From assembly GCA_002269645.1 (NCBI GenBank), contig NIVC01000543.1:434001-498000 (forward strand): a DNA stretch of 64,000 nt, given 5' to 3'. This document shows positions 1 to 64,000 of this stretch, piece after piece. The notes below the pieces were generated by a model that was not told the origin of the DNA, searched no databases, and worked only from the letters and a program-made list of their open reading frames with translations. Numbering within the stretch: position 1 is the stretch's first letter; the number at the start of each line of letters is the position of its first letter. The DNA comes from Macrostomum lignano (lineage: Eukaryota). Position numbers and translations under genes: made by a program.

Positions 1-335
1 TTAGGAGACTTAAGGGTGCCAGGTGTGTCAGGTGTGCCAGGTGTGCCACTTTAGGGTGCCAGTGTGCCACTTTAGGGTGCCAGGTGTGCCACTTTAAGGT
101 GCCAGGTGCGCCACTTTAGGGTGCCAGGTGCGCCACTTTAGGGTGCCAGGTGCGCCACTTTAGGGTGCCAGGTGCGCCACTTTAGGGTGCCAGGTGCGCC
201 ACTTTAGGGTGCCAGGTGCGCCACTTTAGGGTGCCAGGTGCGCCACTTTAGGGTGCCAGGTGTGCCACTTTAGGGTGCCAGGTGTGCCACTTTAGGGTGC
301 CAGGTGCGCCACTTTAGGGTGCCAGCTGCGCCAAA
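1..335. repeat. 22-bp minisatellite (gtgccaggtgcgccactttagg), NAGS intron 2
   Basis: Direct tandem copies. Confidence 0.9.
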
Positions 336-384
336 TCACACTCCTTGAAGCGCTATTCAAGATCCTCTTTCAGCCCAAACTCAC

Positions 385-1874
385 TGCAATCTTGTCCAGG
401 TAGGGCACCCGAACGTTTGGCAGTCGCAGAACCACCGCGGCGGCACTGTAGCTCTCGCTGAAGTACACGGACTCGACCAGGCCCTCCGCCCGGGTGTACC
501 AGTCTTCGCGCAGCGTCTTCCCGAACGCCCGGTTGAACAGTGCGGACATGGCCGGCCGGGAGACGCTTTTCAGCGTGCACTGCTGGATGATTTTCTCGCT
601 GGTGCGGACCATCGTGCCGGAGCCGTGGTGGGTGAACAGCTCCTGCACCACGCAGCCCGCGCTGGTGAGCACCACGTGGCTCTCGCTGGACAGGTTGCCT
701 AACAGCTCGGCCGAGGTCAGCAGCTGGCGACGTTGCTCAGCGTTCAGGTGACTTCTCGGGCCGGTGAGCGGGGCCAGGTCACCTGCGGATGAAGCAGAGA
801 GCAGGAAGAATTAACAAACAAATAATCAAATACTGACTGACTAACTGACTAACTGACTAACTAACTAACTGACCGACTAACTACTTCGGGTGTGTCATAA
901 GTAATGTCACTGATGTGAAAACAGACGAACTTGCAATCGCAGATGAACAAAACTGTACCACTCAACAACATAGAGTCCCCCAATATCAATCACCCTCTGG
1001 CAGTGCTCATACAGCTTGTCCACCTCAGCCTGCAGGTGTTTTTCCTCCAACTGCCATAACCAGTGCAACGCAGCCTGTTTTACCTCTTCATGGTTTGCGA
1101 AACTCTTCTTGGAAAAGTCAGCCTTCAGCCATTTGAACAGGAATCTCTTGCAAAAGTTGAAGTCTGGGCTGTAGGGACTGTCAGAGCATATTCACTTGCC
1201 GTGCAGGCAGAAAATTCGAAACAGCCTTCAGGTGTGCAGCCGTGCGGTGTCCATCTGCCACAGAACCTCGTCCAGGTGACATGGATTTGACCGGAGAGTG
1301 CACCAGAGGTCCCCAGTGTGCCGGAAAAAGTCGATAAAGTACTGGCCATCGACCTTGGTGTTCGGTGGAGTTGTGCAGATGGAGACTCGTTTGTTTGGCG
1401 TGAAGGCTACCAGCAGCATGGTCTTCTTGTCCGAGATGGACTTCCTGGTCACCATCGGCCTGAAGTCCCCAGCTCCCAACCAGCAGCGATTATCTGCCTT
1501 GCTGTCCTTGCCATCCAGGTGGAGCCAGCTTTCATCCTCAGCGACCAGGCAGTTTAGGATGTCATTCAAGCCCTGGCTGCTAAACACCTTGCGGATCTGC
1601 TTGGTGCAGGCGTCATGTCGAGATTCATGATGATTTTTGTTCGCTGCATAGACGATTTTTCATCGCGTTGCACTTGCTAAATCTGCTTGGCGTATTCTTG
1701 CGATAGCTTGGGCCATAAACAACCTTTGCACGTCTCAAATGCACTGCTATTGCTTCACTAAGTATACTTTGCAGCTACACTACCCACAAGTCCATGTGCC
1801 TACATATTTTAGACAGAGGCCTGCAGTGACATTACTTATGACACACCCGAAGTAACTGACTAACTAACTAAGTG

Positions 1875-1933
<59 letters not shown>

Positions 1934-1962
1934 CACTAACTAACTAACTAACTAACTAACTC

Positions 1963-2052
<90 letters not shown>

Positions 2053-4175
2053 ACCCTAAAATTAGATTTCTCGGTAGTTGCGCGCTCTCTTTTGCACTAC
2101 TTAAGTAGTCTGATTTTCGATCGGCATGGCTGGTTCCAGCAGGTAGTTCCTCTGGATAAAAGCGCTTACCGCGCCCATTGGCTTTCCAGCTGCCTTAATC
2201 GTTTCCGGTGATCTTGTGTGCGTGCATTCAGCTTGATTGGCTGCGGCAAGTAAGCTCGAAAGAGCTCGCTTCGCTCGCTCTTTCTCGCTATCTACTAACT
2301 AACTGACTGACTGACTGACTGACTGACTGACTGACTGACTGACTGACTGACTGACTGACTGACTGACTGACTGACTGACTGACTGACTGACTGACTGACT
2401 GACTGACTGACTGACTGACTGACTGACTGACTGACTGACTGACTGACTGACTGACTGACTGACTGACTGACTGACTGACTGACTGACTGACTGACTGACT
2501 GACTGACTGACTGACTGACTGACTGACTGACTGACTGACTGACTGACTGACTGACTGACTGACTGACTGACTGACTGACTGACTGACTGACTGACTGACT
2601 GACTGACTGACTGACTGACTGACTGACTGACTGACTGACTGACTGACTGACTGACTGACTGACTGACTGACTGACTGACTGACTGACTGACTGACTGACT
2701 GACTGACTGACTGACTGACTGACTGACTGACTGACTGACTGACTGACTGACTGACTGACTGACTGACTGACTGACTGACTGACTGACTGACTGACTGACT
2801 GACTGACTGACTGACTGACTGACTGACTGACTGACTGACTGACTGACTGACTGACTGACTGACTGACTGACTGACTGACTGACTGACTGACTGACTGACT
2901 GACTGACTGACTGACTGACTGACTGACTGACTGACTGACTGACTGACTGACTGACTGACTGACTGACTGACTGACTGACTGACTGACTGACTGACTGACT
3001 GACTGACTGACTGACTGACTGACTGACTGACTGACTGACTGACTGACTGACTGACTGACTGACTGACTGACTGACTGACTGACTGACTGACTGACTGACT
3101 GACTGACTGACTGACTGACTGACTGACTGACTGACTGACTGACTGACTGACTGACTGACTGACTGACTGACTGACTGACTGACTGACTGACTGACTGACT
3201 GACTGACTGACTGACTGACTGACTGACTGACTGACTGACTGACTGACTGACTGACTGACTGACTGACTGACTGACTGACTGACTGACTGACTGACTGACT
3301 GACTGACTGACTGACTGACTGACTGACTGACTGACTGACTGACTGACTGACTGACTGACTGACTGACTGACTGACTAAATAAACAACTAAGTGACTCATT
3401 GTGCACAGCAGGTTCTGGTCAAGCACTCACTGGGCAGCACCACATCACTCATGACGCGGCCTTTCGGGTCCGGCAGGCCAGGCTGCCCGCTCAGCAGCAG
3501 CACCTTCAGCGGGCGGAGGACTTCGCACAGGCGCATCAGAGCGGAGTCGACCACCGCGGCTGAGGCAGCCTCGTCGCCGGCGTCGGAGGCGAGCACCGGG
3601 CAGCAGACGATGGGCACGCAGACCTGCGATAGGGACAGCAGGTCCGCACCTTGCTGCCCGGACACCGAGTCCTCCGACAGGCCGCTCATCAGCAGCACCT
3701 TCGAGGGAACTCCGTGCCTGAGCAGCAGCTGGCCGAGCAGCTCCGCTCGCTGCCAGTCCTCGTCGCCGGACATGCGGCAGATGAGCGCGGACACCAGCCC
3801 GTGCTCGAACAGGAAGGCGGTGGACCAGGCCAGCCGGCGCAGCTCGCGCGTATCGGCGAAGACGTCAGGCGACAGGCGCATCACGGCGAAGGCTCTGCCG
3901 GGCGATTTCGCCGAGAAGTACTTGAAGTACTTCAGCCAGAGCCGGGCCTCCTTGGGCTTGCGGGTGATGTTCTCCACGAATTTGCGGAGGCCGGCCGTTC
4001 CTACCAGACGCTCCGGGCTGCCGGCTGCGGACTCCGGCGCGGCGGCGATGACGGGGATCTCCGGGCTGGTCAGGCGGGTCCAGGGCGAGCTGTTGCCGCT
4101 GAACAGGTAGGAGGAGAGGCACCTGCAGAACAGCGGCCGGCTGCTCAAGGATGCCGCTGCATTTCTAAGTAGCAT
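385..4175 (-). CDS. NAGS: N-acetylglutamate synthase (vertebrate-like, mitochondrial); exons 3431-4175 and 385-782; further 3' exon(s) lie beyond the window start
   Basis: ATG at 4175 with a presequence-like N-terminus (MLLRNAAASLSSRPLFCR). Motifs LRPLKVLLLSGQPGL..DVVLPSDL, ELFTHHGSGT, FNRAFGKTLREDW, YFSESYSAAAVV and PYLDK match NAGS. GT-AG sites (CCCA|gtgagt, ccgcag|GT, GCA|gtgagt) keep the frame. Confidence 0.9.
884..1852 (-). mobile_element. Decayed non-autonomous Tc1/mariner element (969 bp) with fragments of a mariner transposase catalytic domain
   Basis: Perfect 29-bp TIRs (884-912 and 1824-1852, cttcgggtgtgtcataagtaatgtcactg) flanked by TA. Minus-strand fragments VAEDESW, WQMDTARLH, SPYSPDFNFCKRFLF and CQRVIDIGGLYV are broken by stops and frameshifts; no N-terminal HTH region recognised. 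Confidence 0.92.
1853..2052. repeat. (TAAC)n microsatellite, continuing at ~830-883 on the other side of the mariner
   Basis: Direct observation. Confidence 0.9.
2296..3376. repeat. ~1.1 kb nearly pure (GACT)n microsatellite
   Basis: Direct observation. Confidence 0.97.
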
Positions 4176-4669
4176 TATTGCTTTAGTTTGTTAGGATTGC
4201 TGTTGCTCAGTGCTTGTCGAGTCCCTACTCACTGCTGACTGTAGGGGGGCTCAAGTTAATATAGGCAGTGTATAATTAGTTCTGCTGGTCTGCCCTCTGC
4301 TTAGTTGAACAATGAAGCGAAGACGCTTCTGGAAATTTCTTCCACTTTTCTGAGACTCAGTCATGGGGAATTACCGGGTCACTCAGAGCTGAGCTGCAGC
4401 CAATTAGTCTATACCCTTGGTTGCTGTTTCTGCTGTCTTTTTATCGGGGGGGGGGGGGGTGACCACCCCTCAGAGGCTTCATTGTTTTAAAATTGGCAGC
4501 TAGCGTTCTGACTCGGTCAGCGTGTGGTCACGCAGCTCCGCGTGGTTACGATAGTGCGAATTAGCGAGGCTAATATGGCAGTCATACTCAATGCGTGACG
4601 CATGGACTTCTCAGAAGCGAAAAAGCACTTGTTGACGCAACGGAGTTTAAGGGAATTCTATTATGGGAT

Positions 4670-4940
4670 CTTCGGGATGCTCAGGGTGATTCTCAATTGA
4701 GCTTCAGGGATGCTCAGGGTGATTCTCAATTGAGCTTCAGGGATGCTCAGGGTGATTCTCAATTGAGCTTCAGGGATGCTCAGGGTGATTCTCAATTGAG
4801 CTTCAGGGATGCTCAGGGTAATTCTCAATTGAGCTTCAGGGATGCTCAGGGTGATTCTCAATTGAGCTTCAGGGATGCTCAGGGTAATTCTCAATTGAGC
4901 TTCAGGGATGCTCAGGGTGATTCTCAATTGAGCTTCAGGG
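4670..4940. repeat. 33-bp minisatellite (~8 units) upstream of NAGS
   Basis: Unit gcttcagggatgctcagggtgattctcaattga. Confidence 0.92.
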
Positions 4941-5204
4941 AATACCTAAGGTGATTTTTGAGTTTAGGTGATTATATAAGCTTACTTGAGAATGGTTCCC
5001 CAGTTAGGGTAAAAAACTGCTAAATGAGACAAGGAATTTATTTATTCACCTTGCAGTAAATGGCTTGCCAGTGGCCCAGCAACCAATATAAAAACCGTGC
5101 ACTCAACGCGCAAGAAGCACTGTACTGTTATTTAGCAGCAAATTTGCTAGCAGCACTGACGCCAGCAACAGTCTGTAACCCGCTAGCAACTGGAATGAGC
5201 CAAC

Positions 5205-5438
5205 ATGAGCACAGAGGAGCCCAATAAACGGAAGCCGGAAATAGAGGAACCTCAAGCGACTCAACCGAACGCGGCATCGCTGCAGTCAATGGAAGACCAG
5301 CTGGACAAAGACCTGAGCAACCTGTGCCGGTTCGGACTGGATCTGGAGCCGGATTATCTGCTTCTAACTGACGAGTCTAAAGCTGAGGACAAGCGAGTGG
5401 TTGAGTCGCTGCTCACTGGAAGCTACTCGGTCGAGTAG
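5205..5438 (+). CDS. Hypothetical 77-aa acidic protein, single exon
   Basis: ATG in good context (gccaacATGA), GC-rich ORF against AT-rich 3' flank, AATAAA near 5650. No family recognised. Confidence 0.5.
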   Translation: MSTEEPNKRKPEIEEPQATQPNAASLQSMEDQLDKDLSNLCRFGLDLEPDYLLLTDESKAEDKRVVESLLTGSYSVE

Positions 5439-5734
5439 CCGAATTTAACTGACAAAATTAATTCGATCAAAGAAGTACGAAACTTGCTTTTTAAAGACAA
5501 AGTAGTAAGCAACATTATTGCTGATTTAGTCATTTTATTAGTTAAAAATAAGTAATTACAGATTGGATAAAATGCTGCATTGAGCTCAAGTTTGAATTGT
5601 TTAATGCCATCCATCATTTGAAGCGAAAGTCGACGCGGAATATTAAAATAAAAATAAACAATTTTCTAAGAAATGGAACGAGATCGCTTCTAGAATTAAA
5701 TTACTTAACGAAGATGCAATGACAGCTCAGCATG

Positions 5735-6140
5735 CTTTCTTAGAAATGGCCAGTGTTGGTTTCTTAGAATGGCCAGGGGTGGTTTCTTAGAATGGCCAGT
5801 GTTGGTTTCTTAGATTGGCCAGGGCCCAGGGGTGATTTCTTAGATTGGCCAGGGCCCAGGGGTGATTTCTTAGAGTGGCCAGGGGTAGTTTCTTTGAATG
5901 GCCCTCTTTGCATTGGTTTCTTAAAATTCCCAGGGTGGTATCTTAGAATGGCTAGGGGTGGTTTCTTAGAATGGCCAAGAGTTGGTTTCTTGGAATAGCC
6001 AGGGGTGGTTTCTTGGAATGGCCAGGGTGGTTTCTTAGAATGGCCAGGGGTGACTTCTTAGAATTGCCATGAGTTGGTTTCTTGGAATGGCCAGGGGTGG
6101 TTTCTCGGAATGGCCAGGGGTGGCATTTTAGAATGACCAG
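5735..6140. repeat. Degenerate ~23-bp repeat containing TTCTTAGAA, downstream of XPF
   Basis: ttcttagaatggccaggggtggt-like units. Confidence 0.8.
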
Positions 6141-6231
6141 GAGCTGACCTCTTAGAAAGGCGAAATGATTTCAGATTGTATTGACAGAGCCATCTTCACA
6201 GCATAGCAAAGCTTCCTAGAAAGCGAAACCG

Positions 6232-9200
6232 TCAGTTCCTCCTGGCGGTCGGCAGTTTGGCGGCCAGCGCCAGTTTCGGCCGCCTGGCGCCTCCCCGCCC
6301 AGCAGCGGCGCCGCCCGCCAGGCGCCGGCCGTCGGTGCGCAGAAATTCGTGCAGCCGGTCGGCGGCCTCCCGCTGCCCGAGGGCCTCCCGCAGCTCGCCG
6401 ACGCCCAGCCGGCACAGACCGGCGAAGCTGCCGCCGGCCGCTTTGATGAGGCCGCGCAGACTCCGGTGGGTGACGCCGGGCATTCGCAGCAGCATGCTCC
6501 GCGCCACGTGACGCAGCGTCGCCGCCGAGGCCGCCGGCGTCAACGAAGTCGACGAAGAAGCCTCGCTGTCGTCGACGTCGTTGTAGGATTCGACGGCGGT
6601 GGCGGCCGAGACTGAGGGCAGCAGCTGCAGCTGCGGCTGCGGGCGGCCCCGCTTGAGGTCGTGGAACAGCTCGGCGCTGGCGTGGGGCGCGGGGCTCCAC
6701 AGGATGCGCAGCTGGGGGAAGTGCAGGGTGAGCAGGCTCAGGCGGGAGATCGTGTCCGAGGAGTTCAGTTCCGAGCTCATGGCGGCCCGGCCGTGGTAAA
6801 GGGCGAAGCCGGTGCGCTCGGCGTCGAATTCGATGAGCAGCACCGGAGTGCGGTAGTGCTGAGTCATGTTCACCACCTGGCGGGGTGAGGTCATTGATGA
6901 CAGGGTGTGAGGTCATTGATGACAGGGTGTGAGGTCATTGATAACTGGGTGTGAAGTCATTGATGACAGGGTGTGAGGTCATTGATGACAGGGTGTGAGA
7001 TGAGGTCATTTGATGACTGGGTGTGAGATGAGGTCATTTGATGACTGGGTGTGAGATGAGGTCATTTGATGACTGGGTGTGAGATGAGGTCATTTGATGA
7101 CTGGGTGTGAGATGAGGTCATTTGATGACTGGGTGTGAGATGAGGTCATTTGATGACTGGGTGTGAGATGAGGTCATTTGATGACTGGGTGTGAGATGAG
7201 GTCATTTGATGACTGGGTGTGAGATGAGGTCATTTGATGACTGGGTGTGAGATGAGGTCATTTGATGACTGGGTGTGAGATGAGGTCATTTGATGACTGG
7301 GTGTGAGATGAGGTCATTTGATGACTGGGTGTGAGATGAGGTCATTTGATGACTGGGTGTGAGATGAGGTCATTTGATGACTGGGTGTGAGATGAGGTCA
7401 TTTGATGACTGGGTGTGAGATGAGGTCATTTGATGACTGGGTGTGAGATGAGGTCATTTGATGACTGGGTGAGGCCATTCCCAATGCGCCCGTGCAGCCC
7501 CGCTCACCTGGTTGTACAGTCGCCCGCTATTAAGCGAGCCAATCAGATCGCTCACGGATTTCCGTTCGACGCAGATGTCGGGCGTCAGCACGTAGTCGCC
7601 GACGTCGATGGTCACCGGCAGGATGGTGATGCCGCGCCTGTGCAGCAGGCAGGGCAGCTCGCTGCGGAATTCGCGGACGTCCACGATCACCTGGGCGGGA
7701 AGTGGAGGCGGCTTGAGCTGGTAAATAATCCATTTTATCGATTGAAAGATACCCTTAAGGCTTAACTGTACGCCACAATACTTAATTATTAGGGGTCCAT
7801 GACATTTGAATGCCGACCTAAACAACCTAAACCCAAACCTAAACTCAAACTTAAACCTAAACTCAAAACTAAACGTAAACCCAAATCAAGTCTAAATTCA
7901 AACCTTATCACAAACCCAAACCCAAACCTAAACCCAGACCTAAACCTAAACCCAAACCTAAACTCAAACCTAAACCTAAACACAAAACTAAACCTAAACC
8001 CAAACCTAAACCCAAACCTAAACCTAAACTCAAACCTAAACCTAAACCTAAACTCAAACCTAAACCTAAACACAAAACTAAGCGTAAACCCAAACCAAGT
8101 CTAAATTCAAACCTTATCACAAACCCAAACCCAAACCCAAACCTAAACTTCAGACCTAAACCTAAACCCAAACCTAAAATCAAACCCAAACCTAAACCTA
8201 AACCCAGTATATCATATAATAATTTCAATAAATATCATATTGTACATGCGCAACACCCGGTTGACCCGGCCGGCTGGCAAGGGCCCCAGACAAGGTAAGT
8301 CGCAAAATGCCCACCAAAAAGGCGGAAAACTAATTAGATGACGAGGCAGTTTTCTTCAAAATAAGTTACTCTTGCCGTTCACCCAAAATTGCGTTACTTT
8401 TTGCTCTAAGGTTTCATTCACAGGTAAGAGTCGCATTTTTGGTCAAAAAGTAAGTCGCACGGCCAGTGGAAATCAGGGGGTTGCGCATGTATGAATAATT
8501 ATTATGCATTCCTAAACATCACCCGGCATCCAACCCTCCAACCATCCAACCTGATGCTGCTCGGCGGCGGCCGCGGCAATCCCATCGTCGGGTCCCGCCA
8601 GTTCCTCCACCGGCGCCAGGTCGCCCTTGACAACCGGCTCGCTCGTCACCACGGCAACGCTGCGCTCACGAATGAGAAACTCGAAGGCCTCCTTCTCCTT
8701 GCGCAGCTGGGTGAGGTAGCGCTGCTCCTCTACGCTGCCCTCGTACACGAAGAAGTACACCACTAGGGGGGCAGCGGCCCCGGCCCGGCTGCGGCACAGG
8801 CTGTGCACCTCCAGCTGCCTGACGCTGGTGGAGTCCGGGTCGTACAGCAGCACCCGGTGCGGCCGCCAGCAGTCCAGCAGCATCGGCAGCGCCTGCTGGT
8901 GCCCCACCGTGGAGTCCTGGCGGCGGGCGGCGCCGACCCCGCCGCTGCCACCAGCCTGGCGCCGCACGGCGAACATCGCGTGACGACAGTCGGACTGGCC
9001 GAACAGCCGCGCCGACGGGAATCGCCGCTTCAATTCGGACTCGTCCACAATTTCCGACGTGGGCTGGTCGACTTTGTCGACTGACTCGACGTCGTCGCCT
9101 TGCTGTTGTGGCTGATCATTGACGTCGCTCGCCGGCCGAATCATCTGAGTCAGGGTGAGCAGGTTCGGCTCTTTGCTCTTCTTCTTTGCCGCCGTTTTTC

Positions 9201-11322
9201 TTGACGACTTTTTCGACGCCGTCGAAGTCGTCGCCGTTGTCGTTGTTTCGACGGCATCTTCGTCGGCGGAGTCGGCGGCGGAGTTGGCATCCGCGGCGAA
9301 GGCCGCCTCGGCGCCCGAGGTGAGGAAGGCGAGCAGCTGGCGCTGAGTAGACGAGTCGTGCACGATGATGAGGGTGCGGAGCTGCTGCTGCTGGGCGGTG
9401 GGGCTGCAGGGCGAGCGGGGTGAAATTGAGATTGAGAAAGCTGCGCGAAAGTCAAGGACTACCCAAGTGGCACAAACCTCCTGCGTCTACTATAAACGGA
9501 TTTACTGTTTTTTCTGTAGAAAAAGTCCAGAAATCCAATAAACACAAATAAGTATTCAATTAACGCAAACATAAATGCGATAAACACAGAATTTGATACA
9601 CACAAACTAGCTAAATAAACCCATACAACTAGGTCAATTAACGCACAACTTAAATAAACGCAAACAGATAGTCAATAAACACAATCGCCAAATAAATAAA
9701 ACTCTAAAAACTCAATAAACGTAAATAAAAATTCACTAAACACAAAGAAGAGTCAATAAACACAAACAAAAATTCTATAAACACAAACACAAATTCAATA
9801 AACACAAAAATTCAATAAACACAAGAACCAACTCATCAGCGCCAGCAACCGGCCGCTGCTGGTCCAGCCGCTCACGCTCCACCTCCTGCAGGATGGCCCG
9901 GCACGACAGCCACTTCGGCGGCACCTCGTAGGAGGCCGGGCCGGAGCCCAGGCGGGCCTTGCTGGCGGCCAGCAGCCGGTCGGCCTCGGCCAGGAACAGC
10001 CAGCCGGAGTTGGCGCCGAAGGCCTTCTCGCTGCTGATCACCGAGGCCACTCGGCGGTGAAAGGCGGCCGGGTCCTCCTGGAGTTCATAATGCACTTCAT
10101 GAATATGAAAGGCTTTCTATGAGCGCTTCAGCTACTCGTGACTCGAGTGCCTGAAGGATTCATCGAGTGCCTGAAGGATTTATTGAGTGCCTGAAGGATT
10201 CATTGAGTGCCTGAAGGATTCATTGAGTGCCTGAAGGATTTATTGAGTGCCTGAAGGATTCATTGAGTGCCTGAAGGATGCATTGAGTACCTGAAGGATT
10301 CATTGAGTGCCTGAAGGATTTATTGAGTGCCTGAAGGATTCATTGAGTGCCTGAAGGATTTATTGAGTGCCTGAAGGATTCATTGAGTGCCTGAAGGATT
10401 CATTGAGTGCCTGAAGGATGCATTGAGTGCCTGAAGGATTCATTGAGTGCCTGAAGGATTTATTGAGTGCCTGAAGGATTTATTGAGTGCCTGAAGGATC
10501 TATTGAGTGCCTGAAGGATCTATTGAGTGCCTGAAGGATCTATTGAGTGCCTGAAGGATTCATTGAGTGCCTGAAGGATTTATTGAGTGCCTGAAGGATC
10601 TATTGAGTGCCTGAAGGATCTATTGAGTGCCTGAAGGATCTATTGAGTGCCTGAAGGATCTATTGAGTGCCTGAAGGATCTATTGAGTGCCTGAAGGATT
10701 CATTGAGTGCCTGAAGGATCTATTGAGTGCCTGAAGGATTCATTGAGTGCCTGAAGGATTTATTGAGTGCCTGAAGGATTTATTGAGTGCCTGAAGGATT
10801 CATTGAGTGCCTGAAGGTAGCTCTTCAGTAGCTCCATTAATGCTTCAGGCACTACATGAATATTTCAGGTGCTGTACCAATTCACTCACTCTGACTAATT
10901 CAAGCACTCTACAAACCTGAGTCAGCGCCAGCAGGAATCTCCGCAGAGTTCTGATGTCGGCCACCAGCTGCCGGCTCCGGTAGCTCATGCGGTGCCACAC
11001 CGGGTCCGTGTACGACCGCAACAGCTGGTCGAAGCCGCGAGTCAGCGCGTTCTCCACCGTCAGCTCGTTGGCGTCCAGCACGGGGGCGGAGCGAGCGAGC
11101 TCCTGCATGCAGGCCTTCAGCAGGTCCACCAGGGCCGACTGGCAGCGCAGCATCGGCTCCGTCAGGTTGACGCGAACCTCCTCCACCTGTGAAGATCGAG
11201 ACGACAGTTTGTCTGAGTGTCTTTCTCAGGCGTCTTTTATGTGTTTTTGTGCGTGTTAATTTATTTAATTTTATTTAATTTTCCCCTTCTTCTAGCTGGA
11301 CCTCTTAAGTTCTGTCTGTCCA

Positions 11323-11390
<68 letters not shown>

Positions 11391-11393
11391 TAG

Positions 11394-11430
<37 letters not shown>

Positions 11431-11493
11431 TAGTGTCTGTCTGTCTGTCTGTCTGTCTTAGTGTCTGTCTGTCTGTCTGTCTGTCTGTCTTAG

Positions 11494-11558
<65 letters not shown>

Positions 11559-13057
11559 GCTGTCCGTCTGTCTGTCTGTCTGTCTACTGTCCGTCTGTCT
11601 GTCTGTCTGTCTGTCACCTGTGGCGGGCAGGCGTCCATGCAGGCGGCCACGCTCTCATGGAACCGGGGCAGCAGGAACAGGCCTGGCACGAACAGGGTGC
11701 GCAGGATTCTCTCGATGCCGAAGCCGCCCCGGGTGAGGCCCTGGGCCCGGTCAGTGATGGCCTTGATGAAGCCGGTGGGGTTCGCCTCCCGGTACAGACG
11801 GAGAACGAAGGCCTCCTGGGGAAATTTGGATTGAAAATTGAGAATCCTCTGGAGATAGAAAACGCACCACACAATGTGTCTGGGTCAGCCGGGTCAAGGA
11901 GGACCTGGTCAGATGGCTGGGTCAAGGAACAGTGGGTCAGATGAGTCAAGAATCTGGGTCAATGATCTGATCAGATGGGTCAATGACCTGATTAGATGGG
12001 TTAATGACCTGACCAGATGGGTCAAGGACCTGATCAGATGGGTCAATAACCTGATCAGATGGGTCAAGGACCTGATCAGATGGGTCAAGGACCTGATCAG
12101 ATGGGTCAAGGATCTGATCAGATGGGTCAAGGACCTGATCAGATGGGTTAAGGACCTGATCAGTAGATGGGTTAAGGACCTGATCAGATGGGTCAAGGAC
12201 CTGATCAGATGGATCAATAACCTGATCAGATGGGTCAAGGACCTGATCAGATGGGTCAATAACCTGATCAGATGGATCAATAACTTGATCAGATGGGTCA
12301 AGGACCTGATCAGATGGGTCAATAACCTGATCAGATGGGTCAAGGATCTGATCAGATGGGTCAATAACCTGATCAGATGGGTCAAGGATCTGATCAGATG
12401 GGTCAAGGATCTGATCAGATGGATCAATAACCTGATCAGATGGGTCAAGGACCTGATCAGATGGGTCAAGGACCTGATCAGATGGGTCAAGGACCTGATC
12501 AGATGGGTCAAGGATCTGAGCAGATGGGTCAAGGACCTGATCAGATGGGTCAAGGACCTGATCAGATGGGTTAAGGACCTGGGCCAACTGGGTCAAGGCC
12601 CGGGTCAAGGAGGAACTTAGTCAAGGCTCACCTGGCACAGGTCCAGCACCTCATCAGCGTGCATCACGATGATGCCGCTCACAGCATCGGCCGGCACCAC
12701 CGAGCGCAAAAAGTCGACCACGAGAATCTGGGCGGACGAGGCAAAAAACACGCCGCCTTCGTTGTAGAGCCGGCGCCTCTCAGCCTGCGGCTGCTCAGAG
12801 GTGAGGGCGCGAGGCGCCGGCGAGACAGGCGGGGCGCCGGAAGCGACGCAGGCGCGCTCGACGTACTCGGCGTAAAACGCGGCCTCGTCGGGCCTCGCGT
12901 TGACCACCAGCACCAGGTGGGCCGGGTCGGAGTAGAGGCGGATGAGCTGGGCGGCCAGCCGGTGCGGGCAGAGGCCGGCGCCGAGGACCGCTAAGCCGTC
13001 CTGGTGAAAGAGGTCCAGGAACAGCGCGCTCTCGTAGTCCAGCAGGCCGTCTGTAGA
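6232..13057 (-). CDS. ERCC4: DNA repair endonuclease XPF; exons 12632-13057, 11618-11815, 10917-11186, 9833-10077, 8551-9403, 7508-7717, 6232-6876 (948 aa without an initiator Met)
   Basis: [114 protein letters not shown] and a C-terminal HhH-like segment (LLRMPGV). All internal splice phases are consistent. Confidence 0.96.
6886..7470. repeat. 22/28-bp minisatellite, XPF intron 6
   Basis: Unit gatgactgggtgtgagatgaggtcattt. Confidence 0.92.
7815..8205. repeat. (AAACCT/AAACCC)n hexamer array, XPF intron 5
   Basis: Direct observation. Confidence 0.85.
8245..8489. mobile_element. TA-target MITE in XPF intron 5
   Basis: TA|CATGCGCAAC ... GTTGCGCATG|TA. Confidence 0.65.
10142..10817. repeat. 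20-bp minisatellite, XPF intron 3
   Basis: Unit cattgagtgcctgaaggatt. Confidence 0.95.
11313..11613. repeat. (GTCT)n microsatellite, XPF intron 2
   Basis: Direct observation. Confidence 0.92.
11950..12595. repeat. 21-bp minisatellite, XPF intron 1
   Basis: Unit gacctgatcagatgggtcaag. Confidence 0.95.
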
Positions 13058-13433
13058 CTGGAATTGGCCAGTTTATGTAAATGCAGATCCGGTGTATTAA
13101 TGAATGAGAAATGAACAGTTAGAATGTCAAAGAGAGATTCATTCATAGCCATTTTTTAACTTATAAAAGATGCACCCGCCACAAGGACAGTCGGTACACA
13201 GACATCTCGAATACAGTTAATTGGCCATTTATTTGAGGCGCAACTCGCATAACAATTGAAACAGATCCGGCTAAATATGCTTCATGCAAATAGTACTATA
13301 TACGAAAATCATTCAATTTCACCTACTAACAGTAGCAAGATGCAAAATGCGGCTGAAATAATAAAATTACAGTATAGACGTAACAGTTTAAATCAATCCA
13401 ATGTCACGGAGTCCGACTGAGCGGCAACTCAAA

Positions 13434-16400
13434 TCAGGTCTGAGTCATCTTCCTCTGCGGGTCGAACAGCAGCCGCTTGAAGTTCAGGCAAACCTCGACC
13501 GGCTCCGAGGCGCCGTCGCCGCCGCTGGCGCCTTTTTTGGCGCGCTTGCCGCCGCCGTAGCGCTGGCAGAATTCGTCCGACAGGGGCTCCGACATGCGGA
13601 CTGTGCACTTGCCGCTCTGCCCGAATGAGCCCTCGATGCGGCCCTGCTGTCCTGTGGACAGGGACACCTGGGGTTCCGGGGGGTGGGGCAGGCGTCACGG
13701 ATGGATGAAAGTGTCACAGCTGAGATTCCATCAAAATCTCATATATCAAAGAGATTGCTCGAAGCCTGTCATAATATCGATAGACAATCTTGTATAGATA
13801 GATCACAGTCTTGTAAGAAGATTTCAAAATCTCAGAGAGGTGAATCAAAATCTCAGAGAGGTGAATCAAAATCTCATAGAAGTGAATCAGAATCTCATAG
13901 AAGTGAATCAGAATATCATAGAAGTGAATCAGAATCTCATAGAAGTGAATCAGAATCTCATAGAAGTGAATCAGAATCTCATAGAAGTGAATCAGAATCT
14001 CATAGAAGTGAATCAGAATCTCATAGAAGTGAATCAGAATCTCATAGAAGTGAATCAGAATCACAGAACTGAATTAAAGTCTCACAGATACCCCGAGACA
14101 AAGAGATCAGTGACATCGAAGCCTTCCCCCCCCCGAATCGCGCACCTGCAGTCCAATAAAGACATCAAGCGCGGTCTCCTTTCGAAACAATCCAGTCACC
14201 ACCACGGTGTAGGGGTCCTTGACCCGGTCCAGCCGGCCTCGCCGACACTTTGGCCGGTAGACTCGAACGAGTTTGGGCAGCTGAGCAGTGCGATAGTCGG
14301 CTGAGGTGAGCAGCTCCAGCGGCCGGCCGTGCATGGCGATGCGGCACACGTTCTGGTTGATGTCCACGTCCAGCTTGGAGACTATCACCGTGGCGCTGGG
14401 CGGGGCCTGGGAGAATTATTGTTGCGTAATGGGATTTCATATTCATAACTGGGATATTGTACGCTGTGGTTTCTGTTACTGTGGGATAGAGATATAAGCT
14501 CAAAGTCTCGTTGGATAGAATATTCCCCTAATGTCAGATCAGAATTCCTCAATATGTCAGAGCCTGTCAGATTACAATTCCCCAGTATGTCGGAGAATGT
14601 ATGAGATTAGAATTCCCCAATATGTCAGAGCCTGTGTCAGATTAGAATTCCCCAATATGTCAGAGCCTGTATCAGATTACAATTCCCCAATATGCCAGAT
14701 CCTGTGTCAGATTACAATTCCCCAATATGTCAGAGCCTGTGTCAGATTACAATTCCCCAATATGTCAGAGCCTGTGTCAGATTACAATTCCCCAGTATGT
14801 CAGAGGCTGTGTCAGACTACAATTCCCCAATATGTCAGAGCCTGTGTAAGATTACAATTCCCCAATATGTCAGAGCCTGTGTCAGATTACAATTCCCCAA
14901 TATGTCAGAGCCTGTGTCAGATTACAATTCCCCAATATGTCAGAGGCTGTGTCAGACTACAATTCCCCAATATGTCAGAGCCTGTGTAAGATTACAATTC
15001 CCCAATATGTCAGAGCCTGTGTCAGATTACAATTCCCCAATATGTCAGAGCCTGTGTCAGATTACAATTCCCCAATATGTCAGAGGCTGTGTCAGACTAC
15101 AATTCCCCAATATGTCAGAGCCTGTGTCAGATTAGAATTCCCCAGTATGTCAGAGCCTGTATCAGATTACAATTCCCCAATATGCCAGAGCCTGTGTCAG
15201 ATTACAATTCCCCAATATGTCAGAGCCTGTATCAGATTACAATTCCCCAATATGCCAGATCCTGTGTCAGATTACAATTCCCCAATATGTCAGAGCCTGT
15301 GTCAGATTACAATTCCCCAATATGTCAGAGCCTGTGTCAGATTACAATTCCCCAGTATGTCAGAGGCTGTGTCAGACTACAATTCCCCAATATGTCAGAG
15401 CCTGTGTAAGATTACAATTCCCCAATATGTCAGAGCCTGTGTCAGATTACAATTCCCCAATATGTCAGAGCCTGTGTCAGATTACAATTCCCCAATATGT
15501 CAGAGGCTGTGTCAGACTACAATTCCCCAATATGTCAGAGCCTGTGTAAGATTACAATTCCCCAATATGTCAGAGCCTGTGTCAGATTACAATTCCCCAA
15601 TATGTCAGAGCCTGTGTCAGATTACAATTCCCCAATATGTCAGAGGCTGTGTCAGACTACAATTCCCCAATATGTCAGAGCCTGTGTCAGATTAGAATTC
15701 CCCAGTATGTCAGAGCCTGTATCAGATTACAATTCCCCAATATGCCAGAGCCTGTGTCAGATTAGAATTCCCCAATATGTCAGAGCCTGTATCAGATTAC
15801 AATTCCCCAATATGCCAGATCCTGTGTCAGATTACAATTCCCCAATATGTCAGAGCCTGTGTCAGATTACAATTCCCCAATATGTCAGAGCCTGTGTCAG
15901 ATTACAATTCCCCAGTATGTCAGAGGCTGTGTCAGACTACAATTCCCCAATATGTCAGAGCCTGTGTAAGATTACAATTCCCCAATATGTCAGAGCCTGT
16001 GTCAGATTACAATTCCCCAATATGTCAGAGCCTGTGTCAGATTACAATTCCCCAATATGTCAGAGGCTGTGTCAGACTACAATTCCCCAATATGTCAGAG
16101 CCTGTGTAAGATTACAATTCCCCAATATGTCAGAGCCTGTGTCAGATTACAATTCCCCAATATGTCAGAGCCTGTGTCAGATTACAATTCCCCAATATGT
16201 CAGAGGCTGTGTCAGACTACAATTCCCCAATATGTCAGAGCCTGTGTCAGATTAGAATTCCCCAGTATGTCAGAGCCTGTATCAGATTACAATTCCCCAA
16301 TATGCCAGAGCCTGTGTCAGATTACAATTCCCCAATATGTCAGAGGCTGTGTCAGACTACAATTCCCCAATATGTCAGAGCCTGTGTCAGATTACAATTC

Positions 16401-18506
16401 CCCAATATGTCAGAGCCTGTGTCAGATTACAATTCCCCAGTATGTCAGAGCCTGTGTCAGACGCTACTCCCCGATCAAGACTCACCAGAACAGGCCGCTC
16501 AAACTCCAGCAGGGCGTGCAGGCCGGGCGGGCAGTCCCGCATGCTGGCCTCGTCCAGGTATTCGCAGAACTGCTCGGCCAGCGGCTGGTCGGGCCGCGGC
16601 GCCTGGAACAGCAGCAGGCTGGCCATGGCGGTCTCGTGACCGAGGCTGACGTGCAGCTTGGACTTGGAGCGCACAGGCAGTTTGTAGTGCGGCACCGGAG
16701 ACACCGGCAGCAGCAGGGCGTGGATGGTGGGCACGGAGCCGGGCGCGCACACCAGGCCGCGCTCGAGCAGGCGCGGGTCCAGCTGGGTGACGCAGAGGCC
16801 CAGCCGGTCGCCCTGCTGAGCGAAATCGACCGGCTTGCGGAATACCTGAGTTGGGGGGGGGGGGCTTGGCTTAGTAATAATGCGAGCATATTACAGCTAT
16901 ACTACTGTTAGGGCTGTGACATTCTGGGTCCACGAGCAACTCAAAACCTTTTAGTGCAAAATGATGCTACTACTGCTACTACTATATTAGTACTACTACA
17001 ATTAGTAATACTAATAATATTAGTAATATCACTACTACCACTAATACTACTACTATTAGTACTACTGATAGTACCATTAATACTATTACTACTATTAATA
17101 CTATTACCTACTACAATTAGTACTACTAATACTATAGTACTACCACTACTACTACTACTACTGCTATTATTATTACTACTACTAATACCACTACTACTAT
17201 TATTACTACTACTACTATTAGTGCTACTACTACTATTAGTACTACTACTACTACTATTAGTACTACTACTACTATTAGTAATACTACTACTGATACTACT
17301 TACTGTTAATACTACTTTTCCACAAAGATAAATACATACGAGCTGACCTGCCGCCGAACACACCCATGCAGAAAAAACATATTTTCAATGCCCCCACCCT
17401 ATGACTGCCCCCTCCAGCCAGACAGCCGATCCCAGCCTCACCTGCATCCCTTTGACTCGACGCTGCTCGTGCGCGACCTCCACGGTGTCGCCAACGCGAA
17501 CGCAGCCGGCCAGGACGGTGCCGGTCAGCACGGTGCCCTGGCCGCGGATGCCGTAGCAGTGGTCCACGGCGAATAGAAACGGACCGGCGGGGCTTCGAGT
17601 GGGCACCGGCGCGGTGGCAACCAGCTGCTTGACGAGATTCGCCAGGCCGATAGGCTCGGGAGCGGCGGCGTCGGGTGCGTCGCCTCCCGACGGGCTGGCG
17701 GCCACGGCTGCCACGGGACAGTTGGCGAACTTCGTGCCGGCCAGGGTCTTCAGCAGGCGCTTGCTCAGCCGGTCCAGGGAGCGGTCGCGCTCCGCTTCCG
17801 GGAGGAGATCCACCTGCGATGAACCGCTTGGCAGTGGAATTGTCTGGGAAATTCCCCTAGGCAATCTTGAAACCCACTGAAAAATTCCTCTAGAGAATTT
17901 CAAATCCTAACAGAAAAATTCCCTTACAGAATCTTAAATCCTACTGAGAAATTCCGCTAGAGAATCTTAAATCCTGCTGAAAAATTCCCCTAGATAATCT
18001 TAAATCCTGCTGAGAAAGTGCTTACACAAAGACTAAACAAATAACAGTGAGTTCGCACTCTGCACCTTATTGATGACAAGCAGCAGGCAGGAGCAGACGA
18101 TCTCGGCCAGCACCAGGCACTCTGCAGTCTGGGTCTGGATGCCCTTAGTAGCGTCCACAACCAGCATCACCGCGTCGATAATCTGGGCACCGCCGATGAC
18201 CGCGCGAATAAGCGATGCGTGTCCGGGACAGTCAACCAGTGTGAACTGCAATTCGGCCGGTCGGCCCCAGCGCTCGGACAGTTCGGCCGGCAGCCGCCGC
18301 CAGGAGCTGCCAGTGGCGGAAGAGTCTTCGTCAGCAAAAGACACGCTGAAAGTTGAGAAGCCCAGGTCCAGGGTGATGCCGCGCTCCTGACTCTGCGGAT
18401 TCTTGTCGAAGCTGGCCGTGCTGGCCTGGGTGCTTAGCGCCTTGGACAGCGAGGTCTTGCCGCTGTCCACGTGACCCAGCACGCCAATGTTCACGTTCAG
18501 CGGCAT
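13434..18506 (-). CDS. EEFSEC: Selenocysteine-specific elongation factor; exons 18066-18506, 17442-17813, 16486-16845, 14146-14406, 13434-13667 (555 aa)
   Basis: NVNIGVLGHVDSGKTSL, ASFDKNPQSQERGITLDLGFS, LVDCPGHASLIRAVIGGAQIID, FAVDHCYGIRGQGTVLTGTV, GRIEGSFGQSGK. All exons are phase 0 with GT-AG sites. Confidence 0.95.
13828..14065. repeat. 21-bp minisatellite, EEFSEC intron 4
   Basis: Unit aatcagaatctcatagaagtg. Confidence 0.92.
14531..16461. repeat. 35-bp minisatellite with 560-bp higher-order period, EEFSEC intron 3
   Basis: Unit cagattacaattccccaatatgtcagagcctgtgt; variant tatgccagat occurs at 14691, 15251 and 15811. Confidence 0.95.
16960..17312. repeat. (ACT/ATT)n low-complexity tract, EEFSEC intron 2
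   Basis: Direct observation. Confidence 0.85.
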
Positions 18507-18721
18507 GCCTTCAGTGCCGGGCACAGCTGCAAGGCGGCCACAAATCATTGCAGTCTCTGCGAAGTATTTTTCAATCTGATAGCTAGAATCCTGAGGTGCC
18601 TGACCCGCTAAAGGTGACCAGGTGTGGCCTGCTGTGTACAGCTTGTGAAGTGCCAACAATAGACTTAGGCCGAGAAGCGCCCCAGACTCATTGCAAGTAA
18701 CGCAGGTACAAAATAGGAAAG

Positions 18722-19497
18722 AAGTGACTCTAGACGACTCTAAAACCACGAGACGTCACGGTAAAAGTCGTCAAAGAGTCTTTTATTGCCTGAACTCTGA
18801 AACGCCGTGACGCTAGTGACTCTGGGGCCGTAGAGTCATATCCACGGATATTAAAAAATAACTAGATGGGCCACTCAGGCATATATACTTAGTAAAACAG
18901 CTTCCTACTTTCAGTTCAGTAGCAAAAAAGAATACATAAGCTATTTTATAAAAATAGAGGCAGCTGAAATAACGTTGATAAGTTTACAAGCCCAAGCTTG
19001 CAGGCGTAAACAACTTGCTAATTTGTTCAGCAGTAATGTACATTAACCAGTCCACTGAAATATGTACATCGCAGCTTTAGGGTAGAATTCCGAGAAAAGC
19101 AATAAAAATTGGGGTGGGGCGGAGGGGGTAGGGTGGAAGGGCGCGGTTGGAGGGTTTAAGCTGGGGGGGGGGTAGGAGCCAATAAAGTAGCCTTGGCTTT
19201 ACAAATACGTTAAAATGCTTGTCTAACCTACTACTGAACTGAAAGTAGCTTACTCGCAAATGTGCTGAGTGGCTTATCTAGTTATTCTAGTATCTGTGGT
19301 CATTTCTAGCTGAGGCGTGCCAGAGTCGCTGTAGAAGCACTGAGTTGCCTCTAAAGCGCATCTGCGTCACTTGATGAATTAGAAAGTTAAGCGCCAACAA
19401 AGATCAAATTTTTTCCCGCCTCTCCGTCGCATTGCAGTAGTTTGAGTCGTTAAAAAGTCGCAAGTGTTGCCCCCAGAGAGTCGCTAGAGTCACTCTT
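18722..19497. mobile_element. Two nested MITE-like elements upstream of EEFSEC (inner ~18859-19284)
   Basis: Outer inverted pair gtgactctagacgactct and agagtcgctagagtcac. Inner pairs taactagatgggccactcag and ctgagtggcttatctagtta, plus a perfect 18-bp ctactttcagttcagtag and ctactgaactgaaagtag. Confidence 0.6.
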
Positions 19498-19993
19498 TAG
19501 CGATTCTTGCCACTTCAGCTGTATTTGCCACTTGTTAGTGGTATGTTGCTTACTAACCGCTACCAACTTTGCTTAACTTAGCGCCGATCGAACTGGGCCA
19601 GCGGAAATCGACATTAATTCAGTCAAATCTTTTATAATTAATAAGCAGTCTGTATAAAACCAGTACTAAGATATATTTAAGCAATATATTCACAATATTG
19701 ACAAATGTATAGTGACAAGTTGCAAACAGTAATAAATCAGTTAGCACAGGTATTAAGTGACTTGGAATCTTAATTAACAATATTTTAAATTAAAGCGAAT
19801 GATCGATCAATATCATGCATTATTGCCAATCTGCTTGTCTCTTGGATCCAGCGTTAATTGGGTAATTTAAAATCGTTGATTCCGCAATCACTGTCCTGAT
19901 TATTGAATTTTTATGAGCCAGAATAAGCAAAACAAGAGTGAAAATTTCTATAAAAGGGAGTTCGTTGTGAGGCTTGACTACAGTAGCTTATGT

Positions 19994-20680
19994 GTCTGCG
20001 CTGTCTATCCACTGCTTAATTCATCTGTCTGCAGTGTCTATCCACTGCTTAATTCATCCGTCTGCAGTGTCTATCCACTGCTTAATTCATCTGTCTGCAG
20101 TGTCTATCCACTGCTTAATTCATCCGTCTGCAGTGTCTATCCACTGCTTATTTCATCTGTCTGCAGTGTCTATCCACTGTTTAATTCATCTGTCTGCAGT
20201 GTCTATCCACTGCTTAATTCATCTGTCTGCAGTGTCTATCCACTGCTTAATTCATCTGTCTGCCCTGTCTATCCACTGCTTAATTCATCTGTCTGCAGTG
20301 TCTATCCACAGCTTAATTCATCTGTCTGCAGTGTCTATCCACTGCTTAATTCATCTGTCTGCACTGTCTATCCACTGCTTAATTCATCTGTCTGCAGTGT
20401 CTATCCACAGCTTAATTCATCTGTCTGCAGTGTCTATCCACTGCTTAATTCATCTGTCTGCACTGTCTATCCACTGCTTAATTCATCTGTCTGCAGTGTC
20501 TATCCACAGCTTAATTTATCTGTCTGCAGTGTCTATCCACTGCTTAATTCATCTGTCTGCAGTGTCTATCCACTGCTTAATTCATCTGTCTGCACTGTCT
20601 ATCCACTGCTTAATTCATCTGTCTGCAGTGTCTATCCACTGCTTAATTCATCTGTCTGCCCTGTCTATCCACTGCTTAAT
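19994..20680. repeat. 33-bp minisatellite between BORCS5 and EEFSEC
   Basis: Unit gtctatccactgcttaattcatctgtctgcagt. Confidence 0.95.
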
Positions 20681-20905
20681 TAGCGCAGCTCACCCTTTCA
20701 CTGTGTAATGACAATGATGCATGGCAGGGCACCTTGCTGCAACGTCTTTGGCGACATCGTCCCACAACTAAAGCGCTGAGGCAATCTGCCCATTCCGCAG
20801 ACTCCTGAACACACACAGGCGCGACAATACTGTACTCACGCAGGCTTCATCTCTGCGCCTTCATGGGTACGAGGCGGTGGATATTCAATGTTGCTGCTGA
20901 TCAAT

Positions 20906-22308
20906 TCAATCTAATAGAGAATTCGCAGGGCTTGGCGTGGAGGCATTCGAGGCTCCGGCAGCGCGACTTGCTGCTGCTGCAGTGGAAACAGCAGAGCTGT
21001 CAGACTGCTGCTGCTGCGGCAGGGTGGACTGCCAGGAAAACGGCTCCAGCTGGCAGTCGGCTGGCAGAGCGGAGTTCAGCTCCTCCATCAGGGCGCCGAG
21101 GTGCCTGAAAAGGGGGGCCGCGGGGTGAAGCTGCAACTGACTGCAGGGCACAGACTGAATCTACCCTGAAGATAATTAAACTTTTAATATACGGATCACT
21201 TATGCGTAAATAATATAAGCGTATTACAGAATCCGAACAATAGACTACAGAATCCGACTAATATGTTACAGAATCTGACCAATAGATTACAGAATCTAAC
21301 CAATATATTACAGAATCTGACCAATAGATTACAGAATCCGACTAATAGATTACAGAATCTGATCAATAGATTACAGAATCCGACTAATAGATTACAGAAT
21401 CTGATCAATAGATTACAGAATCTGACCAACAAATTACAGAATCTGATCAATAGATGACAGAATCTGACCAATAGATTACAGAATCCGACCAACAGATTAC
21501 AGAATCTGACTAACTGATTACAGAATCTGACTAACTGATAGATTACAGAATCCGACCAACAGATTACAGAATCTGACTAACTGATTACAGAATCAAACAT
21601 AAATGCCAGAATCCAGTTTCAAACTCAGACTAGCCACAGTAGCCAGGCATGCCCTCACTTTGCGTGACTCCGCATCCTGGTAAGCATGCTCCTCAGCTCC
21701 GTGACCTTGTGAATTTGCTCGGCCAGCCGCTGGAACTTCTTGTGCCGCTCCTGCAGGCTGTCGTGAATGGACTTAGACCCGGCCTCCAGCTCCTTGATGC
21801 GGCCACACAGCGAGTTCTGATCGAACGCCACGGCCTCGGCGCACTGCTTCAGGTGCTCCTGGTAGCGGGCGCAGAAGTGCAGCAGGCTGCGGTGGTCCAC
21901 TCGCTCCGCGGCCGGAGCCGCCGACGCCGAGCTGTCCAAGGCGTGTCCGGTCGACGTGGCCGACGATTTGATCAGCGGCATAAAAGTTGGCTGAGTGCCA
22001 AGCGCGCGCAACTCGTCGCTAACGGCGGCGCTGTCGGGCCTGGGGCCGGAGTTCACCACCACAATGCGATGCTTGCCATCGTCCGCAGTAGACGAACTGC
22101 CGCTCGCCGGAGCTGCCGCGGTGTTGGCAGCAGCCGAGTTGCCATGGAGATTAAAGTTTGACTGAGGCGGGCTGGAGTCGCTGCCAATCGGCCTGTTGAC
22201 GGAATACTGGTGGCTGGGCGCGGCTTTGCCGGCCGCCGATGACGAGCCTCCGGGATGCTGGCGCCTGTCTGATGAAGCTCCGCCGCCGCTGCTGGACTCG
22301 TTGCCCAT
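20906..22308 (-). CDS. BORCS5: BLOC-1-related complex subunit 5 (myrlysin/LOH12CR1); exons 21659-22308 and 20906-21104 (282 aa)
   Basis: N-terminal MG myristoylation-like start (MGNESS), IVVV, PTFMPLIK, RYQEHLKQCAEAVAFDQNSL, LNSALP..LEPFS. Phase-2 intron GCAAA|gtgagg ... tttcag|G. Confidence 0.9.
21215..21595. repeat. 21-bp minisatellite, BORCS5 intron
   Basis: Unit aatagattacagaatctgacc. Confidence 0.9.
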
Positions 22309-23182
22309 AGCAACTAAATTTTCTGCTCGAACTGCTGCAGTGTAAATAGGATTTGATGAATTTACTTGAAACAAACTACTGATGTTGCTACTGCTAGTAG
22401 AAATGCAAGAATATCTGCAGAATATTTCACCTAAATAACAAATGAAATCAAAACAGACCAAAGCCTTTCGTTCGCATTTTTTCTATCCAAATCCAGCGCG
22501 TTGCTCCAGCAATGGAGCAGCAGAAATTTACAGGGCGAAACTTTTTTCTATTAAAAAAAGCTTTGAAAATCTTGCTATTATTGAAGGCAGTTGAGAATTG
22601 AGGCAACAGAAATGCCAAATCATTGAAAAAACCATGACAAGTCAAAACTTTAAAAGCAGCCATCAGTTCACAATAAGTAGACAAGAGTTTAACGAGTCAA
22701 GGATTGCTAACGCATCCACACAAGTAATCAGATATTACCAAAATTAAGGGTTAGTTTTTGATATATTATCCGTATATTTATTCCAATTCAGTTCAAAACG
22801 TTAATTAACGCTATAATATAGGTTAAATATGACTCAAATTGGGTCAAAATGATTCAAATATCGGTCAAATGACTCCCCGCCGGGCTGAATTTAGCCGTCT
22901 TTTATCCGATGTGTTGTCCGGAGTTTAATCCGGCAGGAATAGCAAATTTACATGCAAAAAAACGGACGAAAACCGGACGAAAAGTTTACAAAACGGATGA
23001 AAGTGTTGAAAATATGACGTTTATCCGGTTTGGTATCCGGCTGTGTGTCCGGTTATTGCCCGATAAGTAATCCGGAGGAAGCCGGATGGGAGAGCGGAGC
23101 CAATTCCGGATGAAAACCGGATGAAATGTATGGATGTTACAGCCGGATAAGAAACCGGAGCCATTTCCGGATCAAATGTATG

Positions 23183-23697
23183 CCCGGTTAAAAAAAAGAC
23201 GGTCGCCAAAATGGCTTGCGACTGTTCATTCCGCGACCGTTGGTCGACCGTATGTCGACCGTTCGTCGACCGTTGCCTGTCACGCGTCGACCGTTGATTT
23301 TCGACCGTCGTTTTCGTCGACCTTTGCGACTAACAATGCGACCGTTTGGGGACCTACTCCTGCGACCGTTCCTGCGACCGTCCATCGACCGTTCCCACGA
23401 CCGTCCATCGACCATTCCCGCGACCGTCCATCGACCGTTCCCACGACCGTCTATCGACCGTTCCCACGACCGTCTATCGACCGTTCCCGCGCCCGTTCCT
23501 GCGACCGTCCATCGACCATTCCTGCGACCGTCCATCGACTGTTCATCGACCGTTCCTGCGACCGGTCGTTCACATGGTCGCATCCGGCGACCGTGCTTAA
23601 CGGGCGCTGGAATGGTCGCAATAATAGTCGACGCCGGCCATCACGGTCGCAGGACGGTCGAGGGCCCTGAAATGCGACCGTTATTTTTTTAACCGGG
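23183..23697. mobile_element. MITE nested in the 22.9-25.3 kb element
   Basis: TIRs CCCGGTTAAAAAAAAGACGGTCGC and GCGACCGTTATTTTTTTAACCGGG, 3-bp TSD ATG, interior made of cgaccgt repeats. Confidence 0.85.
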
Positions 23698-23937
23698 ATG
23701 GATACCTGTATACTGTCGTCGGATAATAATGGACATTCTAGATGCTTATTACTCAGCCTTAATTTGTGCTCTTTACAGCGGCTTCCAAAGGTTTGGCACA
23801 AAAATTGCACTATGTGGCGGCTATTATAGCTACGGCTCCTGCTCCTATCTATAGCTGCTGCTCCTGCTATGATTCTGCTCGTATCTGTATGAACAAGCGA
23901 GGAGCTCTAGAGAAGCTTACTAGTAGAAAGCTTTCGG

Positions 23938-24541
23938 CAGGGGCGCGTCCAGAGGTTTCAGGATGGGGGGCCGATCAGGAGAGGGGAGAGAAGAGAGAGG
24001 AAGGATGAAAGAAGAGAGAAGAGATGAGATAGGAGAGATGAAAGAGGGGAAAGGAGAGATGAGAGAGCAGAGACAAGAAATGTGACAGTAGAGCTAGAAC
24101 AGAGGAGAGAGGAGAGGGAAGAGAAATATGTGAGAGCAGACATGAGAGACAGTGGGAGAGAAGTGGAGTGGATGGGAGGAGAAAGGAGAAAAAAGGGGGG
24201 AGAATCGAGAGGACAAGAAGAGAGGGGAAGGGAGAGAAGAGGGAGGAGAGGAAAGAGAAGAATGGAGAAGGGAGAGAGTAGAAAGAAGAGGAGATGGGAG
24301 AGCAGGAGAGGTGAGAGATGAGAGGGAGGAGAGAGTAGAGACGAAAGAGAAGAGGTGAGGGAAGATGGACGAGAGAAGAGGGGAGATATAAGCGAAAATA
24401 ATTCCGGGGATCAGAATTCCACATGTTCAAAATCCGCGGGTTTCAACAGCTAAGGTAAAAAAACTGAAAGTGGGGGGCCCATGGCTTTACAGGGGGGGCC
24501 TGGGCCCCCTAGCCCCCCCCCCCCCCTTGGACGGGCCACTG
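23938..24541. mobile_element. hAT-like MITE with GA-rich interior, nested
   Basis: Perfect 8-bp TSD GCTTTCGG; imperfect TIRs CAGGGGCGCGTCCA and TGGACGGGCCACTG. Confidence 0.85.
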
Positions 24542-25300
24542 GCTTTCGGTAATTAAAACAGAGGATTATAAAGGCTTTAATCGAAACAGTAAGGCGATCT
24601 ATATAACTTTTATCCCAACACATACATGGGCGAATGCCGCTGAAAAAAATTGTAGGGCCAGCGCCAGTTTAATTAGATGCAAATATTTCCAACGGGTATT
24701 GTAAACAGTACAATAAATAGACATGGCATGATCAATAAAATTTCCTGTCAACATTGATGCCCGGTGGCATCTGGTTAATAGATTCGGGTACAGAAGTAAA
24801 CAACGGGCACATGTCCAATCGGCAGTCTTTTCCGTGGTATTTGAGCCGCAGTCCGCGTTTTGCTTCTCCCGGTCCATTTTTGAGCCTTGTGCGCTGAAAA
24901 TTGACATTGACTTCAAGTGAACTCCCTCATCCGGATTTTGTCCGTTTCACTATCCGGAAGTTTATCACTGTAAGCCGGATTCACAGCCGGATAAAAAACC
25001 GGAACAACTCCGGGTAGAAAGTTATGATTCATCCGACTTTCATCCGCTTCTTATTCCGGTTGGCAGTCCGGTTTTCATCCGCTGATCGACCGGAGCAGGA
25101 ATCGGACACAATCCGGATAAAATGTGATCAATAAAAACACTTTAATCCGGTTTTGCTCCGGAGTTTCCTCCGTTTGTTAGTCCGGTAAGAACTGCCGGAT
25201 CAAAACCGGATAAAAATTCATTTTCGTCCGGAAAAGTCTAAAATTACGGATTAAACCGGATGAAGGCCGGGTAAATACCGGGTACCGACAGCCAGGCGGG

Positions 25301-25590
25301 TCAAATATGGGTCAATTATGACTCAACCATGGGTCAATTATGACTCAACTATGGGTCAATTATGACTCAACTATGACTCAAAATATGACTCAAATATTAC
25401 TCAACTATGACTCAAATATGGGTCAAATATGACTCACACTATAGGTCAACTTTGACCCAAACTATGGGTCAACTATGGCTCAAATATGGGTCAATTGACT
25501 CAAATATGGGTCAACTATGACTCAAATATGGGTCAACTATGACTTAAATATGGGTTAACCATGAGTCAGCTAAGACTCAACTATGACCTA
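25301..25590. repeat. Degenerate tatgactcaa/tatgggtcaa array, continuing at ~22820-22875 across the transposon
   Basis: Direct observation. Confidence 0.8.
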
Positions 25591-25745
25591 ACAATAAGTG
25601 AACAGACTCCATTATGAATATACTATGGGTCAATAACGGCCAATCAATGGCTTAAGCAGAGGTGAAATGCTCATGACACGGAACTCCAGCTGCAAGCTGA
25701 GCAAGTGGAAAATCAGATGATAAGCCTCAAAGTATCCCAGCAGCG

Positions 25746-27969
25746 TCACATGGCGTGCCCGACCAGGCCCTCCCTGGTGTAGGCCAGCAGGCTTTCAGTC
25801 TCCAGCATGGAGTCGGCAATTCGAGACCAAACTTGACGTTGAATTTTGCGCAGATTGGCCAGCGCGGTTCGGCACGATTCGGACTCGGTTGATGCGGCGG
25901 TTGCTATGGCGACGCCGTGATGTCGAAGGAACACGGCTAGGTATGCCTGCGTAGAGAAGTGAGCATCATAATGAGATTATTATTATCAGATCAGATTCAC
26001 GTTCAACTGCAAACGTTCCAGAATTAATAAACATCACTAAACAGCCCATCTGACGTCACTAAACAGCCCATCTGACGTCGCTAAACAGCCCATCTGACAT
26101 CACTAAACAGCCCATCTGACGTCGCTAAACAGCCCATCTGACATCACTAAACAGCCCATCTGACGTCGCTAAACAGCCCATCTGACATCACTAAACAGCC
26201 CATCTGACGTCGCTAAACAGCCCATCTGACATCGCTAAACAGCCCATCTGACGACACTAAACAGCCCATCTGACGTCACTAAACAGCCCATCTGACGTCG
26301 CTAAACAGCCCATCTGACATCACTAAACAGCCCATCTGACGTCACTAAACAGCCCATCTGACGTCGCTAAACAGCCCATCTGACATCACTAAACAGCCCA
26401 TCTGACGTCACTAAACAGCCCATCTGACGTCGCTAAACAGCTCATCTGACGACACTAAACCGCTCATCTGACGTCACTAAACAGCCCATCTGACGTCACT
26501 AAACCGCCCCCATCTGACGTCACTAAACCGCCCCCACCTGACGTCACTAAATAGCTCATCTGACGTCACTAAACAGCCCATATGACGTCACTAAACAGCC
26601 CACCTGACATCACTAAACAGCCCATCTGACGTCACTAAACAGCCCATCTGACGTCGCTAAACAGCCCATCTGACGTCACTAAACAGCCCATCTGACGTCA
26701 CTAAACAGCCCATCTGACGTCGCTAAACAGCCCATCTGACGTCACTAAACCGCCCATCTGACGTCGCTAAACAGCTCATCTGACGACACTAAACCGCTCA
26801 TCTGACGTCACTAAACAGCCCATCTGACGTCACTAAACCGCCCCCATCTGACGTCACTAAACCGCCCCCACCTGACGTCACTAAACAGCTCATCTGACGT
26901 CACTAAACCGCCCCCACCTGACGTCACTAAACAGCCCATCTGACGTCACTAAACAGCCCATCTGACGTCACTAAACAGCCCATCTGACGTCACTAAACAG
27001 CCCACCTGACATCACTAAACAGCCCATCTGACGTCACTGAACAGCCCATCTGACGTCACTAAACAGCTCATCTGACGTCACTAAACCGCCCCCATCTGAC
27101 GTCACTAAACAGCTCATCTGACGTCACTAAACCGCCCCCATCTGACGTCACTAAACAGCTCATCTGACGTCACTAAACCGCCCCCACCTGACGTCACTAA
27201 ACAGCTCATCTGACGTCACTAGGGAAGCCTGTGCGAAGCTCACCAGCTCACGCAATTCACGCAACTGAAGGACTCACCTGGCTGGTTTCAAAATGAGTGC
27301 CCCGTTCCAAGCAGGCGGCGGCGGCATGCAGGAACGCGGCGAACGAATCGTCTGACAGATCGCGAATCTCCGAGTCGATAGCGGTCGGGTTCAGGCCTTC
27401 CAAGTGAGCCAAGCAGGCGATGAGGCGATCCTGGCGGCTGTCCTCAGAGCTGGCGTCATCGCTAGCCAGAAGCAGCCGTCTGGAGAACTCGGACAGCAGA
27501 ATGGGCTCTGACTGCCTGCTGGAAATTTCCGCTGCACCCGTGGAATCCAGCGGCTCCAGCGCCGACTTCGCCGCAGTTGTCGACCTTGTCGAAGACGAAG
27601 TTGCGCCGAGGAAAAACGGAGCCGCCTTCGGCACCAACGGCTGCTGGACTGCGTTGCGCGCCCGGATGGCGTCCAGATCGACCAGGCACTGCCAGCGGCC
27701 GGGCGGCAGGCCCGTCAGAGTCACCAGACCGTCGCCTCCGGTGCTGTCGCCGTCTGAGTCCGCTACGGCTGCTGATGCCGAGTCCACCGTCAGGCCGCCA
27801 ATGAGCGGCTTGAATAGAGTGCTGTTCACCCACACCTGCGAGTGGACGGCGCGGGGATGCGGAATGAGGCTGCTATAGACAGAACCCGACAATCAGGCTA
27901 GTCAGGGCAGGCTCGAAGACGGACAGACTAAGGCACAAGTCTGATTGCAGACACTGAGACAGAAAATAG

Positions 27970-28000
<31 letters not shown>

Positions 28001-31000
28001 GGACAGACAGACAGGCAGACAGACAGACAGCTTACCTGCAGGCCCAGCCGGTCCTGGTGCCCAGTAACCAGCAGGTCCCCAGTAGGCGACATATCGAAGC
28101 ACACAATAGGCGGTGCCGGACAGTCTAGCCTGTCGATGAGGCAGCCCAGCATCACCGAGTAGGTGTACAGGCTGCTGCCGACTGCGGCCATCAGCCAGGC
28201 GCCGTCGGGGCTGAACCGCAGCCGGCTGACCGGCTGGCCGCGCGAGCCCGTGGCGATGGCGCGCATCGGCTCGGACACGGACGGCGCCAGCTGGTACAGC
28301 CGGATCTCGGCCGCCGAGGCCACAGCCACCAGGCCAGACGCCCGGTGCAACTCCGCCGCGGTGGCGCCACCCGAGTCTGGATTCTCGAAGACGGTCAGCG
28401 AAGCCAGCCGATGGCCTCGCTTGAAGGCGTAGACGCCGAGGCCTCCGTTGACGTCGACGGCCAGCGCCATGCGGTTGTGCGCGTCGCAGCGGACGCACAG
28501 AGCCGCTGCCGGCAGCGTCGGCTCGTAGGGCTTCTTGGCCTCGCGACCGGATTGGACATTGTAGCGGATCACGTGACCGGTGCTGTAGCCAATCAGAACA
28601 AAGTTGCCGCAGCCACTGATGTCGACGCTGGTAGCCACGGCCGTCTTGTAGGCGGCCTCGTTGCTGGACATGAGCTGCGGCTCCAGGCGCAGGTGGCCCT
28701 GGCAGCCTTTGCGCAAATCCCAGGTGGTTGCCAGGCGGCTGCCGGAGTGGCAGGCGACCATTGTGCACCAGTCTCCGTGCCTGAAGTTTGGGGACAATTT
28801 GAATGCGCGCTTTGAATGGAAGATGCCAAGATGATCAGGGAGATGCCAAGATGATCAGGGAGATGCCAAGATGATCAGGGAGATGCCAAGATGATTAGGG
28901 AGATGCCAAGATGATCAGGGAGATGCCAAGATGATCAGGGAGATGCCAAGATGATCAGGGAGATGCCAAGATGATTAGGGAGATGCCAAGATGATTAGGG
29001 AGATGCCAAGATGATCAGGGAGATGCCAAGATGATCAGGGAGATGCCAAGATGATCAGGGAGATGCCAAGATTATCAGGGAGATGCCAAGATGATCAGGG
29101 AGATGCCAAGATGATCAGGGAGATGCCAAGATGATCAGGGATGCCAAGATGATCAGGGAGATGCCAATGTGATCAGGGAGATGCCAAGATGATCAGGGAG
29201 ATGCCAAGATGATCAGGGAGATGCCAAGATGATCAGGGAGATGCCAAGATGATCAAGGAGATGCCAAGATGATCAGGGAGATGCCAAGGTGATAAGGGTG
29301 ACAAGATGCTAAGATCCCCAAAGGATTTCTCTGAAGCGATAATCCCATTGATATCATGTCGGCGACTAGCGACAGTTTCTCACCTGGCCGGCTCGCAGGC
29401 GAGAGCGCTAACAGGCGGCAGGATCTGGCCAAGCGACTTGCCGCTCCGCTTAGCCTTGCCGAGGCAGCGGCTGAGGCTCTCCGACTCCAGGCTGAACAGC
29501 CGGACGCCGCTGTCCAGCCCGGTGCTGAGCAGATCGGCGCCGAAGACGCCACCGACGCCGGCGCCCGCGTAGAATCGGACATCGCTAGGCGGCCGGCTGT
29601 GTCCGGCGCGCTGGTGCAGCAGGCGCGGCAGATGGTCGCCCGGCCGGTCGAAGATCCAAATGCGCAGGCAGTTGTCCGCCCCGGTGGTGACCAGCAGCGG
29701 CTGCGAGTGCAGGCAGGCCAGGCCCGCGATGGCGGCCGAAGGGTGGGCGTCGTTCAGCAGGCCGCAAACCCGACGGTCTTCGAGATGCCACACCGTCACC
29801 TGGCCCTGGCGAGGATAGGAGGGGTCAGGGTGAGGGCTAGTATTGGAGGTGCGGTGGGTGCACCTGTTATCTGTGGAGGTGGGGTGGGTGCACCTGTTAT
29901 CAGTGGAGGTGGGGTGGGTGCACCTGTTATCAGTGGAGGTGGGGTGGGTGCACCTGTTATCAGTGGTGGGGTGGGTGCACCTGTTATCAGTGGAGATGGG
30001 GTGGGTGCACCTGTTATCAGTGGAGGTGCGGTGGGTGCACCTGTTATCAATGCAGGTGGGGTGGGTGCACCTGTTATCAGTGGAGATGGGGTGGGTGCAC
30101 CTGTTATCAGTGGAGATGGGGTGGGTGCACCTGTTATTAGTGGAGGTGGGGTGGGTGCACCTGTTATTAGTGGAGGTGGGGTGGGTGCACCTGTTATTAG
30201 TGGAGGTGGGGTGGGTGCACCTGTTATTAGTGGAGGTGGGGTGGGTGCACCTGTTATCAATGGAGGTGGGGTGGGTGCACCTGTTATCAGTGGAGGAAGG
30301 TTGGGTGCACCTGATATCAGTAGAGTTGGCATGGTTGCAGTGGGGGTGAGAGCCAATTCCATAATTGCATACCTGCCGCGATCCGCTGAGCATAATAGGC
30401 TGCCCGTCAGTACGGAAGGTAAGGCCGGCCACCGGTCCGAAGTCCTGCCTCAGCTTGACCACGGTGACATCGCAGCGCAGATGATGCAGCAGGATCAGGC
30501 CGCTGGCCAGGCCCACAGCCAGCAGGTCCTCGGCAGGCGCCTGGGTCAGGCAGGTGACGCCGGCCTCCAACGGTTGGAAGGCGTGCACCAGCCGGGCCTT
30601 CACTACGTTCCAGATTTGCAGGTGAGCGGCGGCGCCGGCCGAGCCCAGCACGATCTTGTTGGTGAAGGTGAACGGGTGGCACAGGGCCGAGACGGGATAG
30701 GCCGACGCGTCCAGCTCCACGGTGCCGATGAGCTGCCCGATGGCGATGTCCGGCAGCATCGTCCAGGTGTGCATCCGGTTGTCTTCCGTCACGCCGACCA
30801 GCAGGTGGCCGAAGCATTCCAGGAAACGCAGGCCGACGCCCTGCGCCGCGGCCGGATAGGCGTCGACTTCGCGAGAGTTTCGAACGATGAACAGGCCGCC
30901 GAGGCTGCCGCCGGCGATCACGTGACCTTTGTGCTGCGTCAGGCAGGTCACCTCTTCGGGGAACGGGTCGCTGACTGTCTTCAGACCGGAGTTCGAGACC

Positions 31001-33301
31001 TGAGTGCAAAGGGCCGTTAGCGAGTATCACCTTTAAGATCTATTGGTAAGGAATTTAGTCAACAGCATTGCCAAGTTTGGGACTCGAATCTTGAGGTGGT
31101 TTGGGACTCGAATCTGGGGTGGTTTTGGACTCGAATCTGGGGTGGTTTGGGACTCGAATATTGGTGGTTTGGGACTCGAATCTGGGGTGGTTTGGGACTC
31201 GAATCTGGGGTGGTTTGGGACTCGAATCTGGGATGGTTTGGGACTCGAATCTGGGGTGGTTTGGGACTCGAATCTGGAGCAGTTTGGGACTCGAATCTGG
31301 GGTGGTTTGGGACTCGAATCTGGAGCAGTTTGGGACTCGAATCTGGGGTGGTTTGGGACTCGAATCTGGGGCAGTTTGGGACTCGAATCTGGGGTGGTTT
31401 GGGACTCGAATCTGGGGCAGTTTGAGACTCGAATCTGGGGTGGTTTGGGACTCGAATATCTGGGGTGGTTTGGGACTCGAATCTTGGTGGTTTGGGACTC
31501 GAATATCTGGGGTGGTTTGGGACTCGAATCTTGGTGGTTTGGGACTCGAATATCTGGGGTGGTTTGGGACTCGAATCTGGGGTGGTTTGGGACTCGAATC
31601 TGGGGTGGTTTGGGACTCGAATCTGGGGCAGTTTGGGACTCGAATCTGGGGTGGTTTGGGACTCGAATCTGGGGCAGTTTGAGACTCGAATCTGGGGTGG
31701 TTTGGGACTCGAATATCTGGGGTGGTTTGGGACTCGAATCTTGGTGGTTTGGGACTCGAATATCTGGGGTGGTTTGGGACTCGAATCTGGGGTGGTTTGG
31801 GACTCGAATCTGGGGTGGTTTGGGACTCGAATCTGGAATGGTTTGGGACTCGAATCTGGAATGATTTGGGACTCGAATCTGGGGTGGTTTGGGACTCGAA
31901 TCTGGGATGGTTTGGGACTCGAATCTGGGTGGTTTGGGACTCGAATCTGGGGCAGTTTGGGACTCGAATCTGGGGTGGTTTGGGACTCGAATCTGGGGTG
32001 GTTTGGGATTCGAATCTGGGGTGGTTTAGGACTCGAATCTTGGTGGTTTGGGACTCGAATCTGGGGTGGTTTGGGACTCGAATATTTGGGGTGGTTTGGG
32101 ACAGAATCTGGGGTGGTTTGGGACTCAAATATCTGGGGTGGTTTGGGACTCGAATCTGGGGTGGTTTGGGACTCGAATCTGGGGTGGTTTGGGACTCGAA
32201 TCTGGGGTGGTTTGGGACTCGAATCTTGGTGGTTTGGGACTCGAATCTTGGTGGTTTGAGACTCGAATCTTGGTGGTTTGGGACTCGAATCTTGGTGGTT
32301 TTGGACTCGAATCTGGGGTGGTTTTGGACTCGAATCTGGGATGGTTTGGGACTCGAATCTGGGGCAGTTTGGGACTCGAATCTGGGGTGGTTTGGGACTC
32401 GAATCTGGGGCAGTTTGAGACTCGAATCTGGGGTGGTTTGGGACTCGAATATCTGGGGTGGTTTGGGACTCGAATCTTGGTGGTTTGGGACTCGAATATC
32501 TGGGGTGGTTTGGGACTCGAATCTGGGGTGGTTTGGGACTCGAATCTGGGGTGGTTTGGGACTCGAATCTGGAATGGTTTGGGACTCGAATCTGGAATGA
32601 TTTGGGACTCGAATCTGGGGTGGTTTGGGACTCGAATCTGGGATGGTTTGGGACTCGAATCTGGGGTGGTTTGGGACTCGAATCTGGGGCAGTTTGGGAC
32701 TCGAATCTGGGGTGGTTTGGGACTCGAATCTGGGGTGGTTTGGGATTCGAATCTGGGGTGGTTTAGGACTCGAATCTTGGTGGTTTGGGACTCGAATCTG
32801 GGGTGGTTTGGGACTCGAATATTTGGGGTGGTTTGGGACAGAATCTGGGGTGGTTTGGGACTCAAATATCTGGGGTGGTTTGGGACTCGAATCTGGGGTG
32901 GTTTGGGACTCGAATCTGGGGTGGTTTGGGACTCGAATCTGGGGTGGTTTGGGACTCGAATCTTGGTGGTTTGGGACTCGAATCTTGGTGGTTTGAGACT
33001 CGAATCTTGGTGGTTTGGGACTCGAATCTTGGTGGTTTTGGACTCGAATCTGGGGTGGTTTTGGACTCGAATCTGGGATGGTTTGGGACCCGACTCAGGG
33101 TTTGTTTTCTAAGGCAATTACGCTCGCGAGGGCTGCATGCTTGATGTCAAACTTCAGTGGTCGCACCTTGTAGGTGAGCAGCCGCTTCTCGGCCACGGTG
33201 GACACGTAGAACTCCCTGTGGCCGGGGTGGAAGCGCACCACAGGGGGCACAGTGTTGCACACGACGCCGACAGACCGGTAGGGCGAGAACACGTGCGACA
33301 T
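25746..33301 (-). CDS. WDR36: WD repeat protein 36 (UTP21); exons 33167-33301, 30373-30999, 29384-29805, 28036-28780, 27278-27835, 25746-25946 (895 aa)
   Basis: VFSPYRSVGVVCN, HPFTFTNKIVLGS, LQIWNV, LAVGLASG, LTFRTDG, LLVTTGADNCLRIWIFD, CGNFVLIGYSTG, FSPDGAWL, MSPTGDLLVTGH, QAYLAVFLRHH. Splice phases are consistent. Confidence 0.93.
26034..27220. repeat. 22-bp minisatellite rich in TGACGTCA, WDR36 intron 5
   Basis: Unit cactaaacagcccatctgacgt. Confidence 0.95.
28822..29287. repeat. 20-bp minisatellite, WDR36 intron 3
   Basis: Unit gatgccaagatgatcaggga. Confidence 0.95.
29835..30320. repeat. 30-bp G-rich minisatellite, WDR36 intron 2
   Basis: Unit ggtggggtgggtgcacctgttatcagtgga. Confidence 0.95.
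31075..33090. repeat. ~21-23-bp minisatellite with an internal ~737-bp duplication, WDR36 intron 1
   Basis: Unit tttgggactcgaatctggggtgg; variant acagaatc occurs at 32101 and 32838. Confidence 0.95.
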
Positions 33302-33857
33302 CAGGAAGAGAGAAAATGTACTGTTAGATACTTAATATTTAAATGCGCGATTCTTTGACTGATTGCAATAACTAAATAAAGCTAGACATTATCTAGGCAG
33401 AATGCAGACAGACACACAGACAGGTAGAAAGATCGGTAGGACACAGAATAATTACATAATTTCGAGCTATGAAAAGAAAAATTCGGCTTATTTCTGGAGC
33501 GGCTTTGGCTCAATGTATTAAATAAGTTAAACAAAAACATTCGCAATTTGCTTCATAATGTACGAGCCGTAAAACTGTTTGAGCACATTGAAACGCCGCA
33601 TTGCTTTGGCGAACTTAGTTTATTAGAAAATGCACGGGGTAGGGGCACTAATTGGAGCAAATGCTAAGTTTATATTTATAGTGCAAATTGTTATGATTTT
33701 GTATAATAATAATAATAACATGCGCCTTATACCAAAAATTCGTTTACAAGACCAATACAAATACATGCGTGCTGGCTCACAGTGAAATGCAAATTTATGT
33801 AAATTTTACTCAACATTCACAAATATGTGCAATATTTTAATAACACATTACCACTAT

Positions 33858-34385
33858 AGCAACATCCCGCCTTGCCTAGCAACATCCCGATCTTGCCTAG
33901 CAACATCCCGATCTTGCCTAGCAACATCCCGATCCTGCCTAGCAACATCCCAATCCTGTCTAGCAACATTCCAATTCCGCCTAGCAACATCCCGATCCTG
34001 CCTAGCAACATCCCAATCCCGCCTAGCAACATCCCGCCTTGCCTAGCAACATCCCGATCTTGCCTAGCAACATCCCGATCCTGCCTAGCAACATCCCGAT
34101 CCTGCCTAGCAACATTCCAATCCCGCCTAGCAACATCCCAATCCTGCCTAGCAACATTCCAATCTTGTCCAGCAACATCCCGCCTTGCCTAGCAACATCC
34201 CGATCCTGCCTAGCAACATACCAAACCAGCCTAGCAACATACCAAATCAGCCTGGCAACATCCCGATCCTGCCTAGCATCATCCCGATCCTATCTAGCAA
34301 CATCCCAATCCCACCTAGCAACATCCGAATCCCGTCTAACAACATCCCGATCCCGCCCAGCAACATCCCGATCTTGCCTAACAAG
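33858..34385. repeat. ~21-bp minisatellite between PRIM1 and WDR36
   Basis: Unit gcctagcaacatcccgatcct. Confidence 0.9.
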
Positions 34386-34442
34386 ATCCCGATCGCGTCA
34401 AATCTGTCAACCAAAGCCCGAGTCGCCATTGCACACAGCAAG

Positions 34443-36170
34443 CTAGAGAATCTCGCCCCCATTGCTGGCATCCCGCAGCGCAGCCCCAGCAGCGGCAGCG
34501 CCGTCGGCAGCCTGAGCTTCGTCAGCGCGCAGGCTGTCAACAAACTTGGCAAACAATTCAATGGAAGCCTTCAAAGAAGTGGACTTGTAAGCCATGAGAT
34601 GCGGCTTCTGTTGCTGCTGCTGAGCAGAGGCGGAACTGAGCTCGGCAAGCAGCTGGGCCAGGGTGGGCACAGAGTCCGGCTCGAAGCTGTCAACAGCCGC
34701 CGGATCGAACGGCACGCAGATTCGGCCAGTCTTGGGGTGGACGCAGAACGGCGCCTTCAACAGGTGATTGACGCCGGTGCTGACGCCCACGTCCAGCCTG
34801 GGGTAGGCGTACTGGATCAGCAGCTGCTGCTCCACATCCTGCCGGCCTCGGCTCACGGCGAACTTGCTGATCGTCTTCCAGCGCTTCAAGGACGGATAGG
34901 CGTCGGATCGGCCAGCCAGGAGGCCACGGCGGTGTCCGCCACCGAGCGGAGATCCTCGGGCAGCTGCGCCAACAGGGCGCGGGTTCGATCCTCGGTGCCG
35001 AACAGATCCTGCTGACGGACCAGATCGTCAAATTGGCGACGAATAGCGTCGGCTGCCGCGGCGACGCTGGGATGGCACTTCGGCGGCTGCTGCTGGCCCT
35101 GCTGGGGCTGCTTGTCTCCGGGCCGGCGCACCAGGGACAGGTACTCGATCACGGCGGTGCGAGCATTGGCCGACAGTTGCCGGGCGGTGCGGTCGCAAAT
35201 CCAACAGTGAATGCCGCGACGGCCGGAGTAAACCCACAGCAGGTGGCGGAACCCGAAGTCGCAGCGCAGGGCCCGGTCCAGGACCTGGCGGTGCGGAAAT
35301 CGGCTTTATATTAGTTGCCCACACCTGCTCCAGTCTTGCGCCAGGCCTGAGGCCCAACACCAGCCAAGAAGGGAATCTCAAACTAGCCTTGGGATCCGAG
35401 AACACCCAATGCCAGGCAAAGAACCGGAGCCAGCCCTGAAGCACCCCAAATCAGCCCCGAAGCACCTTCAAAACCAGGCATAACCACCAAAAGCCAGCCC
35501 TGAAGCACCATAAACGAGCCCTGAAGCACGATAAACCAACCCTGAAGCACGCAAAGTCAGCCCTGAAGCACCCAAAGCTAGCCCTGAAGCACCCAAAGCC
35601 AGCCCTGAAGCACTATAAACGAGCCCTGAAGCACGATAAACGAGCCCTGAAGCACGATAAACGAGCCCTGAAGCACGATAAACCAGCCCTGAAGCACCCA
35701 AAGCCAGCCCTGAAGCAATCAAAGCCAGCCCTGAAGCACCCAAAGCCAGCCCTGAAGCACCATACCTGCACAGCGATCCGCATGAACAGCCAGCACTTTG
35801 AGCACACGCGAGCATCTGAGCAGCACAGCCGAACTCCGTCATAGTCGGTGAGGTCAATATCGATCACCAGCTCTTTTTCCTTAGCCTGGAAGGCCCCGCC
35901 GCTGACGGTCGCTCTGTCCCGCGGCCGGCAGCTGTACACGGCGCCGATGTCAATCTTCTCGGGCCGACGGTCCAGCAGGGCTCCGCGAAACTCGGACTCG
36001 TAATTGTAGCTGAGAAATCTCAGGTAGATATCATCGTGCAGGGTCATGGAGAATTCCCTGTTGGCAAAGTAGGCTGGGGATCTGTAGGACAGCCACTGCA
36101 CCATCAGGTGGGTGGGGTACAGCCGCTTGTAGTAGGTTGCCAGCTCCTCCGGTAGCAGCTCCGCGCACAT
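34443..36170 (-). CDS. PRIM1: DNA primase small subunit; exons 35766-36170 and 34443-35284; 1-nt frameshift near 34890-34915 as assembled
   Basis: YYKRLYP, NREFSMTL, KIDIGAVY, EKELVIDIDLTDYD, LWVYSGRRGIHCW, YPRLDVGVS..HLLKAPFCVHPKTGRICVP. The exon sum is 1247 nt, not a multiple of 3. Confidence 0.92.
35435..35760. repeat. 21-bp minisatellite, PRIM1 intron
   Basis: Unit gccctgaagcacgataaacga. Confidence 0.9.
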
Positions 36171-36271
36171 GGTCAAAGGCTGCTGAAGTAGGAAAGCAAA
36201 ATCAAGCAAACTTTATCCCATCATCCCATTTAATTTCCATCTCGATCACCACAACCATCCACCACAACTAT

Positions 36272-37062
36272 CCCCATCACACTGGAAATATCCCCATCAC
36301 ACTGGAAATATCCCCATCACACTGGAAATATCCCCATCACACTGGAAATATCCCCATCACACTGGAAATATCCCCACCACACTGGAAATATCCCCATCAC
36401 ACTGAAAATATCCCCATCACACTGGAAATATCCCCATCACACTGGAAATATCCCCATCACACTGGAAATATCCCCATCACACTGGAAATATCCCCATCAC
36501 ACTGGAAATATCCACATCACACTTAAAATATCCCCATCACACTGGAAATATCCACATCACACTGGAAATATCCCCATCACACTTGAAATATCCCCATCAC
36601 ACTGGAAATATCCACATCACACTGGAAATATCCCCATTACACTGGAAATATCCCCATCACACTGGAAATATCCCCATCACCCTGGAAATATCCCCATCAC
36701 ACTGGAAATATCCCCATCACACTGGAAATATCCCCATGACACTTGAAATATCCCTATCACACTGGAATATCCCCATCACACTGGAAATATCCCCATCACA
36801 CTGGAAATATCCCCATCACACTTGAAATGTCCCCATCACACTTGAAATATCCCTATCACACTGGAATATCCCATCACACTTGAAATATCCCCATCACACT
36901 GGAAATATCCCTATCACACTGGAAATATCCCCACCACACTGGAAATATCCCCATCACACTGAAAATATCCCCATCACACTGGAAATATCCCCATCACACT
37001 GGAAATATCCCCATCACACTGGAAATATCCCCATCACACTGGAAATATCCCCATCACACTGA
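36272..37062. repeat. 20-bp minisatellite upstream of PRIM1
   Basis: Unit cacactggaaatatccccat. Confidence 0.95.
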
Positions 37063-37498
37063 AATAATAAATAATAATGAATAATATTGACTGAACAATT
37101 TTATTTGTGAAATAAATTACAATTATAAAATGTAGTTAATATTTACTTGCAAATTCAAAATGAGCAATAGTTATAAACGATGAACATAAAGACAATTCAA
37201 TTAAAATACACTTACTAGTTAACAAACGGTTTATAATAATTAGCACAATTAATAGCATGCAGCAATGTTTTAAAAAATTATCAATTGCAGCACAGACGTG
37301 CAACAGGCAGCGAGTTTTACTTTTTTCATCAGGAGAAATGATTTATAAACGAAATAAAAAAACGAATAATTACACAATGTAAAATACTATTAATTTTAAC
37401 ACAAACAACTTTTAAAGTGAATATTTCTAGAAGTCCAGTCTTTTGATGAAAAAACTTGTCACTTTTAAGAAACGTACGAGTAGATTAAGAACGCCAAA

Positions 37499-38090
37499 TA
37501 CTTTCTAAGAAACCCCAAGCCATTTACTTTCTAAGAAATTTGACTACTGACTATAAGAACCACAAGTACGATTTCGAAGATACGCCAGTTGATTTCTAAG
37601 AAACTACAGCTACTTTCTATGAAGACAAAATACTTTCTAAGAAACCTCAAGCTCTTTAATTTCTAAGAAATTTGACTACTGACTATAAGAACCACAAGTA
37701 CGATTTCGAAGATACGCCAGTTGATTTCTAAGAAACTACAGCTACTTTCTATGAAGACAAAATACTTTCTAAGAAACCTCAAGCTCTTTAATTTCTAAGA
37801 AATTTGACTACTGACTATAAGAACCACAAGTACGATTTCGAAGATACGCCAGTTGATTTCTAAGAAACTACAGCTACTTTCTATGAAGACAAAATACTTT
37901 CTAAGAAACCTCAAGCTCTTTAATTTCTAAGAAATTTGACTACTGACTATAAGAACCACAAGTACGATTTCGAAGATACGCCAGCTGATTTCTAAGAAAC
38001 TACAGCTACTTTCTATGAAGAAAAAATACTTTCTAAGAAACATCAAGCTCTTTAATTTCTAGGAAACGTAACCGCTGTCTATAAGAACAC
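37499..38090. repeat. 132-bp tandem repeat (~4.5 units) with several TTCTAAGAA per unit, downstream of MED12
   Basis: Unit starts at ~37499, 37631, 37763, 37895 and 38027. Confidence 0.9.
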
Positions 38091-38402
38091 ACGTCGCTTA
38101 ATAAAAAACTGTATCGGATTTCGTATGCCAGTCGATTTCTAAGAAATCACTGCTAATTTCTAAGAATACAGAAACCTCGAACCACTCAAATCCCAGGAAA
38201 TTTAACTAATGAATAAAAAACAAATTGCTTTATTGAAAAACTGCCTATGATTTCTTAGAAAATCATCCACTTTCAACAGAACACGAAAAACCTGTACGTT
38301 CCAAGAAACCTAAACCAGTCATTTTATAAAAACTTCAGATTTTCATTGTGATATCCAATTAGTGATATTTATAAAAAATCAGAAGCTATATTGACTGTTC
38401 TG

Positions 38403-39024
38403 TCATCTCGGGGCATTATAGTAGCTGTTGGGATGCGAGGGAAACATCTGGCCATGCTGCTGCTGTTGCTGCTGCTGCTGGTTGCTGTAGGCAGAATAAG
38501 CGGGCGGGGGTGGCGGCTGCTGCTGCTGCAGATGCGGAGCCACCGATACAGCTGAAGGTCTCTGGGCGTACATGGGAGCGGCTTGCTGCTGCTGCTGTGC
38601 GTGCTGCCGACCCACCATGGAGCGCTGAAGGGCATCGTTGGTGGCGGGGGCCTGGGCTCGCTGGACAGGGCCCGGCATCATCATGGCTGCACTGCCGCTG
38701 CCGCCACCGCGGCCACGAGCCTGCACCGGCGCCTGCTGGCGGAATCCCGCTGGATGCTGCTGCGGTTGCTGCTGCTGTTGCTGCATGTGATGAGGCATCT
38801 GCGGCTGATGATGCGGCTGGGGATGGCCGAAACTCGAGCCGACGCCGCCACCGGAGCCGTTCCAGGCGGCCGGCTGCGCTGGAGGCGGCGGTGGCGGAGG
38901 CGGCGGCGGCTGTAAAGCGTAGCCGGGAGCAGTGGCGGCCGGATGATGAAGATAGCCGTGGCCGTGAGGCGGCTGCTGGCTTGGCTGCTGCATCGCATAG
39001 CTGGTAGAAGAGGCCGGTTGCTGC

Positions 39025-39056
<32 letters not shown>

Positions 39057-42000
39057 CAGCGAGGCCTTCTTCTTTACCGACTTCCGCCCGGTGGTTTGCG
39101 GAGCGGGCGGAGGCAGCGGCGGCGGCTGGTGCGAATGCTGGCTGTGCAGATTCTGATGCGGATTCTGGTGCAGCTGCTGATGCAGGGGCTGATGCGGCTG
39201 GTGCTGCTGCTGATGAGGCGGATGCGGAGGCTGATGCGTATGCTGGTGCTGCATTTGAGCATGCTGATGAGCATGCTGATGCTGGAGCTGCTGCTGGTGC
39301 ATATGATGATGGTGATGGTGGTGCTGCTGCTGAGGCGTCATCATGTGATAGGGAATCTGGCCCGGGTGTTGGTGCTGGCTGTGCATAGGATGCTGAGGAT
39401 GCTGCATCTGCTGATGAGGCACAGCTGGTAAGCCATTGGACATTTTCATCTTTTTGGGCTCATCCGGGACTAGGTCCTCCTCCGGCAGGTCGGGACTGCG
39501 CAGGTAATAGCGCTCGTCTCGGACTGGCCTAGCGCCGGGGCCGGCGCGGGTTAGGGGCGCCACCAGGTGCGCCAGCTCGTGCCGGCTGGGCGGCAGGTCG
39601 TAGCGCATGGCGGTGTACCAGGACAGCGACAGTGGCTGGAAAGTCTTGACGCCTTCGATGAGCTCAAGAGGGCTCATGTGCTCGCGGCCGTGCAGAATGC
39701 AGCTGGCTGGGCGGCGAGCTGCGGATAATTGATTTGGATAGGGGAGAACTGCAGATTTGAGCCTGCTGCTTGTGTCAGAGTGTCAGTTAATGTGTCAGTG
39801 AGTGGGTCAGCTGATGTGTCAGTGAGTGGGTCAGCTGATGTGCCAATGTGTGGGTCAACTGATGGGTCAGTGAGTGTCAGTGAGTGGGTCAGCTGATGGT
39901 TCAGTGGGTGGGTCAGCTGATGTGTCAGTGAGTGGTTCAGCTGATGTTTCAGTGAGTGGTTCAGCTGATGTGTCAGTGAGTGGGTCAGCTGATGTGTCAG
40001 TGAGTCAGCTGATGTGTCAGGTCAGCTGATGTGTCAGTGAGTGGGTCAGCTGATATCAGCTGATGTGTCAGTGAGTGGATCAGCTGATGTTTCAGTGAGT
40101 GGGTCAGCTGATGTGCCAATGTGTGGGTCAACTGATTGGTCAGTGAGTGTCAGTGAGTGGGTCAGCTGATGATTCAGTGGGTGGGTCAGCTGATGTGTCA
40201 GTGAGTGGTTCAGTGAGTGGGTCAGCTGATGTGTCAATGGGTGGGTCAGCTGATGTGTCAGTGAGTGGGTCAGCTGACATCATGATGTGTCAGTGAGTGG
40301 GTCAACTGATGGGTCAGTGAGTGTCAGTGAGTGGGTCAGTTGATTGTTCAGTGGGTGGGTCAGCTGATGTGTCAGTGAGTGGTTCAGTGAGTGGGTCAGC
40401 TGATGTGTCAATGGGTGGGTCAGCTGATGTGTCAGTGAGTGGGTCAACTGATGGGTCAGTGAGTGTCAGTGAGTGGGTCAGCTGATGGTTCAGTGGGTGG
40501 GTCAGCTGATGTGTCAGTGAGTGGTTCAGCTGATGTGTCAGTGAGTGGTTTAGCTGATGTGTCAGTGAGTGGGTCAGCTGATGTGTCAGTGAGTGGGTCA
40601 GCTGATGTGTCAGTGAGTGGGTCAGCTGATGTGTCAGTGAGTGCGTCAACTAATTAATTAATTTGTCAATGATGTGTCAGTTAATGTGTCAGTAAGAGTA
40701 CTTGCCGGTCAGTGTGTCAGTAGAGGACATTGTCAGTCAGTGTGTGAGCGAATACAATCTCCCGGCCTCACTCACCGATGCGGCACACGGGCACCTCAAA
40801 GGTGAGCCTGGGCGTGACAAACAGCGGTCTGAGCGGGGCCGGCAGCAGGTCGCTGTCTTTGAGCTCCTTGCGCAGCTTCTTCACCACACCCAGCAGGTTC
40901 TTTCTCTCATCGTCCAGCGTCGGCTGCCGCTCCGGGTCGGAGCCGGGCGGCCCGGTGGCCACCGCGTGCAGCAGCGACACCAGCATGTCGATGACGCGGT
41001 GAAAGTCCTCCCGACTGCTGCCGATGTCCACCACCGAGTGGGTGACCAGCTTGGCTAGCAGCATGGACCACTCTGCGCACAGGCTGGTGTTTTGCAGCAA
41101 GACGCCGAACAAGGAGCCGACAAGAGAGAGGCGCAGACGCAGAGCCTGGTAGTTAACGAAGGGGAAACAGGACGGACATTATGCACATGTGAACAAAGAC
41201 TAGTGACATAGGTGTTACTCGAAGCAAATATAGACACAAAGACATGGGTTTAGAGACATGCGTACAAAGCATCGGAGTCCGGACACGCAGGACTAATGAC
41301 AGACACGAGATATAAATCATATAATTGGAACAGATGACAGGGATGTATGGGACAATATGAGCAGGGGACAAAAACATGGGATAATCCGGCCAGAGAACAA
41401 AGACACATGGCATACTACATCCAGAGAACAAAATACACATGGGATAATACAGCCAGAGAATAAAGACATATGCAATAATGAGCAGGGGATAAAGATATGG
41501 AATAATAGAGGACAGAGCCATGGGACAATGCGGTCAGAGGACAAAGACACATGGGATCATATGAGCAGAGAACAAAGACACATAGGATCATACGACCAGA
41601 GAACAAAGACACATCTTTTTTTATTTTTTTTAGAGGCAGGGGGGTTGTGTGCACCTTGGCGCAATTTAAGCGTCATTGGCACACAACCGGCGAGAGGCAT
41701 TACTGCCCATTCCGCCGACTCCCCTGAGCAGGCATACAAGCGCGCGGATACGTACGCAGGCACACACTCACACAGGAGTGTACAGCGGCCCTAACTTTAT
41801 CAATTGTTAGGCATGTACACTTCACTGCGCCTTGGGGGGTTGGCTCTCAAGGCCGTTAATTGCACAAGCGAGCCAAGCCAAGATTCCAATCCAGCCCCAA
41901 ATTAATGTGGCTGCACTTGGAATCGAGCCTGGGTTGCTGGCACACCAGAGCAGCTGCGCTACCGCTGGGCTACGGCCCCCAACAAAGACACATAGGATCA

Positions 42001-45000
42001 TATGGCCAGAGAACAAAGACACATAGGATCATACGGCCAGAGAACAAAGACACATAGGATCATACGGCCAGAGAACAAAGACACATAGGATCATATGGCC
42101 AGAGGACAAAGACACATAGGATCATACGGCCAGAGAACAAAGACACATAGGATCATACGACCAGAGAACAAAGACACATAGGATCATATGGCCAGAGAAC
42201 AAAGACACATGGGATCATACGGCCAGAGAACAAAGACACATGGGATCATACGGCCAGAGCACAAAGACACATGGGATAATACGGCCAGAGAACAAAGACA
42301 CATAGGATCATACGGCCAGAGAACAAAGACACATGGGATCATACAGCCAGAGAACAAAGACACATGGGATAATACGGCCAGAGAACAAAGACACATGGGA
42401 TCATACGGCCAGAGAACAAAGACACATGGGATAATACGGCCAGAGAACAAAGACACGTGGGATAATACGGCCAGAGAACAAATACACATGGGATAATACG
42501 GCCAGAGAACAAAGACACATGGGATAATACGACCAGAGAACAAAGACACATTATATCATACGGCCAGAGAAAAAAGACACACGAGATCATACGGCCATAG
42601 AACAAAGACACATGGGATTATACGGCCATAGAACAGACACATGGGATTATACGGCCATAGAACAGACACATGGGATTATACGGCGGCCATAGAACAAAGA
42701 CACATGGGATTATACGGCCAGAGGCCGAAGACACGTGAGATCATACGGCCAGAGTACGCGTATATAATAACGCTGCCGAAGCTCACCTGCCCAAGCAGAC
42801 AGCGCACCCGCAGATCCTCTTCAATACCGGAGTCCAGCGCCTTCTCAGCGTGCTCAATGTACCTGTTAATCTGCTGGAACAGGCCGGACTGAGTGCCAGG
42901 GCTGAGGATGTCCAGCCGGACGGATTCCTCGGCCAGAGACTCCTGCAGCAGGCAGAGGAAGGGCGGATAGGCCAGCAGAACTGAGCTCCGCCTCAGCATG
43001 TCCTCGCGCTCGTGATCGGCCTTGGCGTTGCTGAAGCTGGCGCCGCAGTCCAGCAGAGAGCCGGCGGATTTCACAATCTGAGCTCGAATACTCGGGCCGA
43101 GACTGTGCGAGCTGAGCTTCCGGATTAGCAAGCTGACGAGCCAATCAGTCTCCACCGGCTCAATTAGCGGCAAGCCGGGCGGCGGCGGCGGCTGATGAAG
43201 CTGCTGGTGATGCTGGAGCTGGTAGGCCTGGCTGCCGCCGCTGGGCGTGGGCGTGGCCGCAGTCTCAGACTTGAGCACCGGGGCAACCCGATGGCTGAAG
43301 AACTCGCACAGTGAGTTGGCAAATTGGCGCTGAGTCGAGTCCAAATCGCCTGGGCCGGAGATGAGCCTCAGCAGGCTCAGCTCAACCTCAAGCAGGCTCC
43401 AGGTGAGATACCAGAGCGACAGGCCTTTGAACAGGTGGCTAAAGTTCTGAGTCTGGCGCCAGAAGTCGGAGAACGAAGCAACGGACGAGCCGGTCATCTC
43501 CGCTCGCTGCGGAGTCGGGCAGCGGTAGGCGATGCTGTGCAGGATGAAGCGGGCCTGAGAGTCCGTGATGAAGGAGTCCAGCAGGGCCTCCTTGCTCAGT
43601 AGAGTCTCTGTGAACGGCTGGCGAAGGAATTTCTCCCTAATCCAGGCCGAGTCGGTGATCTCCTTGTACACTCGGGCGGCAAAATCGGCGAATCGCAACG
43701 AGCGAAGGTCGACGGGCGACTCGCGAGCGGCCTCGCGTTGAACGCATTCAAGCCAGGAATCACCTGGGATGAGCAGCAGCACCTGGAGCAGGACGGGTGG
43801 CGGCGGGGACCGGGTTGGCGATGGGTGATAGGGCGAAGTTTATAGAATTAGAGATGGATATGGCTGTTATAGTGGTGCGGATATGGCTGTTAAAGAGGGC
43901 GGATATGGCTGTTAGAGAGGGCGGATATGGCTGTTAGAGTGGTGCGGATATGGCTGTTAGAGAGGGCGGATATGGCTGTTAGAGGGGCGGCTATGGCTGT
44001 TAGAGGGGGCGGATATGGCTGTTAGAGGGGGCGGATATGGCTGTTAAAGAGGGCGGATATGGCTGTTAAAGAGGGCGGAAGTGGCTGTTAGGAGAGGGCG
44101 GATGTGGCTGCTAGAGAGAGGGTGGATATGGCTGTCAGAAGGGCGGATTTGACTCTAAAAGGAGGCGGATATGGCTGTCAGAAGGGGCGGATATGGCTGT
44201 CAGAAGGGGCGGATATGGCTGTCAGAGAGGGGCGGATATGACTCTAAAAGGAGGCGGATATTACTGTCAGAGGGGCGGATTTGACTCTAAAAGGAGGCGG
44301 ATATGGCTACGAACAATAAAGACAAGTAGTGGTAAGGGGAAACAAGCCTCAGTAAAGAACCGCAGGGGAGCTGCCTCAGCATGAACCTACCTTCAGAAAG
44401 AAGCTGAGCGAATTGGAAGATATTTTATCCACAACGGCGCCACGCAGCAGCAGTTTGTCCGTTAACGACTTGAGCGGCAGCTTGAGCGTCACGATCAGGT
44501 AGAACACGTGGATGGCAAGCCTGGCGGAGGGCTCGGCGCTTTGATTCTTCAAGTAATCGCTGACCACGGGAAACAGCACGTTGGTGACAAAGTCGGCGAT
44601 GGTGAAGCAGGTCCTGGACAGCAGCAGGCCGCACAGTACGGACAGCTTCTCGGCCAGATTCGGACAGTTGCAGACGAGATCGCGCAGCATCTGAGGCAGC
44701 ACCGGCTCGAATTTGGCGCTGCCTGAGGCTGAGTTGAGCAGAGCCCGAAGAATCCAAAGCCAACGAGGCGGCAGCTGAGCACAGAAGGTGGTGCACTCGC
44801 AGGCCTCCACGCAGGTCTTCAGGACCTGGGCGGGTTTGATGCGAAGTTCAAACACAATGAATAGCTTGTGGATTCAACAGGCAGTGAATGGATCCTGAAG
44901 CCGATGATGACCATGAAGAGTCCTGTACAGAATCGCCACTATCAGATCCTGTACAGAATCGCCACTATCAGATCCTGTACAGAATCGCCACTATCAGATC

Positions 45001-48000
45001 CTGTACAGAATCGCCACTATCAGATTTGTACAGAATCGCCAATAAGATACTGTAAAGAATGGCCCTATAAAATCCTGTACAGAATTCACAGTCACTACAC
45101 TACAGTCACTAAAACACAGTCACTACAGATTCTGAACAGAATGTCACTACAGATTCTGTACAGAATGTCACTACAGATTCTGTACAGAATGTCACTACAG
45201 ATTCTGTACAGAATGTCACTACAGATTCTGTACAGAATGTCACTACAGATTCTGTACAGAATGTCACTACAGATTCTGTACAGAATGTCACTACAGATTC
45301 TGTACAGAATGTCACTACAGATTCTGTACAGAATGTCACTACAGATTCTGTACAGAATGTCACTACAGATTCTGTACAGAATGTCACTACAGATTCTGTA
45401 CAGAATGTCACTACAGATTCTGTACAGAATGTCACTACAGATTCTGTACAGAATGTCACTACAGATTCTGTACAGAATGTCACTACAGATTCTGTACAGA
45501 ATGTCACTACAGATTCTGTACAGAATGTCACTACAGATTCTGTACAGAATGTCACTACAGATTCTGTACAGAATGTCACTACAGATTCTGTACAGAATGT
45601 CACTACAGATTCTGTACAGAATGTCACTACAGATTCTGTACAGAATGTCACTACAGATCCTGTACAGAATCCCCCATAAAATCCTGTACAGAATTCCCCA
45701 TAAAATTCTGTACAGAATCCCCCATAAAATTCTGTACAGAATCCCCCAAAAAATCCTGTACAGAATGTATTTAAAGATCCTGTACAGAATCGCCCATAAG
45801 ATCCCACGGAACCGCCCAAGAGGCCAAGAAGAATCACCTTCTCATCCGTGTCGCACATGAGCACATTGTACAAATAATAAGAGAAGAAGTTGGTTCGCTT
45901 CTCCTCCTCAGACGAGTTGGCCCGTTTCCGTTCTTCCTCATCGTTGAGCAGAAGCTCCTCAATGCTGGGGTGGGTCAGGTTCATCAGAGTTGGAGGAAAT
46001 TTAGCCTGCGGAATTTCGTAGGCCTCAATTTTCTTATAGATTGCCTGCTTGAGTTTCGGCCTAGCCCGGGAGAAGATGTTATGAAAGCCGGCCTTCACTG
46101 AGATGGACTGCGAGTACAGGTCGAACAGGTAGGCCAGGGTGCAACGGTCGGCACATGAGCACTGCTCAGGATTGCCAACTTTCTTGACATTAGTTCGGAC
46201 CAAATTAGAGAACAGGGCTCGCATTTCAGCCGGCATGGTCATCAGGATCGCCTGGTACTGGCGGAGGTAGCCGAGGACCCGAAGCACCACTTTGTTGCTC
46301 CACATGCGCAGGAAATTGTTGCGCTGCTGCTCCTCCGGGGTGACCGGCATTGCGGCGCCCGCTGCCGCTGCCGAGCCCGGGCAAACCTTGTTTTCCACTC
46401 TGCAATTGGCGGGGCAGTGAGATGCTATGGGAGTGCTCAAGGGCGATGCTATTGCAATGCTCAAGGGCGATGCTTTGGGAGTGCTCAAGGGCGATGCTTT
46501 TGCAGTGCTCAAGGGCGATGCTTTGGGAGTGCTCAAGGGCGATGCTTTGGGAGTGCTCAAGGGCGATGTTTTGGGAGTGCTCAATGGCGATGATTTGGGA
46601 GTGCTCAAATGCGATGATTTGGGAGTGCTCAGTGGCGATGATTTGGGAGTGTTCAAATGCGATGATTTGGGAGTGCTCAATGGCGATGATTTGGGAGTGC
46701 TCAGTGGCGATGATTTGGGAGTGCTCAAATGCGATGATTTGGGAGTGCTCAATGGCGATGATTTGGGAGTGCTCAGTGGCGATGATTTGGGAGTGCTCAA
46801 ATGCGATGATTTGGGAGTGCTCAATGGCGATGATTTGGGAGTGCTCAATGGCGATGATTTGGTAGTGCTCAATGGCGATGATTTGGGAGTGCTCAATGGC
46901 GATGATTTGGGAGTGCTCAAATGCGATGATTTGGGAGTGCTCAGTGGCGATGATTTGGGAGTGCTCAAATGCGATGATTTGGGAGTGCTCAATGGCGATG
47001 ATTTGGGAGTGCTCAATGGCGATGATTTGGTAGTGCTCAATGGCGATGATTTGGGAGTGCTCAAGGGCGATGATTTGGGAGTGCTCAAGGATGATGCTTA
47101 AGGATCATAAGAAATTAAAAGAATCAAAATCATAGAAATTCTACTTAAAATCTCGCTAAAGCTCACAAAGGCGCAACACTTACTTTAAAATGCTATTCGA
47201 AATCTCAACTAGAAAGTAGATCAGGCCGGTGAGATTGCCGGACAGCTCTACCAGGTTCATGAGGAACAGCATCCGGGATGGAGACGGCAGGATATTGCAG
47301 CTGGGATCTTCGTAAAACTGGCGCAGCGATTCCATGAGGCTGCGCTTGCCCTAAAGAGATATGGGTTTGAATTTGAATTATTGTGTTCGTTGTGCCTGGC
47401 TTTGGCTATAAAAGCTCAGAAACTAAGGATCTGGGAGGCTGGCCCAGCCGGCCCCAGCAACTGAGGATCTGGAGGCCGGCCCAGAAACTGAGGATCTGGG
47501 AGGCCGGCCTGGCAACTGAGGATCTGAAAGGCTGGCCCAGCAACCGAGGATCTGGGAGGCTGGCCCAGCAACTGAGGATCTGGGAGGCTGGCCCGGCAAC
47601 TGAGGATCTGAAAGGCTGGCCCAGCAACTGAGGATCTGGGAGGCTGGCCTAGCAACTGAGGATCTGGGAGGCTGGCCGGCAACTGAGGATCTGGGAGGCC
47701 GGCCTGGCAACTGAGGATCTGGGAGGCTGGCCCAGCAACTGAGGATCTGAAAGGCTGGCCCAGCAACGAGGATCTGGGAGGCTGGCCTAGCAACTGAGGA
47801 TCTGAAAGGCTGGCCCAGCAACTGAGGATCTGGGAGGCTGGCCCAGCACCTAAGAAACTGAAAAATTTGCTGTTGTCTCCAGACTCACTTGAGCAGTAAC
47901 CAGCTCCATCTCGCAGAACGTGAGCATAGAGAATCGGCGCCTAATATCGTTGAGCTCGGCGTCCTCGTCGGCGCTGCCGGCCCGGCGCTGCTTGGCGTAC

Positions 48001-51000
48001 ATGCCGGTGCTGGCGTCCATCAGGTTGTGCTTCTTGGTGAACAGCCGGCTGACCTCCCGCACCAGACGGCGCAGGAATCTCTTCAAAGCTTCCTCGCTTT
48101 TGCCGACCCCGTAGAGCATGTGGAGGCGCTGGCTGGCCTCGTGAGCGTAGGTGTCATCGGCGGGCAGGGGGAAGTGGGCCAGGTACTGGATGTGCTTGCT
48201 GGGCTGCTGAGCCAGGCCAGGCGGGCTGTACTCAGTCTCAGAGAAAACCAGCGGCGCCTTCTCCGAGCTCAGAATGTCGTGCGCGATCAGGTACCTGAAT
48301 AGGTACGCAGGATATGCCCTAATGTAATTCAACTGTAGCAAGTCACCTGGTGTCACCTGTTGAAGGTCTGGAAAGTCAGAGCTGATGCAGACACGTGTGG
48401 ATGACATGCTGATGAAACTTCAGCTGAAGAATTGAATACACTAGCGCTTATGGGAAAATCCGACCTGCTGGTATAATTGTGTTGAATATCTCGGAGATAT
48501 TCAAGATTTGACTCTTGTTTGAGAAGGTGAGCAACTAAAATTAGCCCGTGTTTTTGCGTTTCGTATTGCTTAGTTGAAGTACACCTACGAATCGTCATGT
48601 ACACCCCTCACCTGGCATAGCTGTCGTGGTCGAAGATCTCCCTATCGATGAGCTCGCCAAAGAGGGCCACCAGATTCCGGAACGGCTCCTGGCAGTCGGG
48701 TCCGGATTCGCGGTCCTGCCTAGGCGCCGAGTCGCTATTCAGAAAGCTGACCAGCTGATCGTGCAACCGGACCGGATCCACCCGGTTCAGCAAGCGCAGC
48801 TTCTCCATGAGCACCGCGGCAACCACTGGCCGGTGGCAGCCGCCGCGGCTCGGGTGCACAGCCCACTGGCAGAGCAGATTGGCCACCCGAAGGTCGCTCT
48901 CCGGGTCCTCCCGATCGAAGCACTTGGTGAAGAGGTTGTGCATGATGTCCTTGTCCTGCAGTGGCATCTCAGACTCGCCCTGCTGCAGCGCCTCCTGGGG
49001 AAAGTGGGATTGGAGGCTTGCTTGCTTGGGAAAAGGCGTGAAACTTGTCTGAAAAACAAAGCCCAAAATCTCATGCTACAGCCACCTAGTCTCATTACAG
49101 CAGCCCAAAATCTCATATTACAGCTGCCCAAAGTCTCATATTACAGCAGCCCAAAATCTCATATTATAGCAGCCCAAAATATCATATTATAGCAGCCCAA
49201 AATATCATATTACAGCTGGCTAAAATCTCATATTACAGCAGCCCAATATCTCATATTACAGCTGCCCAATATCTCATATTACAGCTGGCTAAAATCTCAT
49301 ATTACAGCAGCCCAAAATCTCATATTACAGCAGCCCAAAATCTCATATTACAGCAGCCTAAAATCTCATATTACAGCAGCCCAAAATCTCATATTACAGC
49401 AGCCCAAAATCTCATATTACAGCAGCCCAAAATCTCATATTACAGCAGCCCAAAATCTCATATTACAGCAGCCTAAAATCTCATATTACAGCAGCCTAAA
49501 ATCTCATATTACAGCAGCCTAAAATCTCATATTACAGCAGCTCAAAATCTCATATTACAGCAGCCCAAAATCTCATATTACAGCAGCCCAAATCTCATAT
49601 TACAGCTGGCTAAAATCTCATATTATAGCAGCCCAAAATCTCATATTACAGCAGCCCAAAATCTCAGATCACAGCTGCCTCTGCCAGTATCTTTTATCCC
49701 TTGATCAGTAGAGCAGTTAGAAGCACCCCAATGACACTGGGATGCGGTACTCGCGGCTTGGCTCACTTTATTATCCTCAGACATATAGTCGTGCTTGTCC
49801 AGGTGCTCCAGCACTTCAATAAGCCGCAGAGTGTCCGGACTGTCAACCCGACGGGTCCAATGCTGCTCAGCCTCGGCGCTCCTGTTGATAATCTCTAGCA
49901 TGAGCTGGCGCAGGGGGTCCAGCAGTTTCGGCGGCACTGGCAGGCACAGCAGGTTGCATGGCAGGCGGTCCAGGGGGCTTCCATACAGCGGCGACTCGCA
50001 GCTGACGGCGGCGGACCAAACGGCGGACTCCGGGCAGCGCAGGATGGTGGTGACAATCAGGCTGGTGACTGACAGCAGGATCTGGTAGTGCTGCGGGCAC
50101 TGCGACCGCTGGGCGAACTGCAGGTCAACAACGCTGCTCAAGTCGTGAACAACGCTGCAGCAGACGCCGAGAAATCTGCGACTCTCCAGCTCGGAGGTGG
50201 AGAAGTGCTGCACCACGGCCAGCAGGTGAGGCAGGAGGAACGCCAGCTGATTTTCTGAGCGGCGGCAGCGCTCAACGAACTCGGTGACCCAGCGGAGAAT
50301 CTCCAGCTGCTCGAACAGGCTCTGATCCAGCATGGCAACCAGCAGGTCCCAGACGTAGTTCCATTCGTCTTGCACATCCTCGTCTGCGCCATCGACCGCG
50401 GCCTCGAATGTGTCCTTCAGGTGCGTGCAGATGTCGTTCTTGACCTGCGTTTGGACGGCAAATAGGTCAATAGGTCAATAGATCTGCTTGGGTCAGCCGT
50501 CACTGACACACTAAATAGGTCAATAGGTCTGCTTGGGTCAGCCGTCACTGACACACTGAATAGGTCAGTAGGTCTGCTTGGGTCAGCAATCACTGACACA
50601 CTAAATAGGTCAATAGGTCTGCTTGGGTCAGCAATCACTGACACACTGAATAGGTCAATAGGTCTGCTTGGGTCAGCCGTCACTGACACACTAAATAGGT
50701 CAATAGGTCTGCTTTGGTCAGCCGTCACTGACACTGACACACTAAATAGGTCAATAGGTCTGCTTGGGTCAGCAATCACCGACACACTTAATAGGTCAAT
50801 AGGTCTGCTTCGGTCAGCAATCACTGACACACTGAATAGGTCAATAGGTCTGCTTGGGTCAGCAATCACTGACACACTGAATAGGTCAGTAGGTCTGCTT
50901 GGATCAGCAATCACTGACACACTAAATAGGTCAATAGGTCTGCTTGGGTCAGCAATCACTGACACACTGAATAGGTCAATAGGTCTGCTTGGGTCAGCAA

Positions 51001-53032
51001 TCACTGACACACTGAATAGGTCAATAGGTCTGCTTCGGTCAGCAATCACTGACACACTGAATAGGTCAATAGGTCTGCTTTGGTCAGCCGTCACTGACAC
51101 TGACACACTAAATAGATCAATAGATATACTTGGGTCAGCAATCACTGACACACTAAATAGGTCAATAGGTCGTCTTGGGTCAGCAATCACTGACACACTG
51201 AATAGGTCAATAGGTCTGCTTGGGTCAGCCGTCACTGACACAATAAATAGGTCAATAGGTCTGCTTGGGTCAGCAATCACTGACACAGTAAATAGGTCAA
51301 TAGGTCTGCTTGGGTCAGCACTCAGCAATCACTGACACACTGAATAGGTCAATAGGTCTGCTTGGGTCAGCCGTCACTGACACAATAAATAGGTCAGTAG
51401 GTCTGCTTGGGTCAGCAATCACTGACACACTGAATAGGTCAATAGGTCTGCTTGGGTCAGCAATCACTGACACACTGAATAGGTCAATAGGTCTGCTTGG
51501 GTCAGCAATCACTGACACACTGAATAGGTCAATAGGTCTGCTTGGGTCAGCAGCCAGCAGGTTTACCTGAACCTCAGGCGCATCAAATGGTTTTTTCTTC
51601 TTAGACGATTCGGACAAGCTGCTGCTGAACTGCCACCAGACCTTCAAATACCAGATGGCCCGGTGCACGGGCAGACGATTCTTGAACACCTCCTTGAGTA
51701 TGTCCTCCTTCTTCACTGACAGGGGCACTTTAGCCGACAATTTAGTCAATTGTTCGCCAGATTTGAAATCCTTAAACCACTCTTCAACTTTGCTGGCGGT
51801 CCGGCCGGCCATGGGCAGGGAGATGTCCTTGCTGATGGCGCCGCGCCTCTTGCTGGTGTCCGGCATCACGTTAACGTCCACTTTGCGCTGTACAATCTTC
51901 TTGAATGCGCCCAGCACGTCTTCGCTGGAGCAATTGAAATTTTTGGCTATGGAAGAGTATTCTTCCAGTTTGGTGCCTTTGAATCGATTCTGCAGGATGT
52001 CTTTGAAGCCTTCACGGACATTGACCTACACGGATTAGTGATGCAGTAAATAAGGTACAAGACTGCTCAAGAGTGAGTGTGTTGTAGGAGTGCTCAAGGG
52101 CGATGCTTTGGGAGTGCTCAAGGGCGATGCGTTGGCAGTGCTTCAGAGCGATGCTTTGGGAGTGCTCAAGGGCGATGCTATGGGAGTGCTCAAGGGCGAT
52201 GCTATGGGAGTGCTCAATGGCGATGCTATGGGAGTGCTCAAGGACGATGCTTTTGCAGTGCTCAAGGGCGATGCTATGGGAGTGCTCAAGGACGATGCTT
52301 TGGGAGTGCTCAAGGGCGATGCTTTTGCAGTGCTCAAGGGCGATGCTTTTGCAGTGCTCAAGGGCGATGCTTTTGCAGTGCTCAAGGGCGGTGCTTTGGG
52401 AGTGCTCAAGGGCGATGCTTTGGGAGTGCTCAAGGGCGATGCTTTTGCAGTGCTCAAGGGCGATGCTTTTGCAGTGCTCAAGGGCAATGCTTTTGCAGTG
52501 CTCAAGGGCGATGCTTTTGCAGTGCTCAAGGGCGATGCTTTTGCAGTGCTCAAGGGCGATGCTTTTGCAGTGCTCAAGGGCGATGCTTTTGCAGTGCTCA
52601 AGGGCGATGCTTTTGCAGTGCTCAAGGGCGGTGCTTTGGGAGTGCTCAAGGGCGATGCTTTGGGAGTGCTCAAGGGCGATGCTTTAGAATCATAGAATAC
52701 AAAGACTGCTAAGCCATGAAATACCCGCAAACGGTGGTCACAGATGTACAGCATAAGCTGCAGCCTTCAAGGGCTGTGAAACAGCTTGCACAATGCTGTC
52801 GGGGAGACACTGTGAGAGCTGCAGCTTCTAGCCTGTATTTATTGCAGCAAAGAATTATCAACTAGGATTCATCCCCTGCCAACAAGATGGATCTTGAACC
52901 AACCTGATCCAGTTTATCCTCATCCTGATTGGGCATCTGCGGATAAACCTCGGGCGGGCCAAGAGGCTTTCTCTCCAGCCGGGCCTTCTTCAGCGAGAGC
53001 GTCTCCAAGGAGGGAAACGATGGCATGCTCAT
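38403..53032 (-). CDS. MED12: Mediator subunit 12; exons 52904-53032, 51567-52025, 49767-50444, 48612-49048, 47889-48294, 47184-47350, 45838-46399, 44391-44825, 42787-43782, 40776-41145, 38403-39718 (1984 aa)
   Basis: LGPPEVYPQ..EDKL, LTKLSAKVP..KKED, LLCQWAV..R..HR, LVALFGELI, HIQYLAHFPLP..HEASQRL..LYGVG, ALRLRLSLVG, SPLELIEG, and a Q/H/P-rich C-terminus. All 11 exons join in frame at GT-AG sites. Confidence 0.92.
39790..40640. repeat. ~24-bp minisatellite, MED12 intron 10
   Basis: Unit gtgtcagtgagtgggtcagctgat. Confidence 0.92.
41330..42745. repeat. 31-bp minisatellite, MED12 intron 9, split by the SINE
   Basis: Unit gacacatgggataatacggccagagaacaaa. Confidence 0.9.
41615..41980 (-). mobile_element. 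tRNA-derived SINE in MED12 intron 9
   Basis: Minus strand starts GGGGGCCGTAGCCCAGCGGTAGCGC (A-box-like), has GGCTCGATTCC (B-box-like), and ends in an A-rich tail. The 13-bp sequence aacaaagacacat is duplicated on both sides. Confidence 0.85.
43855..44310. repeat. ~20-22-bp minisatellite, MED12 intron 8
   Basis: Unit ggcggatatggctgttagagag. Confidence 0.88.
44930..45800. repeat. 24-bp minisatellite, MED12 intron 7
   Basis: Unit tgtacagaatgtcactacagattc. Confidence 0.95.
46420..47097. repeat. 24-bp minisatellite, MED12 intron 6 (same family as intron 1)
   Basis: Unit gggagtgctcaatggcgatgattt. Confidence 0.95.
47425..47848. repeat. ~28-bp minisatellite, MED12 intron 5
   Basis: Unit aactgaggatctgggaggctggcccagc. 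Confidence 0.92.
49062..49670. repeat. 23-bp minisatellite, MED12 intron 3
   Basis: Unit aaaatctcatattacagcagccc. Confidence 0.93.
50460..51552. repeat. 45-bp minisatellite filling MED12 intron 2
   Basis: Unit aataggtcaataggtctgcttgggtcagcaatcactgacacactg. Confidence 0.95.
52085..52685. repeat. 24-bp minisatellite, MED12 intron 1
   Basis: Unit gcagtgctcaagggcgatgctttt. Confidence 0.95.
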
Positions 53033-53733
53033 TCACGGGCCGGTGAAATGCCTCAGTGGCCAATTAGCACTGGGAAATTGCAATGTGAGTTAGCACTAGT
53101 GAGTAAAGAGCTCTGAGTATCCTGAGCAAATTTCTATTGCCAACTAAGCAAAAGGCTACATGCAGTCTGGCAACCAGAAATATTATTTCATTATATACAA
53201 ATTCTATTTTAATAGCCCCTTGACTTTTGAGTTTGCTTGAATCGATTTTAAAAATGTCACTAACAGAATATTAACTTTGGATTAACAAACCTACCTTTAA
53301 TTAAACTAAAATTGCTCTTTACCATAAAAAAATATGAGCAAATTTCTTGAAACATATATGGCTGAAACTGGCTGAAATTGCTATTGTAAGAATGGGTAAA
53401 TACCATAGACTATAGGATAATTTCTTATTTAATTGATGCTACAAGTTCTAAATGCTTTTGCTCATAATTGAAAGCACAAAAAATAATAACTGCAAAAAAC
53501 AAACTTAAAAATGTTGAATATTAGCATGTGTAGTTGCTAGGATACAGGAATAGACAATTTTGCACAGTATTAGATAAAAAATTTATATTTTGGGACACCC
53601 AGTAATTATTATATATGGATCAATGGTGTTATAGAATGATTTAAAAAATTAGTGAATTTTTTTAAATACTAGATAGTAAAATATACTATATACTATACTA
53701 TATACTGTAAACTACATACTAATATCTAGTACA

Positions 53734-53964
53734 CAGGGCAGATTTAGGGGGGGCAGTGAGGGGGCTGCTACTCTCCCGTTTTTTAGCTTAATAGAACATA
53801 TTGCACCCTTGAAAACCTAGGTTTGTACCCTTTAAACACATTTTTGCATCTTTAAGTTTGCCTTTTTGGCCTTATACAAATTTTAGGCCCTTTAGCTTAA
53901 AATTTAGTGCCCCAAAACTTGGAACAACCCCCCTCCTTTAAATGAAATTCTAGATCTGCTATTG
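53734..53964. mobile_element. hAT-like MITE
   Basis: Imperfect TIRs CAGGGCAGATTTAG and CTAGATCTGCTATTG; 8-bp flanks ctagtaca and ctagtata (7/8 match). Confidence 0.65.
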
Positions 53965-54292
53965 CTAGTATATGATATTATATTAATGATAAAATATCTT
54001 GATTCTATGTCTAGATATGAGCATATTATTATTAAGATATTAGTCTATTTTTCTATTCTAGTATATATTAAAGAATGTTGACAATAAAGTGGCTTAATTT
54101 AATATCAAATACTTGACACTTCCTTATTTTCCAAAATTTATTATAATATATTATATTTAAGCTTCAAACTTAAACTTAAAAGTATATCTTACTTGGTATT
54201 AACTAACTTTTTTAATCTATGAAATAATCAAATTGACTATATTGTCAAAAGCATAGTAAATATTAAAAAAATCTATCATATAATAGTTTTAG

Positions 54293-54797
54293 CCCATAGT
54301 GTAGATCATGTAGTGCACGCGAGAATTTTCCCGTGTGCATTTTCAAAAGTGGCGTGCACCGGGGTGCGATTAGGTAAGTGGCGTGCATTTGGCATGCATA
54401 ATGCACACTACATAAATACACTGGCGTGCCTGGCATGCGCCGCGTGCCGCGTGCCTGGCACCTGATGTGGCAAAGCTGCCAATGCAATGGTAAGCAGACA
54501 TAAAATATGTATTATTGTATTTAACTTTTGAAAAAAACTATTGTAAATAAACAGTGTATAAGACTGTTAAATAAATTAATGTATGAGAAATACACATTTT
54601 TAAAGATATATCATTTCTTTTGTACATTATTTGTTGCTTTGTTTTACACAATGCAATTTAAAATACGTTTTTTGTCTTCAATTTGAATTTTAATTTATCG
54701 GCGTGCATCGGCGTGCATTCGCTTGTTGTCGGCGTGCTTTTGGGAATTAGCTTTTGGTCGTTTCTTGCGTGCACTTAGCATGATCCACACTATAGGG
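54293..54797. mobile_element. Non-autonomous TIR element (CCC...GGG) with gcgtgc subterminal repeats
   Basis: ~33-bp imperfect TIRs cccatagtgtagatcatgtagtgcacgcgagaa and ttcttgcgtgcacttagcatgatccacactataggg; ttttag on both flanks. Confidence 0.8.
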
Positions 54798-56032
54798 TTT
54801 TAGCAATATACATTCAATGAAAAAGCTAAAATATTACTGTCTAGTAAATAACCAATGGAATCAACAAGCAGTTTGCAATAAATACCTTAATAAATATTTA
54901 TCAATTTGTAATAGCTTTTATTTTGAATGGCCTACTTAGATACCAAATATTCTTTTATTCATAACCACTTTCTATCAAAGTCAATATAATAAAATAAAAA
55001 TATAATAATAGCTATTAAACTTTATTAAATCAAGATATTTTACTAAGATAGACCAAGATAAACAGAGATAGACTATCAACGAAGATAGGGCCTAGATTAA
55101 TGGAAATACTAAAGAAAAAAGAAATAGATAAAGGAAGTTTGTAGAAGCAAACTATAAATATAGTTACTTTTATCAATTAATTATTATCTTTTAATCTATG
55201 TTAGGCCTATTATTAGTACTTTGTTCTATTTTCTATCTTAGTAATTATTCTTTATTAGTAAATCTTGGTTAAGGACCTTGGGTTGATCTATTTTAGTGTA
55301 TCTTAATATTGTTTATTTTTAATAGTCTAAATAATTACACATAATAACTTATTTACTACCTACTCCTGTTTCCAAAATGGTTATTTCTAAACTTATCTAT
55401 CAATATCATTAAAATGGTTGCTACCAAAAATCATTCTTATTGAAATAGAATGGAATAGCATGGAAGGGGTGGGGAGAGTTGTCAGAATGTCAGAGGGAGA
55501 GAGAGAGAGCTACAGTATGGGTAAGTACATTGAGTTTTTAAATCACAACACCTCTTTGCCCCTTTGCCTTTGGCGCGTTCCTTTTGCTTTGCTTTTCCTT
55601 TCGCGCCTGCTTTTGTTTGGTGTTGGGGGCTCCGTTGCCAGGCTCCCTCACCTCGTCTGCTCGCCAGCTCTGTGTCTTATGTGTTCTTTGTTGAGGGGGC
55701 GGTGTGCACTAACATATAAAAATTATTTCGTGGATTTTAAATTGACTCTGGTGCGTGACCCATTTTCTTCGGCCTACGATCAATCCGTAAATATCTTATT
55801 GCCTTGATTTAGGATGTCAATCTTGTAACTTGTAACTAAGAAGTCAGAGAAGAGCGAATGGCAATAGAAAAAGCAGCCACAACTGCCGAATGATGGTACT
55901 GATTTCTCTCTTTCAGAATTTCATGCACCGTAATCATTTTAAAACTGGTATTCAGATATTCACCATTAAATTTTTTCAGGGAAACTGGCCTCCAAAAAGT
56001 ACATGATCCTTGAGTTTACGTCCTGTTATACT

Positions 56033-56204
56033 CAGGCACGGATCCAGAAACTTTTTGAGGGAAGGGCAAGCTGTACCAAGTACTACAGCCCAATATTAGA
56101 AAATAGACCTGGCATATTTGCAGGCCAAAAAAGTATGGCCCAATTTTTTTGGCCGCGGTTGAGGGGGGCATGGCCCTCTTGGCCACCCACTGGATCCGCC
56201 CCTG
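56033..56204. mobile_element. hAT-like MITE
   Basis: TIRs CAGGCACGGATCCAG and CTGGATCCGCCCCTG; 8-bp flanks gttatact and gttataca (7/8 match). Confidence 0.75.
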
Positions 56205-56704
56205 GTTATACAACAATAATCATTGCCCCCGTACTGGACGTACACACTGTTTGGATACCTTAACTTTGAAAATTGCACTTTGAAAATTGCTTTTCGTGCT
56301 CGCAGGCACATCAACTTTAAGCAAACAACTGCCGCACGTACTATATAGGTACATCTAATAATGCGTTTGCCAGTTTAAATGCGTACATACGAGCTACAAT
56401 GTAGTTTACATTAAGGTTGGGAAGTGTTGACAGGACATTATCCTGCACTACAAGTAAAAGCCAAAAGTACATATGTACATGTACATGTGAAAAGCATGTA
56501 TTCAAACTGGAAAATGGAAAAAAGTTCAACTCTCTGCACAATAGCCAACGTAAGCCAATATGCAGTGTAAATTGAAATTGGGCCATTACATCATTAAAAC
56601 ATTTCCTATACAATGTATAGCTGTACATCTATACAAACGTAAATTATGAATGGGTAGCCCATATACGGTCCACTACAGATGCTCAGCTTCTGCAGTTATT
56701 ACAG

Positions 56705-57012
56705 CTTTGGACCTTGTTAATTTTTGTGAAAATCTGTCGCGAATAATGCAATTTATACTACTCACAAACGCCAGTAGTATACTAAATTGAATATCTACTT
56801 TGGATACCTCTTCCAATAGTACAGTTTAATTTGCGTTTTAGAGAATATAAAGTAAGTAGACATTGAAATATAGACATTGAGAGTATATACGAGCGTATGG
56901 TGAGGTATTGCATGTAGAAGTAAATATCCAAGTAGGTATTCAATTTAGTATAGTATTGGGGTTTGTTTTTCGCAACAAAGTTCCTAAAAATGGCACTTAA
57001 CAGGGTCCTAAG
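56705..57012. mobile_element. Degenerate MITE with long imperfect TIRs
   Basis: tatactaaattgaatatctac (~56777) is inverted at ~56931-56952, with outer ggaccttgttaa and ttaacagggtcc. Confidence 0.5.
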
Positions 57013-57068
57013 TACATGTAGTGCAGTTTACCGTATTTGAAAGAAAGTTACAAATGTAAGCCAACTGG

Positions 57069-57388
57069 TGCAACTTCAAGTTTGGTGCTTTTGAATCGAT
57101 TCTGTGGGATGTCTTTGAAGCTATCGCGGAAATTGACCTACAGGGACTAGTGATGCAGTAAATAAGGAACAAGACTGCTTAAAAGTGTTTTGTGGGAGTG
57201 CTGGGTGGGTGATGCTTTGGCAGTGCTAAGTGGCGATGCTTTAGAATCATATGATGGGAAGACTGTCAAGCCATGAAATACCCGCAAACGATGGCCACAG
57301 ATGTACAGCCCAAGCTGCAGCCTTCAAGGGCTGGGTGTACCAGCTTGCACAATGCTGTCGCGGAGACACTGTGAGGGGCTGCAGCTCC
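57069..57388 (-). pseudogene. Diverged duplicate of the MED12 exon 2 5' end plus intron 1, flanked by imperfect direct repeats
   Basis: Aligns by eye to ~51960-52090 plus ~52680-52825 (e.g. ttgaatcgattctg, gatgtctttgaagc, tagtgatgcagtaaataagg, aagccatgaaatacccgcaaacg, aagctgcagccttcaagggctg). Direct repeats lie at 57023-57068 and 57389-57430. Confidence 0.9.
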
Positions 57389-57867
57389 GCAGTTTACCGT
57401 ATTAGAAAGCTATAAATTTAAGCTAACTGGCTAGGAGCATTTTTTATAAGAAGGCAAACGAAGTCTTCCCGATCTCATGACTTATAAAGGTCCTGCTCGA
57501 ATCATTAACGCTTTCTTCATGACACGCAGGAACAGATTCCTCTCGCTCCCCTGAGCTTGCCCCCTTGATTCATGGATTAAATTTCGAAACAAGCCAACCC
57601 AAACGCTTTGAAGTCCCGATGTCAGCTCGCAGGAGAGGCTAAATTGTTGCGTGCGTGATTCAATTCGCTTCGGCGCATTCGGATGCTGTATGATGCACAA
57701 ACATTTCGCTCCAGATGAGCCGCATCAAAGAGTTTTTCAGTAAAGAGCTTTAAGTGAATGGCATTATGCGATAAAGTAGTACAAGAAGCCCACATTCTCC
57801 TCGCTGGGCCTATAAGAAGTTCAGAAGAAATTTCATAGTTGCTTGGCAACTTCTAATAATAATAATA

Positions 57868-63012
<5,145 letters not shown>

Positions 63013-63059
63013 GCCTATCTGTCTGTCTGTCTGTCTCTCTGTCTGTGTGTCTGTCTGCC

Positions 63060-63090
<31 letters not shown>

Positions 63091-63789
63091 GCTCAGCAGC
63101 TGCCCCAGACTGAGGACGCCACTCCATGCCAGCAATTGGGCCAGCTGCTGCAGCCAATGGGAGCGGCACATCAAGCGCAAGCGAGAAGCAGAAAGCAACA
63201 AAGCCAGCTTCCCCAGAAATCGAAGCAGAGATCCCGTGGCTCCTCCCTGAAAAAATCCCCCATTTTCCTTTTAGCTCCCTGAAAGCAACACCTGTAGCTA
63301 CAGGCATCAGAGCACGCGGAATTTCACCGGCGATTTGCTTTAATCACCCGAGGTCAAAGCAACTCGCGCCAAAACAGCTCCAGGAGCTGCTTCAAGGCCG
63401 AGAAGTCAATAATCGGGTCAAGTAATTGATTTTGAATCCGATCGCAGACCGAGCCGAATGCCAGACAGCTGAGATTGCTGAGAACTCCAAACTGAGCGAA
63501 ATTCATTTCCGTCAGCTCGTAGAGACAGCCCGGCAACTGAGCTGCTGCTCGAATGTAAGTCCCAGCGCATCTCCCTAGCAACTAATACTGAAATTGGCAA
63601 GTCTTAGTTTGAATGGAATAAATTCTTGTTTTGGACCCGACTTACCAGATAGCTTGGATTTTTGCTTAAATTTCTAATTTTCAGCTGAAATTGTGAATTT
63701 TATTGTTAGGGAGACAGTTTTTGTTTGCGCTGCGCTTTACAGATTGCAAAAGAGGTTTTGCATAAATTTTTGGTTAATCAGCTATAAGT

Positions 63790-64000
63790 AGACTGCATCT
63801 AATAGGAACGGTAGACTGCATCTAATAGGAACGGTAGACTGCATCTAATAGGAACGGTAGACTGCATCTAATAGGAACGGTAGACTGCATCTAATAGGAA
63901 CGGTAGACTGCATCTAATAGGAACGGTAGACTGCATCTAATAGGAACGGTAGACTGCATCTAATAGGAACGGTAGACTGCATCTAATAGGAACGGTAGAC
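63790..64000. repeat. 23-bp minisatellite running off the window end
   Basis: Unit tagactgcatctaataggaacgg. Confidence 0.92.

Follow-up and report, generated by a model that had tools for sequence, protein, structure and literature searches.

The XPF/ERCC4 gene in the 64-kb stretch of Macrostomum lignano DNA analyzed here (the window) is intact across its exons and has no genomic ATG at its 5′ end, and we consider it most likely, with some room for doubt, that it takes its start codon from the AUG of the spliced leader (SL), trans-spliced onto an exon that begins at 13057. Our analysis shows how the locus is laid out, how the frame reads, which motifs match, and that the N-terminus fits those of orthologues; published work supplies the sequence of the SL, the motif of its acceptors, the statistics on operons, and the role of the SL AUG as an initiator in flatworms. 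From the sequence, we infer that the SL is added to XPF at 13057, that the gene belongs to a polycistron, and that translation starts on the SL AUG. All features at the locus lie on the minus strand.

The XPF gene and its 5′ end

XPF occupies positions 6232 to 13057 in seven exons, with junctions 4 and 5 placed approximately, and would encode about 929 amino acids including the SL-derived Met. In a profile search, the protein matched the Pfam ERCC4 domain (2e-24), and residues 14 to 207 of human XPF aligned with residues 5 to 206 of the window protein with an E value of 6.5e-42. The ERCC4 nuclease domain, an intact GDXn-ERKX3D motif, and the N-terminal helicase-like domain were all present, and no frameshift or stop was found across all seven exons. 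Given this intact frame over seven exons and the conserved nuclease motif, we reasoned that the protein must be translated by some route.

Coding exon 1 (12632 to 13057; 142 codons, G+C 0.68) ends at the donor CAG|gtgagc at 12631. The XPF frame was translated from 13099 to 12631, a span that covers the acceptor as well as exon 1. The frame is closed by a TAA at 13075-13073, six codons before TCT at 13057, with which XPF begins; the two are separated by five sense codons (ACT GGC CAA TTC CAG), and no in-frame ATG occurs between this TAA and the conserved N-terminal motif. This agrees with the first-pass annotation, in which XPF had been described as lacking a genomic start codon. The earliest ATG, GTG, or TTG in the open XPF frame is a GTG at 12913, and the next in-frame Met falls at about residue 130. 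Among 78 Met-starting orthologues, the motif LL[DE]YE is preceded by a median of 6.5 residues, and by 10 or fewer in 50 of the 78; an SL-initiated XPF would have 5. Since the orthologue N-termini are short before this motif, a start codon is needed within a few codons of 13057, where the genome has none. Furthermore, G+C rises from 0.37 in the upstream spacer to 0.68 in the XPF exon, and a maximum-likelihood fit places the change at 13049.

Candidate spliced-leader acceptors in the eEFSec-XPF spacer

The M. lignano SL (CGGTCTCTTACTGCGAAGACTCAATTTATTGCATG) is 35 nt long and ends in ATG; it is trans-spliced to ~30% of all genes and to 45% of human-conserved genes, at acceptors with the motif [T/C]TNCAG (PMC8629364). 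The SL is conserved across Macrostomum, and its final ATG has been termed a translation start codon (PMC10468722). The earlier statement that a flatworm SL AUG can initiate translation has its precedent in Cheng et al. 2006, which PMC9851317, PMC12582326, and PMC3510090 quote as having established the SL AUG as an initiator in flatworms. Within the 64-kb window, no SL gene was found.

Directly upstream of XPF exon 1, in the context aattccag|TCTACAGAC, lies TTCCAG (13058 to 13063), the proposed trans-splice site. It matches [T/C]TNCAG, and the TTCCAG|TCT read in the sequence places the exon start at 13057, where the first-pass annotation had put it. With the SL joined computationally at this position, the XPF frame is open through exon 1 and begins (M)STDGLL, an N-terminus typical of XPF, so that the suggested in-frame join of the SL AUG to TCT ACA GAC also held. 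A second acceptor, CTACAG (13051 to 13056; tctacag|ACGGCC), lies 7 nt downstream and gives an exon start at 13050. Both of these tandem acceptors fit the published motif YTNCAG, and only 13057 is in frame; an SL AUG joined at 13050 opens an out-of-frame ORF of only 20 codons.

The AG of the 13057 acceptor (13059-13058) is the first AG after an AG-free zone of 100 nt (13060 to 13159) that lies directly upstream of it, and on the minus strand of the window only 20 of 4356 AG-to-AG gaps reach at least 98 nt. Under the scanning rule, splicing usually takes the first AG that it meets. A branch-point-like TTCTAAC, noted earlier at ~60 nt before the acceptor, was located at 13118 to 13124, 61 nt upstream of the acceptor G and in the most pyrimidine-rich part of the spacer, where it may serve as a branch point; two YURAY matches, at about 13100-13096 and 13108-13104, lie nearer to the acceptor. 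The polypyrimidine tract beside 13057 is weak (9/18), and the XPF exon begins with T, unlike the confident cis acceptors nearby, which read CAG|G in 8/8. The context of the SL AUG would also be poor, with U at both -3 and +4. Four neighboring genes have a YTNCAG acceptor on the same strand upstream of their own ATG, at 12 nt for PRIM1, 26 nt for BORCS5, 20 nt for eEFSec, and 63 nt for the NAGS-like gene. With a motif density of 1 per 274 nt, the joint probability of this four-gene pattern is about 7e-5, a value computed post hoc.

XPF lies directly downstream of, and on the same strand as, the gene for the selenocysteine-specific elongation factor eEFSec (EEFSEC), whose assembled protein matched Pfam eEFSec_4th (5e-31) as well as euk_SelB_III and GTP_EFTU. 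The last coding exon of eEFSec (13434 to 13667; ending ...CLNFKRLLFDPQRKMTQT*) closes with the stop TGA at 13436-13434, exactly the 376 nt from the XPF exon start that had been reported before. The AT-rich spacer between them (13058 to 13433; 376 nt, G+C 0.37) would hold the eEFSec 3′UTR followed by a presumed intercistronic region or outron. No tandem repeat, Rfam family, or tRNA was found in the spacer, and its ORFs on both strands had no Pfam match. A single AATAAA at 13228 to 13233, placed earlier at ~13230, is the sole canonical poly(A) signal between eEFSec and XPF. The GU-rich stretch TGTCTGTGTACCGACTGTCCTTGTGG (13179 to 13204), 25-50 nt downstream of this signal, resembles the downstream element of a cleavage and polyadenylation site. 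From the position of AATAAA, eEFSec transcripts would be expected to end near 13215-13200, some 150 nt before the XPF acceptor. As in the M. lignano operons described by Ustyantsev and Berezikov (2021; PMC8629364), where spacers peak near 100 bp and a cut-off of 1 kb was applied, eEFSec and XPF are adjacent conserved genes on the same strand, with no opposite-strand gene between them and a repeat-free spacer that, at 376 nt, is shorter than 1 kb; the predicted distance from poly(A) site to acceptor is ~150 nt here versus the published mode of ~100 bp.

In the mechanism that we propose, the 35-nt SL (...UUGCAUG) would be trans-spliced onto the acceptor TTCCAG|TCT with exon start 13057, and its 3′-terminal AUG, 32 nt from the cap, would serve as the XPF initiator. 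Probably eEFSec and XPF are transcribed as one dicistronic precursor, and its downstream half is the RNA that bears the acceptor; cleavage at AATAAA, ~150 nt before the acceptor, would then release it. A promoter in the spacer that gives rise to a short outron would serve just as well. SL-AUG initiation would thus have no need of a polycistron, as a promoter of XPF's own and an outron would do.

The spacer also contains a candidate mini-exon of 22 nt, CCGCATTTTGCATCTTGCTACT (13331 to 13352), which, together with an in-frame fusion route from eEFSec donors described below, was absent from the first-pass annotation. Its sites are canonical, with an acceptor (ttattatttcag|CC) that fits YTNCAG and the donor ACT|gttagt. 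No ATG occurs in it, and SL addition at its acceptor would place the SL AUG outside the XPF frame.

We regard it as unlikely that the SL is added mainly at 13050, or at 13352 with the mini-exon. In that case the SL AUG would be out of frame on most mRNAs, this copy would yield little or no XPF, and productive splicing at 13057 would be a minor outcome. By motif, 13050 looks as good as 13057. The acceptor at 13352 also matches YTNCAG and has the best polypyrimidine tract among the candidate acceptors (ctgtaattttattatttcag), and its mini-exon has a fair donor, GTTAGT. Moreover, S. mansoni often has alternative trans-splice acceptors close to the principal one (PMC5832876). However, XPF is intact over seven exons with its nuclease motif conserved, the AG at 13059-13058 comes first after the AG-free zone, and 13352, which precedes the sole poly(A) signal of eEFSec, falls inside the 3′UTR of that gene.

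Other possible routes to an XPF start

The ATG might instead come from an ordinary 5′ exon, located within the spacer or before it, that is cis-spliced to 13057, leaving the SL without a role in initiation. The first-pass annotation had named such an exon as the observation that would speak against its proposal, and no convincing one was seen in the sequence: the spacer's 24 GT sites include no GTRAG donor, and in none of the ten in-frame ATG...GT combinations is the donor preceded by AG, whereas the confident donors of XPF and eEFSec read AG|GT in 8/8. The spacer donors that were seen comprise GTTAGT at 13330, which belongs to the mini-exon, and several weak GT sites. Such weak donors may be used, as gtttgt and gttgga genuinely are by introns of the XPF gene, and the ten combinations include ATG 13205 with CGG|gtgcat at 13175 or with TCT|gtgtac at 13199. 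Nevertheless, the donors are located near the eEFSec poly(A) signal or past it, the predicted N-terminal extensions have no counterpart in orthologues, and no such exon appears in three independent gene models; we hold this route to be quite improbable.

Initiation at a non-AUG codon seems very unlikely. The two CTG codons at 13040 to 13045 (Leu5 and Leu6, of LLDYE) are the only near-cognate codons able to start a near-normal XPF without the SL, and they stand exactly at the Met position of several orthologues (MLDYEK, MLEYEN). Used as CUG on an mRNA that lacks the SL, or has it joined at another site, they would yield (M)LDYE... or a similar product. On any longer leader, however, an out-of-frame ORF of 53 codons (12991 to 13152; no Pfam match) starts from the spacer ATGs 13152, 13146, and 13142. 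Because this ORF overlaps the XPF start, an unprocessed 5′ leader containing it would hinder XPF translation. Non-AUG initiation as the sole route to a protein is rare, and M. lignano has a ready AUG donor in its SL.

Among the matches listed, the only close ones to XPF exon 1 were the M. lignano UniProt entries A0A1I8FA24, A0A1I8FQ47, and A0A1I8FI84, one of which is 98-100% identical to the exon over 56-57 amino acids, placing the locus in M. lignano or a very close relative. All three models lack a Met, carry XPF fused to eEFSec, and begin their match to the window exactly at 13057; A0A1I8FQ47 uses the mini-exon at 13331 to 13352 (residues SRILHLAT). In the protein collections searched, there were no transcript-derived M. 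lignano proteins for XPF or its neighbor PRIM1. The three models presumably stem from a separate, earlier M. lignano assembly, and their common Met-less STDGLL start therefore argues that the missing ATG is not an error of the present one. This shared start, together with seven exons free of frameshifts and stops and an intact catalytic motif, makes it hardly probable that the gene is a decaying duplicate that has lost its start beside a paralogue keeping its ATG, or that the ATG is missing by assembly error. In favor of a duplicate, M. lignano is a hidden polyploid with a heavily duplicated genome (PMC8629364, PMC10468722), which would leave room for a start-less copy alongside one with a genomic ATG.

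The least probable reading is a conjoined eEFSec-XPF protein, made by cis-splicing a phase-0 eEFSec donor to 13057. A cryptic donor of this phase, GAG|gtttgc, lies in the last eEFSec exon (13493 to 13498, spanning the exonic GAG and gtt; donor G at 13493) and gives the in-frame fusion ...ASEPVE|STDGLL; this route and that from the natural donor of the penultimate exon are both in frame and stop-free, and all three UniProt models are such fusions, one of them using the donor at 13493. The fusion would, however, delete the conserved eEFSec C-terminus and add ~530 amino acids to XPF, the mini-exon path is out of frame in the true eEFSec frame, none of the 150 orthologues listed looks similarly fused apart from the M. 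lignano models, and these models, being full of frameshifts and mutually different, look like predictor stitching.

Comparison with known spliced-leader systems

Initiation of XPF at an SL AUG joined at 13057 would resemble the schistosome SL-AUG mRNAs of S. mansoni and S. japonicum (Cheng, Cohen, Ndegwa & Davis 2006, J Biol Chem 281:733), in which, as reported, the SL ends in AUG, the acceptor lies at the first codon of a conserved AUG-less ORF, and the N-terminus matches orthologues. In Echinococcus granulosus, the SL AUG is likewise required for the N-terminus to match conserved orthologues, and other transcripts there have a genomic AUG a few codons on (PMC3510090), as PRIM1 appears to have in the window. 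Unlike the schistosomes, M. lignano is a free-living, early-branching macrostomorph. Also, while the E. granulosus SL was seen on cDNAs (PMC3510090) and the M. lignano operons were defined by SL reads on the downstream gene (PMC8629364), both the SL on XPF and the eEFSec-XPF pair are predicted here from genomic sequence. The slORFs reported with slORFfinder are similar in that the ORF is present only on the trans-spliced mRNA (PMC9851317), whereas here the slORF would be the canonical protein and not an alternative or upstream ORF.

The proposed arrangement is also like that of the SL2 operons of C. elegans, where poly(A) cleavage and trans-splicing ~100 nt further on resolve the downstream cistron and a pyrimidine-rich stretch lies between the two signals. 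In contrast to the single M. lignano SL, C. elegans has a specialized SL2, and nematode SLs have no AUG used as a normal initiator. We know of no report of SL-AUG initiation for XPF/ERCC4.

A more speculative reading, to which we give little credence, is that the tandem acceptors 13057 and 13050, perhaps with 13352, could act as an on/off switch for XPF translation. With no AUG in the gene itself, an mRNA would encode either the repair nuclease or a 20-codon dead-end ORF, depending solely on which acceptor receives the SL. If this were true, trans-splicing would be the step that controls how much of a core DNA-repair enzyme is made, in an operon shared with the selenocysteine elongation factor.

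The SL-AUG mechanism has been known in flatworms since 2006 and is acknowledged for Macrostomum, which makes XPF a probable example, clean but ordinary; its practical consequences would be modest but real, and the understanding of the mechanism is unchanged. Such genes escape genome-only predictors, and all three XPF models in UniProt are wrong eEFSec-XPF fusions. If SL-AUG initiation is confirmed, the design of XPF knock-ins, reporters, and RNAi in M. lignano must allow for an SL-supplied Met, and the gene would provide a textbook case, in a free-living flatworm amenable to transgenesis, in which an essential, conserved protein gains its start codon only through trans-splicing.

The XPF gene and its missing start codon

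XPF (ERCC4) lies on the minus strand as an intact gene of seven exons (13057-6232). A tblastn search with the closest full-length orthologue as the query covered the whole protein in the window, including the nuclease motif, the ERCC4 domain was matched in Pfam at 2e-24, and residues 5-206 aligned with residues 14-207 of human XPF (PDB 6SXA; E 6.5e-42). The gene directly upstream was identified as that of the selenocysteine-specific elongation factor, eEFSec, by Pfam matches to eEFSec_4th, euk_SelB_III and GTP_EFTU, and its last exon ends with a TGA at 13436-13434 (minus strand). From there, an AT-rich spacer of 376 nt (13433-13058, minus strand; G+C 0.37), the length given in the first-pass annotation, leads to XPF exon 1, which starts at 13057, has a G+C of 0.68, and ends with the donor CAG/gtgagc at 12631 (slashes mark exon boundaries). 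The next gene downstream of XPF carries an N-acetylglutamate synthase NAT domain (Pfam) and is referred to as the NAGS-like gene. Scanning all 64 kb of the window gave no Rfam families and no tRNAs, and no SL RNA gene was found in it with up to 3 mismatches allowed.

The introns and spacers between 34 and 17316 were densely filled with micro- and minisatellites of great length and regularity, which opened spurious long ORFs in all frames. These included a 21-nt unit repeated 30 times in XPF intron 1 (11955-12581), a 35-nt unit repeated 55 times in an eEFSec intron (14532-16461), ACTG repeated 271 times (2294-3376), a 20-nt unit repeated 34 times (10145-10817), and a 28-nt unit repeated 18 times (6974-7471). 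Two adjoining open segments (approximately 143 and 94 aa; 910-1659, minus strand; ...SPYSPDFNFCKRFLFKWLK...) within an intron of the NAGS-like gene had no Pfam match at E ≤ 0.001, and we take them to resemble a mariner/Tc1-type transposase remnant. Inverted, near-identical segments were seen toward the high end of the window's coordinates (58430-58790 versus 62370-62730, and 58742-59650 versus 61538-62419), with identical peptide strings (ATPLHRAFLHARQSLAVKSERTYNLVVLLESL...) on opposite strands, flanking minisatellite arrays. A large inverted repeat is one possible reading of these segments, and a transposon another.

The first-pass annotation had proposed that the XPF start may be supplied by the AUG of a trans-spliced SL from a polycistronic precursor, and all the elements it listed were found in place on the minus strand. 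The conserved N-terminus follows an in-frame TAA (13075-13073) with no intervening ATG (TAA ACT GGC CAA TTC CAG/TCT ACA GAC GGC CTG CTG GAC TAC GAG), and the earliest ATG, GTG or TTG of the open XPF frame is a GTG at 12913. The acceptor aattccag/TCT, giving the exon start at 13057, is accompanied by a second acceptor, tctacag/ACG, giving an exon start at 13050. A branch-like TTCTAAC lies at 13124-13118, 61 nt 5' of the acceptor, and the sole AATAAA of the spacer lies at 13233-13228, with a GU-rich stretch (13204-13179) 3' of it, as expected of a working poly(A) site. A 100-nt zone free of AG ends at the acceptor, a length reached by only 20 of the 4356 AG-to-AG gaps on the minus strand, and the maximum-likelihood change point in G+C, at 13049, marks the exon boundary. 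A repeated 9-mer in the spacer, CCGGATCTG, was rejected as a chance occurrence (approximately 0.26 expected).

A full HMMER search returned 471 XPF relatives. Among the best 150 of these, 78 start with Met and carry an LL[DE]YE-like motif, which is preceded by a median of 6.5 residues and by ≤10 residues in 50 of the 78 (e.g., MLDYEK, MLEYEN, MSKLLDYEA in Sycon and MYELLEYEA in Schistosoma spindale). The XPF start codon must therefore fall within a few codons of 13057, where the genome has a stop. Judged by these N-termini, the missing start is not explained by a misplaced N-terminus.

The closest XPF from outside Macrostomum (47% identity) is intronless and occupies 2081-4660 of a 6.2-kb Logan contig (DRR639838_75667). 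Its ATG (ATAAAAATGGGT) is preceded, 6 nt upstream, by an acceptor-like ttgattttcag, and an SL AUG of the flatworm type joined there would also be in frame. The G+C of this contig shifts markedly, from 0.31 to 0.64; the gradient suggests that it may be a chimera, and the contig was dropped as a comparative operon.

Out of 5.8 billion sequences, the only near-identical proteins were the M. lignano UniProt entries A0A1I8FA24, A0A1I8FQ47 and A0A1I8FI84, and one M. lignano entry was 100% identical to XPF exon 1 over 56 residues. The three M. lignano UniProt models are frameshifted eEFSec-XPF fusions without a Met, each of which begins to match the window exactly at 13057. The absent ATG is thus not peculiar to this assembly. 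The models are not independent support for the 13057 acceptor, because the predictor takes any site that keeps the frame. Junction residues of two of the UniProt models (P0001 and P0003) could not be placed on canonical splice sites in the window and were taken as artefacts of gene prediction on an error-prone assembly.

A proposed spliced-leader AUG joined at 13057

M. lignano has a single SL of 35 nt, CGGTCTCTTACTGCGAAGACTCAATTTATTGCATG, which is trans-spliced to approximately 30% of genes and 45% of human-conserved genes, with YTNCAG ([T/C]TNCAG) as the top motif at the acceptors; operons hold approximately 15% of genes, with repeat-adjusted spacers that peak near 100 bp under a cut-off of 1 kb (Ustyantsev & Berezikov 2021, PMC8629364). 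The SL is conserved in other Macrostomum, and its final ATG has been called a translation start codon (PMC10468722).

As proposed, the SL AUG is in frame with TCT ACA GAC: a join at 13057 would read ...UUGC AUG UCU ACA GAC... and stay open through the exon, while a join at 13050 would give 20 residues and then a stop. YTNCAG fits both acceptors, and the motif therefore cannot pick between them. Under the scanning rule, the first AG after an AG-free zone is normally chosen as the acceptor. We favor 13057, since its AG comes first after the long AG-free zone and it is the only one of the two that would give XPF. The SL AUG would stand 32 nt from the cap, a distance sufficient for recognition, in a poor context, with U at -3 and U at +4. 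Initiation of XPF at an SL AUG joined at 13057 is the best available explanation, and on the sequence evidence we regard it as fairly likely. If XPF is trans-spliced, our guess leans somewhat toward a precursor dicistronic with eEFSec rather than one transcribed from a spacer promoter.

Other routes to an XPF start

Transcripts fused to eEFSec could also provide a start, and any eEFSec donor spliced to 13057 would stay in frame because the eight confidently placed junctions of both genes are in phase 0 and follow the pattern CAG/GT...CAG/G. For example, a cryptic eEFSec donor, GAG/gtttgc at 13493, would give an in-frame ...ASEPVE/STDGLL. From the model A0A1I8FQ47 we decoded a 22-nt mini-exon with canonical splice sites in the spacer that the first-pass annotation had missed (13352-13331, minus strand; acceptor ttattatttcag/CC, donor ACT/gttagt), which encodes SRILHLAT of that model. 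Its acceptor, which lies 5' of the poly(A) signal of eEFSec, is also a YTNCAG and has the best pyrimidine tract of the spacer. No ATG occurs in the mini-exon, and if an SL were added at 13352 and joined on through the mini-exon, the SL AUG would not be in the XPF frame; the mini-exon could be a true minor isoform or a gene-prediction artefact.

Alternatively, a spacer exon with its own ATG may be joined to XPF in cis via a weak donor. Eight ATGs and 24 GT dinucleotides occur in the spacer; no GT belongs to a GTRAG donor, and ten ATG...GT pairings would keep the XPF frame. Weak donors do occur here, as gtttgt and gttgga are real ones. However, the donors of all ten pairings lack a preceding AG (TTC/gtatat, CGA/gttgcg, ACT/gtattc, TCT/gtgtac, CGG/gtgcat and ACT/gttcat), whereas the eight confident XPF and eEFSec donors are AG/GT, with CAG/G acceptors in phase 0 (6232-18506, minus strand). 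In principle, the CTG CTG at 13045-13040 could serve as near-cognate starts. A long unprocessed leader would be unfavorable for XPF, since a 53-codon ORF, out of frame and opened by ATGs at 13152, 13146 and 13142, runs over its start.

Possible trans-splicing among the neighboring genes, and SL-AUG initiation in flatworms

The minus strand carries at least seven conserved genes between approximately 400 and 52000: MED12, PRIM1, WDR36/Utp21, BORCS5 (LOH1CR12 domain), eEFSec, XPF and the NAGS-like gene. Distances from YTNCAG to the ATG were taken for the four neighbors with a placeable ATG, and the motif was found 12 nt (PRIM1), 26 nt (BORCS5), 20 nt (eEFSec) and 63 nt (NAGS-like gene) upstream on the minus strand. 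YTNCAG occurs on this strand at a density of 1 per 274 nt, from which a post hoc joint probability of approximately 7e-5 was computed for motifs lying this close. This proximity suggests pervasive trans-splicing in the minus-strand gene cluster, and XPF, with a predicted distance of zero, fits the pattern. At the PRIM1 acceptor, cctacttcag/CAG (36170-36182, minus strand), a joined SL would bring its AUG into frame, for a predicted MQPLTMCAELL..., and a genomic AUG follows after five codons. PRIM1 (DNA primase small subunit) is therefore a second candidate for SL-AUG initiation, with the genomic AUG as a back-up. In BORCS5, eEFSec and the NAGS-like gene, the SL AUG would start a short upstream ORF instead.

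A search of protein collections with XPF exon 1 matched only the genome-derived M. lignano UniProt models and no transcript-derived M. lignano XPF. A control search with the PRIM1 N-terminus likewise returned no M. lignano protein, indicating that M. lignano RNA simply falls outside the protein collection. Rows for ERCC4, XPF or EEFSEC were absent from the supplements of three M. lignano transcriptome papers (PMC5730564, PMC5816591 and PMC5173321), the first of which describes public SL-read and poly(A) tracks.

The flatworm SLs reported so far all end in AUG (PMC12582326). As quoted in a citing paper, Cheng et al. 2006 found that 28% of trans-spliced S. mansoni mRNAs have the SL AUG in frame and that >40 cDNAs need it (PMC9851317). 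In Echinococcus granulosus, 143 of the 187 clusters that bear the SL were full length, by prediction, with the SL ATG as the start, and in several of them the conserved N-terminus depends on it (PMC3510090). None of the papers found names XPF/ERCC4 as such a case. Use of the 3'-terminal AUG of the SL as the initiator Met is already established for flatworms, and the XPF locus is probably one more SL-AUG gene, in Macrostomum.
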